Origin: Candidatus Parcubacteria bacterium
GTDB lineage: Bacteria > Patescibacteriota > Minisyncoccia > Phycocordibacterales > CAIZLB01
DNA: 64,000 bases
Assembly (NCBI GenBank): GCA_043760135.1
Contig: JAYUPL010000007.1
Location: 106-64,105 of the forward strand
Direction of reading: 5' to 3'
The position numbers and the translations under genes were made by a program. Below the pieces are notes generated by a model. The model worked only from the letters and a program-made list of their open reading frames with translations, was not told where the DNA came from and searched no databases. Shown in pieces: positions 1 to 64,000 of this stretch. Numbering within the stretch: the stretch's first letter is position 1; the number at the start of each line of letters is the position of its first letter.

Positions 1-119
1 ACTGAAAGCACTGCCTGAGGGTGGTGTTTTTTGGTGTTTGACAAAGGAATTTTGAGTGGTATTCTGTATTTAAGATCTTCTCTAGGTAGAGATATCTCTT
101 CATTGAACCATCACACAAT

Positions 120-464
120 ATGAACACACTCAAACAGCTTTTAGATGATACAAAGTTTAAGGATGCTTTGATTTTGTTGGGGGAAAAGTTTACCCCCATA
201 GATGCAAACAACTTAGCACTCATATTGGGCAAGAAGGTATCGCCAGTGCCCCTGTTGAAGGTTAAAGAGGTTTTGGTTGAATACCTGATCCAGGACCTAG
301 GAACTGTTTCACTTTCAGTTTATCCGATGAGCCGGGTGGTTGTTCTTTCTAGAAAACTACAATTCATCACGTGCCGACTACTACCTTTTTCTGATCGAAT
401 TACCGATAGTCCACTAACTCCAAATGAGATTCAGGAGATTTACAGAATAGCCTGTCCAGAATAA
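120..464 (+). CDS. hypothetical protein (114 aa)
   Basis: ORF track; no recognisable motifs; hairpin plus T-run downstream at ~495-535. Confidence 0.3.
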   Translation: MNTLKQLLDDTKFKDALILLGEKFTPIDANNLALILGKKVSPVPLLKVKEVLVEYLIQDLGTVSLSVYPMSRVVVLSRKLQFITCRLLPFSDRITDSPLTPNEIQEIYRIACPE

Positions 465-557
465 TCTCGTTTTACAACCAACCATTAAGTGTCCGCCTTC
501 ACCTAGGTGGCGCTTTTTCATTTTTATATTATTTTTCTGATATAATAATATCAACAC

Positions 558-3431
558 ATGCAACCAAATAATTTTGAACAACTAGATAATGAAAACAAAC
601 AGTCACATAATTCTGAACCGTCTTCAGATAATAAAAATTTTACATCTCTTGAAGAAGAACTTGAATATTTACGAGGAGAAGTAAAAAAGAATCAAGAAAA
701 AAAATCAGAACAATTTGAACAAGATCAGATTATCACTCAAGAAATAAAAACATATCATCAAGAAACAGGTAGAGATTTATTACATGAATCATATATTCAA
801 CCTGAAAACAAAAGCGCCGAGATAGTTCTTAACCTTGCCCCTGAAAACCATGATAAAAATATGGAAGAGTATTGGACATTGATGAATAAGAACGGTATTT
901 ATAACACTTTAAACATAATAAAAAACACAGGTAATCCTCACCTAGAAGATGATTTCCATAGATTTTTAGTTGAGTATATAAAGGCTGGCTTGAAGATTCA
1001 AAATTTGAAAGAAAATGATCCAATTGATAGAAGTATTAAACAAACCCTATATCAAGTATCATTACCTGATTTTCAAGAAAAAGAGGGAGCACAAAAACCA
1101 TTAAAAGAACTTTTGTCAGTGATGGAGCAGTTTTATCTTGGTATGAGCTCTATTGCAGAAGCTGGTAAAAAATTTGCAGATAGTAGAAATAACATGACTA
1201 TAGAGCTTGCTATAGCTGAAGGAAGTGAAGAATTTATTTTCTATGTATCAGTGCCAAATGATAAAAATGATTTATTTGAAAAGCATATACTGTCAGTATT
1301 TCCAGAAGCTAAGATAGAAATAGAACACAATGACTATAATATATTTGATGAAGATGGTGTATCGCTGGCATCAGTTGCATCATTTACAAAACAAGATATC
1401 TATCCAATCAAAACATATGAAGAATTTGATGCTGACCCTATTAATGTTATTTTAAACTCATTATCAAAAATACAAAAAAATGGAGAAGGTGCGTGTATTC
1501 AGATTGTATTTAATAATGTTGGTGACTATTATCACAAGCTTTATAGAACAGCACTAGACAATATTCTCAAAGGAGAATCTCTTAAAAAAACAACGGATAT
1601 TCGACATACTATCTGGGGTCAATTTTCAAAAGTTGCTGGTGAAATGGGAAAAGAAATAGTGGATGGTACATTGTCTTATGATGATAGTAAAAAAGATGAG
1701 ACAAAAGAAAAATATATAGATCAGATTGCAGTTGAGCAAATCAAACATAAAATATCATCTCCGATAATAGAAACAAACATAAGACTTATTGCCTCCGCTA
1801 AAGATCGCATGCGCGCAGAAAATATTTTGTCTGATCTTGAGTCTTCGTTTAATCAGTTTACTAATGCTCTTGGAAATAGTTTTAAATGGGGTAGAGTAAA
1901 GGATAATCAACTCAAAGATTTATTTTATAAATTCACATTCCGTCTTTTTGACAAAGATCAAATATTACCAGTTTCTATTAAAGAAATTGCCACAGTGATG
2001 CATTTTCCAATGACTACCCAGTCAAACTTTTCTCCTCAGTTGAAACAATCAACTGCAGCAACAGCACCAGCACCACTGGATATTCCTCGAAAAGGTGATG
2101 GGGTTCTTATCGGTAAAAATGTTCATAGAAATGTTGAGCAAGATATTTATATGTCAGCTGAAGATAGGGCACGTCACATGTATGTGATTGGACAGACTGG
2201 TGTAGGTAAGTCGAGTATTTTAAAAAACCTTATCATACAAGATATTAAAAATGGTGAGGGTGTCTGTTTTATAGACCCTCATGGAAATGATGTGCAGGAT
2301 ATATTATCTCAAATTCCAAAAGAGAGATATGATGATGTGATTTATTTTGATCCAAGTCATACTGATCGTCCGATGGCTTTGAACATGCTCGAATACGATA
2401 CTTCAAATCCAGAACAAAAAACGTTTGTGGTAAACGAGCTGTTTAGTATTTTCCAAAAACTTTACGGCGCCAACCCAGAATCTATGGGACCGATGTTTGA
2501 GCAATATTTTAGAAATGCCACCATGCTCGTTATGGAGGATCCTGAATCAGGTTGTACCATGCTTGATATCTCTCGTGTTATGGCAGTGAAAAGTTTCCGT
2601 GATATGAAGATCGCTCATTGTAAAAACCCAATTGTAAAGCAATTCTGGACTGAGATTGCTGAGAAAACTTCGGGAGAATCAGGTTTAGCAAACATGATTC
2701 CATACATCACCTCAAAATTTGATGTCTTTTCATCAAACGAAATTATGCGCCCTATTATTGCTCAGGAAAAATCTTCTTTTAATTTCCGAGAAATAATGGA
2801 TACTAAAAAAATCTTACTGGTCAATTTGTCAAAAGGAAGATTGGGGGATATTAACGCCAACCTTATCGGTTTGATTATTGTTGGTAAAATTTTGATGGCC
2901 GCCTTATCGAGAGTAGATTCTTTTGGAAAAGATATGAATCCGTTTTATCTATATATTGATGAATTCCAAAACATAACTACTCCATCAATATCAACTATTT
3001 TGTCTGAAGCTAGAAAATATAAATTATCACTCACTATGGCGCATCAATTCATCGCACAGCTTGATGACAAAATAAAAGCTTCTGTGTTTGGAAACGTGGG
3101 GAATATGGTTGTCTACAGGACGGGTGCAGAAGATGCAGAATTTTTACAAAAACAATTCGAACCAGTTTTTGTGGCTAAAGATATTATGAATATTGATAAC
3201 TTCAATGCGTATATAAAGATGCTTTCACATGGTAAACCAACAAAACCATTTAATGTACGTATTATGCCTCAGGAGAAGGGAAATATGGCCATCGTGGACT
3301 CGTTGAAGGAGTTGTCATACCTCAAGTATGGAAAGGATAAAGACACTGTTATAGAAGAAATTGATGCGAAGTTTGCGAGTGATAAACCAAAACCAAAGCC
3401 TGTGGCAGATTTGAGTGCGTTTGGGTTGTAG
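558..3431 (+). CDS. VirD4/TraG/TraD-family type IV coupling-protein-like ATPase with ~480-aa hydrophilic N-terminal region of unknown function
   Basis: C-terminal half has Walker A 'GQTGVGKSS', 'FIDPHGND', Walker B 'LYIDEFQN' and 'TMAHQFIAQL' motifs typical of TrwB/TraG/VirD4; no N-terminal TM helices seen. Confidence 0.6.
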   Translation: MQPNNFEQLDNENKQSHNSEPSSDNKNFTSLEEELEYLRGEVKKNQEKKSEQFEQDQIITQEIKTYHQETGRDLLHESYIQPENKSAEIVLNLAPENHDKNMEEYWTLMNKNGIYNTLNIIKNTGNPHLEDDFHRFLVEYIKAGLKIQNLKENDPIDRSIKQTLYQVSLPDFQEKEGAQKPLKELLSVMEQFYLGMSSIAEAGKKFADSRNNMTIELAIAEGSEEFIFYVSVPNDKNDLFEKHILSVFPEAKIEIEHNDYNIFDEDGVSLASVASFTKQDIYPIKTYEEFDADPINVILNSLSKIQKNGEGACIQIVFNNVGDYYHKLYRTALDNILKGESLKKTTDIRHTIWGQFSKVAGEMGKEIVDGTLSYDDSKKDETKEKYIDQIAVEQIKHKISSPIIETNIRLIASAKDRMRAENILSDLESSFNQFTNALGNSFKWGRVKDNQLKDLFYKFTFRLFDKDQILPVSIKEIATVMHFPMTTQSNFSPQLKQSTAATAPAPLDIPRKGDGVLIGKNVHRNVEQDIYMSAEDRARHMYVIGQTGVGKSSILKNLIIQDIKNGEGVCFIDPHGNDVQDILSQIPKERYDDVIYFDPSHTDRPMALNMLEYDTSNPEQKTFVVNELFSIFQKLYGANPESMGPMFEQYFRNATMLVMEDPESGCTMLDISRVMAVKSFRDMKIAHCKNPIVKQFWTEIAEKTSGESGLANMIPYITSKFDVFSSNEIMRPIIAQEKSSFNFREIMDTKKILLVNLSKGRLGDINANLIGLIIVGKILMAALSRVDSFGKDMNPFYLYIDEFQNITTPSISTILSEARKYKLSLTMAHQFIAQLDDKIKASVFGNVGNMVVYRTGAEDAEFLQKQFEPVFVAKDIMNIDNFNAYIKMLSHGKPTKPFNVRIMPQEKGNMAIVDSLKELSYLKYGKDKDTVIEEIDAKFASDKPKPKPVADLSAFGL

Positions 3432-3437
3432 ATGGTT

Positions 3438-3472
3438 TAAAAAATCTCCTTTATTTTTAAGGAGGTTTTTTA
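3438..3472. terminator. bidirectional hairpin terminator between convergent genes
   Basis: 'AAAAATCTCCTT tattttt AAGGAGGTTTTTT': A-run, 9-bp stem, T-run. Confidence 0.45.
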
Positions 3473-3721
3473 ATTTGACAATAAGGCTTGCTACAACTAT
3501 ACTAAAATCAGTTTTGAGACTTTAAAACTTCTCTAAGTGCAGAAATTCGGCTACTGCCACCTACTTCGTAAGAAGTTGTTGAGATGGGGATTACGTCGTT
3601 CCCTAGAGAAGTTTTAAGTTCTTAAGATAAATTTGACACTCAGATATTGATCATGATACATTTAAATTACTACTAATGACGCTAGATACCTTCTCTAGTT
3701 GGCTCACTGCCTCGATTGGTA

Positions 3722-4207
3722 CTATAGGCATACGGAAGGAACCCTACTTACAACGTTTCCTCTACCGAGGAGGCGTTTTAAGTTTTTCTCATTTAAAGAC
3801 CTAGTTTCAAAATAGGTAACAATGTAAAAACCGTTATCTCTGTTTGCTGCTAAGACTAAATAATTATTAGAATTTGGTACTAACTTTATAATATTAATTC
3901 TATCTACATTTTTATCAAAATTTAAAATAAGGTATTCCCACTTATGAGTGTTAATTATAATATTTTCAGCGCAGATGGGGCCGTGGTCAGATTCTATTTT
4001 GTCTACAATTTCTCTAGATAAGTGTAATGGTCTTTCTTTATTATCAAAGGATAAGTTACTGGATAGATAGCCGATTGTCTCTAGATTACTTTTATAACTT
4101 AAAAGCCTTTTTAGTTTTTTATTGTATCTTTCTTGCTTATTAGTTAAGTTAAATATTTGCTTCGATATAAATGCTGATTTTTTAAATTTTTGATTTTTAT
4201 TTTCCAT
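3722..4207 (-). CDS. hypothetical protein, copy A of a three-member ~160-aa paralogous family
   Basis: Aligns over full length with ORFs 35203-35730 and 44322-44801 (motifs 'RPLxLSRxIxxKIxxDHGxIC', 'NGFYIVTxFE', 'KNLKRLLGRGNV'). Confidence 0.5.
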   Translation of the reverse strand: MENKNQKFKKSAFISKQIFNLTNKQERYNKKLKRLLSYKSNLETIGYLSSNLSFDNKERPLHLSREIVDKIESDHGPICAENIIINTHKWEYLILNFDKNVDRINIIKLVPNSNNYLVLAANRDNGFYIVTYFETRSLNEKNLKRLLGRGNVVSRVPSVCL

Positions 4208-4269
4208 CCACCAATACTACCAATATCAACATCAAGAAAACTTAAAGAAATTCCAAAGAAAAGATCAAG

Positions 4270-4848
4270 TTAAGATAAAGATTTAAACAACTCCTCAATA
4301 CCAATTTTTTCTCGTGCAGAATATTTTATTATTTTCTTACCCTCAAAAGCTTTTTCAATAACCTCCATACTTTTAAAAACTTCGTTTTGTTTTAACTTAT
4401 CAAATTTGTTAGCAATAATAACAATGTCTTGCTTATGCTCTGTTAAAAAATTATAAAAATGAATATCATCAACCGTAGGTCCAACTTTTGCATCTATTAT
4501 TAAAACTACTTTTTTTGTATTTGTTTTTTCACTTATAAAATACCATTCTATAATACGAGCAATCTTATCTCTTTGGACATGTGACCCTCTGGCAAATCCA
4601 TATCCAGGTAGGTCGACTAAATAAAATTCTTCATTGATCAAATAAAAATTAGCCTCAGCTGTAAAGCCTGGGGTAGAGGATGATCGTGCAAGTTTGTTTC
4701 TGCCAACAAGAGTATTTATCACAGAAGACTTACCTACGTTTGACCTTCCGATGAAGGCTATTTCAGGCAACTCGATTGTTGGAAGACCTGTGTCATGGAC
4801 TGCTCCTTTTACAAATATAGATGATTTTATTAATTGAGGGTTGGTCAT
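4270..4848 (-). CDS. engB: ribosome biogenesis GTP-binding protein YihA/EngB
   Basis: G1 'GRSNVGKSS', 'DLPGYGFA'; the track ORF extends over tRNA-Leu so the start was moved to the internal Met ('MTNPQLIK'). Confidence 0.8.
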   Translation of the reverse strand: MTNPQLIKSSIFVKGAVHDTGLPTIELPEIAFIGRSNVGKSSVINTLVGRNKLARSSSTPGFTAEANFYLINEEFYLVDLPGYGFARGSHVQRDKIARIIEWYFISEKTNTKKVVLIIDAKVGPTVDDIHFYNFLTEHKQDIVIIANKFDKLKQNEVFKSMEVIEKAFEGKKIIKYSAREKIGIEELFKSLS

Positions 4849-4852
4849 GTTG

Positions 4853-4935
4853 TGCCTCAGGCGGGACTCGAACCCGCACGACATTGCTGTCAAAAGATTT
4901 TAAGTCTTTCGTGTCTACCATTCCACCACCAAGGC
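4853..4935 (-). tRNA. tRNA-Leu (anticodon TAA), long variable arm
   Basis: Reverse complement folds as a cloverleaf: acceptor GCCTTGG/CTGAGGC, anticodon loop CTTAAAA, T-loop GCGGGTTCGAGTCCCGC. Confidence 0.8.
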
Positions 4936-4985
4936 ATTTTTCTATAGTCATTTTTTATAGGCATTCGCTTATATATAACAGCGTG

Positions 4986-5059
4986 AGGCGTAGGCCGGAT
5001 TTGAACCGGCGAATATCAGTTTTGCAAACTGCCGCGTTAAACCACTTCGCCACTACGCC
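4986..5059 (-). tRNA. tRNA-Cys (anticodon GCA)
   Basis: Reverse complement 'GGCGTAGTGGCGAAGTGG...TTGCAAA...CGCCGGTTCAAATCCGGCCTACGCCT'. Confidence 0.8.
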
Positions 5060-5143
5060 ATGATTGTATTTATAGCATATTTATATATATATTTCTACTC
5101 CAAGTGATTGCATTGTTGATAGGTAAAATGCGATAATATTGGT

Positions 5144-5434
5144 ATGCAAAATAACAATATCCAATTTGATGAATTCAAAGTCAAATCAAGAAGTATTTTA
5201 GGTCAGTCAGAATCTCCAGCTATGATACAGTCGATGGTAAAATATGGTATAGTAAAAAATGAAAAACAAGCTTTTGGGTTTATGGTTACTTTAATAATTG
5301 TCTTTTTAGCAGCTGCTGGTTTTATTATTTATTATAATTTTTTTAAGCAACCAACAATTCCGCCGATTACACCAGAAGCTCAATCATTTTATCAACAACA
5401 AATGGATGCCTCTACTAAGTCAAATAGTAAATAA
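5144..5434 (+). CDS. small membrane protein, upstream partner of the pilin gene (cassette copy 1)
   Basis: One C-terminal TM helix; homologous to ORF 22399-22767 (shared 'GIVKNEKQA'). Confidence 0.45.
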   Translation: MQNNNIQFDEFKVKSRSILGQSESPAMIQSMVKYGIVKNEKQAFGFMVTLIIVFLAAAGFIIYYNFFKQPTIPPITPEAQSFYQQQMDASTKSNSK

Positions 5435-5450
5435 TACAATTCACAACTCT

Positions 5451-6050
5451 ATGTTTAAAAAAATAAAAAATAAAAAAGGTTTTACTTTAATAGAATTAAT
5501 GGTGGTTATATCAATAATTGGATTGCTTTCAAGTATTGTACTAGCCTCACTTAAAGATGCAAGAGATAAAGCAGCGAATCAAAAATTTAAAGCAGAAATC
5601 ATGGAACTAGTTAAAGCATTAGAACTTTATAAAGCAGATAATGGTGAATATCCTTATGAAAAACAAGCTTCAGCTGTTAGTACATCAAACTATTCGGCAG
5701 GAATGTTAAATAATCAAACTGAAACTGTTACAACCGGGGATGCTTTATTATCTACCTTATTAATACCTAAATATATTAAAAAACTACCAACCCCACCAAA
5801 TAATTCTTTTTCTGGACCATCTTGGACTTACCGTACAAATTTTAAAAGATCAGGTTCAGGATTGTTTGTAAACTCGTGTTTTGATGATGGTGCACTTGAT
5901 AGGGATGATAGTCGTGTTCCTAAATATGTTGTTTATGTTGGACCTAATAATCCTATTGTAAATCAATTTAACGAATGGTCTTTTCTGAGAGCGTGGTATA
6001 GTACATCAGGTTATACTGACCTTACAGATCGTTGCTTCTCTCTTAAATAA
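5451..6050 (+). CDS. type IV pilin-like protein (class III N-terminal signal)
   Basis: 'KGFTLIELMVVISIIGLL' prepilin cleavage/methylation motif; start taken at the internal Met before KKGFTLIE. Confidence 0.65.
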   Translation: MFKKIKNKKGFTLIELMVVISIIGLLSSIVLASLKDARDKAANQKFKAEIMELVKALELYKADNGEYPYEKQASAVSTSNYSAGMLNNQTETVTTGDALLSTLLIPKYIKKLPTPPNNSFSGPSWTYRTNFKRSGSGLFVNSCFDDGALDRDDSRVPKYVVYVGPNNPIVNQFNEWSFLRAWYSTSGYTDLTDRCFSLK

Positions 6051-6384
6051 TCTCAAAAATCTCCTGCCTATGCTTCTCACCCTTATCGATCTCAAAATGT
6101 AAAAATGGGAGTATACCAACTCTTGTTTTTTTCTTTATATCATTTCGTATATCAGTCACATTTCTTGTTAAAAAGTCTATCACCGCATCTTCCTTATTTT
6201 CAGGTAATACAGAAACTCGGATTGTAACATTGTTACTCCTATCAGCTTGTTCTATAGAGGTGATAGTGATCAATGATTGACCTCCTGAGTTACGTGAAAT
6301 ATACTCATCAATTGTCTTTCTAAAAATTGACTCAGCCCGTCCTTTTGTTACTCTTTTATCTCTATGGTTGTTTTCTTTTTTCAT
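6043..6384 (-). CDS. rbfA: ribosome-binding factor A
   Basis: ~113 aa; position immediately downstream of infB; RbfA-like pattern 'VTIRVSVL...EDAV...TRVGILPFLHFEID'. Confidence 0.6.
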   Translation of the reverse strand: MKKENNHRDKRVTKGRAESIFRKTIDEYISRNSGGQSLITITSIEQADRSNNVTIRVSVLPENKEDAVIDFLTRNVTDIRNDIKKKTRVGILPFLHFEIDKGEKHRQEIFEII

Positions 6385-6394
6385 ATATTTTAAA

Positions 6395-8608
6395 TTATTT
6401 TTCTATTACAGAGAATGCAGCTATAACATCACCTGTTACGATTTCTATTTTTGCTTCGATCATCAAACCACACTCTGTATCAGCTTCAACACTCTTAACT
6501 TGTGAACGTGCATGTTGCAATTCAACTATCTCTCCACGACCGATTTCATTATCTCGTCTCATAATTTTAATCTTATCTCCTAGATTGATCTTTCCTGTTT
6601 CAACTTTACCTCCAAGAACTTGTTTTGTTTTATTGGCATTGAAAATCTTAAGAACCTTAAGAGTACCATGACTTTCTTCTTCAAGAATTTTAGGTGCTTT
6701 TGATCGTGCTTCATTTTCCAACCATTCTGAAAGTTTATAGATAATATCAAATGTTTCAATTTTCAAATTCAATTGATTGGCTAAATTTTTAGCAACGTTA
6801 TCAACTTTTGTGTTATATCCAACAATAACAGAGTCTTTACTTCCTTGAGCAAGTTTTATGTCATTTTCGTTGATGTCTCCAGTTTCAGCTCGAACGATTC
6901 TTAGCTCTATGTTTTCAAATTTAATTTTAGCAATTTCTTGTTTAACAGCGTCAAGTGTTCCAACAGAATCTGTTTTCAACACAATAGGGAGTGTCCAATT
7001 GTTATCAACTTCAAGACCGTAAAGTGCACGAATATTTGCGGGAATTTTTGCAGCAGGAACTTTACCTTCATTGTTGACTTCATCTTCTAGTATTTGCATT
7101 TTCTTTTGCTCTTCAGCAAGGAGCTCTGCTGTCTCTTTGTCTTCACACATGATACAGATATCGCCAACTTTTGGGGTCTCCACCCAACCAATAAGTCGCA
7201 CAGGTTGTCCTGGTTCAAAAGTTTTTTGAGCCTTACCTTCAAAATTTTCTATAATTCGAACAGGGGAGATAGCGCCACCTGAAACTATAAATGATCCAAC
7301 TTTCAATGTCCCGTTCTTAACAATCATTGTTGCATGAATTCCTCTTATCTTGTCTCTACCAGATTCGATTACAATACATTCAGCAGGAACATCGTACGCC
7401 GCTTTGATATCAGCCACTTCAGACATCAACATAATCATATCCAATAGATCACTTACACCATCTCCGGTTTTTCCTGAAAAAGGAATAAATGAAATATCTC
7501 CTCCGTACCCTTCAACAAAGATATTGTTTTCTGCTAATGATTGTTTTGTCTTCTCTAGGTCAGCCCCAACTTTGTCAATTTTTGATACTCCGATAAAGAA
7601 AGGAACATTTGCATCTTGAATTGATTTTAGCGCATCGAGTGTTTGTGGTTTAACTCCGTCTTCGGCAGAAACAATAAGAATGGCAATGTCGGCAGATCTT
7701 GCTCCACGATCGCGCATACTTGTAAATGATTCGTGCCCAGGTGTATCAAGGAATGTAATTTTTCCATCATTGTGATTGATTTCATATGCAGACATTTTTT
7801 GAGTAATACCTCCAACCTCACGGTCAGCAATGTTTGATTTTCTGATGTAATCCAATAATGTTGATTTACCATGATCAACATGACCCATGATAATAACCAC
7901 TGGATTTTTTGAACGTATATCTAATCCATCTAGTACCTGTATGGTTTTAACTAGATTGTTTGATCTTCCGCTAATGCGTGTTTTTAATGTAGCAGCCTTT
8001 TTAACTTTAGCAACCCTGGGTCTCTTGTAATATGGTATGTACTCAGTACGAGGTGCAATGTCTCTTTTTGCGAATGGTTTTCTCGGTGTTGATGTTCCTG
8101 TGGTTGTATCTTTACTTTTATTATTTATAAATGTCTTAGCAAATGCAATACCTCTCTCTTCTATTTTTTTCTTCTCATCTTCTTTCTTTTGTAAATCAAT
8201 TTTTTCTTCTTTCGTGATCACTTTTGATTTGAAGAGGGTAGGGGAATATTTTGGAACTGGCTTATGTTCAGGTTTTACTTCCTCAACTTTTTTCTCTTCA
8301 GGTTTCACTTCTACTACAGGTTTGTTTTTATTTTCATAAAATTTAGATGCGTTTTCGAACCAATTATTTTGCTCTTCAACTTTGGTTTTTCTTGTATCTT
8401 CAACTTCCTTACTTACAGCAAAAGTTCTCGAGCTAGTTCTTGGTGCTACAGTTATGGTCTCTTTTGTTGCAGTTTTTTTACTTTTAGTTTTACTTTTTAT
8501 CTCATCTGCCGGCTCCGGTGCCTTATTATCTCCAAAAACGCTCCCAAAAGCATTGCCAAAAACCCCTCCAAATGCGCTATCGTCGTTTTGATTTTTATCC
8601 ATTATCAT
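6395..8608 (-). CDS. infB: translation initiation factor IF-2
   Basis: K/E-rich N-terminus; G domain '[17 protein letters not shown]', 'DTPGHESF'; 737 aa. Confidence 0.9.
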
Positions 8609-8655
8609 AGTATATTAAATATACACTTTTTTAAAAAAAATACAATATTATCAAT

Positions 8656-9870
8656 ATGTTTTCACCATTTGGCAAATTTATCCCTCAGGGCAAGAAATAT
8701 TTCGATTATGCCTCTCAAACACCTACAGATGGGAGAGTTTTAAGGGTGGTAGAAGATGTCTCACGGAAGCTTTTTTACAATCCAGGGGCATTGTACTCAA
8801 ATGGGGTTTTGGCAGCCAAGATGTTGCAAAATGCCAGACATAAAACAGCTGATATATTTTCAGGAAAATCAAAGAATTCAGTTCATACCAATGAGATCAT
8901 CTTTACGAGTGGAGGGACCGAGTCCAACAACATCACCATTCAGGGTGTGGTTGCAAAATGGTATGAGGATCATGATTACGACTATTCAAATATTCCTCAT
9001 GTGATTATTTCAGAAATTGAACATCCTTCTTTAAATAATATTGTCGAGAATTTGAAAAAACAAAATAAAATCACATATTCTAAAATAAAAATTAATCAAG
9101 ATGGACTCGTTGATTTACAAGAATTAAAAGATGAATTGGTTAAGCACCGAAATACAATTTTGGTTTCTGTAATGTTAGTTAACAATGAGATTGGTTCTAT
9201 TCAACCTGTTCGAGACATTGCCTCATTGGTTCGAAAAGCTAAAGGGGATGATAAGTATCCATTGTTGCACACTGATGCATGTCAGGCTGTAAATTATCTT
9301 GACATACCTGTTGACAAGATGGGTGTGGATTTGATTTCTTACGATGCCTCTAAGTTTTATGGTCCAAAAAGTGTTGGTATTTTATATGTAAAAAGAGGTA
9401 CTTTGATCAATCCGATTTATTTTGGAGGAGATCAAGAATACTCTATGCGACCTGGTACAGAAAACCTTCCGGCCATTATGGGTATGGTAAAGGCATTGGA
9501 GATTGTAAATCATGAAAAGACAAAAGAGATAGAGAGAATATATAAAATGCAGCAACATATCTTTAAGAAAGTTTCGAAAATGAAAAATCTTTCAATTAAC
9601 GGATCTCTGGAGAAAGAAAAAAGAATTGTAAACAATATTAATATTTGTTTCGCCGGACAAGATTCAGAATTTTTACTTTTTAAAATGGATAAACTAGGGT
9701 ATGAAGTTTCGACTGGTACTACATGTCAGAATAAAAAGGAGGATTCAAAGTCTGTATCAGTAGAGGCTTTAGGTAATGATTGTGCTAGTTCAAGTTTACG
9801 TATCAGTTTAGGAAGGTATACAACTATGATGCAAGTGAGAGGGTTAGTTCGAGCTCTAACAAAATTGTAA
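8656..9870 (+). CDS. cysteine desulfurase / class V aminotransferase (IscS/NifS-like)
   Basis: 'TSGGTESNN', 'HTDACQAV', PLP-lysine context 'SYDASKFYGPKSVGILYV'. Confidence 0.8.
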   Translation: MFSPFGKFIPQGKKYFDYASQTPTDGRVLRVVEDVSRKLFYNPGALYSNGVLAAKMLQNARHKTADIFSGKSKNSVHTNEIIFTSGGTESNNITIQGVVAKWYEDHDYDYSNIPHVIISEIEHPSLNNIVENLKKQNKITYSKIKINQDGLVDLQELKDELVKHRNTILVSVMLVNNEIGSIQPVRDIASLVRKAKGDDKYPLLHTDACQAVNYLDIPVDKMGVDLISYDASKFYGPKSVGILYVKRGTLINPIYFGGDQEYSMRPGTENLPAIMGMVKALEIVNHEKTKEIERIYKMQQHIFKKVSKMKNLSINGSLEKEKRIVNNINICFAGQDSEFLLFKMDKLGYEVSTGTTCQNKKEDSKSVSVEALGNDCASSSLRISLGRYTTMMQVRGLVRALTKL

Positions 9871-9903
9871 GCAAAATTGTAGACTTAGGAGTATACTATA
9901 TAC

Positions 9904-10590
9904 ATGAATAACAAAAAAATAATAGTATCAATATTGGTATTAATCGTCTTAATTTTATCAATAGTTTTATTTAACAAAACCAGTCCACGAGTGATAGAAA
10001 ATGATGAGGTTGCTACAACAACAACTTCATCATCTACAACAGATGGTAAAATGGTCGTTGATAGTAGTATCAAACCAGCGACTGTTGTAAATGAGTCAAG
10101 TGCTAATTATGAATATACAAATGGAGTGTATTGGGGAATTATTAAAAAATCAGCAATTGCTAATGGGAAATTAATCTTAACTATAGATTTCCTACAATCA
10201 TTCGCTACACAAAAAGAAACAGTTCTTGCTGCGATACAAGATGATGTATGTAAATTTCCATCAAACATGGGTATAAAAAATAAACAAGAATTCGTAGCTA
10301 AAGTTATGACTCTAACAGAAGGTGAGATCGGTGCGTTTATTGCCAAGACAAACTGTTTCCCAGATGGAATAACATATTACAGAAATGCTAGTGCTCAATT
10401 GATAAGTAAAGATGTAGCTGCAAATTTCATTGCATTTTATCCAGCATATCCATCAACTACTATAACAAATACTGGAAACATGAATACATTAAACACTTTT
10501 ATAAACACACAAGGTCCATCAAATCCAAAATGGCAAGTTACTATAAAAGACAATAAAGTTGTTGGGTTAAATCAACCGTATACAAAGTAA
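9904..10590 (+). CDS. membrane-anchored hypothetical protein (N-terminal TM, Thr/Ser-rich linker)
   Basis: ORF with hydrophobic N-terminus 'IIVSILVLIVLILSIVLF'. Confidence 0.4.
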   Translation: MNNKKIIVSILVLIVLILSIVLFNKTSPRVIENDEVATTTTSSSTTDGKMVVDSSIKPATVVNESSANYEYTNGVYWGIIKKSAIANGKLILTIDFLQSFATQKETVLAAIQDDVCKFPSNMGIKNKQEFVAKVMTLTEGEIGAFIAKTNCFPDGITYYRNASAQLISKDVAANFIAFYPAYPSTTITNTGNMNTLNTFINTQGPSNPKWQVTIKDNKVVGLNQPYTK

Positions 10591-10696
10591 TCTTCAGATT
10601 CATTAATTAAGAAAGAAAAATACTGCTCATTTGGGTAGTTTTTTTCTTGAGAGTTTCTTTATGGGAACTTTAGCTGTCTTTTATTATCATTGAAGA

Positions 10697-13000
10697 ATGA
10701 AAAAATATTTTGATCAGTGGAATAATAAAAAGAAATATATAGATAAAACTCCTAAAGATTTGATATTTAATGAAGGAGAGATTTGGTGGTCACATTTCGG
10801 TATAAATGTAGGCGAAGAGGCTTATGGGAAAGGTGGGTATTTTAGGAGACCTGTAGTTGTCTTAAAAAAGATATCACAAAACTCTTGCATAGTTGTGCCG
10901 ACAACCACAAAAATAAAAGAAGGTGAAAATTACTTCAAATTCACAACAAATGATCTAGAAAGAAGAGCTATGCTCTATCAGATAAAGTTTATTTCTGCAA
11001 AAAGATTGTATGTGAGAGAATCTGAGATGGAAAAAGAAGATTTCCTGAAATTAAAAAAATCCCTAGCAAACTTGCTAGAAATCTCTTCATGGTCACCGAG
11101 CGGACAAAAAGGACAATGCTCGGATCAGTGGGTTTCCCCTGGTATGAATCTATTTTATCAAACTCAAAATAATTGTCAAATTTCCAAGTTTTCACGTTCT
11201 GGAATCTGTGCTAAACTTCCATTTATGCAAACATCATTAGAACATAAAAGACATTCCTTGGCGCATGTATTAGCTGGAGCCATATTAAAATTATATCCAG
11301 ATGCTTTGATGACGATTGGTCCTGCTGTTGAAAATGGTTTTTATTATGATATTGATTTTCCAAGCGGATCACCAAAAGAGGAAGACTTTGAGAAAATTCA
11401 AAATGAGATGAAAAATGTTTTAAAAGCCTGGTCAACTTCAGAGCAGAGTTTTGTTCAACAAAAAGTTTCTAAAGAAGAGGCAGAAACTATTTTCAAAAAT
11501 AATTCATACAAGTTGGAACTGATCCAAGGTGTTGTTGATCGAGGTGAAGAAATAACTTTGTATGTTTCTGGGAAAGGTACAGAGTACGAATTTACTGATC
11601 TTTGTCGTGGGGGACATGTTGAGAACACAAAAGAGATTGATGAAGGTTCTTTTGCACTAGATAAGATTGCTGGAGCGTACTGGAGAGGTGATGAGAAAAA
11701 TAAGATGCTTGTGCGAATCTATGGACTTGCATTCGAAACAAAAGAAGAGTTGGATTTATTTATTCATAATAGAGAAGAGGCGAAGAAGAGGGATCATAGA
11801 AAATTAGGAAAGGAATTGAAGCTGTTTACTATTTCAGATTTAGTTGGTTCTGGGCTTCCTTTGTTTCAACCAAAGGGTGCCGTCTTGAGAGTGGAGCTAG
11901 AAAAATACTTGTGGTCAATGCATAAAGATAAGGGTTATCAAAGAGTTTGGACGCCACATCTAGCTAAAGCACAACTGTATGAAATATCAGGTCATGGACA
12001 ACATTACCTTGATGATATGTTTGCAGTGCATGGAGGAACTTCAAAAGAAGATTTTTATTTGAAGCCAATGAATTGTCCTCATCACTACCAATTATTTTTG
12101 GATAATCAATTCTCATATAGGGATATGCCAATCAAATATTTTGAACCGGCAACAATCTATCGTGATGAAAAAACAGGACAATTAGCAGGTCTAACTCGTG
12201 TTCGTTCAATCACTCAAGATGATGGGCATTTATTTTGTCGTTCAACTCAAATCAAGGAAGAGGTAAATATTATTGTAGACATTATCAAGCAATTCTATAC
12301 AACTATGAATATGATTGATGGGTATTGGGTACGACTTTCAACTCGAGGTGATGATAAGGATGTGTATCTTGGGTCTGATGAAGTGTGGGAGACTGCTGAA
12401 AGTGCGTTGAAGGATATTTGTAACGAAAATAATTTACCATACAAAGAGGGTAAAAATGAGGCAGCTTTTTATGGTCCAAAACTGGACTTTATGTTTAAGG
12501 ATGCGATTGGAAGAGAATGGCAATTGGCAACAATCCAGCTTGATTTCAATGCACCAGAAAGATTCAATCTTTCTTTTGTAAATGAAAAAGGTGAAGATGA
12601 AAGACCTGTGGTTATTCACCGTGCCATCTCTGGATCAATAGAAAGATTCTTAGGTGTTGCTATTGAGCACTTTGCTGGAGCGTTTCCGCTATGGCTTTCA
12701 CCTGTTCAATTAAAAATTGTTCCAATCGGTGAAAGACAAATAGACTTTGCACATGATTTATTTAAGAAAATAATGAAGACTGATATAAGAGTTGAGATCG
12801 ATCAAAGTAGTGAAGGACTTGGTAAAAAAGTTCGTGCATCTAAAGTTGAGAAAATTCCATACCTAGTTGTGGTAGGAGATAAAGAAATGGAATCAAATAC
12901 ATTTTCTCTTGAAGGAAGAAATGATGAGAAGATTACAGGGTTAAGTTATGATGACATGGTTAAGTTTTTACAAGATAAAATAGACAGTAAGGCTCTATAA
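10697..13000 (+). CDS. thrS: threonyl-tRNA synthetase carrying an in-frame N-terminal MazF/PemK-like domain (no TGS domain)
   Basis: Residues ~180-767 match ThrRS (editing-domain 'HSLAHVLAGAI...IGPAVENGFYYDIDFP', 'DHRKLGKEL', 'KPMNCPHHYQLF', 'RVRSITQDDGHLFC'). Residues ~1-130 match PemK/MazF ('GEIWWSHFGINVGEEAYGKGGYFRRPVVVLK') and are a paralogue of ORF 45002-45400. No stop codon lies between the two parts. Confidence 0.8.
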   Translation: MKKYFDQWNNKKKYIDKTPKDLIFNEGEIWWSHFGINVGEEAYGKGGYFRRPVVVLKKISQNSCIVVPTTTKIKEGENYFKFTTNDLERRAMLYQIKFISAKRLYVRESEMEKEDFLKLKKSLANLLEISSWSPSGQKGQCSDQWVSPGMNLFYQTQNNCQISKFSRSGICAKLPFMQTSLEHKRHSLAHVLAGAILKLYPDALMTIGPAVENGFYYDIDFPSGSPKEEDFEKIQNEMKNVLKAWSTSEQSFVQQKVSKEEAETIFKNNSYKLELIQGVVDRGEEITLYVSGKGTEYEFTDLCRGGHVENTKEIDEGSFALDKIAGAYWRGDEKNKMLVRIYGLAFETKEELDLFIHNREEAKKRDHRKLGKELKLFTISDLVGSGLPLFQPKGAVLRVELEKYLWSMHKDKGYQRVWTPHLAKAQLYEISGHGQHYLDDMFAVHGGTSKEDFYLKPMNCPHHYQLFLDNQFSYRDMPIKYFEPATIYRDEKTGQLAGLTRVRSITQDDGHLFCRSTQIKEEVNIIVDIIKQFYTTMNMIDGYWVRLSTRGDDKDVYLGSDEVWETAESALKDICNENNLPYKEGKNEAAFYGPKLDFMFKDAIGREWQLATIQLDFNAPERFNLSFVNEKGEDERPVVIHRAISGSIERFLGVAIEHFAGAFPLWLSPVQLKIVPIGERQIDFAHDLFKKIMKTDIRVEIDQSSEGLGKKVRASKVEKIPYLVVVGDKEMESNTFSLEGRNDEKITGLSYDDMVKFLQDKIDSKAL

Positions 13001-13050
13001 AAAAAAGACAGCCCGCCGAGAGATCGACAGGTGTTTTGATTGTGTTGAGG

Positions 13051-13218
13051 TTAATCGATGCCTACAGCTAGTTGCAGCCTGTCGACTTCTATTTTGGCCT
13101 CTTCGAGGGAAATGTTTTCCGGATCGATTCCTTCGATCTCGAGCATGGTAAGTCCTGTTGAATTGATTCTCAATTTTTGAACATAGGACTCGAATTCTCC
13201 AATTTCGTTGTGATTCAT
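13051..13218 (-). CDS. possible small acidic protein (55 aa) in a higher-G+C intergenic stretch
   Basis: Hand translation of the minus strand gives 'MNHNEIGEFESYVQKLRINSTGLTMLEIEGIDPENISLEEAKIEVDRLQLAVGID'; absent from the ORF track (<60 aa). Confidence 0.2.
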   Translation of the reverse strand: MNHNEIGEFESYVQKLRINSTGLTMLEIEGIDPENISLEEAKIEVDRLQLAVGID

Positions 13219-13305
13219 GATGGCGGTATTGATTAGTGGTATTACAGTACAGCATCAAAATACCATCATCATAAACAAAATACAATATGATATAATATCC
13301 TAACC

Positions 13306-13980
13306 ATGAAAACTTATACCATAGTCGGCAAGGATTCAAATCCTGTAGATAAAATCTTCCGAGAAAAAGGATATATTAGAAATGATGAAAATCCTGATTT
13401 TGTCATATCGTATGGAGGGGACGGTACGCTCTTAAAAAGTGAGCATCTCTATCCTGGTATTCCAAAATTATTTTTACGAAATAGTTTGATCGGTAATCTT
13501 GGATTTAAAGAAACCAATGAAGAAGTTCTGGAAAAGTTTTTTGCAGATGAACTTACAATAAAAAAATATTTCAAAATCGAAGCACAAATCAAAAATAAAA
13601 AAATAGTAGCAGTAAACGAATTTTCTCTGAAAAACACAAATCCAAGAAATAGTATACGATTTGATGTATGTGTAAATGATGAAAAGATCCTACATCGCAT
13701 TGTGGGGGATGGTTTGATTGCTGCAACTCCTATTGGATCAACTGGATATTATCGATCCATTACTCGCTCTACATTTGAGCTGGGGATCGGTATAGCATTT
13801 AATAATACAACTGAGCACTATAACCACATGGTTTTGAAAGAAGACTCTGTTATTAAGGTTGTGATATTGCGAGGTCCAGCTTTTTGTTATGTTGATAATC
13901 ATGATGAGGAAACTGTTCTTGAAGTAGATGATGAAATAGTGATACGAAAATCAGATCAGTTTTTGCAGATGTTTGCATAA
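13306..13980 (+). CDS. nadK: NAD(+) kinase
   Basis: 'YGGDGTLL' GGDG motif, 'DGLIAATPIGSTGY'. Confidence 0.8.
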   Translation: MKTYTIVGKDSNPVDKIFREKGYIRNDENPDFVISYGGDGTLLKSEHLYPGIPKLFLRNSLIGNLGFKETNEEVLEKFFADELTIKKYFKIEAQIKNKKIVAVNEFSLKNTNPRNSIRFDVCVNDEKILHRIVGDGLIAATPIGSTGYYRSITRSTFELGIGIAFNNTTEHYNHMVLKEDSVIKVVILRGPAFCYVDNHDEETVLEVDDEIVIRKSDQFLQMFA

Positions 13981-14024
13981 ATAAGTCAATAAACTCCAGT
14001 TGACAACTATGTTATACTACAAAT

Positions 14025-16715
14025 ATGCCCCCATTGAACAACTTTACAACACGTGCCAAAGAGGCTATACGTCGTGCACATGAACTTGCTATAGAACGTG
14101 GACAAACCAACGTTTCGCCTATGCATTTATTGGTTTCTTTGCTGACTCAGGAAGATTCTGTGGTTATTTCTATGCTTGAAAAACTCGATGTAGACTATAT
14201 ATTGATGACTGACAATGCCTTTGAAGCAATAGATAGTGATTCTTCTATCTCAAATACTCTTTCACCTGCCTATCAATTATTCTTAACTCCTGAGCTCATC
14301 ATTCTTATGGAAAATTCTGGAAAAGTAGCTGTTGAGGTAAAAGATAATTTTGTTTCAGTAGAGCACTTATTTATTGCATTTTTTGATACATTAAACCCAG
14401 CCAGAGAATTGATAGAAAAATTTAAAATTGATAAAGAAAAATGTGTATCAACTTTGGAATTTTTAAGATCTCAAAAAGATGTGAAAGGTGCCGAAGGTAC
14501 AAGTGAAGCTAAAAAATCAAAAGCACTTGCTAAATTTACAAGAAACTTAACTGCCCTTGCTCGCGATAATAAACTTGATCCAGTGATTGGTCGTGATTCT
14601 GAGATTGCGCGTGTTATTCAAATTCTCTCAAGAAGAACAAAAAATAATCCAATTCTACTTGGTGAAGCGGGAGTTGGTAAGACTGCAATTGTTGAAGGGT
14701 TGGCAAATCGCATTGCACTTGGTGATGTTCCGGAATCTTTGAAAAACAAAGAACTGCTTTCGCTTGATATGGGATCACTTGTTGCGGGCACAAAGTATCG
14801 TGGAGAGTTTGAGGACAGATTAAAAAATATTTTAAAAGAAATAGATAAGTCAGATGGAAAAGTTATTCTATTTATGGATGAGACTCACACTATTGTAGGG
14901 GCTGGAGGTGCTGAGGGGTCACTTGATGCTTCAAATATGTTGAAACCTGCGTTGGCTCGCGGTGAGTTGAAAGCAATTGGTGCGACGACTTTAAGAGAAT
15001 ATCAGAAACATATTGAAAAAGACCCTGCACTGCAAAGACGTTTTCAACCTGTATATGTTGAAGAGCCGTCCATTGAAGATGCTACTGCTATATTAAGAGG
15101 GTTAAAAGAAAAATATGAATTATTCCACGGTGTTCGCATCCTTGATGAAGCAATTGTTGCTGCGGTAACACTATCATCTCGCTACATTTCAGATAGACAA
15201 TTGCCAGATAAGGCTGTTGATCTTATTGATGAGGCTGCATCAACTTTGAAGATTTCTCTTGAAAATAAACCTCAAGTAATAGAAGAGGCTCACAGAAAGA
15301 TCTTGCGTCTTGAGATAGAAAAACAAGCACTCTCAAAAGATCCTGCTAATAAAGATATAAAAGACCGTATTAAAAATATTGAAAACAGTATAAAAGAAAT
15401 AAAAGATTCTATATCTGATGTTGAAGGTAAGTGGAATGTTGAAAAAGAGTTGATCACAGCAATCAAAGATTTAAAGAAAAATATTGAGTCACTTACTCAA
15501 GAATCAATCAAGGCTGAGGCTAAAGCTGACCTGGTGAAAGCGGCAGAGATTCGTTATGGAAAATTACCAATCATGGAAGCGGACTTGGAAAATAAAATCA
15601 AAAAACTTCGCAAGCTTGATACAACAAAAAGAATCCTAAAAGAGGAGATCAATGAGGCTGATATTGCCGCTGTTGTTTCTTCGTGGACCGGTATACCAGT
15701 ATCTCGCATGCTTGAAGAGGAGATGAAAAAACTTTCTCGTCTGGAAGAAGTGTTGAAGTCACAAGTGATAGGACAAGATGAAGCAGTTAAGAAAATATCA
15801 GATACGATCAAAAGATCTCGCGCCGGTATCCATGATCCATCACGTCCACTTGGTTCATTTATATTCCTGGGTCCAACTGGTGTAGGTAAAACTGAGCTTA
15901 CAAAGTCGTTGGCTAAGTTTATGTTCAATGATGACAAAGCCTTGATTCGTGTTGACATGTCAGAGTTTGCTGAGCGTCACACTGTTTCAAAATTGATCGG
16001 TGCACCACCAGGATATGTTGGGCACGAGGATTCAGGAACACTGATCGATAAAGTTAAACATCGTCCGTATTCAGTTATATTATTTGATGAGATTGAAAAA
16101 GCTCACCCTGAGATATTTAACATCTTGTTGCAAGTGTTGGATAACGGTCATTTAACAGATTCAAAAGGTAAGACCGTAAACTTTAAGAATACTATTATTA
16201 TCATGACATCAAATATTGGTGCTCAATATATAGATAGAATGCAAGGTATTGGATTTGCTTCATCAAATGATGATCAGGATATTTATGCAGGTATAAAAGA
16301 AAAAGTTATGTCATCATTGAAAGATTATTTTAAACCAGAGTTTTTGAATCGTCTTGATGAGATTATATTGTTCGATGTGTTGTCACATGAATCTATTAGA
16401 AAAATTGTTGATATTGAAGTTAATAAGGTCCAAGCAAGATTGCTTGAAAAAGATATTCATCTTATGTTTAGGGATGGAGTGTATGAATTATTAGCAAAGG
16501 AAGGATATAGTCCACAATACGGTGCTCGACCTTTGAGACGCCTTATTCAGTCTAAGGTTTTGACACCTTTGGCATCGATGATGATTGATAAAGGCTTGGT
16601 TGGAAATAGACAAGTTGTGATTGATGTTGATAAGAAAGGTGAATTGAGTTTTGAGGACAAACCTTTACAAGTTGCTGGGATGAAGATGAAGAGGACTAAA
16701 GTTGAGAAAAAGTAG
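14025..16715 (+). CDS. clpB: AAA+ chaperone ClpB (two ATPase domains, long middle coiled coil)
   Basis: Clp N-domain; '[18 protein letters not shown]' and '[15 protein letters not shown]'; ~120-aa coiled-coil M-domain. Confidence 0.9.
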
Positions 16716-16761
16716 ATTATAGTGTATATTCATATATATTGTCGTAAGACGATATATATGA

Positions 16762-16847
16762 GCGCAGATGGCGGAGTGGTCAATCGCATCTGACTGTAAA
16801 TCAGACGCCTTCGGGCTACGTAGGTTCAAATCCTACTCTGCGCACCA
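16762..16847 (+). tRNA. tRNA-Tyr (anticodon GTA), long variable arm, CCA encoded
   Basis: Acceptor GCGCAGA/TCTGCGC, anticodon loop CTGTAAA, T-arm GTAGGTTCAAATCCTAC. Confidence 0.8.
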
Positions 16848-16873
16848 AATTAATAAATAAATTTGAAAATAAT

Positions 16874-17038
16874 ATGCCACAAAAGAAAATAGTTAAACTA
16901 AGACACAAAAAATCAGGACACGTTATCATAATGAGAAAATCTGGAAAACCAGGTTCTTCTACTATGCCAAAACTTAAACTGAAAAAGTATAATAAAGTTA
17001 CAAGAAAGAGAGAAGTTTTCGAGGAAGCGAAGAGATAA
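16874..17038 (+). CDS. rpmG: 50S ribosomal protein L33
   Basis: Hand translation gives 'MPQKKIVKLRHKKSGHVIIMRKSGKPGSSTMPKLKLKKYNKVTRKREVFEEAKR' (54 aa, below the ORF-track cutoff); matches the L33 C-terminal pattern. Confidence 0.75.
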   Translation: MPQKKIVKLRHKKSGHVIIMRKSGKPGSSTMPKLKLKKYNKVTRKREVFEEAKR

Positions 17039-17117
17039 TCTCTTATTGCTATTAATTAAATTGGGTCCCGAAAGGGTCTTTTTTAATTTGCATAATCCAT
17101 GCTAGTATATGTCTCAA

Positions 17118-17189
17118 GGGTCCATAGTTTCAATGGTAAAACATCGCACTCCAAACGCGAGGTTCTAGGTTCGAGTCCTAGTGGGCCCG
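17118..17189 (+). tRNA. tRNA-Trp (anticodon CCA)
   Basis: Acceptor GGGTCCA/TGGGCCC, anticodon loop CTCCAAA, T-arm CTAGGTTCGAGTCCTAG. Confidence 0.8.
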
Positions 17190-17237
17190 CAAATGTTACA
17201 ATACTCTCGAGTTAAAAAATGCGGAGCATTTTTAGGA

Positions 17238-17318
17238 CTCGAAAAGCTTTGCTATATTTTTGAGAACTCGGAGAGTTTGAAAAAATAGCAAAGGTGTACT
17301 GAACCTGTAAGGTTCGAC
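17238..17318 (+). promoter_or_regulatory. conserved ~80-nt structured non-coding element, copy 1 (second copy at 63381-63457)
   Basis: Shares 'TCGAAAAGCTTTGC...TATTTT...GAAAAAAT.G.AAAGGTGTACTGA' with copy 2; two hairpins keep pairing through compensatory changes (AACTC-gga-GAGTT vs AGAAC-tgt-GTTCT; ACCT-gta-AGGT vs CCTC-gta-GAGG). Confidence 0.4.
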
Positions 17319-17359
17319 TCTAAACACAACACTCTATTTCTATGGTATAATACATATCT

Positions 17360-18301
17360 ATGACAATACTCATCCTTATCATCATCTTCCTCCTCGGAAC
17401 AATCATCGGAAGTTTCCTTAACGTAGTAATATTTCGCCTCAACACAAATCTGAGTATTAGCCGTGGCCGCTCAAAGTGCTTTTCATGCGGTAGGGAACTG
17501 GAACCTAAAGATTTGATCCCTGTATTTTCATTTTTAATGTTCAAAGGACGATGTCGAACTTGTAAGTCTAAAATTTCTTGGCAATATCCACTTGTAGAAT
17601 TGGCAACTGGTATTATGTTTGTTCTCGTTACATATTCTTATTTTTTCAGTAATACAATTTTCATTGGAAACAATATTTTTAATAAAGGATTGGTGTTACA
17701 GGCATTCACACAGATGGCATATATAAAATATGTTTTCTATATAATGGATTTAGCTGTTGTATCACTTCTTATGTGTATCTTTGTGTATGATTTCAGACAC
17801 AAAATTATCCCTGATAAACTAGTATATTCTGGTGCGGTTTTGATGTTTACAAAAGCCCTTATCTCGATATTTATTTTTAAGGCGAGTGCGATGACTGTTG
17901 TGTGGGTGTTGTTAGCTGGACCAATAGTTGCTATACCTTTTGCATTGTTTTGGGTGGTGTCAGGTGGAAGATGGATGGGGTTGGGAGATGCAAAGCTTGC
18001 TCTTATTGTGGGTTGGGGATTAGGTTTGGGGTATGGATATACTGCGCTCATGTATTCATTTTGGATAGGAGCTATTGTTATTATTGGTCTTATGCTAACC
18101 AGAGAGATGCTCGATGCATTTTCAACTCATAATAATGCACTTGGTTTTAAAATAAAATTTTTACATAATAAAAAGCTAGAATATTTTAGAAACAAGCTAC
18201 CATCTTACAAATTAAGGTCAGAAATACCATTCGGACCCTTTATGATTGTGGCTTTTTATATGATCTATTTCCTAGGCAGGAATCTTCTGTGGTGGATATA
18301 A
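17360..18301 (+). CDS. pilD: prepilin peptidase (A24 family, PilD-like)
   Basis: N-terminal Cys tetrad 'CFSCG...CRTC', TM-rich, 'GLGDAKLALIVGWGLG' motif; TATAAT 9 nt upstream of ATG. Confidence 0.8.
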   Translation: MTILILIIIFLLGTIIGSFLNVVIFRLNTNLSISRGRSKCFSCGRELEPKDLIPVFSFLMFKGRCRTCKSKISWQYPLVELATGIMFVLVTYSYFFSNTIFIGNNIFNKGLVLQAFTQMAYIKYVFYIMDLAVVSLLMCIFVYDFRHKIIPDKLVYSGAVLMFTKALISIFIFKASAMTVVWVLLAGPIVAIPFALFWVVSGGRWMGLGDAKLALIVGWGLGLGYGYTALMYSFWIGAIVIIGLMLTREMLDAFSTHNNALGFKIKFLHNKKLEYFRNKLPSYKLRSEIPFGPFMIVAFYMIYFLGRNLLWWI

Positions 18302-18635
18302 AGCCTTTGGTTTTCACGTTGGTTTATAAGGGGTTTTTTGACTTTTCCTAAATTTGCTTGTCCTTTATGAACATATTTGAATAATCCCCATATAATCGCT
18401 TGACTTTGTTTATGTTTCGTATATAATAGACACCCATACGGAATAGAAATATAACTCTCGAATCCTTGATGGATTCAAGAAAAATTTCTAAAGAAATATA
18501 CTTTGAAAATAGAATAAAGATATACATACATCACAATAGATATGTAAGAACATTGTATTGATTTTGTACAATGAGCAAGAATTAATTTTAAAATTAATCA
18601 AATCCTTTCTTTTGTTCTGTTTGAGTTTTTTATTT

Positions 18636-20160
<1,525 letters not shown>

Positions 20161-20532
20161 TATGTCACCTGATTTATCAGGTTGCATCAGATTTATAACG
20201 GTCGTTACTGATCTTTTAAGCAATTAAAATTTCAACAGTTCTTATATGCTGTCGTTCATATAAGCGAAGAAGTTCGTAAAACTTTGACATATCGGAAAGA
20301 CGGTGACTCAAACAGAACAAAAGAATTTGTTTGATTAGGTTTAGGTTAATTCAAGCGTTTCTATATTGTGATTTTGTAAAAATTATGTAATACTCAGTAC
20401 ATGATATTTTTTCCGTATGGACGGAATGGAATATTGTTTCGCTTAACTTCGCTTATGAGTTGAGCGAACGAGTCGACCCTGCCGGGAAGCTTTGCTTCCG
20501 AGGACTTCTCGACGAGAGAACAAAACAAATAA

Positions 20533-20608
20533 GCGCGCGTAGCTCAGTTGGTAGAGCGCTCGACTGATACTCGAAAGGTCCTTGGTTCAACTCCAAGCGC
20601 GCGCACCA
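20533..20608 (+). tRNA. tRNA-Ile (anticodon GAT) in the 16S-downstream spacer
   Basis: Acceptor GCGCGCG/CGCGCGC, D-arm TAGCTCAGTTGGTAGAGC, anticodon loop CTGATAC, CCA encoded. Confidence 0.8.
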
Positions 20609-20776
20609 CAAGGGTAATTCTATAATTCTAAAGAATTATATGTCGCACAAAAGGCACTTCTATTTTGATAAATCAAAATATGTCGCGCACCAGTAAAAAT
20701 AAAAATAAATCTCCGAAAGGGGATTTATTTTTTTATTTGACATCAAAACCCTACCTCTGATATACTTCAATCATCG

Positions 20777-20872
20777 GAAGCAACTCCTTATACAGGCAAG
20801 TCTGTATCGGGAATTTCCTTAGAATTGGAAGCAACCCCTTGTATAGTTTCGTCTGTATCGGGGATTTCCCTT
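20777..20872. repeat. two tandem ~48-bp imperfect direct repeats
   Basis: 'GGAAGCAACTCCTTATACAGGCAAGTCTGTATCGGGAATTTCC' and 'GGAAGCAACCCCTTGTATAGTTTCGTCTGTATCGGGGATTTCC'; would encode an 'EIPDTD' repeat on the minus strand. Confidence 0.45.
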
Positions 20873-21346
20873 GTATTAAGAAGGTCTATGATGTCAGACA
20901 TGTATATTATTTCTAAATACAGCCGATCTTTAAACATCATCGATGTATTCTTAGGATGAACACTAAAGCATCTCAATATTTCTAGTTTAGATTTTGCATA
21001 ATCGAGTAATGATGTAAAATCACCATCACCTGAAGTGAGGTACGATAGCCTGAACTTTATTTTTTTCTATATCAAGGGTAATTTTGTGAGCTATCTCAAC
21101 GTCACAATTGGCCTTTATTTTATTCTTTTCTCTATAGCTTTGTTTAAAAACAATTTCTACATCATTTTCATACAAACCTACATATAATTGCTCATGTTCT
21201 TCAAACCGAGCGGTGAAATATATTATTTTATCAGCTCTGTATTTATTTTTAAGATAAATAATTAATTCGACCATATCAAAATTCAGTCCTTGATCTCGAG
21301 CACTCAGTATAATATTGGCAGCGTCTATGTATATATTTGTTTTCAT
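20788..21346 (-). pseudogene. NYN-domain (LabA/PIN-like) protein gene interrupted by a frameshift
   Basis: ORF 21026-21346 has N-terminal 'IYIDAANI'; the hallmark 'SGDGDFTSLLDYAK' motif continues in another frame just past its stop and joins ORF 20788-20976. Confidence 0.45.
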
Positions 21347-21434
21347 AATCAGGTAATTTTAACGTAGAGGGGTTAAAGTAAATTAAAAGAAATGATAAAG
21401 AAATTCTAAACTTTTTCATGATATAATATTTCAC

Positions 21435-22430
21435 ATGAACATGCTTAATCCGAAAATTTTTTCACCTATTGCAGAAATAGAACAAACTCCAATCCGAAAA
21501 GGTTTCGGTGAAGGTTTGCTTTTGGCTGGTGAGAAAAATAAAAACATAGTCGGACTGTGTGCGGACCTAACCGAATCTACTCAGATGAATCTTTTCAGAG
21601 ATCGTTTCCCGGACCGTTTTATCGAGATAGGGGTAGCTGAGCAAAACCTTGCCTCTGTGGCCTCTGGTATGGCTGCTATGGGCAAGATTCCTGCCATGAC
21701 ATCATATGCCATGTTCTCACCTGGACGTAACTGGGAGCAGATTAGAACGACTATTTGTTATAACGATAGGAAAGTGATCATCGCTGGTTCGCATGCTGGT
21801 ATATCAGTTGGACCTGATGGTGGAACACATCAGGCTATTGAGGATTTGGCTTTAACTCGGATTATACCAAACATGACGGTTATCTCACCGTGCGATGTTA
21901 TTGAGGCACGTAAGGCGACTATAGCGGCATTTGAAAATACCCAAAAAACACCAGTATATATCCGCCTTGCTCGCGAAAAAACACCAATCATAACAACCGA
22001 AGAAGCGCCATTTGTGATAGGGAAGGCAAATGTGTTGTATGAGTCAAGTTTTGATGTCAATATTGACATACGATTTGACACTCTCATATGTGCAACAGGT
22101 GCATTGGTATACAATGCACTCTTAGCTGCAAAAGAATTGGAATCAAAACATGGTCAAAAAGTCGCGGTTATTAATTTTCATACAATAAAACCACTCGACA
22201 CAGAAACACTTTTTTCATATGTTGAAAAATCAGAAAAAATAGTTACAGTCGAAGAGCATCAGATTGCTGGAGGATTTGGGTCTGCAATATGTGAGGTGGT
22301 GTCAGAAAAATATGCCAAGATTATTCATCGTATCGGAGTAAAAGATCAGTTCGGACAATCAGGAACGCCGGCCGAGCTTATCAAGTTTTATAAGATGGAT
22401 GTTGCGGATATTGTTAAAGTTAGTATATAA
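21435..22430 (+). CDS. transketolase C-terminal subunit (pyrimidine-binding plus C-terminal domains)
   Basis: 'GVAEQNLASVASGMAAMGKIP', 'GSHAGISVGPDGGTHQAIEDLA'; 331 aa is the size of the C-terminal half of split transketolases; no N-terminal subunit gene is adjacent. Confidence 0.75.
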   Translation: MNMLNPKIFSPIAEIEQTPIRKGFGEGLLLAGEKNKNIVGLCADLTESTQMNLFRDRFPDRFIEIGVAEQNLASVASGMAAMGKIPAMTSYAMFSPGRNWEQIRTTICYNDRKVIIAGSHAGISVGPDGGTHQAIEDLALTRIIPNMTVISPCDVIEARKATIAAFENTQKTPVYIRLAREKTPIITTEEAPFVIGKANVLYESSFDVNIDIRFDTLICATGALVYNALLAAKELESKHGQKVAVINFHTIKPLDTETLFSYVEKSEKIVTVEEHQIAGGFGSAICEVVSEKYAKIIHRIGVKDQFGQSGTPAELIKFYKMDVADIVKVSI

Positions 22431-22767
22431 TATGTTTATGTTAACAGAAGATAGTATATCATTTGATGAAAATAAATATAAAATAAAATCAAGAGTTATA
22501 TTTGGGCAAGCTGAGGTGCCTAAGATGATAACTTTTTTAACAACTAAGGGTATAGTTAAAAATGAGAAACAGGCAAAAATGGTTTTGCTTGGTGCTACTA
22601 CATGTTTTTTCATAGCTTCTATTGTTGTGTTTATGGTGTATGTGTTGGATGTACGTATAGGTGGACAGTCAGGTGGTATTACGCCGGAGCAATTGCAGGA
22701 AAATATAGATAGATTTCAACAGATTATTAACAATGGTAAGAATGCAAATACTCAAACTAATCAATAA
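22399..22767 (+). CDS. small membrane protein, upstream partner of the pilin gene (cassette copy 2)
   Basis: Homologous to ORF 5144-5434; true start is probably an internal Met. Confidence 0.4.
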   Translation: MLRILLKLVYNMFMLTEDSISFDENKYKIKSRVIFGQAEVPKMITFLTTKGIVKNEKQAKMVLLGATTCFFIASIVVFMVYVLDVRIGGQSGGITPEQLQENIDRFQQIINNGKNANTQTNQ

Positions 22768-22770
22768 TAT

Positions 22771-23400
22771 ATGAAAAAAATATATAAAAAAGGGTTTACT
22801 CTTATAGAACTATTAGTTGTTATATCTATCATTTCACTTTTGTCTAGTGTTGTGCTTGCGTCGGTGTATACAGGTAGAGAAAAGGCTGTTTTGACTAAAA
22901 CTGTGGCTGAGATGAAGTCGCTGCAGACGGCTGTGGAGTTGTATAGAAATCAGTTTGGGGTTTATCCGGGGGTTACTAATATATTATATTCAGATGCCAG
23001 AACAAGTCCTACCCCTGCAAATTGGAGTACTTGGAACTATATGTCCCCAGCAACAGTTTCATTAAATGATTTGCAAAATACGTATTTGATTTCAAATAAT
23101 TTGCTAGCAAAACCTGTTCTTGCGCCAACATATCTCGAATCTTGTGATACTGGGTGTTATAATAAAGGTTATGAATTGTTATATGTTATACCAAATCCTA
23201 CAACATATAGTTTTGTATTCAGTTGTGGAGGTGTTCCTGTGAATAACTATATAATATTTTTATTAGCCAATACTAAAAAATTAAACTTACCTCTAGCTTC
23301 TGTTTCACCTTTTCCTGGTGCCACTTGGAATGCTGGTTCAGTAAGTGCAGGTACAGGTGGTCCAAATACCCCCCCCTACACCTACTGCCTATCCATGTAA
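22771..23400 (+). CDS. type IV pilin-like protein (class III N-terminal signal)
   Basis: 'MKKIYKKGFTLIELLVVISIISLL'. Confidence 0.65.
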   Translation: MKKIYKKGFTLIELLVVISIISLLSSVVLASVYTGREKAVLTKTVAEMKSLQTAVELYRNQFGVYPGVTNILYSDARTSPTPANWSTWNYMSPATVSLNDLQNTYLISNNLLAKPVLAPTYLESCDTGCYNKGYELLYVIPNPTTYSFVFSCGGVPVNNYIIFLLANTKKLNLPLASVSPFPGATWNAGSVSAGTGGPNTPPYTYCLSM

Positions 23401-23459
23401 TCACTCCAACAAAAAATCCTCTTCATCGAGGATTTTTTCATTTTTCATTTTCTATTTTT

Positions 23460-24497
23460 TTAACCTATAGTCTCAACCTCCCATCCAACAGGTTTAGTTT
23501 TAAGATAATTCTCAAGCTTTTCTCTACTTAACAATCCCTCCTGCGCTCCAACGTATTGACATACTGACATCGAGTTTATCGACCCCCACATCAATGCTGT
23601 TCTATTGTCTAACCCAAGATATTTTGCAGCAGAAAACGTGGAAGCAAAAGCATCTCCTGCGCCAGTCCTATCAACAGGAGTTGCTATATCAGGATATATA
23701 TCTATATGTATAATCCTATCACCTTCATCATATGTATATGATCCATGAGGACCATCTGTGATAACTGGCAAACGTACTCCCAATTTTTTCAGACCATCAA
23801 GCAGATATTGTATGTCCATGTGTCCTTCTCCAGCATTTAGTATTTTTATTGCTTCCTCTTTATTACAGAAAAATATCTCTGTTCTTTTGTACAAATCAGC
23901 AAGAGCGATAGCACCGAACTTTATTTGAAAAGTTCCTGGTTGAAATACAAGTTTTATATCAGGATTTCGCTTTAAGTATAAACTAAGCTGATGATGAAAT
24001 TCTAAAGTGTTCTCACCAAGAGAAGAAAGATAGATATATGCAGGTTTTATCTTTCCTGATATTAATTGCTCTGGTATTTTATAGTCATATTTTTCATGAT
24101 TTATAAGAATAGTTCTTTCATCACCATGCCAAAGCACATAATGATAATTTGTTTTTTTACCAGCATCTGTTGACACTAGGGAAGTGTTCACATCGTCTAC
24201 TCTCAAAACTTCTTTGTTCTTATGTCCATAATAATCATCGCCTGTATGGGTCAAAAGTCCAGAGTTTATATGTAGTCTTGAAACTGCCACAGATGCATTG
24301 GCTGAGTTTCCAACACCTAGAAGCTCAGTTACTGACTCAAAAGGAACTTTTTCCCCGAAAGGTACACATATCTTCTTACTGTTACCGGTTTCTATCACTT
24401 CTCCGACATCGAGTCGTATAAACGCATCAACGACGATATCGCCTATAGACAGGAAGTCAATTTTGTTATTTTTTTGGAAAATGTCTCGTATATTCAT
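23460..24497 (-). CDS. PfkB-family carbohydrate/nucleoside kinase
   Basis: C-terminal 'DRTGAGDAFASTF' PfkB signature; ribokinase-like fold motifs. Confidence 0.7.
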   Translation of the reverse strand: MNIRDIFQKNNKIDFLSIGDIVVDAFIRLDVGEVIETGNSKKICVPFGEKVPFESVTELLGVGNSANASVAVSRLHINSGLLTHTGDDYYGHKNKEVLRVDDVNTSLVSTDAGKKTNYHYVLWHGDERTILINHEKYDYKIPEQLISGKIKPAYIYLSSLGENTLEFHHQLSLYLKRNPDIKLVFQPGTFQIKFGAIALADLYKRTEIFFCNKEEAIKILNAGEGHMDIQYLLDGLKKLGVRLPVITDGPHGSYTYDEGDRIIHIDIYPDIATPVDRTGAGDAFASTFSAAKYLGLDNRTALMWGSINSMSVCQYVGAQEGLLSREKLENYLKTKPVGWEVETIG

Positions 24498-24559
24498 GTA
24501 TATGATAATACCATAGATGTATTGATAAGTGCCAAAAATAGTGTATACTACAAAACACT

Positions 24560-25195
24560 ATGACTTATACACTTAACGTTCAAGAAATCGATAAAAATAA
24601 TACTACTGCTATAGATATGGCAAACAGTATAAAGGCTGTAGTTTATGGTCCTGCATATCCATCTACACCTATTGTTATCAATCAAAAAGATTTTACAAAG
24701 CTATATAAACAAGCTGGAGAATCATCTATTGTAACTCTTACAGGTCTTAAAGCCAATCAAGATGTTTTGATACATGATATTCAGATAAATGTAAGAAACG
24801 GTGAAATCATCCATGCTGATTTCTATGCTGTTAAAAAAGGTCAAAAGATCACAGTTAATGTACCACTGGTATTTGTTGGTGTGGCCGATGCTGTAAAAAC
24901 TCATGGAGCTGATCTTATTAAAAATATGTTCGAAGTTGAGATCGAGGCTGAGGCAAAAGATCTTCCACATGAGATAGAGATAGATATAACAGTTCTTAAA
25001 GAAGTCGATGATCATATCAGTATATCTGATATCAAAGCTCCATCAGGGGTTAAGATCTTGAACAATGAAGATGATGTTATTATCACAGCATCAAAGCATG
25101 AAGAGGAAAAAGAAGAAGAATCAACAGAGATAGATATGTCAGCGATCGGAGTATCTGATGCAAAAGGTAAGAAAGAAGAAGAGGATCCTCAATAA
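24560..25195 (+). CDS. rplY: 50S ribosomal protein L25 / general stress protein Ctc, acidic C-terminal tail
   Basis: L25-like N-terminal beta-barrel pattern 'IKAVVYGP...IHDIQINVRNGEIIHADFYAV'; E/K-rich tail. Confidence 0.55.
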   Translation: MTYTLNVQEIDKNNTTAIDMANSIKAVVYGPAYPSTPIVINQKDFTKLYKQAGESSIVTLTGLKANQDVLIHDIQINVRNGEIIHADFYAVKKGQKITVNVPLVFVGVADAVKTHGADLIKNMFEVEIEAEAKDLPHEIEIDITVLKEVDDHISISDIKAPSGVKILNNEDDVIITASKHEEEKEEESTEIDMSAIGVSDAKGKKEEEDPQ

Positions 25196-25314
25196 AAAAG
25201 AAAGTTCTAAGAAAAAACAAGGTAAACAAAAAAGTTTCCTTGTTTTTTTATTCTCACTTTAGTAGCTCGTCTAGCGATTTTTTTATGAAGGTTTCCATGA
25301 TATAATATAGTGAT

Positions 25315-26670
25315 ATGAATTTTAGACTTAGACACAGACTTGCGATTTTTAGTATTGCTACAATTTTAATAACTTACCTGTCAATGTCTGTTGTTTTTGC
25401 AGCAGAACTTGATTGTAATCTCCCTGAAAATAGAGAGACTTGTTTGGCTGAGTTAGCTAAAACCGAAAATGAGATATCTGACTTAAATAAACAGCTTTCC
25501 GGACTTAAAAATGAAGGAGCCTCTATCGCTCGTGACAAAAAGATCCTTGAAAACCAAGCTAAACAGGCCAAACTGAAGATAAAAACTCATGAACTTTCTA
25601 TAGCTAAACTCGGGAAAGATATTAAAACAAAAGAATCTACAATCACTGGCTTACAAGAGAGAATTAATAAAAACAAAATTGGTTTAAATGAGGTTATTCA
25701 AAATGCCTACGAAGTTGATAATATATCAGCAGTTGAAATATTTTTATCAAATCAAAATATATCTGATTTTTTTCGTGATCTTGATGCCTATGTTTTTATA
25801 AACACTAAGATTAGAGAATCTATAGGAATTATTAGTAAAGACAAGTCAGAAGAAGAGGTTGAAAAAAAACAACTCGACGTAACACGATCTAAAGAATACG
25901 ATTCTAAGTATGCTGTTGAGGCTGAAAAAATGAAGATTGAGAAAATAGATGCTGAAAAAGCCCGTCTTTTGAGTTTGAACAAGAAAGAGCAAACTTCTTA
26001 CGGTACCATCATCGTTGATAAACAAAAGAAAGCTACTCAGATTCGAAATGCACTTTTCGCACTACGTGACTCTGCTTCAATCAAGTTCGAAGATGCGGTA
26101 GCTTTTGCAAAATCAGCAAGTAAAAACACAGGAGTGAGAGCATCATTTATTTTGGCGATACTGCAACAAGAATCTAACTTAGGGAAAAACGTTGGCTCAT
26201 GTTATATGACAAATGTCGATACCGGAGCTGGGGTTAAAATATCATCTGGAAATGCAGTAAATAATGTTATGAAGCCATCACGTGATGTTCAACCGTTTTT
26301 GAATATTACAAAATCTTTGGGTAAAGATTGGGCGACTACTCGAGTGTCATGTCCGTTTACAACAGGGTATGGAGGAGCCATGGGTCCTGCTCAGTTTATA
26401 CCATCTACTTGGCAGTTGTTTGCAGCTCGTATTTCTAAGACTAAAGGAGGTGCTGTTGCCAACCCTTGGGCTGCTGCTGATGCTTTTATGGCCTCGTCTA
26501 TGTACTTATCTGATCTCGGTGCATCCTCTGGATCAGCTTCAGCTGAGCGAAATGCAGCTTGTCGTTACTATTCAGGACGTGCTTGTGGATCTGCTGACAA
26601 CACTTTCTACGGGGATCAGGTTATGAAGAGGGCTGTAAAATTGCAGGCAGATATTGATTTAATCCAGTAA
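25315..26670 (+). CDS. secreted coiled-coil protein with C-terminal lytic-transglycosylase (SLT)-like domain
   Basis: Signal/TM N-terminus, ~250 aa coiled coil, then 'ILQQESNLG' (catalytic ES) and 'GAMGPAQFIPSTW' (GLMQ-like) motifs. Confidence 0.4.
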   Translation: MNFRLRHRLAIFSIATILITYLSMSVVFAAELDCNLPENRETCLAELAKTENEISDLNKQLSGLKNEGASIARDKKILENQAKQAKLKIKTHELSIAKLGKDIKTKESTITGLQERINKNKIGLNEVIQNAYEVDNISAVEIFLSNQNISDFFRDLDAYVFINTKIRESIGIISKDKSEEEVEKKQLDVTRSKEYDSKYAVEAEKMKIEKIDAEKARLLSLNKKEQTSYGTIIVDKQKKATQIRNALFALRDSASIKFEDAVAFAKSASKNTGVRASFILAILQQESNLGKNVGSCYMTNVDTGAGVKISSGNAVNNVMKPSRDVQPFLNITKSLGKDWATTRVSCPFTTGYGGAMGPAQFIPSTWQLFAARISKTKGGAVANPWAAADAFMASSMYLSDLGASSGSASAERNAACRYYSGRACGSADNTFYGDQVMKRAVKLQADIDLIQ

Positions 26671-26691
26671 TAGTGTATAATCGTTACTATT

Positions 26692-26916
26692 ATGAAGAAA
26701 AATATACATCCATCATATTTTGGAGATGCTGAGTTTGTTTGTGCTTGTGGAGCAAAATACACTATGGGATCAACAAAAGAGAAAAATACAACTGAAATGT
26801 GTTCAGCATGTCATCCGTATTACACTGGTAATGAAAGAACAGTTGACACTGCTGGTCGTGTTGAGAAGTTCAAAGCTCGCCAATCAGCTGCTGTTAAAAA
26901 AGTTTCTAATAAATAA
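26692..26916 (+). CDS. rpmE: 50S ribosomal protein L31
   Basis: 'MKKNIHPSY...CACG...CSACHPYYTG' zinc-ribbon L31 pattern. Confidence 0.8.
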   Translation: MKKNIHPSYFGDAEFVCACGAKYTMGSTKEKNTTEMCSACHPYYTGNERTVDTAGRVEKFKARQSAAVKKVSNK

Positions 26917-27056
26917 CTTTAGAGTAAAAAAGTCTGTTATACTACACGTATAGGGCTTTTTTTATTGCGACGTAGAGTGAGAGAACTAAACCTGATAACA
27001 GGTTTAGTTCCGAACCGAGGAGTCAATTACCTATTTTATATAAATAATACAAATAT

Positions 27057-28049
27057 ATGGAAGATTTAAATTTAGAAGAATTAAGAAAAGATTTCAAAAC
27101 TAGTTTTTTTGCTGGTGAGATTGATCGTTTGAATAAAGAAAAAGATTCTTTGACTGAGATGATGGTTGATCCTGAAATGAAGGAAATGGCAGAAGCAGAT
27201 ATGGTTGCTATTGATGAGCAAATACAATTCATGGTTGATAAGATAAAAGATATTATCAAAGAAGAAGAGGTTGCTGATCTATATCCAAACGAACTTGTGC
27301 TTGAAATCAGAGCTGGTGCCGGAGGAGATGAGGCTGCACTTTTTGCTGCCAATCTTTCTAATATGTATAAAGTTTTTTGTGCAGAAAGAGGTTTTAGAGT
27401 TGATACACTTGATGTTTCAGAAAACGGTATTGGAGGATATAAAGAAGCGGTATATGAGATCCGTGGCTTTGAAGTGTATCGATATTTTAAATATGAGATC
27501 GGAACTCATCGTATTCAGCGTATTCCAGAAACTGAAAAATCAGGTAGAGTGCACACCTCAACCGCGACAGTTGCAGTATTACCGATACGAAAGAAAGTTA
27601 AATTTCAAATAGATCCAGCTGATCTAGAAATGGAATTCTCAAGAGCTGGAGGTAAGGGGGGGCAAAACGTAAACAAGGTGGAAACAGCAGTGCGTTTGAT
27701 TCATATACCAACAGGACTGGATGTTCGTTGTACTTCTGAGCGAAGTCAGTTAAAAAACCGCGAGAAAGCGTTGTCTGTACTACAGGCCAAAGTAGGTGAA
27801 TTGTATGAAAGAGAGGCATCTAAAAAATTCTCAGGAGAAAAGAAATTGCAGTTAGGAACGGGAGATAGATCTGAGAAAATACGAACATACAATGTTTTAC
27901 AAGATCGTATCACTGATCATAGACTGAAGGAATCATGGCATGGTATATCGTTGATGTTAGGGCAAGGTCAAATAGGTAAAATGATTGATATGATTGTAGG
28001 GTATTTTGAAAATGGCGGTGAGGTGAGTCTGGAGGATGATGGGGAATAG
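27057..28049 (+). CDS. prfA: peptide chain release factor 1
   Basis: 'GGQNVNKVETAVRL' GGQ motif; RF1-specific 'PET' (PxT) tripeptide in 'RIQRIPETEKSGRVHTSTATVAVLP'. Confidence 0.85.
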   Translation: MEDLNLEELRKDFKTSFFAGEIDRLNKEKDSLTEMMVDPEMKEMAEADMVAIDEQIQFMVDKIKDIIKEEEVADLYPNELVLEIRAGAGGDEAALFAANLSNMYKVFCAERGFRVDTLDVSENGIGGYKEAVYEIRGFEVYRYFKYEIGTHRIQRIPETEKSGRVHTSTATVAVLPIRKKVKFQIDPADLEMEFSRAGGKGGQNVNKVETAVRLIHIPTGLDVRCTSERSQLKNREKALSVLQAKVGELYEREASKKFSGEKKLQLGTGDRSEKIRTYNVLQDRITDHRLKESWHGISLMLGQGQIGKMIDMIVGYFENGGEVSLEDDGE

Positions 28050-28150
28050 TTTGTATTCATTTATTACAAAACTTATACATAAAAGTATAGGTTTGTTGTT
28101 GTATTTATTTGATTTTTAATGGTAAAATAAAATGAGAATTAATTACAAAA

Positions 28151-30676
28151 ATGAAAATATTTAATAATCTTAAGTGTATAGTGTTGGTATTTTTGATTAT
28201 GTTTTCTCATGTAGTTTTCGCCGCCAACCCACCTTATCCTTTTCTACCATCAGACAATGTACAAGATCCAAACTGTACACCGCTGGACTCTAACTGTTAT
28301 GTTCTTTTAACATCTTTTCAGAATGAAACAGTGACAGGACTCGACTATGCAACTTCGACTGGAATACTTTCTTTAACTTCAGGCTACAATATACCACTTA
28401 CTGCGTCGACTACTGCGTGGAATAGTGCTATCGGAGCACTAGGAGGAAGTGCACTTTTGCAAAATGGTAATTCATTTGGTACAACGCTCACACTTGGAAC
28501 AAATGACAATCAAGCTTTGAGTTTTGAGACAAATGGTATTAACAGACTCACTATCGACACATCAGGAAATATCACTGCTACAGGAACCATCACAGCGAGT
28601 TCATTTTTTGGTAATGGCTCAAACTTGACTGGTATATTTTCAACATCAACGACAAGAGGTGTTTTCTCGGCGTCTGGTCCTATTTCGTATTCAACTTCGA
28701 CTGGAAATTTTTTAATAACTCAAGCTTCGTCAACTTCAAGTGGATATCTTTCTTCAGCTGACTTTACAACTTTCCAAGCCAAAGAAGACGTCATCACTGC
28801 GTCCACCACGGCAACATACTTCCGAGGTGACAAAACCTTCAGTACTCTCGACACCTCGGCTGTTCCTGAGAATGGAAATCTCTACTTCACAAATGCTCGT
28901 GTGAATTCAATCTTGTCAGCAACAACTTCACTTCCAAACATCACCACACTCTCAGGACTCATTTCTGCAACAAACCTAGGTTCATTGGGTACGACTACAA
29001 TCGGAGTGTGGAATGCCACTCCGATTGGAGACTCATACATCACAAAGACTGGAAACTGGACAGGAATATTCGATGGACAAGAAGGAACATATTATTTGGA
29101 CAGAGCAAATCACACAGGCACACAGTTGGCTTCAACTATTTTGGATTTCGGAACTACTACAAGAAACTTACTTTCATCCACTGCAACAGGACTAACATAT
29201 TCGACCTCAACTGGAATATTTTCTTTAACTTCAGGTTACAATATACCTTTGACCGCCTCAACTACTGCATGGAATGCAAAAGTCTCAAGTCAATGGGTGA
29301 CGAGTGGTGTAAATATATATTATACAGGTGTGGCTGTTGGTATTGGGACAACAACACCAAGCAATAAATTTGTTGTAGTAGGAACGTCAACAGTTATTGG
29401 AAATTTTAACCTCAATGGTTATGTGTTGCAGGGTTCGTCAAATGGTTCACTGTTTGGGAATACAGTTAGTAATGGTATTTATGATTCCAACTTCCTTGGT
29501 GCCTATGCGGGAAATGGTGCTACAAGTACCAGTTACTCCAACTTCCTTGGTGCCTCTGCGGGACATAGTGCTACAAATGCCAGCTACTCCAACTTCCTTG
29601 GTTACTATGCGGGATATAGTGCTACAAATGCCAACCAATCCAACTTTCTTGGTTACGGTACGGGATATAGTGCTACAAATGCCAACAACTCCAACTTCCT
29701 TGGTTACTATGCGGGATATAGTGCTACAAATGCAGCTTCCTCCATATTCTTTGGGAAGAATTCTGGTTATTCTGACACTGTGAATAACACTTCTGGAAAC
29801 AAATACTCAATACTTATAGGAAACTACACCTCAACTGGTGGTTTTTCCAACTCGATATCAATAGGACAAGGTGTGGCCAACTCAGAAATTGATCAACTAA
29901 ACATTGGTCGTATTATCTATGCTACCAAAATAGGCTCATCAACCTCATCTATCTCTTCACCTTATGCCTCAGCTTCTGTCGGTATAGGAACATCTACTCC
30001 AGCCGATAAGCTTCAAGTCTATGGTGACATACGTGTAGGAACCACAGGAACAAACGGTTGTATCAAAGATTTTGGAGGAACAGGTATCACAGGAGTATGT
30101 TCATCAGATGAAAGATTGAAAACAAATGTTGTAGATTTATCAGATAATTATCTTGATAAAATGGCTAAACTTAGAGTAATATCATATAACTGGAATGATA
30201 CTGCTAAAGATTTAAACAAAGTCAATACGACTGCTACAAACTACGGACTATTGGCGCAAAATGTAGAAGAAAATTTTCCAGAATTAGTCACAATAGATTC
30301 CAATGGATATAAGCAAGTTAATTATTCACGATTACCATTATATTTAATAAAATCAATACAAGAATTGTCAAAAAAGTTTTTGTCATTTGCTGATTCTGTT
30401 ACAACTAAAGAATTAAAAACCAATAAGCTATGTGTTGATGATATTTGTGTTACAAAAGATCAGTTTAAGATGATGTTACAAAACAGTAATGTATCTCCAG
30501 TTATATATCAACAATCAGTCTCAATTCCTGCCCCAGTCCAAAATCCAGAACCTGTTGTTGAGCAAGCAATAACAACTGAAGTTGTGGCCGAAATTGCTGT
30601 ACCGATACCTGTGGTTGAGACTGCTCCTGAACCTATTGTTGTACCAGTTGTGACAGAAAATCAGTTAGTACAATAG
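28151..30676 (+). CDS. phage-tail-fibre-like secreted surface protein with C-terminal intramolecular-chaperone (peptidase S74) domain
   Basis: Signal peptide, S/T/G/N-rich repeats, five tandem 'SNFLGYYAGYSATNAN' repeats; C-terminal 'SDERLKTNVVDLSDNYLDKMAKLRVISYNWND...YGLLAQNVEENFPELVTIDSNGYKQVNYSRLPLYLIKSIQEL' matches S74 autochaperone domains; Pro-rich tail. Confidence 0.6.
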   Translation: MKIFNNLKCIVLVFLIMFSHVVFAANPPYPFLPSDNVQDPNCTPLDSNCYVLLTSFQNETVTGLDYATSTGILSLTSGYNIPLTASTTAWNSAIGALGGSALLQNGNSFGTTLTLGTNDNQALSFETNGINRLTIDTSGNITATGTITASSFFGNGSNLTGIFSTSTTRGVFSASGPISYSTSTGNFLITQASSTSSGYLSSADFTTFQAKEDVITASTTATYFRGDKTFSTLDTSAVPENGNLYFTNARVNSILSATTSLPNITTLSGLISATNLGSLGTTTIGVWNATPIGDSYITKTGNWTGIFDGQEGTYYLDRANHTGTQLASTILDFGTTTRNLLSSTATGLTYSTSTGIFSLTSGYNIPLTASTTAWNAKVSSQWVTSGVNIYYTGVAVGIGTTTPSNKFVVVGTSTVIGNFNLNGYVLQGSSNGSLFGNTVSNGIYDSNFLGAYAGNGATSTSYSNFLGASAGHSATNASYSNFLGYYAGYSATNANQSNFLGYGTGYSATNANNSNFLGYYAGYSATNAASSIFFGKNSGYSDTVNNTSGNKYSILIGNYTSTGGFSNSISIGQGVANSEIDQLNIGRIIYATKIGSSTSSISSPYASASVGIGTSTPADKLQVYGDIRVGTTGTNGCIKDFGGTGITGVCSSDERLKTNVVDLSDNYLDKMAKLRVISYNWNDTAKDLNKVNTTATNYGLLAQNVEENFPELVTIDSNGYKQVNYSRLPLYLIKSIQELSKKFLSFADSVTTKELKTNKLCVDDICVTKDQFKMMLQNSNVSPVIYQQSVSIPAPVQNPEPVVEQAITTEVVAEIAVPIPVVETAPEPIVVPVVTENQLVQ
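29485..29760 (+). repeat. five tandem 51-bp in-frame coding repeats (17-aa units)
   Basis: 'TCCAACTTCCTTGGTTACTATGCGGGATATAGTGCTACAAATGCCAAC...' repeated with minor variation. Confidence 0.75.
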
Positions 30677-30742
30677 TTCACTGCGTGATAGAAGTTTTTT
30701 CTATTGCCATTTTACCTGAAAAATGATATACATATACACTAT

Positions 30743-31408
30743 ATGACATCACAAAACGACACGATAAAAGACATGTTTGAAGCAGGGGTTCACTATGGAA
30801 CTCTGCGCGCATCTCGAAATCCATCTGTTAAAAAATACGTTTATGGAACAAAAGGAACCGTTGATATTATTAATGTTGAAATTACAGCTGATCAAATCGA
30901 AAAAGCTCGCATCTTCATTGCTGATCTTAAGGCAAACGGTAAAGTTATTCTTTTTGCCACAAGTAAAAGTGAAGTAGTTGATCTTGTAAAAGATTCTGCT
31001 ATCAGATTCAACTCACCATTCATCGCAGGACGATGGGTTGGAGGACTATTCACAAACTTTGAAATCATCAGAAAAAGAATCAATCGTATGATTGATCTTG
31101 TTTCAATGAAAGAAAAAGGTGAATTAAAAAAATATACTAAAAAAGAGCAATCATTGATGGATAAAGAAGTTGAAAGACTTGAAAAACTATTCTCAGGTGT
31201 AAAAGAGTTAACTTCACTACCAGCAGCATTACTTGTTGTTGATCCTAAGAAAGAATTTATCGCCGTAGAAGAAGCTCGTATGCTTGGTATACCTGTTATT
31301 GCTATTGCCAACACAGATTGTAAAGTTTCAACTATCGATTTCCCAATCGTTGCAAATGACTCATCAAGATCTTCAGTTGATTACATCTTGCATCAATTGT
31401 TAGGCTAA
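30743..31408 (+). CDS. rpsB: 30S ribosomal protein S2
   Basis: 'MFEAGVHYGTLRASRNPSV', 'GRWVGGLFTNFEII'; start taken at the internal Met; tsf follows. Confidence 0.85.
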   Translation: MTSQNDTIKDMFEAGVHYGTLRASRNPSVKKYVYGTKGTVDIINVEITADQIEKARIFIADLKANGKVILFATSKSEVVDLVKDSAIRFNSPFIAGRWVGGLFTNFEIIRKRINRMIDLVSMKEKGELKKYTKKEQSLMDKEVERLEKLFSGVKELTSLPAALLVVDPKKEFIAVEEARMLGIPVIAIANTDCKVSTIDFPIVANDSSRSSVDYILHQLLG

Positions 31409-31470
31409 TTCGGTTTTTCGGATTATAATAGTTAGATATTTATATAAAATAATTTCAAAATAAAAACACT

Positions 31471-32058
31471 ATGAACATTACATCAGATCAGATCAAAGCG
31501 CTTAGAGAAAAAACTGGTATTTCAGTTATGCAATGTAAAAAAGCATTGGAAGAGGCAGAAGGTGATGAGGCTAAGGCTATCATCATCCTAAAGAAAAAAG
31601 GTGCTGAACAAGCAGCTAAAAAAGCAGATCGTGAATTTGGTGCTGGAATTGTAGAAGCCTACATCCACTCAAACGGCTTAGTTGGATCTATTATAGAGTT
31701 GGCATCAGAAACAGATTTTGTGTCAAACAATGCAGAATTCAAAACATTGGCCAAAGATATCGCGATGCAAGTTACTGCAACTGCACCTGAGTTTTTAAGA
31801 CAAACTGATATAGACGAGACTACGGCCCAAAAAGCTAAAGAATTGTTTACAAAAGAGATTGTCGATAAACCAGCTGAAATGCAAGAGAAGATCCTACAAG
31901 GAAAGATGGATTCATACTTCAAAGATCAAGTATTGTTAAATCAAGATTTTATCAAGAATCCTGAGATGACAATTCAAATGATGCTTGATAATGCTATGCA
32001 AAAGTTTGGTGAGCGTATTGAGATAACTCGCTTCAAAAGATTTGAAATTGGAAAGTAA
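31471..32058 (+). CDS. tsf: elongation factor Ts (short form, 195 aa)
   Basis: N-terminal UBA-like 'IKALREKTGISVMQCKKALEEAEGDEAKAII'; downstream of rpsB. Confidence 0.8.
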   Translation: MNITSDQIKALREKTGISVMQCKKALEEAEGDEAKAIIILKKKGAEQAAKKADREFGAGIVEAYIHSNGLVGSIIELASETDFVSNNAEFKTLAKDIAMQVTATAPEFLRQTDIDETTAQKAKELFTKEIVDKPAEMQEKILQGKMDSYFKDQVLLNQDFIKNPEMTIQMMLDNAMQKFGERIEITRFKRFEIGK

Positions 32059-32197
32059 TTAGTGTATACTGGGTTTGTCAAAAGGTTATCTTACCCTGAA
32101 GACAAGGCGTTTGTTCCCCTAGCGATGCACGTATCCTTCCATGGTGGAAGGATCTACGGAAGCGTCAACATCGACAGGGAACTACGCCTCCACTTTT

Positions 32198-32270
32198 GCC
32201 GTTTTAGCTCAGTTGGTAGAGCAACTGTTTTGTAAACAGTAGGTCCCCAGTTCGAATCTGGGAAGCGGCT
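32198..32270 (+). tRNA. tRNA-Thr (anticodon TGT)
   Basis: Acceptor GCCGTTT/AAGCGGC, anticodon loop TTTGTAA, T-arm CCCAGTTCGAATCTGGG. Confidence 0.8.
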
Positions 32271-32275
32271 CCGAT

Positions 32276-32839
32276 ATGTTTGAACCTTATTCATCAACAA
32301 GAAAATCAACGACAGCTTCAAATAATTTTGAGGCCAATACCGTTGAGAAGATGAGAATGGAAAATTTGAAGAAAGAAAAAGAACGAAGAGAGAAGGAAAG
32401 ATATAAGATGGAATACGATGCAAAGAAAAGAGAATTTGACCGGCACAGTGCTGACAAAGCTCGTTTTGAGTTGGAAAAAAGAAGATTGGAAATAGAGCTT
32501 AAAAAATATGAGACTGACACACTATCGACTTTACGAGATGAAAAGAAATACGATATTGAAAAAATGCATCTGACTGACGAAGAAAGTGTAATCAATAAAA
32601 AAATTCAAACTATGGAGGTTGAATTACAACAATTAAAAAACAAAGCTCAAAAGTTGAAGGTGGATAAAGAATCATCAACCAGAAAAGATAGAGAATTATT
32701 GTCTGACATTACTAAGAAGAATGCCTATATTCAATCAATCAATTTGAAATTAGCAGCAGCAGAAAGAAATTTGGCTGAAGCAAATAGACAGGTAACACAT
32801 TTAAATACAGATTTAATAAATTTAAAGAAATATGCGTAA
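32276..32839 (+). CDS. K/E/R-rich coiled-coil hypothetical protein
   Basis: ORF; heptad-like charged repeats. Confidence 0.4.
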   Translation: MFEPYSSTRKSTTASNNFEANTVEKMRMENLKKEKERREKERYKMEYDAKKREFDRHSADKARFELEKRRLEIELKKYETDTLSTLRDEKKYDIEKMHLTDEESVINKKIQTMEVELQQLKNKAQKLKVDKESSTRKDRELLSDITKKNAYIQSINLKLAAAERNLAEANRQVTHLNTDLINLKKYA

Positions 32840-34361
32840 AGTAGCACTGATAATAATGGATGGTTGGGGAATGGGTGAAGAAAATGAAAAGAATGCGATT
32901 CATATGGCGAAGACTCCATTCTTTGACCACTGTCTAAAAACATACCCACATGCATTTTTAGAAGCCTCAGGATTGGCTGTAGGTCTACCTGAAGGTCAGA
33001 TGGGAAATAGTGAGATCGGGCACACAACTATTGGTGCCGGCTCTGCAATCGATACTGATCTTGTAATGATAGAGAAATCTATTAAAGATAATTCATTTTT
33101 TGAGAATGAGGCTTTTTTGCGTTTGATAAATCATGCAAAAACATACAACTCCAAGATCCACATGATTGGGTTATTGTCAGATGGCGGTGTTCATAGTCAT
33201 AACACTCATATTTATGCATTTTTAAAATTGGCGAAACATCAAGGATTAGATAAAAACCAAGTTGTACTGCATATATTTACAGATGGTCGCGATGTGTCTG
33301 GGGGAACAGCAGTAAAATATATTAAAGAATTGGAAAGTGAAATAGTTAAAATAGATATGGGGGTGATAGGCTCATTTGGAGGGAGATATTATGGAATGGA
33401 TAGAGCTGGTAATCATGAACGAATAGAACACGTTACAAATATCCTTTTTAAGGCAGAAGGAAATGTATTAAATTTGCACGAGACGTCTATTGCTGATTTT
33501 ATAGAAAATGAATATGTACAAAAAGATCCAACTGGAAAGATTGATGAATATTTTGAACACTATTTATGTATACATGATCATGAAAATCCACGTAAATATA
33601 TTATAGATAAAAATGATGGAATATTTTTCTTTAATTTTAGAGCCGATCGTGCGAAGCAATTAACCAAAGCGATCTTGGATAAACAAGAAGAATATAATCT
33701 ACACTTTGTTTCAATGGCTCAATATGGTGAGGATTTGAAAACTGATGCTGCATTTAAACCAGCATATATTGTGACAACATTAGGAAAAGAATTATCTTCA
33801 AGAAAAATCAAGCACGCTCATATCTCTGAATCTGAGAAATTTCCTCATGTAACTTTTTTTATGAATGGACAATCTGATATTGTGCAAGAGGGAGAAACGC
33901 AAAAGAAAATTGAAAGTCGAACTGATGTTAAAACACATGATGAAGCGCCAGAGATGAAATCTAAAGAAATAGTTGATGCGGCGATCGAAGCGTTTGCGGA
34001 TCATGATGTGGTGATTATTAATTTTCCCAATACCGATGTGGTTGGGCATACAGGGAATATAAAAGCGGTTATGGCAGCTGCAGAGACTGTGGACATGGAA
34101 ACTAAAAGATTAGCTGACTACGTTGCTCGTGTGGGTGGTGTATCTCTAATAACAGCAGATCATGGAAATGCTGAGGTGATGATTGATGGTGATGGTGCGA
34201 TGCATGTGGCTCATACGACAAACTTGGTACCATTTATTGTGACTGATACAAGTATAGAAATAAAAAGACCAGTGGGGACATTGGCTGATATTGCACCGAC
34301 GATATTGAAGTTGTGTGGAGTAGATAATGTAAAGGGGATGAAGGGGAAGAGTGTATTGTAA
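32832..34361 (+). CDS. gpmI: 2,3-bisphosphoglycerate-independent phosphoglycerate mutase
   Basis: 'ALIIMDGWG', 'GNSEIGHTTIGAG', ~509 aa. Confidence 0.9.
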   Translation: MRKVALIIMDGWGMGEENEKNAIHMAKTPFFDHCLKTYPHAFLEASGLAVGLPEGQMGNSEIGHTTIGAGSAIDTDLVMIEKSIKDNSFFENEAFLRLINHAKTYNSKIHMIGLLSDGGVHSHNTHIYAFLKLAKHQGLDKNQVVLHIFTDGRDVSGGTAVKYIKELESEIVKIDMGVIGSFGGRYYGMDRAGNHERIEHVTNILFKAEGNVLNLHETSIADFIENEYVQKDPTGKIDEYFEHYLCIHDHENPRKYIIDKNDGIFFFNFRADRAKQLTKAILDKQEEYNLHFVSMAQYGEDLKTDAAFKPAYIVTTLGKELSSRKIKHAHISESEKFPHVTFFMNGQSDIVQEGETQKKIESRTDVKTHDEAPEMKSKEIVDAAIEAFADHDVVIINFPNTDVVGHTGNIKAVMAAAETVDMETKRLADYVARVGGVSLITADHGNAEVMIDGDGAMHVAHTTNLVPFIVTDTSIEIKRPVGTLADIAPTILKLCGVDNVKGMKGKSVL

Positions 34362-34403
34362 AAAAAAGTGCCCATCCTGGAGAATTCCAGGATGGGCTTT
34401 TTG
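34362..34403. terminator. rho-independent bidirectional terminator after gpmI
   Basis: A-run, 'GCCCATCCTGGAGAATTCCAGGATGGGC' perfect hairpin, T-run. Confidence 0.65.
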
Positions 34404-34410
34404 GTTGTCG

Positions 34411-34656
34411 TCACCGCATGCTGTTGATGGTAAGTGCGAAGAGATTGATTCGATCAGGATCAGTGAGGTAGTTTGCTCTTTCACATTGACACTGGTATTC
34501 TCTCATTCGATTATCGACGAACGTGAACTGGTCTTCGTCCTCTAGAATCACATCTTTTCTGACCCCGCAGGTAACCTCCTTAAGGAAGGTTTCCATCGCT
34601 TTTGAACTTTTTTGTTCGGCGAGTTCTCTCAGATATTGTTTTGCTGGCATGCTCAT
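34411..34656 (-). CDS. hypothetical protein (81 aa, Cys-containing), higher G+C
   Basis: ORF track only. Confidence 0.3.
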   Translation of the reverse strand: MSMPAKQYLRELAEQKSSKAMETFLKEVTCGVRKDVILEDEDQFTFVDNRMREYQCQCERANYLTDPDRINLFALTINSMR

Positions 34657-34804
34657 AATTGTATGGTGTTCGTTGTTTATTTACTCAAATTAAAACAGTG
34701 TATATATTATATCAATATTAGATATATTTGTCAAGTATGGACATTCCACTATCAAAAAATGGTATAATTATAATTATTAATAAATAAATAATAAAAATAA
34801 ACAT

Positions 34805-34975
34805 ATGCAAGAATCAAACGGATCATCATCAAATTTAATAATAGGAATCATATTAGGTATTTTAATTATAGGAGGAGTTCTTCTGTATATGAGAAATCAA
34901 GCACCAGCTGCAAATGACTCTCTGGATGTTAATGTAACATTGCCAACAACACAAGACGAGACAAACGGAAGATAA
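34805..34975 (+). CDS. possible small membrane peptide (56 aa)
   Basis: Hand translation gives 'MQESNGSSSNLIIGIILGILIIGGVLLYMRNQAPAAND...'; below the ORF-track cutoff. Confidence 0.3.
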   Translation: MQESNGSSSNLIIGIILGILIIGGVLLYMRNQAPAANDSLDVNVTLPTTQDETNGR

Positions 34976-34978
34976 TTT

Positions 34979-35143
34979 ATGGATCGGAAAAAGCTTGTGA
35001 TGTTTGGAACTATTGTTGGAGGATATGCGGGTAGTTATATCCCGGCTCTTTGGGGTGCAGGTGGTTTGTCTATGTGGGGGCTTTTATTCGGAGCTATGGG
35101 AAGTTTGGTTGGAATTTGGGTAGGGTTTAGGTTGGGTGAGTAA
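34979..35143 (+). CDS. possible small glycine-zipper membrane peptide (54 aa)
   Basis: Hand translation gives 'MDRKKLVMFGTIVGGYAGSYIPALWGAGGLSMWGLLFGAMGSLVGIWVGFRLGE'. Confidence 0.3.
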   Translation: MDRKKLVMFGTIVGGYAGSYIPALWGAGGLSMWGLLFGAMGSLVGIWVGFRLGE

Positions 35144-35202
35144 ATTCAGGTTTTCTTTAGAACTTCTTAATCAAAACTTTACCACCTCTCTGGTAAAGTT
35201 TT

Positions 35203-35730
35203 TTGATGGAATACAGAAAACCTAAAAAATCACTTTTTATATCAAAACAAATTAGAAATTTAAATAGTGAGGAAAAGATATATCTCGAGAATTTAAAAAA
35301 AGTTTTAAACAAAGAAAGTGATATTGAAACCATTGGGAATATTCCGGGTTATTTATGTTTTGATAAAAAAGAAAGACCCTTAATTTTATCTCGAGAGATT
35401 GTCGATAAGATAGAAAATGATCATGGTTCAATTTGCTCTCAAAATATGATTATTAACATTTTTGAATGGGAATATGCAACTACTAATGTATTAGGTAATC
35501 CTGATAAAATAAATCTTATTAAAAATATACCCGATTCTGATAATTATCTCTTAGTGGCAGCTGTTAGGATTAATGGCTTTTTTGTACTTACTCATTTTGA
35601 AATTGAAGCTAAAAATGGTAACAATTTAAAACGCCTCCTCGACAGAGGGAGCGTTTTAAATAGGGTCTCTTCTATAGCCTGTACTACCAATCAAGACTTG
35701 AATTCAAGTCAATCTAGAGAAGTTGTCTAG
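35203..35730 (+). CDS. hypothetical protein, copy B of the ~160-aa paralogous family (C-terminally extended)
   Basis: Full-length alignment to copies A and C. Confidence 0.5.
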   Translation: MMEYRKPKKSLFISKQIRNLNSEEKIYLENLKKVLNKESDIETIGNIPGYLCFDKKERPLILSREIVDKIENDHGSICSQNMIINIFEWEYATTNVLGNPDKINLIKNIPDSDNYLLVAAVRINGFFVLTHFEIEAKNGNNLKRLLDRGSVLNRVSSIACTTNQDLNSSQSREVV

Positions 35731-35833
35731 CGTCAAAGGTAATGGTTGTATTTTAGCAAAAGTTTGATTTATGTCAAATAATACACAAGTATTTCCTTTT
35801 GACTTTTTACCTCAAATAATATAGGTTTTATAT

Positions 35834-36103
35834 ATGAAAAACATATATAAGGCCTTTATTTGTATACTCGCTTTAACAGTACTGGCTCCGTCAGCTGAAG
35901 CCTATTCGTATGGATATAATACGTACAATCCGTACCAATACCATTACCAAAATTATGATTACCGAGATTTTAGTACAAGACCAAATTACACTTATTCGAG
36001 TATTCCAACTATTGTAACTCGACTTAATTTTACGAACTCGTATGTACCTTTTACGAACTCACGAATAAGTTATAGTTCGTATGTGCCGATTTATTATAGA
36101 TAA
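35834..36103 (+). CDS. small secreted Tyr-rich protein
   Basis: Signal peptide 'ILALTVLAPSAEA' then Y/N/P-rich sequence. Confidence 0.4.
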   Translation: MKNIYKAFICILALTVLAPSAEAYSYGYNTYNPYQYHYQNYDYRDFSTRPNYTYSSIPTIVTRLNFTNSYVPFTNSRISYSSYVPIYYR

Positions 36104-36145
36104 TTTCTCTCATTTATTTATGAATTACGATATACTATTTGTATT

Positions 36146-36439
36146 ATGTCAGAAAAAATATTAACACCAGAATCTCTACAAGAAGGAACCGATCTATATG
36201 ATGGGTTTATACTATCTGCCCTTGAAGGTGATTTAGATTTTGGAATATTGGATCCTGAGACCTTGTTTAAGATTCATGAACGATTGATGCACTATGTAGA
36301 GATACGTAAATCTGTAGATAAACCAGGAGAGGAACCATTTGCATATTTAGAAGCGAAAGGGTTGACTGATAAGCTGGGTATAGATATTGATGATGAATCT
36401 CTTGCAATGATAATAGGAGACTGTGAGGCATATATGTAA
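36146..36439 (+). CDS. hypothetical acidic protein
   Basis: ORF track only. Confidence 0.3.
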   Translation: MSEKILTPESLQEGTDLYDGFILSALEGDLDFGILDPETLFKIHERLMHYVEIRKSVDKPGEEPFAYLEAKGLTDKLGIDIDDESLAMIIGDCEAYM

Positions 36440-36458
36440 TTTGCTATACTAAACCTAT

Positions 36459-37043
36459 ATGAAAAAATATTTCCCACACTTGTTACTTGCGATATATGTT
36501 ATTGAATTTATTGTTCTTGGAATTAGTCCATACTCAAGAGCGGTGTGGTATGCAGAAAACTTACCTATAGTCGCATTGGTGGCAGTGATGACAATTTTAT
36601 ACTATAAGAAAGTTCGATTTTCTAATCTAACTTATTTTCTGATATTTATTTTACCTTTTTGGCATACAATAGGAGGTCACTATACGTTTGAGAAAGTTCC
36701 ATTCCAATGGTTTAGTGATTTGTTTGGATTTGAGAGAAATATGTTTGATCGTATTGGACACTTTGCAGTTGGTTTTTATGCCTTGCCGATAATGGAGTAT
36801 GTATATAGTCGAGGGATTATTAAGAGTAAATTGGTGACGATTTTGTATGGTATTTTTGCTATTGCGTTTGTTGCGGCCTGTTATGAATGGATTGAATGGA
36901 TTTATGCTGTTATGTATGGTGGGGAGGCTGGTGCGGCGTTTTTAGGGTCCCAGGGGGATGTGTGGGACGCACAGAAGGATATGTTGATGGATGTGTTGGG
37001 TGCGGTGGTTGGGTCTATTGTTTGGATATTTAAAAAGAGATAA
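36459..37043 (+). CDS. integral membrane protein (possibly YjdF/DUF2238-like)
   Basis: Four or five predicted TM helices; family assignment is tentative. Confidence 0.4.
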   Translation: MKKYFPHLLLAIYVIEFIVLGISPYSRAVWYAENLPIVALVAVMTILYYKKVRFSNLTYFLIFILPFWHTIGGHYTFEKVPFQWFSDLFGFERNMFDRIGHFAVGFYALPIMEYVYSRGIIKSKLVTILYGIFAIAFVAACYEWIEWIYAVMYGGEAGAAFLGSQGDVWDAQKDMLMDVLGAVVGSIVWIFKKR

Positions 37044-37579
37044 TGATGCCTCCATACACACTGAACACCCGAAAAAATTTAAAAAATCTTCGTATTACGA
37101 TAACTCGAACTGGAGAGATTATTTTATCTAAACCAAATCGAATACCACTTTTAATTGCTGAAAATTTTATCCTATCCAAATCCGACTGGATAAACTCACA
37201 GCTGGAAAAAATAAAATCGGCACCTCAACAAACTCCACACATAAAATTAACTAAAAAAGATTACCTACGCTTAAAACCCCTCGCGCTCAAACTAACCACA
37301 GAAAAACTCGCACTTTACAACCGTCACTACAACCTCCCATACAAAAACATCACAATCAAAAATACCAAAACTCGCTGGGGATCATGCTCACACCGCGGCA
37401 ACTTAAATTTCAATTATAAAATCGCCCTCATCCCGGAACAACTTCAAAACTACATCGTCGTCCACGAACTCTGCCACCGCGGACAGTTTAATCATTCTCA
37501 AAAATTCTGGGACCTCGTCGCAGAAACAATTCCAAACCACCTCGAACTGAGGAGGGAATTACGGAAAATACATCTTTAG
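37043..37579 (+). CDS. YgjP/DUF45-family metal-dependent hydrolase (HExxH)
   Basis: C-terminal 'VVHELCHRGQFNHSQKFWDLV'. Confidence 0.6.
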   Translation: MMPPYTLNTRKNLKNLRITITRTGEIILSKPNRIPLLIAENFILSKSDWINSQLEKIKSAPQQTPHIKLTKKDYLRLKPLALKLTTEKLALYNRHYNLPYKNITIKNTKTRWGSCSHRGNLNFNYKIALIPEQLQNYIVVHELCHRGQFNHSQKFWDLVAETIPNHLELRRELRKIHL

Positions 37580-37639
37580 TCTACATTGACTTTTTTTATA
37601 TAGAATGTTAGAATCCACGCATCTAACAACACAATTAGA

Positions 37640-37945
37640 ATGCACAAAATAGACAACGAAAAAGTTCTTCGACCGCTTATAGAGAGGTTCGAAGCCCTTA
37701 GTCATCAAGGTTTCAGCCATGGAAGAAGAGATCATGATCTCGATGACTTATTTGCAGAACTGGTTCTTACCAAGCTTGGTCCGGGTGAAAAAGAATTCAA
37801 ACCTGAGGATACTTCAAAAGTTTGGAGCCGATGCTTTAGCTACAAGAGCTCTGATCATACCTGCAAGATTTTCCTCCGAGTAAAAATAGTTAAAGGTAAA
37901 AAGGGACAGAGTAGCTTTGAAGTCGAAACTAAATTCAAGAAATAA
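37640..37945 (+). CDS. hypothetical protein (101 aa)
   Basis: ORF; overlaps the next ORF by 29 nt. Confidence 0.3.
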   Translation: MHKIDNEKVLRPLIERFEALSHQGFSHGRRDHDLDDLFAELVLTKLGPGEKEFKPEDTSKVWSRCFSYKSSDHTCKIFLRVKIVKGKKGQSSFEVETKFKK

Positions 37946-38279
37946 CAATCAGCCAACTCAGATGAAACAGAAACTTCGCAATCTCATTACCGATCTCCAC
38001 CATGCTTCAAAATTACCACCTAGCGATATACGCAACAGGAGTATTTGTGACTTTTTCAAGCGAGCGGTAATGCTCGGTCTCCAAGAAGACAAACAGAAGG
38101 GTGTTATTTACACTCAGATTGAAACTGAGTTTGAACTATCTTCGATTCTCAATCTCTGGTTCAGTGACCCTGGACAAGGTATTGATATTCTCATTGTAGT
38201 TGAGCTTGGGAAGAATCCACTTAATACTACTGTCATGATCGACCGCGAGCGCATCGATGAAGATGCTGAAGAAGTATGA
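37917..38279 (+). CDS. hypothetical protein (120 aa)
   Basis: ORF track only. Confidence 0.3.
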   Translation: MKSKLNSRNNNQPTQMKQKLRNLITDLHHASKLPPSDIRNRSICDFFKRAVMLGLQEDKQKGVIYTQIETEFELSSILNLWFSDPGQGIDILIVVELGKNPLNTTVMIDRERIDEDAEEV

Positions 38280-38356
38280 TCTCACTCATGGTTGCAAGTT
38301 ACCCTACCAAAACTTGCTCCTCCTCCGGGAGGTATTTTTTATAGTATAATTAAACT

Positions 38357-39157
38357 ATGAAAACGTATCAAAAAAACATCACCCTCTTCGTGATTCTTTC
38401 CTTGTGTCTTTTTGTGTATTTTTCAAAAAAAGAAAAAGAAGTTGTGGTTCCTTCAACTGTAGCTACCACCACCGATATTTTTATTAATGATGTAAACGAG
38501 TTTTATACAATTTCAGCACAGTATCCGAAAGAGCTTTGGGACAAAGATTTTACCATGGAAAAAGATGTGCTTACTATTGTAAATCAAAAAAAAGAAGAAT
38601 GGAAAATAGGTGGTCCGGTAAATAATGAAGAAAAGGCGATAACTATGCAGTATCCAGATCGTCCTATTTTAAAATATGAATTAAACATTAAGTTTGATAA
38701 ATTTGAGTCAAAAGATAAAGGTACTGTAAGTTATGTATTTAAAAATTATGAGTTTACAGGTGGGGCTCATGGGGGTACTGGACTGGTAACATACACATTC
38801 GATAAAAACGGTATTGTGAATATTGGAGATATTTTAGACTTAACAAGTAGTGGTCATTCTTTGGCCATAAGTAAAATAATGAGAGATAAGCTAAAAGTGT
38901 CATTAGGTGAATTGCATAATGCAGAGATGTTGGATGGCGGACTTGGTTTGCAGTTTATAAATGCCAATGGAAATTCTAATGCTATAACTGGTGATGCGTT
39001 TAATTTTTCTGCGAATTTTAATAACTTTGTAGTGTTGGATGAGGGGATTAGATTTATTTTTGGGCAATATCAAGTTGCTCCGTATGCTGCTGGTATACCC
39101 GAGGTGTTATTGACTTGGGAGGAACTTAGTCCGTATTTAAAAAAGTATGCTCGTTAA
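38357..39157 (+). CDS. membrane-anchored protein, possibly DUF3298/DUF4163 (RsiV-like) fold
   Basis: N-terminal TM; 'YEFTGGAHGGTG' resembles the DUF3298 'tGGAHG' motif (from memory). Confidence 0.35.
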   Translation: MKTYQKNITLFVILSLCLFVYFSKKEKEVVVPSTVATTTDIFINDVNEFYTISAQYPKELWDKDFTMEKDVLTIVNQKKEEWKIGGPVNNEEKAITMQYPDRPILKYELNIKFDKFESKDKGTVSYVFKNYEFTGGAHGGTGLVTYTFDKNGIVNIGDILDLTSSGHSLAISKIMRDKLKVSLGELHNAEMLDGGLGLQFINANGNSNAITGDAFNFSANFNNFVVLDEGIRFIFGQYQVAPYAAGIPEVLLTWEELSPYLKKYAR

Positions 39158-39169
39158 GTATTCTGTAAA

Positions 39170-39207
39170 TAAAAAACCACCCCCGCGAACACTTGGTTCG
39201 CACGGGG
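39170..39207. terminator. GC-rich hairpin terminator between convergent genes
   Basis: 'AAAAAACCA CCCCGCGAAC acttg GTTCGCACGGGG'. Confidence 0.5.
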
Positions 39208-39221
39208 CACGGGGGAATGGG

Positions 39222-39494
39222 TTATGCAGCACGGCTGCGTTGTTGTTGGTTGGGTTTACTGGCTTCTCTGATCCAGCTGGTAATCTCGTTGTGTACGAGG
39301 TTTGCCAGTTCTGCAGGTGACTTTTCGTCGATTTGAATTGCACTAAGCCAAGCGATTAAGTGTCTCTCATCTTCTTGGTTGAGTTGACTGTTGTCTTGGT
39401 CTGTGTGCGCAGCGATGTGGGCAATCAAGTTTTTGAATCTCAAATCTTCGCGTTTATTTGAGATTCCTTCGAGTATGGTTATTGTTGGTTTCAT
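39222..39494 (-). CDS. hypothetical protein (90 aa), higher G+C
   Basis: ORF track only. Confidence 0.3.
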   Translation of the reverse strand: MKPTITILEGISNKREDLRFKNLIAHIAAHTDQDNSQLNQEDERHLIAWLSAIQIDEKSPAELANLVHNEITSWIREASKPNQQQRSRAA

Positions 39495-39639
39495 GATTTA
39501 TCATAATGGGCTCTACATAATATGTAATATCATTATATATGGCTTTGTCAACCTTGCCACATCACCAAACAAGCTCTTAATAAAATAAACCATTCGAGGA
39601 AAGAATGGTTTATTTATATGTTAGGTTTGGAAAAAGAAT

Positions 39640-40929
39640 CTATTTGTTGAGCGCCTTAACCCCAGCAAACACAGCCTTCTTTCCAAGTTGTTCCTCAATT
39701 CGAAGCAACTCATTATATTTCGCAACCCTATCAGTTCGACATAATGATCCTGTCTTAATTTGACCACATCCTGTTCCAACCACAAAGTGTGAAATAGTTG
39801 TATCTTCAGTCTCACCTGATCGATGGGATATGATTGCAGTCATCCCAGCTTTGTGTGCCATTTTCACAGCCCTGATAGTTTCTGTAACTGTACCGATTTG
39901 ATTTAGTTTTATAAGAATAGAGTTACCGGCTTTGGTATCAATTCCTTTTTGTAATCTCTCAATATTTGTTACAAAAAGATCATCTCCAACAACTTGAACT
40001 TTTGTTCCCATAAGTTTTGTACATTCTTGATATCCTTCCCAATCATCTTCAGCAAATCCATCCTCGATAGAAAGGATTGGATATTTTTTACACCAAGTTT
40101 TATATAGTTGTACCATTTCTTTTGAAGATAATTTTTTACCCTCTCTTTCTAGATCGTACACACCATCTTTATATAATTCTGATGCGGCAACATCCATCGC
40201 AATACCAACATCTTTTCCTAATTTGTATCCAGCAATTTTCACAGCTTTAGAAATAATCTCAATCGCTGCTTCGTTCGATGGAAGTGATGGGGCATATCCA
40301 CCTTCATCTCCTGTAGTTGTGGTCATACCCTGATCTTTTAACATTTTCTTTAAGTGGTGGAAAATTTCAGCACCCATACGAAGCGCCTCGCGAAAAGTTC
40401 TCGCCCCGATCGGCATAATCATAAACTCTTGAAAATCTGTTGAGTTTGTTGCATGTTGTCCACCATTTAAAATATTCATCATTGGTAATGGAAGAGAAAT
40501 TTTCTTTCCAGTTTTAGCAATAGATGCAAAATACATATACAGAGGTTTTTTCATTGATGCGGCTGCAGCATGTGAGAATGCCATTGATACACCAAGGATT
40601 GCATTTGCCCCCAAGTTTGATTTTGTATTTGTACCGTCAAGTTTAATCATCGCTTCATCAAGTGTAGTTTGATCCCAAGTTTTTCCAACCAAAGCTTTTT
40701 TAAGTTTTGTATTTACATTTGCCACAGCTTTCAAAACACCTTTTCCAAGATATCTTTTTTTATCACCATCGCGAAGTTCGATCGCTTCATATGACCCAGT
40801 TGAAGCACCTGAAGGAACGGCGGCACGACCAAAAGAACCATCTTTAAGTAAAACATCTACTTCGACAGTAGGATTACCACGAGAGTCTAAGATTTCACGA
40901 CCAGTAATGTTTTTTATCGTTAACGACAT
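39640..40929 (-). CDS. eno: enolase
   Basis: '[19 protein letters not shown]', 'SHRSGETED', 429 aa. Confidence 0.9.
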
Positions 40930-40992
40930 ATGTTTGTATTTATGAATTTTAATTATTTATATAATGACTGATACATGATATCATAGATTCAT

Positions 40993-42009
40993 ATGCTTAA
41001 AAGATTTACACGGACGGCCTTATTATGTTTGATTTTGATAATTGGAGTCTTTTTGAGTAATAATGCTCGGGCTGCATTTATAAATGACTTTATTGTACCT
41101 CGAGGCTTTACGTTTAATAGAAATCTAGTTAAAGGTACAACTGTGTCACCAGATGTGAGATATCTACAAAATATTTTAAATATCTCAACCTCAACTCGTG
41201 TGTCTGAAAAGGATGCGGGTGCTAACGGAAAACTAACACCATATTTTGGTGATAAAACAGAAAGTGCATTGGCACGATTCCAACAAACATTTAAACAAGA
41301 TATAGAGTTTGAAAAAGCTATATCAACAACAACTGGTGCAAATCAATATGTTATAAATTCGAAAGTGGTGGATCCGTACACTCGTATTGTATTAACTAAG
41401 TTGGTTACCATATACAACGATCAGCTTGATACCTATAAAAAAGTTAGAGCTGCAACTTCTACATTGCCTTTTTCTTCAACAACAAAATTTAAAACTGATG
41501 AGGGAAAAACTGATGAAAAATTTGATGTTAAAAAAGGCGGTTTTGAATATTCACCACAAGGTTTACTTTTAAAATTAATTGGTGGACAGGATTTGGTTGA
41601 TAAGATTTATAGTTATTCTCCAGTAGGAATGATAGAAGGTGGCGGTGCTGGGGGAGGAAGTGGTGGTGGTGCGGCACTTGGATCTTTGGGAGGGATAGGT
41701 GGAGCAGGAGGTAGTGGTGCATCTGCATCTTCGGGTATTTACAACTTCGGCGGTAAAACAGTTTCTATGGTAACTTGTACATGTAGTCTTAATCTTTTAT
41801 TATATGTTCAAGATGTGAGAGGTGCAACTATTCCATTGATATATCAGCCAGGTGCTACGTATTTGTATAAAATGTATACACCGACAGTGGGGGTGAACGT
41901 ATTAGGAAAATATGTATCAGGTGGACAATGTTTACTTATCGGATATCCGTGTTACACCGGTGGAAGTCCGATGGGTACTATGATACAACTAGGTACATCC
42001 GCTTTATAG
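40993..42009 (+). CDS. secreted hypothetical protein with Gly-rich segment
   Basis: Signal peptide; 'GGGAGGGSGGGAALGSLGGIGGAGGSGAS'. Confidence 0.4.
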   Translation: MLKRFTRTALLCLILIIGVFLSNNARAAFINDFIVPRGFTFNRNLVKGTTVSPDVRYLQNILNISTSTRVSEKDAGANGKLTPYFGDKTESALARFQQTFKQDIEFEKAISTTTGANQYVINSKVVDPYTRIVLTKLVTIYNDQLDTYKKVRAATSTLPFSSTTKFKTDEGKTDEKFDVKKGGFEYSPQGLLLKLIGGQDLVDKIYSYSPVGMIEGGGAGGGSGGGAALGSLGGIGGAGGSGASASSGIYNFGGKTVSMVTCTCSLNLLLYVQDVRGATIPLIYQPGATYLYKMYTPTVGVNVLGKYVSGGQCLLIGYPCYTGGSPMGTMIQLGTSAL

Positions 42010-42012
42010 ATT

Positions 42013-43020
42013 ATGTCTTTCATTCAAAAATTAAAACAAGATAAACAACGACCCTTATTTGTACTGGCTCCAATGGCTGATGTGACAGATGTGGCTTTTC
42101 GAACTGTCATAGGTGAGGCAGCGTCACCTGACATCTATTGGACTGAGTTTGTGTCGGCAGATGGGCTTATACGAGCTACGGAGATTGGAAAATATAAGCT
42201 AAAAAAAGATTTATTATTTGATACAGAAAAACAACGACCTATTATTGTTCAATTATTTTCTTCTACGTATCAATATATGTATGAGGCAACAAAACTTTGT
42301 ATTGAACTTGGTTTTGATGGTGTGGATATAAACATGGGTTGTCCAGATAAATCAATTGAAAAACAAAAGTGTGGTGCGGCGATGATTAAAAATCCAGAGC
42401 TGGCAGTTGGTGTGATAAAAGCCTGTAAGGATGCACGGCGAGATTTTGGAAATGAAAACTTTTCTGTATCTGTAAAAACTCGAGTAGGATACAATGCGGT
42501 TGAATTAGATTCTTGGATTCCACTATTGTTGGAACAAGAAATCGATCTCATAACTATCCATGCCCGTACTCGAAAAGAAATGTCGAAAGTTGAAGCAAAT
42601 TGGGACTATGTCAAGACTGTTGTCAAGATGAGAGATGGTTGGGTTGAAAAAAATCCTACAAAAACCGCACCACTTATTTTTGGAAATGGTGATGTTGTAA
42701 GTGTTGAGGATGGATTTTCTAAGTGTGAAAATTTTAATGCAGACGGAGCAATGATTGGACGAGCTATGTTCGGTAATCCGTGGTTCTTTAAAGATATCGA
42801 AGAAAAATTCGTACCAACGAGGGAAGACAGAATTAAAACCTTGATCAGACAAGTTGAAGTGTTTGATAGGGAATTGGGAGATGTAAAATCTTTTGCTGTG
42901 ATGAAGAAATTTTTTAAGACGTATATGAATGGGTTTGAGGATGCGAAAGAGATCAGGGAGAAAATTATGGGGATGGAAAATGCCGGTGAGGTTACGAGGT
43001 TTTTGAGAGAATCTCTTTAG
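42013..43020 (+). CDS. dus: tRNA-dihydrouridine synthase
   Basis: 'LAPMADVTDVAFR', TIM-barrel FMN motifs, 'DINMGCP'. Confidence 0.8.
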   Translation: MSFIQKLKQDKQRPLFVLAPMADVTDVAFRTVIGEAASPDIYWTEFVSADGLIRATEIGKYKLKKDLLFDTEKQRPIIVQLFSSTYQYMYEATKLCIELGFDGVDINMGCPDKSIEKQKCGAAMIKNPELAVGVIKACKDARRDFGNENFSVSVKTRVGYNAVELDSWIPLLLEQEIDLITIHARTRKEMSKVEANWDYVKTVVKMRDGWVEKNPTKTAPLIFGNGDVVSVEDGFSKCENFNADGAMIGRAMFGNPWFFKDIEEKFVPTREDRIKTLIRQVEVFDRELGDVKSFAVMKKFFKTYMNGFEDAKEIREKIMGMENAGEVTRFLRESL

Positions 43021-43048
43021 ATGGTAGGGTTGCTTTTTTCGTCAAGAT

Positions 43049-43738
43049 ATGTTTAAATTACATACCCGAAGCGATAACGAAACGCTTGGATTAACACAAA
43101 CTAGAACATTACATACTATGCCTAAAATTGAAGGACACATTAGCCAGATCGAAGCACTTACCAGAAAACTTGGTGCAACTCCAGAATCTCTAGACGCAGT
43201 ATTGGCTTCCAACCTGCTCCGAGATATCCTGAACCCAGATGCAATTCTGAGAAATCTGACTCGAGATTCTTTGAGGCGCATCATTGAACTTCCTGAGCTG
43301 CTCCATGTTGATTACAGTCTGACGTTGGAGGAGGTTATCCGTCAGTCTCAGATTCAGGACATTGACCCGAACCTGTTCAAGGTTGATGCTAAATGCTGGG
43401 AATACAAGTATTCAACCATGAAGACTTTCGAGTGCGAGGATGTTATTTTCGGTGGCCCGACGATTATCAAAAACGCCCGCGAAACTATCAATGGTTCTGA
43501 TGGAGGTTCGTGGCGACAGGTTGATTTGTACCAATTTTTGGTATATCACTGCAAGCATCTAGAAAAACATATTCATCACCCAATTATCTGTGGTCAGATT
43601 CTTGAAATCAAAGGGGTGCAACACATCGCCGTTCTCGGGTCTGAGAAGAAACGTTCATTCATTCATCTGATGCCGATAAAGAGTATGCCGGCTTGGCCAA
43701 AAATAACCCTTTTTCCCAAGGTGCGATTAGCAAAATAA
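43049..43738 (+). CDS. hypothetical protein (229 aa), higher G+C
   Basis: ORF track only. Confidence 0.35.
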   Translation: MFKLHTRSDNETLGLTQTRTLHTMPKIEGHISQIEALTRKLGATPESLDAVLASNLLRDILNPDAILRNLTRDSLRRIIELPELLHVDYSLTLEEVIRQSQIQDIDPNLFKVDAKCWEYKYSTMKTFECEDVIFGGPTIIKNARETINGSDGGSWRQVDLYQFLVYHCKHLEKHIHHPIICGQILEIKGVQHIAVLGSEKKRSFIHLMPIKSMPAWPKITLFPKVRLAK

Positions 43739-43820
43739 CGACGTACAATCGCAAAAACCAAAAATCCTGCAACAGCATCACACTGTTGCGGGAATTTTAT
43801 TTTACATATAAAATCAAACT

Positions 43821-44276
43821 ATGAATTACTGGCTCATGAAATCTGAAGGAGATTGCTATCCTATCGAACAACTTAAAAAAGATAAAGTCACTCCATGGGG
43901 CGGTGTGCGCAACTATCAAGCACGAAACTACATGAAAGAGATGGAAGTTGGAGATATGGTTTTATTCTATCATTCAAGTTCAAAACCCACTGGAGTATTT
44001 GGATTGGCAAAAGTTGTAAAAACTGCACATCCTGATCTGACCGCTTTTGATAAAAGAGATGATCATTATGATGAACGATCAACAGTAGAAAAACCCATCT
44101 GGGAATGTGTTGATGTACAGTATGTTTCAACATTTAAAGAACCTATCACATTAGATGAAATGAAAAGATATCGAGAGTTAAGCACAATGAAATTATTTCA
44201 AAAAGGATCAAGATTGTCAGTTATTCCAGTGACTGAGAAGGAGTACAATTTTATTGTTTCTTTGGGGAAAGTTTAG
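43821..44276 (+). CDS. EVE (PUA-like) domain protein
   Basis: 'MNYWLMKSEG...GGVRNYQARNYMKEMEVGDMVLFYHSS...GVFGLAKVV'. Confidence 0.7.
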   Translation: MNYWLMKSEGDCYPIEQLKKDKVTPWGGVRNYQARNYMKEMEVGDMVLFYHSSSKPTGVFGLAKVVKTAHPDLTAFDKRDDHYDERSTVEKPIWECVDVQYVSTFKEPITLDEMKRYRELSTMKLFQKGSRLSVIPVTEKEYNFIVSLGKV

Positions 44277-44321
44277 AATTTCTTTATGAGAACTTTATGT
44301 TGGTTTTGGTATTATTTTTGA

Positions 44322-44801
44322 ATGCTAATCGAAAAACCAAAAAAGCCTGCATTTATCCACGGACCTATCCTACCTCTGAATAAAAGAGAGGAGATGTACT
44401 TGTGGAAAATAAAAAATATTATCAAATATAAAAGCACTCATGAAAATATTGGGTATGTACCCGAATCTTTATCAAAGGACGCTAAAGTCAGACCCCTTAT
44501 TTTATCTCGAAGTATATTACATAAAATTCAATCTGATCATGGACATATTTGTCCAGAAAACATGATTATCAATGCACATCGGTGGGATTATATCGTTTCG
44601 TATCCATATAACAATGTAGACAAGATTGTGCTGGTAAAGAATATACCGAATAGTCGCAATTATTTTGTGTTAGCAGCTAACAGAAATAATGGTTTTTATA
44701 TTGTGACACATTTCGAAGTCGAAGCGATGACTGGAAAAAACTTAAAACGTCTCCTCGGTAGAGGAAACGTTTTAAGTAGGGGGCCTTCTATATGCCTATA
44801 G
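44322..44801 (+). CDS. hypothetical protein, copy C of the ~160-aa paralogous family
   Basis: Full-length alignment to copies A and B; 200 bp upstream of the MazF-like gene. Confidence 0.5.
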   Translation: MLIEKPKKPAFIHGPILPLNKREEMYLWKIKNIIKYKSTHENIGYVPESLSKDAKVRPLILSRSILHKIQSDHGHICPENMIINAHRWDYIVSYPYNNVDKIVLVKNIPNSRNYFVLAANRNNGFYIVTHFEVEAMTGKNLKRLLGRGNVLSRGPSICL

Positions 44802-45001
44802 TACCGATCTGAGACTTTTTCAAGTCAGTATGAGAAGGTGTCATGTGTCATCGGTAATGGTTGTATTATACGCTTGGGTAAACCAAAGTCAAATTGTAGA
44901 ATATTTTGATCATTTCAATGAAATATAATTTTATTTTTTCTTTGGTAAAACTTTAAAATCTCTTTATCAGAACTTTATCGGTATTTTTATAAAATTGATG
45001 G

Positions 45002-45400
45002 ATGAATAACAAAAACTATGATGAATGGAATATATTAAAGAAAAGAATAAATAAATTATATAAAACCAAACATCCAAAAATAAGAGAAGTTTGGTGGGTA
45101 AATATCGGTTTGAATATAGGCTCTGAAATATATGGAAAGGGTTCAAAATATTTAAGACCTGTATTGGTGTTAAAGGTAAATGATGAAAGTTTTTTAGGTA
45201 TACCATTATCATCAAAATTAAGGAAAAGCAAACAAAGATTCATTTTGAAAACAAATGATCAGAAGCTTCATTCCTTGGTTTTTAATCAAATTAAGATTTT
45301 GGACAACAGGAGATTGTTGAGTAAGAAGTATATTATTTCAAAAAATAAATTTAGGAAAATAATCCGTAAATTTAAAAATACGATAACCGTCAATGGTTAG
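45002..45400 (+). CDS. MazF/PemK-family toxin-like protein
   Basis: 'REVWWVNIGLNIGSEIYGKGSKYLRPVLVLK' matches the MazF/PemK core; paralogue of the ThrRS N-terminal domain. Confidence 0.65.
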   Translation: MNNKNYDEWNILKKRINKLYKTKHPKIREVWWVNIGLNIGSEIYGKGSKYLRPVLVLKVNDESFLGIPLSSKLRKSKQRFILKTNDQKLHSLVFNQIKILDNRRLLSKKYIISKNKFRKIIRKFKNTITVNG

Positions 45401-45502
45401 TTGACGGTTATCCGGCCCGAAGGCTGAGGAGCATAAGCTCAACTCGTACCTTCATTGTATCAAATTATCTTTTGCTGTCAAATTTGGTATAATACTCATC
45501 AT

Positions 45503-46426
45503 ATGTCAGAACACACATCCTTATATAGAAAATATCGCCCCTCTAATTTCTCTGAAGTTCTAGGTCAAGATCATATTATTTCTGTATTACAAAAAGCTAT
45601 TGAAAGTAAAAATCCAAACCATGCCTACATCTTTACTGGTTCAAGAGGTATTGGAAAAACTTCTATTGCTCGTATCTTTGCTCGAGAGTTAGGGGTTAAT
45701 GAAGCTGATATTTATGAGATTGATTCAGCATCGTATACTGGAGTTGATAATATTAGAGAGCTTATCGAAAGTGCCACGGTACTTCCGATGCAATCACCAT
45801 ACAAAGTGTACATACTCGATGAGGTTCACATGCTTTCGAAGAATGCTTTTAATGCATTTCTTAAGGGATTGGAAGAGCCACCAAAGCATGTGATTTATAT
45901 ATTGGCGACAACAGAATTAAATAAATTATTAGATACAATTATTTCTCGCTGCGAAGTTCATAATTTTAAAAAGCCGAGTATCGAGATACTGTCTCAAGTT
46001 GTTTCGGACGTTGTCAAGAAAGAAGGGTTATCTATAGATGATGAATCGACAAAATTGATAGCCATGAGCGGGGATGAATCTTTTAGAGATACATTGTCTG
46101 TTTTGCAAAAAGTTATCGCATCTATTGGAAGTAAGAAAATAGAGAACATAGAACATATTTTAAATATTCCGGATATATCTTTGATCGAAGAGATTATAGA
46201 AAAGAATATAAAAGGGGAGGCAGTGTTTGAAAATATTGATAAACTAAAACAAAATAATGCTGATGGAAAAATCGTGTATGATTTGTTTATGGATAGATTA
46301 CGATCAAAATTGAGAGAGGGAAAAGATAAAGAAAAAGTTCTGAGCTTGTTTACTAAGGCATTGGAAAATTATCGACATGTAAGGTTTGTGGATGCGTTTT
46401 TGGTGTTGGAGGTGGTGTGTGGATAA
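45503..46426 (+). CDS. dnaX: DNA polymerase III clamp-loader subunit (gamma/tau-like, or delta')
   Basis: 'YRPSNFSEVLGQDHI', Walker A 'GSRGIGKTSIAR', 'ILDEVHML', 'SRC'; short (307 aa); -10 TATAAT 9 nt before ATG. Confidence 0.6.
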   Translation: MSEHTSLYRKYRPSNFSEVLGQDHIISVLQKAIESKNPNHAYIFTGSRGIGKTSIARIFARELGVNEADIYEIDSASYTGVDNIRELIESATVLPMQSPYKVYILDEVHMLSKNAFNAFLKGLEEPPKHVIYILATTELNKLLDTIISRCEVHNFKKPSIEILSQVVSDVVKKEGLSIDDESTKLIAMSGDESFRDTLSVLQKVIASIGSKKIENIEHILNIPDISLIEEIIEKNIKGEAVFENIDKLKQNNADGKIVYDLFMDRLRSKLREGKDKEKVLSLFTKALENYRHVRFVDAFLVLEVVCG

Positions 46427-46449
46427 AGAAAATATGATATTATTTAAAT

Positions 46450-46704
46450 ATGAAATTTATAGTATATCTTTTTGATGCATGGTTGAACTTTTTGAGTTTA
46501 TTTGCTGGAGATAGTTTAAGTGCATCTCTTATTGTTTCAGGGATAGGGTTTATAACGTTTGCAGCAGTTTTAATAACTATCGTATTAACAATATTAAAAT
46601 TTATTTTTAAATATCTTAAATTGAAAGATAATTATATATCTAAGGTAATTGTGATTCTGGTATTATTATTATTAATATTTTATTGGAATTATTTAACTTG
46701 GTAA
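46450..46704 (+). CDS. small membrane protein
   Basis: ORF with two hydrophobic helices. Confidence 0.3.
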   Translation: MKFIVYLFDAWLNFLSLFAGDSLSASLIVSGIGFITFAAVLITIVLTILKFIFKYLKLKDNYISKVIVILVLLLLIFYWNYLTW

Positions 46705-46765
46705 ACATAAAGTTAAACGAAAAATAACCACCCGTAAGGATGGATATTTTTATTTTATATATTCT

Positions 46766-48757
46766 CTATGCAAACAATATCACAGGAATAATAATTGGTC
46801 TTTTGGCAGTCTCTCTAAAGATAAACTTACCAAGCGTATCCGTCACAACATCTTTCACGTAATCAAGATTAGGTGCATTTCTTGTATCATACACCGCCTT
46901 CTCGATAGTAGTTCGAACAGTTGTTCTGATCTCTCTAAGCAAGTCTTGTGACTCTCTTAAGTAGACTGACCCTCTTGAGATAATATCAGGAGATTTAATA
47001 AGTCGTCCTGTCATTGGATTCAACATTGCAACAACCACGAAGATTCCGTCTTCAGCCAGAATTTGTCTATCTCGAAGAACAACATCTTGAATATCTCCAA
47101 CTGTAAATCCATCAACGATTACAACATTGTCAGGAGCTTTCACACCAAGCTTCACGAATTTAGTTCCTTTATCTTGGATCTCAAGAATATTACAGTCATC
47201 AGGAATAATAATATTTTCCTTTGGCATACCAATTTGCATTGCAAGATCAGCATGAAGTTTTACGTGATAATGGTGACCATGCATCGGCATAAAGAATTTA
47301 GGATTCAATTTCTTATGTAACCACTCGATCTCTCCACGGTTCGCATGTCCTGTTGCGTGAATAAACACATCAGATGATCTGTAGTGAATAATCTTTGCAC
47401 CTGAACGAGCAATATTATCTTTCATTTTTTGTACCGCTTTTTCATTTCCAGGAATGATAGATGATGACAGTAGAACAGTATCTCTATCAGTTATTTGAAC
47501 ATATTTATGCTGCTTTGTAGAAATACGCATCAAGGCTGAGAATTCATCTCCCTGTCCACCAGTGGCTAAGATAACAATCTTATCAGGTGAATAGTTGGCC
47601 ATGTCTGGTGCATTGATCACTGTACTTTTATTTATCTTAAGCATTCCAGCTTGGATCATAATATCAATATTGTTTTTTAGTGAACGTCCTTCAATCACAA
47701 GTTTCTTTCCATTCTTTTCACAGGCTTCAGCGATTTTTGCAATACGGAAGAAGTGAGAGGCGAACATTCCGACAATAAGACGACCCTTTATTTCCTTTAC
47801 AATTTGTACCAAGTTGTCATGTACAATAGATTCAGGAGTAGAGAAGCCAGGGTTTTCAATGTTTGTAGATTCACCTAATAAAAGGAGAACATTTTTTCCA
47901 TCAAATACTTTATAGTTTTCTTCTTCTTCGTCGGTTGGTTTTCCATCAACGTGGTCAAGCTTAAAGTCTCCAGGTGTTGTAATCCATCCGTATGGTGTGT
48001 CAAAGATAATACCCATAGAGTCAGGAATAGAGTGAGTTACTCCGTAAAATTTTACTGATGTTTTTCCGATGATTACAGTTTCATTTCCTTCGATTATTTT
48101 AAAATCTATTGGTGGAACATGAGGAAACTCAGCTTGACGTTTTTTCAACATCAGCGATGTAAGGTTTCGAGTATACACTGGGGGCATACCGATCTTCTCC
48201 ATAATATATGGGATTGCACCGATGTGGTCCAAGTGACCGTGAGTTACGATCATGGCTCGGATTTTATGTTTTCTTTCTTCAAGATATTTTGTGTTTGGTA
48301 AAATATAGTCGATACCAGGTGTAGCTTCTTCTTTGAATTTGAAACCGGCATCGATCACAATAATGTCGTGCTCGTTTTCAAAAACAGTCATGTTCATACC
48401 GATCTCTTCAACTCCACCAAGTGGAATAATACGAAAAGTGTCAGGCGCTACATCAGGAATGTTATGTTTAACCCCGTGCTTGATTTGACTTGCTGAACCG
48501 ATGTTTGGTCGTGTTCGTGGCATGTTAAATCTTTTTGCTCCGGGCTTTTTCATTTTGATACCAGTTAATTCACCACTCGCGTTAGATGAAAAGGTATCAT
48601 TCATATTTAAATTATTGTCCTGTCTTCTCGTGATTGGACCAGGTGCACGTGCTGGCGCAGATGCTCTTGGTGTGACAGGGGTATTTGGTATTGGTAAATT
48701 TTTCTTTAGACCACCGTGATATACCCTTGATGGCGGTCTGTTGTTATTTGGATTCAT
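46766..48757 (-). CDS. rnj: ribonuclease J (metallo-beta-lactamase/beta-CASP) with ~110-aa Pro/basic-rich N-terminal extension
   Basis: 'HGHLDHIGA', beta-CASP and RNase J C-terminal motifs. Confidence 0.85.
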   Translation of the reverse strand: MNPNNNRPPSRVYHGGLKKNLPIPNTPVTPRASAPARAPGPITRRQDNNLNMNDTFSSNASGELTGIKMKKPGAKRFNMPRTRPNIGSASQIKHGVKHNIPDVAPDTFRIIPLGGVEEIGMNMTVFENEHDIIVIDAGFKFKEEATPGIDYILPNTKYLEERKHKIRAMIVTHGHLDHIGAIPYIMEKIGMPPVYTRNLTSLMLKKRQAEFPHVPPIDFKIIEGNETVIIGKTSVKFYGVTHSIPDSMGIIFDTPYGWITTPGDFKLDHVDGKPTDEEEENYKVFDGKNVLLLLGESTNIENPGFSTPESIVHDNLVQIVKEIKGRLIVGMFASHFFRIAKIAEACEKNGKKLVIEGRSLKNNIDIMIQAGMLKINKSTVINAPDMANYSPDKIVILATGGQGDEFSALMRISTKQHKYVQITDRDTVLLSSSIIPGNEKAVQKMKDNIARSGAKIIHYRSSDVFIHATGHANRGEIEWLHKKLNPKFFMPMHGHHYHVKLHADLAMQIGMPKENIIIPDDCNILEIQDKGTKFVKLGVKAPDNVVIVDGFTVGDIQDVVLRDRQILAEDGIFVVVAMLNPMTGRLIKSPDIISRGSVYLRESQDLLREIRTTVRTTIEKAVYDTRNAPNLDYVKDVVTDTLGKFIFRETAKRPIIIPVILFA

Positions 48758-48848
48758 TGTTTTAATTTTTAGTTTAGTTAACCTCGATGCATCTGTAAAG
48801 AGTTACAGTTCAAGGTTTTGTATAATTAGTAACAATTAAACTAAGTTT

Positions 48849-49094
48849 TTATTTCCACAGATCAACGAGTACAGAGGCTACGAATAGTATAGAGATCACT
48901 ATTGTAAAGTAGAAGATGAACTTTTCAGCTCCACGACGTGTGTGCCAATTTGAAGTAGCGCCACCACCGAAAGAACCTCCGGCATCAGACTCTGTTTGTT
49001 GTATCAATACAAGTATTACCATCAATATAGCTAGAAATATCTGTATGTAAGGGAGAATGCTTAGAATAACTGTTAACATGCTTAGAGTATACAC
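48849..49094 (-). CDS. secG: preprotein translocase subunit SecG
   Basis: Two TM helices flanking 'ESDAGGSFGGGA' Gly-rich loop. Confidence 0.6.
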   Translation of the reverse strand: MYTLSMLTVILSILPYIQIFLAILMVILVLIQQTESDAGGSFGGGATSNWHTRRGAEKFIFYFTIVISILFVASVLVDLWK

Positions 49095-49133
49095 TAGTTA
49101 TGTGTGTTTGAAAAGGGCTTATTTATATATGAA

Positions 49134-50006
49134 TTATAGTCTCATTTCCTTCTTCGGAAACATTTGAGACAATATAACCGCTGTGAAAATTATTCCAAAA
49201 AGCACAGCCAAAGATATTGCTGAGCTAATATGAATATGGAAAATTCCAAGCATCATTTTCCCTCCAATAAAAAATAGGATGATTGCCAAAGCCTTCGTAA
49301 TAAGATGAAATTTATGAAGTATATATTCAACAACGAAGAACAATGACCGTAGACCTAAAAGAGCAAAAGCATTTGCAGTAAAGATCACAAATCTATTTTG
49401 ACTAATAGCAAACGAAGCGGGGATAGAATCAACGGCAAAAATAATATCAGAAAATTCTATCATCAAGAGACATAGGAAGAGATTGGTGATGTGAAATTTC
49501 TTGTTAATCGTAATAAAAAACTTCTTGCCATGATGTCCATCAGCAATTGGTAAAACTTTGTTTAAAAATTTTAGTATTTTATTTGTATCTAAATTTTTAT
49601 CTTTCTCATTTTTCTCTTTTAATATTTGAATACCAGTGTAAATAAGAAGTGCACCAAAAAGATACAATACCCATTCAAATCTTTGTACGATTTCAAATCC
49701 TAACCCTATAAAAATGGCACGAAATACAAATGCCCCCATAATTCCTAAAAATAATACTCGATGCTGATATTTTTCCTCAACTTTAAAATAAGAGAATATT
49801 AAAAGCATGATAAAGAGGTTATCAATAGAGAGCATGTATTCAGTTATATACACAGAGAACCATTGAAACCCAATCTCGGCACCGCGAGTAAAGTAGACAT
49901 AGATACCAAAAGCAACAGCGGTCATCACCCACATTAAGGTCAGTAAAATAGATTTTTTTATTTTGTTCATTGGTATATTAAAACATGTTTGAAGTGGATT
50001 TGACAA
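49134..50006 (-). CDS. TerC-family integral membrane protein
   Basis: Multi-TM; 'LSIDNLFIMLLIF' TerC-like motif. Confidence 0.5.
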   Translation of the reverse strand: MSNPLQTCFNIPMNKIKKSILLTLMWVMTAVAFGIYVYFTRGAEIGFQWFSVYITEYMLSIDNLFIMLLIFSYFKVEEKYQHRVLFLGIMGAFVFRAIFIGLGFEIVQRFEWVLYLFGALLIYTGIQILKEKNEKDKNLDTNKILKFLNKVLPIADGHHGKKFFITINKKFHITNLFLCLLMIEFSDIIFAVDSIPASFAISQNRFVIFTANAFALLGLRSLFFVVEYILHKFHLITKALAIILFFIGGKMMLGIFHIHISSAISLAVLFGIIFTAVILSQMFPKKEMRL

Positions 50007-50158
50007 ACTTTAACAACTTGCTAAAATAAATATGTAATCTGAAGGACAGAAAATTAACAATCGGCTTGCTGCGGACTTCGCTGAAAATGCTTAGTACTTA
50101 TGGATGAAATGTTCTCATTTTTAATAAATGATCCCTGCCGTCATCCCAGACTACAATT

Positions 50159-50190
50159 AAAAACACCACCGGTTATCCGGTGGTGTTTTT
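50159..50190. terminator. rho-independent terminator overlapping the 3' end of ORF 50173-50505
   Basis: 'AAAAACACCACCGG ttat CCGGTGGTGTTTTT' perfect hairpin. Confidence 0.6.
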
Positions 50191-50505
50191 AATTTTCTTA
50201 TAATGCATTGTCACTATTTCAAGATGATCTTCGGTATGTTCGAGCACTATTCTGATTATCGGTATGGATCTTATGCTTTCAGAAAAATCTTTTGAAAAAT
50301 AAAGCCTATTACTATTTGTTTCCAACGAATTATAATTACTTAGAACATTTTCAATGTTGTCGATAATTAAATAAAGCCTTCCTAAAATATATTCATTTTC
50401 AGATCCAACTAATTCTCCAGACCTGCTCTCAACAAAATGCTTCAAGGCCCTCTTGGAAATATATACATCTTTGTCCTCCAGTCCGCATACAAACACCAAT
50501 CCCAA
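50173..50505 (-). CDS. hypothetical protein (110 aa)
   Basis: ORF track only. Confidence 0.35.
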   Translation of the reverse strand: MGLVFVCGLEDKDVYISKRALKHFVESRSGELVGSENEYILGRLYLIIDNIENVLSNYNSLETNSNRLYFSKDFSESIRSIPIIRIVLEHTEDHLEIVTMHYKKIKNTTG

Positions 50506-50716
50506 AAAATCTGCAATTAATTCACCTTTTTTAGATGGAAATATTCGTTAACTAGTTTTTTAATTGTAATTATATTTGTGTTAATTCTTCAATTTTACAA
50601 AACCACCCATAAACTCCCCATAAAGAAAAACCGAAGATTTCCACAAGAAAAGATGAAGAAAGGTAAAACCAGCCTCAAATTTTGCATTTTCTCAAAAAAT
50701 ATGTCAAAATGGTGCG

Positions 50717-52534
50717 ATGACTAATGAAAACTCAAATGATATAAGAAATATAGCGATTATTGCCCATGTGGACCACGGTAAAACAACTCTTGTTGATGCC
50801 ATGCTGCACTATACTGGTGCCATCAAAGCTGATGCGGGGTCTATGGACTCGAACTCTATCGAACAAGAAAGAGGTATTACTATTTATGCGAAAAATGCAT
50901 CTTTGACTTATAAAGGTCACAAGATCAATATTGTGGACACACCAGGTCATGCCGACTTCGGATCAGAGGTAGAGCGCGTACTTAGATCTATCGATACAGT
51001 GCTTTTGTTGGTTGATGCTCAAGAAGGTCCTATGCCTCAAACAAGATTCGTTCTTAAGAAATCTTTAGAGCTTGGATTAAACCCAATCATTATTATGAAC
51101 AAGTTGGATAAGCCTGCAGCTGATCCTCATAAAGTTCATGATGAGATTCTAGAATTGTTCATCGAACTTGGAGCACATGATTCACAACTAGATTTCCCAG
51201 TAGTATATGCGATTGGACGGGATGCAGTTGCTAAAAAAGAGTTGACAGACGAATTTGTCAATCTTGACCCGCTATTTGACATGATCATTTCTCATATTGC
51301 ACCAGCCAAGCCATCTCGTGAAGATGATGTATTTGTTGCTCAACCTTTCAACCTTGCCTACGACAACTTCCTAGGACGTATGGCACTTTGTCGTGTATGG
51401 AATGGATCAATGGAAATAAATAAGACTGTACACATATTGAATGCTGATAAAGCTCCACGAACAGGAAAGATTATTAAAATCTATTCATTCATAGGTCAAT
51501 CAAAAGTTGAAGTAGAAAAAGCTTCTGTTGGAGATATTGTTATGGTTGCTGGTTTAACTGATATCTATATCGGAGAAACTATTACTTCAGATCCAACTAT
51601 CGAACCTTTGAAAACTATCGGTATCGATGAACCGACTATTGCGCTTAACTTTTTGGTTAACAACTCACCATTTGCCGGAAAAGATGGAAAATATGTTACA
51701 TCAAGACAAATCAGAGATAGACTAGAAAAAGAACTTGAAGTAAATGTTGGACTTAAGGTTGATTTTGATAATGCAACGGGAGACACATTTAAAGTATATG
51801 GTCGTGGAGAATTGCACATCGCTGTTCTTCTAGAGCAAATGCGAAGAGAAGGTTTTGAAGTTCAAGTTTCAAATCCAGAGGTTATTACAAAAATGGTAGA
51901 TAATAGATTGAATGAGCCTTTTGAAGAAGTTGTAATCGACGTTCCTCAAGAATTCTCAGGTGCTGTTATTGAAAAACTTGGAAAAAGAAAAGGTATCATG
52001 ACTCAAATGTCAGAAAGAAATGGTATCTCAAGACTTGTATTTGAAATGCCAACAAGAGGTCTACTTGGTTACCGAGGTCAATTTACTATTGATACAAAAG
52101 GTGAAGGTATTCTATCATCACGTTTTATTGAGTTCAGACAGCACGTAGGTGTTATAGAGAAAAGAGAAGTTGGTTCTATGGTTTCTATGGAAAATGGAAA
52201 GGCACTTACGTTCGCTCTTGGAAACTTACAAACCCGTGGAGTATTATATATCATTGCTCAAACAGAAGTGTATGCTGGTATGGTTGTTGGTAACACATCG
52301 AAAGGAGAGGAGATGGAAGTTAACCCAACAAAAGCTAAACAGCTTACAAACATGCGTGCCTCAGGAACTGATGATGCTATCTTACTTGTTCCACCATATA
52401 CAATTACGATTGAAAGAGGATTGGAAATTATGCAAGATGATGAATATCTTGAAATCACTCCGAACAACGTAAGACTGCGAAAGAAATATTTGACAAAGAC
52501 TGATAGAGAGATGGCGAAGAAGAAGGCACAATAA
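50717..52534 (+). CDS. typA: translational GTPase TypA/BipA
   Basis: 'IRNIAIIAHVDHGKTTLVDAML', 'DTPGHADF', 605 aa. Confidence 0.85.
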   Translation: MTNENSNDIRNIAIIAHVDHGKTTLVDAMLHYTGAIKADAGSMDSNSIEQERGITIYAKNASLTYKGHKINIVDTPGHADFGSEVERVLRSIDTVLLLVDAQEGPMPQTRFVLKKSLELGLNPIIIMNKLDKPAADPHKVHDEILELFIELGAHDSQLDFPVVYAIGRDAVAKKELTDEFVNLDPLFDMIISHIAPAKPSREDDVFVAQPFNLAYDNFLGRMALCRVWNGSMEINKTVHILNADKAPRTGKIIKIYSFIGQSKVEVEKASVGDIVMVAGLTDIYIGETITSDPTIEPLKTIGIDEPTIALNFLVNNSPFAGKDGKYVTSRQIRDRLEKELEVNVGLKVDFDNATGDTFKVYGRGELHIAVLLEQMRREGFEVQVSNPEVITKMVDNRLNEPFEEVVIDVPQEFSGAVIEKLGKRKGIMTQMSERNGISRLVFEMPTRGLLGYRGQFTIDTKGEGILSSRFIEFRQHVGVIEKREVGSMVSMENGKALTFALGNLQTRGVLYIIAQTEVYAGMVVGNTSKGEEMEVNPTKAKQLTNMRASGTDDAILLVPPYTITIERGLEIMQDDEYLEITPNNVRLRKKYLTKTDREMAKKKAQ

Positions 52535-52633
52535 TTAATTTTATGTATTTGCTCCGTTTCAGTCCTCGGTCCTTTGCTTAGAGCAAAAGACCTGCGAAGA
52601 AACTCACTCATACATAAAATTAATAGTAAATGA

Positions 52634-52660
52634 AAAGCGTTCAGTGGTGGACGCTTTTTT
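52634..52660 (+). terminator. hairpin plus T-run downstream of typA; a TTGACT -35-like box follows at 52667
   Basis: 'AAGCGTtcagtggtggACGCTTTTTT'. Confidence 0.4.
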
Positions 52661-52725
52661 GTTGTGTTGACTTGCAAGGTTCGTTATGGTTTAATATATT
52701 CGTCAAACATTCAACATACACCATC

Positions 52726-53211
52726 ATGAAAATAATTGAACTTCCATGTCTCTATGAAGGCTTTCCTCTTTCTCTCGCTTGGTATGGCTACTCAACCATT
52801 GTAGAAACATACTCATTTCGGATATTCACTTTGAATAAGGAATATCTATCGTCGATCATTGTCGATTGGGACATTATTTCGATAATGGATATGATCTGCT
52901 CAGACTTTCCAGAGTATGCCGCTATTGAGCGTGCTGCGGCAGACGGACCTGTTGTTGAGTTGGCGGAGGCAAGACTTAAAACCAATAGGATTGCTATGGA
53001 TCAAATCCCTTTCGTTATTGAGGCTACCTTCTTTAAAACTGGCCACATTATGTCTCGTCAGTATATAAATGCAGGGGAAGAAACCCTGGGATACAGAGTT
53101 GTCTTTAGGTTTGCAGAGTCATTGCAAGCACCGGTTTCAGAGGATAACCCTCCGTTGTTTAATCCGCGGACTGATAGACTTTTTATACTCAGCAATAAAT
53201 TTATTGTATAG
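52726..53211 (+). CDS. hypothetical protein, higher G+C (start uncertain)
   Basis: ORF; internal Met 'MKIIELP' follows a promoter-like region. Confidence 0.3.
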   Translation: MKIIELPCLYEGFPLSLAWYGYSTIVETYSFRIFTLNKEYLSSIIVDWDIISIMDMICSDFPEYAAIERAAADGPVVELAEARLKTNRIAMDQIPFVIEATFFKTGHIMSRQYINAGEETLGYRVVFRFAESLQAPVSEDNPPLFNPRTDRLFILSNKFIV

Positions 53212-53227
53212 GTTTAATAATCCAACC

Positions 53228-53268
53228 CACGCGGTATCCTTCACAGGACCCGCGTGATTTTATTTATC
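53228..53268 (+). terminator. hairpin terminator
   Basis: 'CACGCGG...CCGCGTG ATTTTATTT'. Confidence 0.4.
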
Positions 53269-53615
53269 ATAATTTCAGTATTTCTTAATAATTTCAATAT
53301 CTACCTAGATAACATATAAAGAAAAAAGGTCGTCATCCTAACGGTCGACGCCTTTTTTCAAACTAGCCTTAGTTATTATAATATCAAAAAAATATTTTAT
53401 GTTAAATCTGCTAAAACATAAAATAAAAATACTCAACTAAGAGTATCTTTATCCATGCGACCGGCGCCAGCTTGTGAAGATGAGGATTGTTTAAATCCGG
53501 CGGTCTAACGGACCTTTTTCTCTTCAGCTTGTTACGCTATATATTATACTTGTGGAGAAAGGTAAGTCAAATACCATTCATAAACCCTCAAAACTGTGTT
53601 ATACTGCAAATAATT

Positions 53616-55247
53616 ATGCAAAAAACAAGCAACATCCTCACAAAATTAAAAGCTGCTCCCACCTACGTCTGGACCAATAAAAAGAAAAAAAGAGTGTGGA
53701 TTCCAGCTACGCTTATCGTCATTGCTTTGACTTTCAGTCTTTTTGGGGGAAATAAGTCAGCAGACGTGTCAACATATAAAGTCGAGGCTAAAGAATTTGT
53801 ACAAAATGTATCACTCACTGGAAAGGTGATAGCGGCTAAAAATGTAGACATGGGGTTTGAGACTTCGGGTCGTATCAACAGGGTAAATTTTAAAGTTGGC
53901 GACCGCGTTAAAAAAGGACAAGTCATCGCATCACTTCAAAATGGCGATGCGGTTTCTAACCTTCAAAAGAGTTATGCATCTGTATCAGCTCAGAGTGCAC
54001 GACTTCAAGATACTCAAAATGGTTCACGTCCTGAAGAAATTGCTATTGCAGAAGGTGATCTGACTGGTGCACAAAATGATCTTGATTTGTCTAAACAAGT
54101 TCTTGAAGCTGAGTTGCAAAACATTTACAATAAGGCTGATGAAGCTATTCGTTTTAAAATAGATAACACATTTACTAATCCACGCAGTGTAAATCCACAA
54201 TTTAACTATTCTATAGATCAAAACGCAAATTTAAAGCAAAAGTTATCAGAGGATAGATTGAAACTAACTGAGACTTTTGTAAAATGGAATGGTAAATTTA
54301 ATATCAGCAATATTGAAGAAGTAAAAGTATACATCATTCAAGTTCAGAATTTTATAAATGATGTTAATACTGCGATGTCTATAGTTGCCGAAAAATCAGT
54401 TTCAACCGATGCAAATTATGCAACTGTTCAATCAAACAAAGTCGATGTATCACTTGCTCGTACCAATTTTTCAACTGCCAACAATAGCTTCAACCAAGCG
54501 CAAATTGCATATAAAAACAGTCAAAATCTTTTGACTCGAGCACAAAATAACTTGAAATTAAAAATGTCTGGTGGAACAGCAACTCAGATCGGTATCCAAC
54601 GGGCTGATCTGCAAAGTGCAAATGCCGGTGTAAATAACGCTCGCGCAATTATAGCCAAAACTCTCATAACGGCACCATTTGATGGAGTGATAACTAAAGT
54701 TGATGTGAAGGAAGGGGAAATATCTTCACCAAATACACCAGTTATTAGTTTGCTTAATGACGGAGAATATCAAATAGAAACATTCGTTTCGGAAAATGAT
54801 ATTGCAAAACTAAAAGTAGATCAGACAACAAAAATATCATTAGATGCGTACGGCCGCGACGTATTTTTTAACGGTTTGATTATTTCTATCGACCCAGCTG
54901 AAACAATAAAAGATGGAGTTTCAACATATAGAACTAAAATACAATTTATCAATAAAGATGAACGTGTTAAAAGTGGTATGACTGCAAACATTGATATTGA
55001 AACTGATCGAAGACCAAATATTATTTCTATCCCTCAAGCAGCAGTGATTCTTTTGAAGGGAATAAAGAAAGTGTATGTACTCACAGATACTTCATGTGTG
55101 TTGGATAATTCATGTGCTACCAATTTCAAAAAAATGAAAGATGTACAAGTTGTTGAAATAAAAACAGGAGAAATAAATAATAATGGCGATATAGAAATAA
55201 TTTCAGGATTAGAAAATAATCAAACAATTATTTATGGAAAGAAATAA
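53616..55247 (+). CDS. HlyD/MacA-family periplasmic adaptor (membrane fusion protein) with very long coiled coil
   Basis: N-terminal TM, biotin-lipoyl-like 'VTLTGKVIAAKNVDMGFETSGRINRVNFKVGDRVKKGQVIASL', long coiled coil, C-terminal beta domains. Confidence 0.65.
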   Translation: MQKTSNILTKLKAAPTYVWTNKKKKRVWIPATLIVIALTFSLFGGNKSADVSTYKVEAKEFVQNVSLTGKVIAAKNVDMGFETSGRINRVNFKVGDRVKKGQVIASLQNGDAVSNLQKSYASVSAQSARLQDTQNGSRPEEIAIAEGDLTGAQNDLDLSKQVLEAELQNIYNKADEAIRFKIDNTFTNPRSVNPQFNYSIDQNANLKQKLSEDRLKLTETFVKWNGKFNISNIEEVKVYIIQVQNFINDVNTAMSIVAEKSVSTDANYATVQSNKVDVSLARTNFSTANNSFNQAQIAYKNSQNLLTRAQNNLKLKMSGGTATQIGIQRADLQSANAGVNNARAIIAKTLITAPFDGVITKVDVKEGEISSPNTPVISLLNDGEYQIETFVSENDIAKLKVDQTTKISLDAYGRDVFFNGLIISIDPAETIKDGVSTYRTKIQFINKDERVKSGMTANIDIETDRRPNIISIPQAAVILLKGIKKVYVLTDTSCVLDNSCATNFKKMKDVQVVEIKTGEINNNGDIEIISGLENNQTIIYGKK

Positions 55248-56529
55248 GCTAAAAAATAAAACTGCAAACAAAAAAATACACAATATTAAAATTGGATATT
55301 TTTTGGCCTATAGGCAATTGAAACACGCCAGTATATGGACTACGTCTTTGATTGTGGTTGTGATGATGCTTACGTTTTTGAACTTGGTTGTGGTAAATGG
55401 TATTTTGGTTGGACTTATTCAAAGTTCCATCCAAGCATCAGAGGAGAGATATTCTGGAAATGTAATTATTTCAACGTTGCGACAAAAATCCATCATTGAA
55501 AATTCTGCAGAAATTCAGAAGGTATTGGAGAGCTTACCTAATGTAATTGATGTAGTTCCTAGGGTTTTGGCTGGAGGTACAGTTAAGGCAGACTACAACA
55601 GACTGCTTCGAGAAGAAGAAACTCCAAATCAAGCTCAGGCCACAATCTCAGGAATCGTTCCTTCAAGAGAAGATAAAGCAACAGGACTTTCAAAATATGT
55701 TGTGGATGGAGCGTATTTGGATGATGCAGACAAAGACGGAATATTGGTTGGTGCATTTCTTGTAAATGAATTAACCCCGATTGATGCAGTTGGATTTTCA
55801 CAACTTAGGGAAGTTAAAGTTGGTGATAGGATAAAAGTTACGGTTGGAAATAATAGTAAGGAAGTATATATTCGTGGATTTATGAAATCAAAAATAGATA
55901 ATATCGATGCACGAATTATTATGATTGAATCAGAGCTTCGAAAATTGATCGGAAGAAGTGATACAAATGTTTCTGAGATAGCTGTAAAATTAACAGCAGG
56001 ATCAACCGAGCTTGATGGAGTTCGTGTAAAAGAAATTCTTTCTGCTAACGGCTATGATTTTGATGCAAAAATTCAAACCGCTACAGAGGCTCAGCCTAAA
56101 TTCTTAAAAGATATGAAAAGTTTATTTGGATTACTTGGAACATTGATGGGTTCTATTGGTTTGGTTGTGGCTTCGATTACTGTGTTCATTGTTATTTTTG
56201 TAAACACCTTAACACGACGTAAATTTATCGGAATATTAAAAGGTATTGGTATATCATCAAAATCAATTGAGTATTCATATATTATGCAATCTGCATTTTA
56301 TGCTATTGTTGGTGCAGCTCTTGGTATGATCGTTCTCTATGGATTTTTAGTTCCATTCATTGATGCTCACCCGATTAACTTTCCATTTTCTGATGGAATA
56401 TTATACGCACCGCTTGGTGGAACTCTTTGGAGGGTGCTGGCATTATTTATTACGACAATAGTTGCTGGATATATTCCTGCCAGAATGATTGTTAAAAAAA
56501 ATACATTAGATTCAATATTGGGACGATAA
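55234..56529 (+). CDS. ABC transporter permease, FtsX/MacB-like (4 TM, large extracytoplasmic domain)
   Basis: TM1, ~250-aa extracytoplasmic domain, three C-terminal TM helices; 14-nt overlap with the upstream gene. Confidence 0.7.
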   Translation: MERNKLKNKTANKKIHNIKIGYFLAYRQLKHASIWTTSLIVVVMMLTFLNLVVVNGILVGLIQSSIQASEERYSGNVIISTLRQKSIIENSAEIQKVLESLPNVIDVVPRVLAGGTVKADYNRLLREEETPNQAQATISGIVPSREDKATGLSKYVVDGAYLDDADKDGILVGAFLVNELTPIDAVGFSQLREVKVGDRIKVTVGNNSKEVYIRGFMKSKIDNIDARIIMIESELRKLIGRSDTNVSEIAVKLTAGSTELDGVRVKEILSANGYDFDAKIQTATEAQPKFLKDMKSLFGLLGTLMGSIGLVVASITVFIVIFVNTLTRRKFIGILKGIGISSKSIEYSYIMQSAFYAIVGAALGMIVLYGFLVPFIDAHPINFPFSDGILYAPLGGTLWRVLALFITTIVAGYIPARMIVKKNTLDSILGR

Positions 56530-56543
56530 ATTAAAATACATAT

Positions 56544-57215
56544 ATGCAAGATCCAATTATAAAAACAAAAAATCTTATACGATCATTTACCGATGGTGAT
56601 AAAGAGACCACCGTTTTAAAAAGTATTGATATGGAAATTCAGAGAGGGGAATTTGTAGCAATTATGGGTAGGTCTGGTGCCGGAAAATCAACTCTCCTCT
56701 ATCAAATATCTTTACTTGATACTCCAACTTCGGGTGAGATTGTAATCAATGGAGTTGATATTCACAATTTAACAGAGGATGAGAGAATTAATTTTCGTTT
56801 AAATAATCTTGGATATGTTTTTCAAGATTATGCCTTACTTCCTGATTTGACTGCTGTAGAGAATGTTTCTTTACCATTGTTAATGCAAGGGTACAATAGA
56901 GAACAAGCATATAACAGAGCTGTTGAGGTTTTGGATCAAGTAGGTCTTGACGGAAAATATAAAAACATACCAGCGAAACTTTCTGGTGGTCAGCAACAAA
57001 GAGTTTCGATTGCTCGAGCCTTAGCACACAGTCCAGCAATTATTTTTGCTGATGAGCCAACAGCAAACTTGGATATTGAGTCTTCACTTTTGGTTCTTAA
57101 AATTTTCAAAGAGATTCATGCTAAAGGTCAGACTATTGTTATGGTGACTCATGAGGCAGAGTATGCAAGAACTGCAGATAGGGTGATCGAGATGAAGGAT
57201 GGAATCATTGAATAG
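56544..57215 (+). CDS. ABC transporter ATP-binding protein (MacB/LolD-like)
   Basis: Walker A 'GRSGAGKST', signature 'LSGGQQQRVSIARAL', Walker B 'IIFADEPT'. Confidence 0.85.
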   Translation: MQDPIIKTKNLIRSFTDGDKETTVLKSIDMEIQRGEFVAIMGRSGAGKSTLLYQISLLDTPTSGEIVINGVDIHNLTEDERINFRLNNLGYVFQDYALLPDLTAVENVSLPLLMQGYNREQAYNRAVEVLDQVGLDGKYKNIPAKLSGGQQQRVSIARALAHSPAIIFADEPTANLDIESSLLVLKIFKEIHAKGQTIVMVTHEAEYARTADRVIEMKDGIIE

Positions 57216-57292
57216 GAACCCTCAATAAAAAATATTCATTCAAGGAAAGAATGAATATTTTTATATTTCGGGTTCAGAAGACAAGACATAGG

Positions 57293-57326
57293 CAAAAAAA
57301 ACGAGGCGGCCCTGGGTGGGACCGCC
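57293..57326 (-). terminator. terminator of the minus-strand gene 57334-57825
   Basis: On the minus strand: 'GGCGGTCCCACCCAGGGCCGCC' hairpin followed by a T-run. Confidence 0.5.
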
Positions 57327-57333
57327 TACTGTA

Positions 57334-57825
57334 TTACGAGTACTTTACGTGCAGGCAAAGCACCAAGTATGAATCTGACTGTGAACTGATAAATGTTCGA
57401 GATCTTACATGTAAATGCCAGTATTGTGGATATTCAGGATTTTGCTCCAGGCAGAGATAGTGATGATTGTCGATATCCTGTACCTGAAGTGATTTAGTGA
57501 GGGGTGTGTTGAAAGCGAACATTTTGTATCCACTGAATCGGCTGAAATCTATCAGACCTAAGTTGAGCCACCGAGACAGGATGTACATGTCCAAGATTGT
57601 GAGTTTAACAATGGAGCTGCAGATTCGATTTGCAGATATGGCCTCAATCTCATTGACGTTTGCTCGGGTTACATGAATCTTGCAACTCTGTGGTTTGCCG
57701 GCATAGTGCCAAGGATTTGGGTAAAAGTTGATGTTTTTCAGGACTGTTTTGAGGGTGACTTTCTTGTGCCGGAAATACCACCTCCTTTTTCCGACAATTT
57801 TTTTTGCTGGTGATGTATTTTTCAT
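57334..57825 (-). CDS. hypothetical protein (163 aa), higher G+C, basic N-terminus
   Basis: ORF track only. Confidence 0.35.
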   Translation of the reverse strand: MKNTSPAKKIVGKRRWYFRHKKVTLKTVLKNINFYPNPWHYAGKPQSCKIHVTRANVNEIEAISANRICSSIVKLTILDMYILSRWLNLGLIDFSRFSGYKMFAFNTPLTKSLQVQDIDNHHYLCLEQNPEYPQYWHLHVRSRTFISSQSDSYLVLCLHVKYS

Positions 57826-57909
57826 GTGCGTGGGGTTACAATTAAACAGTATAATATATCTACTGACTTGTCAAAACTCACCTAGCAAAAAACCTAAAAA
57901 TAAGGTACT

Positions 57910-59691
57910 ATGGGCACAATGCAGATTAGAAACTTTAGTATTATAGCCCATATAGATCACGGTAAATCAACTCTTGCCGATCGAATGCTTGAGATTACTC
58001 AAACGGTTGAAAAGAGAAAAATGACCAATCAGGTTCTCGACGACATGGAGCTCGAAAAAGAAAAAGGTATCACTATCAAGATGCGTCCTGTTCGTATGGA
58101 ATATAAGGGGCATGTTTTAAACTTGATCGATACACCAGGTCATATTGATTTCTCATATGAGGTATCTCGTGCACTTAAGGCAGTGGAAGGTTGCTTACTT
58201 TTGGTTGATGCTACGCAAGGGGTTCAGGCTCAAACATTAACCACATTAAATGCTGCCAAAGAAGCTGGGTTGGTTATCATTCCAGTATTATCAAAATCAG
58301 ATTCACCACTTGCTCGCATTGCCGATATTAAAAAAGAAGTATCTATTCTTTTGAATTGTGATGAGAGTACTATACTTGAAAGTTCAGGAAAAACTGGGGC
58401 TGGTGTGAAAGAGTTACTTGATGCAATAATAGAAATTATTCCGCCATCAAAATCAGAATCAGAAACAAAAGATCCGAGAGGTTTGATTTTTGATTTTCAA
58501 TATTCAAACCATAAAGGGGTAATTGTGTTTATTCGTGTTATGGATGGAGAGATTAGAAAAGGAGATGAGTTGATCTTCTCTCAAGCGGACGAAAAGTTCT
58601 TCGTGCTCGAGGTTGGAATTTTCGCTCCGGAGGAGCGTCCAGTCGATGTATTAACTGCCGGGTGTATTGGGTATATTGTGACAGGTATAAAACGATCAGG
58701 TATTGCAACAGTAGGAGATACGATCACAAGTTTTAGAAGACCGTTGCCTGCCTTGCCTGGATACATGAAGCCTTCGCCTGTGGTATGGGCATCTATTTTC
58801 CCAGAAGATGCGGATGACTTCGAATCATTAAAACAATCTCTTGGAAAATTATCTTTATCTGATTCATCGTATTCATACGAAGAAGAATCATCAGGAACGA
58901 TGGGAAGAGGTTTTCGTTGTGGATTTTTGGGACTTTTGCACTTGGAAATTATTACTGAACGTTTGAAGAGAGAATATAATTTGTCACTTATCATCGCTAG
59001 TCCAAGCATAACGTACGAAGTAACTTTGAAGAATGGAGAAGTTAAAATGGTATATTCACCGTCACTGTTTCCAGAACACGGATTTTATACAAAGGTTCGC
59101 GAGCCGTGGATTGTAGTAAAAATTATTTCACCAGGAAAATATTCTGGAAATATCTATCAGCTCTTATATGATCATGAAGGTGATTTGATTGAAACGGAAA
59201 ACTTCGGTGATGATAGACTATCACTTACAATCCTTATGCCGTTACGTGAGCTTATGAGGAACTTTTTTGATGAATTGAAGAGTGTAACTTCAGGTTACGG
59301 TTCTTTGTCATATGAATTTTTTGAAATGAAAGATGCTGACGTGACGCGAATGGATATCTTGGTTGCAGAAGAAGTGATTGAGGCATTTACAAGAGTTGTT
59401 GCTCAAAGAAGGTTAGATGAAGAAGCTACAAAAGCTGTGGAAAAACTAGAAGGTGTATTACCAAAGCAAATGTTCACGACCAAGATTCAAGCGAAATCAA
59501 ACGGGAGAATAATTGCATCAAGAACTTTATCTGCTATGCGTAAAGACGTTACAGGATATTTATATGGTGGAGATATTACACGAAAGATGAAGCTTTTGGA
59601 TAAACAAAAGAAGGGAAAGAAGAAAATGGCGGAAAGGGGTAAGGTTTCTATTTCTCATGAAGTGTTTTTGAAGATGATGAAGAATGGGTAG
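57910..59691 (+). CDS. lepA: elongation factor 4 (LepA)
   Basis: 'IRNFSIIAHIDHGKSTLADRML', 593 aa, LepA C-terminal domain. Confidence 0.9.
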   Translation: MGTMQIRNFSIIAHIDHGKSTLADRMLEITQTVEKRKMTNQVLDDMELEKEKGITIKMRPVRMEYKGHVLNLIDTPGHIDFSYEVSRALKAVEGCLLLVDATQGVQAQTLTTLNAAKEAGLVIIPVLSKSDSPLARIADIKKEVSILLNCDESTILESSGKTGAGVKELLDAIIEIIPPSKSESETKDPRGLIFDFQYSNHKGVIVFIRVMDGEIRKGDELIFSQADEKFFVLEVGIFAPEERPVDVLTAGCIGYIVTGIKRSGIATVGDTITSFRRPLPALPGYMKPSPVVWASIFPEDADDFESLKQSLGKLSLSDSSYSYEEESSGTMGRGFRCGFLGLLHLEIITERLKREYNLSLIIASPSITYEVTLKNGEVKMVYSPSLFPEHGFYTKVREPWIVVKIISPGKYSGNIYQLLYDHEGDLIETENFGDDRLSLTILMPLRELMRNFFDELKSVTSGYGSLSYEFFEMKDADVTRMDILVAEEVIEAFTRVVAQRRLDEEATKAVEKLEGVLPKQMFTTKIQAKSNGRIIASRTLSAMRKDVTGYLYGGDITRKMKLLDKQKKGKKKMAERGKVSISHEVFLKMMKNG

Positions 59692-59701
59692 ATATAACTT
59701 C

Positions 59702-59965
59702 CTATCTATACACCTCATCATGCGTGCCTATCTGTATCATCTCTACCAAAGTATACCCATCCTCCTCTCTAAATATTATACGTATATTGTAATTTACTCG
59801 AATTGATTTATACCCAACAAGCTTTCCTGTGAGGTTATGATTCATAAGTGAAATGTCAAAAGGATTTACTTCAAATTTTTCTATAGCTATATTTACTTTT
59901 CTTTGAAGTATAGAGTTGAGTTTTCTATATTGCTTTTCAAAGGTAGTATTAAAAATAATCCTCAT
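59702..59965 (-). CDS. RelE/ParE-family type II toxin
   Basis: 87 aa; '...KSIRVNYNIRIIFREEDGYTLVEMIQIGTHDEVY' RelE/YafQ-like C-terminus; begins 1 nt after the antitoxin stop. Confidence 0.6.
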   Translation of the reverse strand: MRIIFNTTFEKQYRKLNSILQRKVNIAIEKFEVNPFDISLMNHNLTGKLVGYKSIRVNYNIRIIFREEDGYTLVEMIQIGTHDEVYR

Positions 59966-59966
59966 A

Positions 59967-60278
59967 TTATTTTTTCTTCTTAAGGTAGGCTATGGCACTT
60001 TTGGCATCTTTGAACGTAGGAGATCGAGAAGTGTCCTTTGCGGCTTTTAGTATCTGATCTTCTTCTTTTTTGGAATAACTATAATACCAACTATCTGTAT
60101 CATCTATTACACTAAAAGGTATACCTTGTACCATATTCATCTTTTTAAGAAACATACGAAAAGCAGTAGGAAAATCAAGTCCTAGTTTATCCAAGAGCTT
60201 TTCACTGTCTTTTTTGAGTTTTGTGTCTATGCGTATTTGTATGTTTGTTGTCATAAATGTAGTGTAATGCATATGCAT
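59967..60278 (-). CDS. RelB/DinJ-family antitoxin
   Basis: 'NIQIRIDTKLKKDSEKLLDKLGLDFPTAFRMFLKKMNMVQGIPF' ribbon-helix-helix DinJ pattern. Confidence 0.6.
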   Translation of the reverse strand: MHMHYTTFMTTNIQIRIDTKLKKDSEKLLDKLGLDFPTAFRMFLKKMNMVQGIPFSVIDDTDSWYYSYSKKEEDQILKAAKDTSRSPTFKDAKSAIAYLKKKK

Positions 60279-60352
60279 GTGTTTTGCAAATGTTTAATTT
60301 ACCCCCGGTATACGAAAGCAACCGGGGTATTTTTTAATTCTTTAAATTATTA

Positions 60353-60381
60353 TTGACATGAGGGTATGTCAGGTATATAAA
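60353..60381 (+). promoter_or_regulatory. sigma70-like promoter (TTGACA-17-TATAAA)
   Basis: Followed by a 12-bp perfect inverted repeat (60425-60471) and a strong SD 'AAAGGAGGT' 6 nt before GTG at 60512. Confidence 0.35.
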
Positions 60382-60569
60382 TTAATAGTAAAAGAGCACT
60401 TTGTTGAAATGCAGAGCACAGCTTTTTGTATCTACATGTTTGGATATATAAAGCTGTGCTCAATCAGGAGCTCGTGCCAGTCATCTGTTTGCCTGTAAAA
60501 GGAGGTATATCGTGCGTCTAACACGGTGTATTAACTTAAATAGACGGTTTACCTTACTGCGCTCCGTTA

Positions 60570-60941
60570 ATGCGTACAAAAATTGCAATGTCCAGTTCAT
60601 CTATCCCTAATTCACCTAAAACCGATTTTTCAGTAATTCCAACTGATTTTGTCTTTCTCCGAAACCCTTCTCCTCGGCTGATCAAGGCTCTGGGTAAGAC
60701 GGAGGCAGATCTAGAGCCGGACGAATGGAACCGGGAAAATTTGAGATGGTTGAATCTTCCATCTGTACCTGAAGATGTCGAGATTTATTATGATGGTCTC
60801 GAAAGCACCTGTCTTTTGGAGGAACTTGAGGAAGAAGCGGTGGTCGAAGTAGCTACTGCGAACACTGTTCCGTTTGAGATTCCTAAGGTGTCTAAAAAAC
60901 AGACCCAGTTTAGACGCAAGGTGTGGAGAAAGTTCGCTTAG
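60570..60941 (+). CDS. hypothetical protein (123 aa) in a higher-G+C segment
   Basis: ORF track; an alternative GTG-initiated 32-codon ORF at 60512-60610 has the only strong SD seen in the window. Confidence 0.3.
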   Translation: MRTKIAMSSSSIPNSPKTDFSVIPTDFVFLRNPSPRLIKALGKTEADLEPDEWNRENLRWLNLPSVPEDVEIYYDGLESTCLLEELEEEAVVEVATANTVPFEIPKVSKKQTQFRRKVWRKFA

Positions 60942-61183
60942 AAGGGACAACACCTCACCTATGAGAAAAATGGTAACACTCTCATAGTATCAATACCAAA
61001 CACCTCGTACGCCTACACGTTCGGGGTTGTTTTTTTGTATTAAAATCAATAATTTACGCAATAATCATCGCAACGTACGCAAAGAGCATACTCACGATTA
61101 TCAGTACCACTACAATAGCCCATATGAATTGAAGTTTTTGACGATGCTTTGGATTTAGAAACATGATATAAATATAGCAGTAA

Positions 61184-61504
61184 ATGAGAGAATTTCAAGC
61201 CCAAAAAAAACAACAAGCTTCTTTTGATAGAGTTCTCAATTCTAAATGGTCTTTAGTTGTTCTTTTAATAATACTGATATTTTTAGTAAAAGGTAATATA
61301 CGAATCTTTAAAAACTATTTCCATGTGAAAGATAAGTATGAACAAGATTTAAAATCTTATGAAGAGTTAAAAAATCGAGAAGCTCAACTTAATAAAGATA
61401 TTGATAGACTTAAAACCGATCAAGGATTAGACTATGAAATCAGAAAAAAACTTGACGTTTCCACACCGGATGAGAAAGTGATAAAGATAATAGATAAAAA
61501 ATAA
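61184..61504 (+). CDS. septum formation initiator family protein (FtsB/DivIC-like)
   Basis: N-terminal TM, coiled coil, C-terminal 'DYEIRKKLDVSTPDEKVIKI'. Confidence 0.55.
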   Translation: MREFQAQKKQQASFDRVLNSKWSLVVLLIILIFLVKGNIRIFKNYFHVKDKYEQDLKSYEELKNREAQLNKDIDRLKTDQGLDYEIRKKLDVSTPDEKVIKIIDKK

Positions 61505-61524
61505 ATACGTGATATAATTGACGA

Positions 61525-61788
61525 ATGGACACAACGACAACAATAGAACAAAAAAATAAAATCATTATTTACAGTACTGAAAACTGCAAATTTTGCCATA
61601 TGTTAAAGGATTATTTGACAGAGAAAGGTTTTAGCTATGAGAACGTAGATGTTGGTAAGGATGCTTCTCAGGCTGAGATCGCTAAGGAAAAAAGTGGTCA
61701 GCTGGGAGTGCCTGTAACCGATATAGATGGTCATATTATTGTCGGATATGATATAGAAGAAGTGGATAATTTACTAAATATAAAATAA
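61525..61788 (+). CDS. glutaredoxin-like protein (NrdH/Grx fold, CxxC)
   Basis: 'IIIYSTENCKFCHMLKDYL', 'GVPVTDIDGHIIVGYD'. Confidence 0.7.
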   Translation: MDTTTTIEQKNKIIIYSTENCKFCHMLKDYLTEKGFSYENVDVGKDASQAEIAKEKSGQLGVPVTDIDGHIIVGYDIEEVDNLLNIK

Positions 61789-61803
61789 AATAATTAAAAT
61801 AAC

Positions 61804-62328
61804 ATGGAACAAACACAACAAAACAAAAAAGTAGTTTATATAATCGTATTACTAGCGTTGGCTTTATTTGGTTATATTGCTTATGCAGTTATTCAAAATA
61901 ATAAAAATAATAAAGATACAAATATGGCAACAACGACAAATCAAGAGGTTTTAGGAGAACTGAGAGTAGCTCAGGCAGAAGATATTATTGTTATCAATTA
62001 CTCCGGAAAGCTTGAGAATGGTACTGAATTTGATTCATCATATAAGAGAAATCAACCTTTTGTATTTCAACTTGGTATAGGTCAAGTTATCAAAGGGTGG
62101 GATGAAAGTCTTGTTGGGGTGAAAAAAGGTGATAAAAAAACACTTACTATTACACCTGATAAAGGATACGGTGCTGAGGATGTAAAAGGTCAAGATGGAA
62201 AAATTGTTATTCCTAAAAACTCAACTCTTATTTTTGATGTAGAAGTTGTTGAAGTGATCTCAAAAGCTGATGCAGAAAAAATGATGGCTGAGCAACAAGC
62301 TGCACAAGGTACAACTACAGCTCAATAG
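61804..62328 (+). CDS. FKBP-type peptidyl-prolyl cis-trans isomerase, membrane-anchored
   Basis: N-terminal TM; 'NYSGKLENGTEFDSSYKRNQPFVFQLGIGQVIKGWDESLVGVKKGDKKTLTITPDKGYG'. Confidence 0.8.
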   Translation: MEQTQQNKKVVYIIVLLALALFGYIAYAVIQNNKNNKDTNMATTTNQEVLGELRVAQAEDIIVINYSGKLENGTEFDSSYKRNQPFVFQLGIGQVIKGWDESLVGVKKGDKKTLTITPDKGYGAEDVKGQDGKIVIPKNSTLIFDVEVVEVISKADAEKMMAEQQAAQGTTTAQ

Positions 62329-62352
62329 ATTTTAAACTGACACAGGTCAGTT

Positions 62353-62424
62353 GCCGCTATAGTTCAATGGATAGAACAGTCCCGTCCTAAGGGGTAGATG
62401 TAGGTTCGATTCCCGCTAGCGGCA
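62353..62424 (+). tRNA. tRNA-Arg (anticodon CCT)
   Basis: Acceptor GCCGCTA/TAGCGGC, D-arm GTTCAATGGATAGAAC, anticodon loop GTCCTAA, T-loop TTCGATT; one mismatch in the T-stem. Confidence 0.7.
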
Positions 62425-62481
62425 CAGTAGAAAAATATGAGGTTGTTAGGGTTATGACACCTTAAAATACAAGGTTGCAAA

Positions 62482-63189
62482 TTGGTCAAAATGACATATA
62501 ATTCAACTATGACACCCGAATCAATGCCTCAAGAATTGTTACCCAAAGAAGTTTTTATGGATGCGTTAGATAAAGAATTGTCCACCTTAGTTCAATCTGG
62601 GAGAATTACCGAAGATCGGGCGGAAGAAAAAAGAAGTGCAGGAATGTTAATTGAGGAAAGCTTTTCCGATGACCCTAAACACGACGCACTTGTCTTTGCA
62701 TTGGCAGGTAATACTTCTGAAAGTGAAATGGTTGAAGTTTTTAATAGGAAAAAAAATAATGCAGAAGAGGAGGATGGTTTTGCAGATGAAGAATCATTGG
62801 CTAAAGATGTATTTTTCCACACTGTTAGAGATAAAGTGGGAAGCCTTTGTGATAAGGGTGAACTGTCTGGTGAATATGTGCAAAATTTGTTAGACCGCGC
62901 CGTTCTGATAGAAGGTCCTTTTGATGATGCCGATGACGCTAAGGAAAAAGCTTTTGGGTTTTTGAAGACGATCGAGCCTGTTGTTGAATTAATGCGCATT
63001 TTAAACAATACCGAAATGCAACTTTTATCCGCGGCTGGAGATATCAGTATTTCAATGGAAGAAGTAAGGTCTAATGCTAATATTGACGAAGAAAAGAAAG
63101 TTGGCATATTGAATAAGCTTTCAGGTGTTCTTGAGGGAATAAATGGTTATTCAGAAACAATAAAAGCTGTGCGAAACAATATTTTCTAA
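62482..63189 (+). CDS. hypothetical acidic protein (235 aa)
   Basis: ORF track only. Confidence 0.3.
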   Translation: MVKMTYNSTMTPESMPQELLPKEVFMDALDKELSTLVQSGRITEDRAEEKRSAGMLIEESFSDDPKHDALVFALAGNTSESEMVEVFNRKKNNAEEEDGFADEESLAKDVFFHTVRDKVGSLCDKGELSGEYVQNLLDRAVLIEGPFDDADDAKEKAFGFLKTIEPVVELMRILNNTEMQLLSAAGDISISMEEVRSNANIDEEKKVGILNKLSGVLEGINGYSETIKAVRNNIF

Positions 63190-63306
63190 TGAAGAAAAGG
63201 TTAGGTAAAAATTTATGAAGCAAGCAAGTGGTTTATTTTTCCATCAATTTCATCCATATACTCCTTATCCATAAACAGGAAATTAAGAGCCTTTAAGGGC
63301 ACATTA

Positions 63307-63336
63307 GAAAAAGTCACCTAATTTAGGTGACTTTTT
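63307..63336. terminator. perfect hairpin terminator
   Basis: 'AAAAAGTCACCTAA ttt AGGTGACTTTTT'. Confidence 0.55.
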
Positions 63337-63380
63337 CTGTGCCAGCTAAGCAAGCCAACAGCTTGGCTTGCGGGCGGGAA

Positions 63381-63457
63381 TCGAAAAGCTTTGCCTTATT
63401 TTCGAAGAACTGTGTTCTGAGAAAATGGTAAAGGTGTACTGACCTCGTAGAGGTCGA
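63381..63457 (+). promoter_or_regulatory. conserved ~80-nt structured non-coding element, copy 2
   Basis: See copy 1 (17238-17318); lies ~45 nt upstream of the RlmI-like start. Confidence 0.4.
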
Positions 63458-63500
63458 TTTCTGTATATAAATTAAATCTTTAATATGCTACCATAATCCC

Positions 63501-64000
63501 ATGAAAGACCTCAACTACACCCTCATCGACACCGGAGACAAACGTAAACTTGAATCATACAACGGCTACATTATCGATCGACCAGATCCCCAAGCACTTT
63601 GGCCGAAGAAATTGACCAAAGAATGGGAGAAGGTTGATGCTATTTTTGTTGACGACAACAAGGTAGGAAAAAGAGATGAAAGAGGAATCTGGAAAACATA
63701 TAAAGATTTACCAGAAGATTTTTCTATAAACTTTTTTAAAGATTTAAAATGTGGTATTAAACTAAATCCATTTAAACATACTGGAATTTTCCCTGAGCAA
63801 TATGATAACTGGAAATTTATCGATGATGTTATTTCTAAATCAAAAAATAAAAATATAAAAGTTTTAAATCTTTTTGGATACACAGGTTGTGCATCTTTAG
63901 TTGCAGTCAACGCAGGTGCTGAAACGGTTCATGTGGATGCTTCAAAACCATCTATTGGTGTAGGTATGAAAAATGCTGAACTCTCAGGTCTTAAAGACAA
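63501..64000 (+). CDS. class I SAM-dependent rRNA methyltransferase, RlmI-like (partial, runs off the window end)
   Basis: 'VLNLFGYTGCASLVAVNAGAETVHVDASKPSI' resembles the RlmI/RlmK SAM-binding region; no stop before the window end. Confidence 0.55.
   Translation, partial: MKDLNYTLIDTGDKRKLESYNGYIIDRPDPQALWPKKLTKEWEKVDAIFVDDNKVGKRDERGIWKTYKDLPEDFSINFFKDLKCGIKLNPFKHTGIFPEQYDNWKFIDDVISKSKNKNIKVLNLFGYTGCASLVAVNAGAETVHVDASKPSIGVGMKNAELSGLKD

What the first reader, a model, noticed from the sequence alone, without database searches (positions are those of the whole stretch)
45002..45400. Orphan MazF/PemK-like toxin gene without a recognisable antitoxin
The 132-aa protein has a MazF/PemK core. No MazE/PemI-like small ORF (RHH, AbrB or SpoVT fold) lies upstream; the 200-bp upstream gap holds only the shared promoter motif and a questionable 32-codon ORF. 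The next upstream gene is copy C of the unknown ~160-aa family. Either the unknown family is a non-canonical antitoxin partner, or the MazF-like proteins here are not active toxins.
Basis: partly seen in the sequence, partly recalled or inferred. Interest (0 to 1): 0.55.

Follow-up and report, generated by a model that had tools for sequence, protein, structure and literature searches.

The report
MazF-like toxin with antisense RNA partner
This RNA-cutting toxin gene really does lack the usual protein antidote, but it is most likely held in check by a short RNA made from the opposite DNA strand at the gene's end, a design repeated at five or more other toxin-like genes in this small-genome bacterium.

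Summary
45002-45400 encodes a 132-aa MazF/PemK-fold protein with the catalytic Arg and Ser/Thr conserved, and neither this genome nor its relatives has a protein antitoxin gene beside it.

The 159-aa family is not a partner. It occurs without MazF, MazF occurs without it, the two replace each other in the same EVE-dnaX slot, and it looks like a divergent PBECR2-type nuclease.

There is a near-consensus promoter at 45481->45454 (TTGACA-16-TACAAT, TG-extended) and an intrinsic terminator at 45412->45382, over the stop codon. Together they define a convergent antisense RNA of about 75 nt with three stem-loops.

The same unit follows all six cassettes in the window. It follows 13 of 20 distinct MazF-like loci elsewhere, against none on the sense strand and 4.5% of random windows. 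The terminator stem covaries.

A 46%-identical homologue on Campylobacter jejuni pVir has a published 77-nt convergent sRNA, CJpv3, at the same place.

Best reading: a type I-like toxin-antitoxin module with an RNase toxin. The RNA is predicted here, and its antitoxin role is inferred.

The parts
44937..44978 (+). Shared upstream motif of the MazF1 cassette (TTTCTTTGGTAAAACTTTAAAATCTCTTTATCAGAACTTTAT). It carries CTTTA-type repeats about 11 bp apart. It is either a candidate common operator or part of the promoter.
   Evidence: The same block precedes MazF2, the three 159-aa genes, the 110-aa gene, and MazF homologues in L002-L004.
44990..44995 (+). Probable -10 box (TAAAAT) of the sense promoter, 6 nt before the ATG. 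This implies a leaderless toxin mRNA (inference).
   Evidence: Read. It aligns with the TG-extended TATTAT before the 159-aa gene.
45002..45400 (+). MazF1: a 132-aa MazF/PemK-fold endoribonuclease homologue with a conserved N-terminal helix (W9, N10, K13). R52, S70 and E42 are equivalent to the MazF active-site residues.
45382..45412 (-). Intrinsic terminator of the antisense RNA: a 12-bp stem GATAACCGTCAA/TTGACGGTTATC, then GTATTTTTAA. It overlaps the MazF1 stop codon and last codons. No U-tract follows it on the sense strand.
   Evidence: Covariation: 99.4% of cells paired, 17 double changes against 5.7 in shuffles, 0 of 500 shuffles as high.
45372..45447 (-). Predicted antisense sRNA of about 75 nt. 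It has SL1, SL2 (GCC-UUCG-GGC) and the SL3 terminator plus U-tract. It is complementary to the last ~9 codons and ~47 nt of 3' flank of MazF1.
   Evidence: MFE -28.5 kcal/mol, z -4.98; covariance model hit at 45371-45451, minus strand, 95.7 bits.
45454..45481 (-). Antisense promoter TTGACA-16-TACAAT with a TG extension (11 of 12). Its -35 box is the 'TGTCAAAT' found at the 3' edge of every cassette.
44322..44801 (+). 159-aa gene (copy C): an independent cassette encoding a likely divergent PBECR2-type nuclease. It is not a MazF partner.
44732..44892 (-). Antisense unit of the 159-aa gene: promoter 44892->44865 (TTGACT-16-TATAAT, 11 of 12), and a 17-bp terminator 44777->44740 plus TTTTTT inside the 3' coding end. 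The predicted RNA is about 125 nt.
   Evidence: z -5.33.
10643..11179 (+). MazF2 cassette. It comprises the shared 5' motif (10643-10701) and a MazF-like ORF from 10697, with homology ending near 11095 and no stop codon before ThrRS. On the minus strand it has the hairpin CTAGCAAACTTGCTAG (11063-11078) plus a U-tract, and the promoter 11179->11152 (TTGACA-16-TAAAAT, TG, 11 of 12).
3633..4261 (-). 159-aa copy A cassette: 5' motif 4261->4203, ORF 3722-4207(-), antisense promoter 3633-3662(+) (10 of 12, TG), antisense terminator 3752-3777(+).
35152..35777 (+). 159-aa copy B cassette: 5' motif 35152-35210, ORF 35203-35730, antisense promoter 35777->35750 (11 of 12, TG), weak antisense terminator 35648->35634.
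50000..50639 (-). 110-aa gene cassette: 5' motif 50639->50581, ORF 50173-50505(-), antisense promoter 50000-50027(+) (11 of 12, TG), and an 18-bp two-way terminator 50155-50194 over the stop codon. The protein has no assigned family.

Best explanation
MazF1 is a probably active MazF-family endoribonuclease toxin. It belongs to a large, stand-alone subfamily that carries an N-terminal helix. Its antidote is most likely not a protein. It is most likely a cis-antisense small RNA of about 75 nt, transcribed convergently from a strong promoter just past the 3' end of the gene and terminated over the stop codon.

Proposed mechanism, step by step:
1. The toxin mRNA starts at or next to its ATG, from a weak promoter with an extended -10 box and a motif shared by all cassettes. 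This step is inferred.
2. The mRNA has no terminator of its own, so it runs through the region that encodes the sRNA. This is shown by the sequence.
3. The abundant sRNA pairs perfectly with the mRNA's last ~9 codons and 3' flank, and convergent transcription may add interference. This is inferred.
4. The duplex triggers mRNA decay, as in Bacillus txpA/RatA and bsrG/SR4, and keeps the toxin off. If the module is lost or the RNA falls, the RNase accumulates. This step is inferred by analogy and is not shown.

The window holds at least six such one-gene modules (two MazF-like, three PBECR2-like, one unknown). They behave as exchangeable cassettes.
For: **Antisense promoter and terminator at MazF1.** The best promoter-like site in 44200-45560 is on the minus strand: 45481->45454, TTGACA-16-TACAAT, TG-extended, 11 of 12. 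A 12-bp hairpin followed by a T-tract lies on the same strand, over the stop codon.

**Same unit at all six cassettes**. Only 10 sites score >=11 of 12 in the whole 64 kb, against 3.45 expected. Five of them are these promoters. Another lies 200 bp before the 16S gene, which suggests the organism uses this consensus.

**Conserved across relatives.** In 20 distinct MazF-like loci, 13 have a >=10 of 12 antisense promoter within 115 nt after the stop, and none has one on the sense strand. Random windows give 4.5% (binomial P about 2e-13, but the loci are not independent). The -35 box sits 73-85 nt after the stop.

**RNA structure.**
- Each RNA folds into three stem-loops, with z-scores from -3.4 to -5.7.
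- The terminator stem is 99.4% paired and has four pairs with compensatory changes. No shuffle out of 500 reaches the observed covariation score.

**Strand cues.**
- The U-tract is present only on the antisense strand.
- SL2 reads as UUCG, UCCG, GAAA or GUAA only on the antisense strand.
- There are 9 G-U cells on the antisense strand, which would be A-C mismatches on the sense strand, against 1 the other way.

**Specificity.** A covariance model hits only the 3' ends of MazF genes, on the minus strand.

**Experimental precedent.**
- C. jejuni 81-176 pVir gene CJJ81176_pVir0047 (30634-31038) is 46% identical to MazF1, E 1e-25.
- It has an antisense transcription start at 31119 with step height 16164, against 28 for its own mRNA.
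- It also has a 77-nt sRNA, CJpv3 (31119->31043), detected by Northern blot (PMC3656092, Tables S5 and S12).
- The promoter scan places a -10 box 7 nt before that mapped start.
- CJpv3 also folds into three stem-loops.

**Toxin competence.** The MazF fold and the R/S(T)/E residues are conserved.

**No protein partner** was found.
Against: - There is no transcript data for this organism. The RNA is predicted from sequence only.
- Neither the toxicity of MazF1 nor any effect of the RNA on it has been tested.
- Pairing is at the 3' end. How it would silence a leaderless mRNA depends on duplex-triggered decay, and I did not check whether RNase III is encoded.
- The gene is syntenic and apparently inherited vertically next to dnaX in several Parcubacteria. 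That would also fit a housekeeping RNase.
- The crude scan found no comparable antisense promoter or terminator after homologues on Nitratiruptor and Helicobacter suis plasmids, or at L005, L007 and L030. Epsilonproteobacterial promoters lack a -35 box, which weakens this negative.
- I could not verify that the published pVir type I pair cjrA/cjpT corresponds to CJpv3/pVir0047.
- Only 64 kb of the genome is visible, so a protein antitoxin encoded elsewhere cannot be excluded.
Confidence: 0.55

Rival explanations
1. The antisense RNA is real, but MazF1 is a domesticated RNase with a housekeeping or regulatory role, not a growth-arresting toxin. The RNA only tunes its level, or limits read-through into dnaX.
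For: The position between EVE and dnaX is conserved across several Parcubacteria genomes, at 56-85% protein identity. There are several paralogues per genome. The sense strand has no terminator, so the transcript reads into dnaX or ThrRS. An antisense RNA that fine-tunes the type II mazEF locus is published (PMC8749433, listed).
Against: Occupancy of the slot varies: MazF only, the 159-aa gene only, or both, and L017 holds a decayed MazF 3' remnant. That looks like turnover of an accessory gene. Relatives sit on conjugative and small plasmids. The same architecture serves unrelated nuclease-like genes.
Confidence: 0.2
2. No antitoxin is needed. The toxin is kept silent by transcriptional repression through the shared upstream motif, by a regulator encoded elsewhere. 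Alternatively it is self-inhibited by its conserved N-terminal helix.
For: A motif of about 45 bp with 11-bp-spaced CTTTA repeats precedes all six cassettes and MazF homologues in three other genomes. The N-terminal helix with invariant W9, N10 and K13 is a hallmark of the subfamily and is absent from canonical MazF.
Against: Neither idea explains the conserved, structured, convergent promoter-terminator unit at the 3' end. The motif is limited to this lineage, while the 3' unit is also seen in distant relatives. No regulator was identified. The position of the helix relative to the RNA groove was not analysed.
Confidence: 0.1
3. The RNA neutralises the protein directly, in the type III manner of ToxIN and CptIN, rather than acting on the mRNA.
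For: Type III toxins share the MazF/Kid-like fold, and CptN appears among the structural matches (rank 39, E 1.6e-4). The RNA is highly structured and its promoter is strong.
Against: The defining type III layout is absent. There is no tandem repeat array upstream on the toxin strand. The RNA is encoded antisense and is perfectly complementary to the toxin mRNA.
Confidence: 0.08
4. A protein antitoxin exists. It is either the neighbouring 159-aa protein, or a MazE-like gene elsewhere in the genome.
For: The 159-aa gene lies directly upstream here and in L017. Only 64 kb of the genome is visible.
Against: The 159-aa gene and the MazF gene occur independently and replace one another in the same slot. 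The 159-aa family resembles PBECR2 nucleases and has its own antisense unit. MazF homologues stand alone in all contexts examined.
Confidence: 0.07

Closest known systems
Campylobacter jejuni 81-176 plasmid pVir: CJJ81176_pVir0047 with the sRNA CJpv3 (Dugar et al. 2013, PMC3656092)
   Same: - Same MazF-like subfamily: 46% identity, with the N-terminal FDEWN..KK helix and the GSE, RPVLV and PLSSK motifs.
- The gene stands alone.
- A convergent sRNA of 77 nt starts about 80 nt after the stop and ends at the stop codon. It has three stem-loops and is far more abundant than the mRNA.
   Different: - It is carried on a plasmid in an epsilonproteobacterium.
- Its mRNA has a 26-nt leader.
- The sRNA ends 5 nt after the stop, whereas here it overlaps about 27 nt of coding sequence.
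- No functional link between CJpv3 and pVir0047 could be verified in the papers I could read.
cjrA/cjpT type I toxin-antitoxin pair of pVir (Shen et al. 2016, Mol Microbiol 101:909; cited in PMC7826846 and PMC10470494)
   Same: An experimentally validated antisense-RNA antitoxin with a protein toxin, on the same plasmid that carries the MazF1 homologue.
   Different: The paper is not held in the library, so I could not establish whether cjpT is pVir0047. CJpv2 with pVir0033 or pVir0034 is an alternative. If cjpT is pVir0047, the mechanism proposed here is already demonstrated for a close relative.
Type I systems with 3'-overlapping convergent RNAs (Bacillus subtilis txpA/RatA, bsrG/SR4; from my own knowledge)
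   Same: The toxin mRNA and a short antisense RNA are transcribed toward each other and overlap at their 3' ends. The RNA has its own strong promoter and terminator. It acts on the mRNA, not on the protein.
   Different: Those toxins are small hydrophobic membrane peptides. Here the toxin is a 132-aa soluble RNase-fold protein.
Canonical type II MazEF (B. subtilis EndoA/EndoAI, S. aureus and E. coli MazEF)
   Same: The toxin fold and the catalytic Arg, Thr/Ser and Glu positions.
   Different: There is no upstream, co-transcribed MazE/AbrB/RHH antitoxin gene. There is an extra N-terminal helix of about 25 residues. Sequence identity to solved MazF proteins is only 15-20%.
Type III ToxIN / CptIN / TenpIN
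   Same: An RNA antidote for a MazF/Kid-like RNase toxin (CptN match).
   Different: Type III antitoxins are tandem repeats upstream on the same strand, and the toxin itself processes them. No repeats are present here and the RNA is antisense.

Membership tests
MazF/PemK toxin family (Pfam PF02452) | Profile match above the curated threshold | tested here: met
   32.7 bits against a cut-off of 23.1, E 9.1e-08. A family profile hits B. subtilis EndoA at E 2.2e-07.
MazF/PemK toxin family (Pfam PF02452) | MazF/Kid/CcdB-type SH3-like barrel fold | tested here: met
   The AF2 model (pLDDT 77.5) matches MazF structures: 75 chains at E<=0.001, query-normalised TM up to 0.67.
MazF/PemK toxin family (Pfam PF02452) | Catalytic Arg and Thr/Ser (B. 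subtilis MazF R25 and T48, from my own knowledge) plus the loop Glu | tested here: met
   R52, S70 and E42 align to R25, T48 and E20. R52 and E42 are invariant and S/T70 is >=90% conserved.
MazF/PemK toxin family (Pfam PF02452) | Sequence-specific endoribonuclease activity and growth arrest | not testable with these tools
   Needs expression and cleavage assays.
Type II MazEF toxin-antitoxin operon | Adjacent, co-transcribed protein antitoxin (MazE/AbrB, RHH, SpoVT and similar) | tested here: not met
   There is no conserved ORF in the gap or downstream. Neighbours are EVE, the 159-aa gene and dnaX. Homologues stand alone in other genomes.
Type I toxin-antitoxin system | A cis-encoded antisense RNA gene overlapping the toxin transcript | tested here: met
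   Met at sequence level only. There is a promoter, three stem-loops and a terminator on the opposite strand. The unit is conserved, covaries, and lies at the position of a mapped sRNA in a homologue.
Type I toxin-antitoxin system | The RNA is expressed and represses toxin synthesis | not testable with these tools
   No transcriptome exists for this lineage. Expression is shown only for the C. jejuni homologue.
Type I toxin-antitoxin system | Toxin is a small (<60 aa) hydrophobic peptide, the usual though not universal case | tested here: not met
   The toxin is a 132-aa soluble RNase-fold protein.
Type III toxin-antitoxin system (ToxIN-like) | Tandem direct repeats that encode the RNA antitoxin, upstream of the toxin on the same strand | tested here: not met
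   Tandem Repeats Finder gives no rows for 44200-45600, and no repeat family lies there.
PBECR2 nuclease family (PF18810), considered for the 159-aa neighbour | Profile match above the curated threshold | tested here: inconclusive
   16 of 29 members hit PBECR2, but below threshold (best E 3.2e-4), and the window's copy C does not hit at all. The AF2 model (pLDDT 82) has no significant PDB match.

The most novel reading that the evidence does not exclude
'Orphan' MazF genes of this subfamily number about 1,750 clusters at 50% identity (E<=1e-10) across many bacteria, and all are annotated as type II toxins. Under this reading they are in general type I-like systems whose antitoxin is a 3'-convergent antisense sRNA. 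In CPR bacteria the same RNA-antidote architecture, with a common leaderless promoter or operator, has been extended to a set of unrelated nuclease toxins (MazF-like, PBECR2-like, possibly NYN-like). These form swappable one-gene cassettes inserted in front of essential genes.
Probability: 0.35. Interest if true: 0.75.

Novelty: new variant of a known kind. Interest (0 to 1): 0.6.

Why it matters
Solitary toxin genes are usually dismissed as decayed or misannotated type II systems. Here the missing partner appears to be an unannotated RNA gene on the other strand.

If that holds, several things follow:
- It gives a testable rule for a very large 'orphan MazF' subfamily that NCBI currently names as type II.
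- It shows that antisense-RNA control is not restricted to small membrane peptides and can govern enzyme toxins.
- It reveals a coordinated set of RNase-toxin cassettes in candidate phyla radiation (CPR) bacteria, which cannot be cultured and whose regulation is almost unknown.
- It explains the odd 'MazF fused to a housekeeping enzyme' gene calls found in databases.

Tried and rejected
**Small ORFs as antitoxin.** The 32-codon ORF 44830-44928 is not conserved in frame or start codon. The minus-strand 34-codon ORF 45338-45442 is not conserved in frame between relatives either.

**The 159-aa protein as antitoxin.** Rejected on independent occurrence and its nuclease-like profile.

**'GTCAAAT' as a recombination site.**
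- I first read the repeated 'GTCAAATT' at the cassette edges as a target-site duplication, an integron attC core, or an IS200/IS605-type target.
- No conserved inverse core or terminal inverted repeat was seen by eye.
- The motif is not enriched in the window: 21 observed against 18 expected.
- It turned out to be the -35 box (TTGACA) of the antisense promoter.
- Recombination at this shared sequence may still explain cassette exchange.

**Known RNAs in the flanks.** I considered an SRP RNA upstream of dnaX and a T-box leader upstream of ThrRS. Rfam gives nothing at gathering thresholds and only chance-level hits at E<=10.

**Defence-system membership.** There are no PADLOC hits.

**Direct sequence search of solved structures.** The single protein finds nothing. 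The family profile was needed.

**Searches that gave little.**
- The metagenome scan returned only 3 loci.
- The covariance model did not reach divergent family members.

**Literature.** The Shen et al. 2016 paper is not held. Searches for cjpT and for the pVir locus tags did not resolve which gene cjpT is.

**Other plasmid homologues.** The promoter and terminator scan was uninformative for the Nitratiruptor and H. suis homologues.
Full report
**Setting.** The window has 36% G+C and comes from a Candidatus Parcubacteria / Paceibacteria genome. This follows from the record titles of near-identical and related contigs. The flagged ORF lies in the gene order enolase - Dus - 229-aa gene - EVE-domain gene - 159-aa gene - MazF-like gene - dnaX - RNase J.

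**Checking the observation.**
- ORF 45002-45400 encodes 132 aa and matches Pfam PemK_toxin above the curated threshold (32.7 bits against 23.1).
- The protein has 36 homologous clusters, mostly 132-133 aa and from Parcubacteria.
- A profile built from them finds 3,162 clusters at 50% identity with E<=0.001, and 1,748 with E<=1e-10. Most of the 150 best listed cover nearly the whole protein, including the N-terminal ~25 residues.
- So this is a large, distinct MazF subfamily with a conserved N-terminal helix. W9, N10 and K13 are invariant.
- The AlphaFold2 model (pLDDT 77.5) matches solved MazF proteins best.
- In profile alignments to B. subtilis MazF/EndoA, R52, S70 and E42 fall on R25, T48 and E20. 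The catalytic roles of those residues are from my own knowledge of the MazF literature. R52 and E42 are invariant in the family and S/T70 nearly so.
- The protein therefore has what an active MazF needs.

**No protein antitoxin.**
- The upstream gap holds no conserved ORF. The 32-codon ORF is frame-shifted in L017, lacks its ATG in L015, and overlies a decayed remnant of the longer C-terminus seen in some 159-aa family members.
- The 100-bp downstream gap has no ORF, and gene callers annotate nothing there.
- Homologues stand alone in Parcubacteria, in a Campylobacter lanienae chromosome, and on C. jejuni, Helicobacter suis and Nitratiruptor plasmids.
- The one tightly adjacent upstream gene, in L009, is the end of a GDP-mannose dehydratase.

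**The 159-aa family is not the partner.**
- It has three copies in the window, and only one is next to a MazF gene.
- Homologues elsewhere have no MazF nearby.
- In relatives, the slot between EVE and dnaX holds MazF alone (L003, L004), the 159-aa gene alone (L015, L016), or both (window, L017).
- L017 additionally keeps the decayed 3' end of another MazF gene between the two.
- Sixteen of 29 family members give sub-threshold matches to the PBECR2 nuclease family (best E 3.2e-4).
- The AF2 model is confident (pLDDT 82) but has no significant PDB match.
- The family looks like a second, unrelated nuclease toxin rather than an antitoxin.

**A common cassette design.**
- Both MazF-like genes, the three 159-aa genes and a 110-aa gene (50173-50505, minus strand) share an upstream block: TTTCTTTAGAATTTCTTTATGAGAACTTTA, then about 10 nt, then a TG-extended -10 box.
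- In five of the six cassettes the ATG follows the -10 box after about 6 nt. The 110-aa gene has no ATG at that position, and its ORF starts about 75 nt further on.
- That spacing implies leaderless mRNAs. This is an inference.
- Every cassette also ends with 'TGTCAAAT' 73-88 nt after the stop in most loci. In the 110-aa cassette it lies about 170 nt after the stop.
- An empty-site comparison between L015 and the window shows a 589-bp MazF segment bounded by this 8-bp sequence.
- I first took the sequence for a recombination site. The motif is not enriched elsewhere in the window.

**The key result.**
- 'TGTCAA' is the reverse complement of TTGACA. On the minus strand, 45481->45454 reads TTGACA-16-TACAAT with a TG extension (11 of 12). 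This is the best promoter-like site in the region.
- On the same strand, 45412->45382 is a 12-bp hairpin followed by GTATTTTTAA, lying over the MazF stop codon.
- No U-tract follows the hairpin on the sense strand.
- Together these define a convergent RNA of about 75 nt (about 45447->45372). It is complementary to the last ~9 codons and to 47 nt of 3' flank of the toxin transcript.
- The same pair of signals follows the 159-aa gene (promoter 44892->44865, 17-bp terminator 44777->44740) and each of the other four cassettes.
- The whole 64-kb window has only ten sites scoring >=11 of 12, against 3.45 expected. Five are these promoters. One more sits 200 bp before the 16S gene, which suggests the organism uses this consensus.

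**Conservation and structure.**
- Among 20 distinct MazF-like loci, 13 have a >=10 of 12 antisense promoter within 115 nt after the stop. None has one on the sense strand, and 4.5% of random windows do. The loci are not fully independent.
- Twelve Parcubacteria copies align into an RNA with a variable SL1, an invariant SL2 (GCC-UUCG-GGC) and the terminator SL3.
- SL3 is 99.4% paired. It has 17 doubly changed cells against 5.7 in shuffles, and no shuffle out of 500 reaches the covariation score. Slid controls pair at most 54%.
- Individual RNAs, including divergent ones (L025, L027, MazF2), fold into the same three-hairpin plan, with z-scores from -2.75 (MazF2) to -5.7.
- Three features point to the antisense strand. 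The U-tract is there. SL2 loops read UUCG, UCCG, GAAA or GUAA only there. Nine G-U cells there would be mismatches on the sense strand, against one the other way.
- A covariance model hits only the 3' ends of MazF genes, on the minus strand.
- No Rfam family matches.
- The small ORFs within the RNA are not conserved in frame.

**Experimental anchor.**
- The subfamily occurs on C. jejuni 81-176 plasmid pVir.
- CJJ81176_pVir0047 (30634-31038, 134 aa) is 46% identical to MazF1 (E 1e-25).
- The primary transcriptome of Dugar et al. (PMC3656092) lists an antisense start at 31119 on the minus strand with step height 16164, against 28 for the gene's own start.
- It also lists a 77-nt sRNA, CJpv3 (31119->31043), detected by Northern blot.
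- I located the published sequence upstream of that start in the plasmid. It places the start 81 nt after the stop codon.
- The same promoter scan used here finds a TG-extended TATAAT ending 7 nt before that mapped start. This serves as a positive control for the method.
- CJpv3 folds into three stem-loops.
- pVir also carries a validated type I pair, cjrA/cjpT (Shen et al. 2016, cited). I could not establish whether that pair is CJpv3/pVir0047.

**Interpretation.**
- The anatomy is that of a type I toxin-antitoxin module with 3'-overlapping convergent transcripts, like B. subtilis txpA/RatA or bsrG/SR4 (my own knowledge), but with a MazF-fold RNase as the toxin.
- Shown: the toxin fold and residues, the absence of a protein partner, the antisense promoter-terminator unit, its conservation and covariation, and expression of the equivalent RNA in one homologue.
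- Inferred: that the RNA is made here, that it lowers toxin mRNA or translation, and that MazF1 is toxic.
- Rivals: a domesticated RNase merely tuned by the RNA; repression through the shared 5' motif or self-inhibition by the N-terminal helix; direct RNA-protein neutralisation; a protein antitoxin elsewhere.

**Membership.**
- It is a member of the MazF/PemK family, since all testable features are met.
- It is not a type II MazEF operon, since the adjacent antitoxin is absent.
- It works like a type I system but departs from the usual small-peptide toxin.
- It lacks the repeat array that defines type III systems.

**Novelty and interest.**
- Type I control and the CJpv3 RNA are known.
- Three things appear to be new: linking this RNA class to a large 'orphan MazF' subfamily, finding it in CPR bacteria, and finding the same design on PBECR2-like and other cassettes that share one promoter motif and swap within a slot.
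- I rate it a new variant of a known kind. It would drop to a new member if cjpT proves to be pVir0047.

Noticed in passing
window 10697-13000 (+): The second MazF-like gene has no stop codon and runs in frame, through a 45-codon Cys/Trp/Gln-rich linker, into threonyl-tRNA synthetase. ThrRS probably starts at ATG 11226, lacks the TGS domain, and has its own TG-extended -10 box 7 nt upstream. Gene callers report a 767-aa PemK-ThrRS fusion. Database 'fusions' of this MazF subfamily to F420 ligase, RuvC, cytidylyltransferases, GNAT and YdjC may arise in the same way.
   Followed up: partly
window 21026-21343 (-) and 20737-20766 (+): A 105-aa ORF gives a weak NYN ribonuclease hit (E 4e-4, 21.3 bits against a cut-off of 24.2) and has a weak copy of the shared 5' motif. 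An 11 of 12 TG-extended promoter about 260 nt past its stop points back at it. This may be a seventh module of the same design.
   Followed up: partly
window 34706-34734 (-), 53543-53570 (-), 3475-3503 (+): Three more near-consensus promoters (12, 11 and 11 of 12) are not assigned to any cassette. The one at 3475 lies a further 160 nt downstream of 159-aa copy A and points toward it. It could be a remnant of a lost cassette, as seen in L017 and L011.
   Followed up: no
L017 2784-2864 (-), between the 159-aa gene and MazF: A 123-bp insert relative to the window holds the last codons of a different MazF allele (…RKFKNMITADY) together with its complete antisense RNA unit (89 bits to the covariance model). 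This is evidence of cassette loss and replacement in this slot.
   Followed up: yes
window 44740-44777 and 45372-45398: The most conserved C-terminal peptide motifs of both families are encoded by the antisense terminator stems and U-tracts. These are NLKRLLGRGNV.SR in the 159-aa family and KFKNMIT in MazF. Part of their protein conservation may therefore be RNA-level constraint.
   Followed up: partly
window 45485-45505 and 11200-11228: dnaX and ThrRS also have a TG-extended -10 box 7-9 nt before their ATG and no Shine-Dalgarno sequence. Leaderless mRNAs may be common in this organism. The dnaX -10 box abuts the -35 box of the MazF1 antisense promoter, back to back.
   Followed up: no
window 18629-20150, 20533-20608: The 16S rRNA gene is followed by tRNA-Ile, but no 23S gene appears in the window. 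The next features are 51-nt direct repeats (20773-20874) and the NYN-like ORF. The rRNA operon seems to be split.
   Followed up: no
window 43821-44276 (+): An EVE-domain (PUA-like) gene, E 2e-53, is the conserved upstream neighbour of the variable toxin slot in all relatives. In genomes with the 159-aa cassette, its last codons are altered (…SLGKV against …SL), because the cassette's 5' motif joins it at a TTTCTTTG microhomology.
   Followed up: partly
window 28334-29770: The 841-aa ORF contains 51-nt tandem repeats (five copies, 29435-29770) and dispersed 33-90-nt repeats. They are unrelated to the finding.
   Followed up: no
L035 (C. jejuni pVir) 29076, 30011, 31257 and others: Several small pVir paralogues (0013, 0035, 0044, 0046, 0048) share an almost identical promoter sequence in the published table of transcription starts. 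This parallels the shared promoter of the cassettes here.
   Followed up: no
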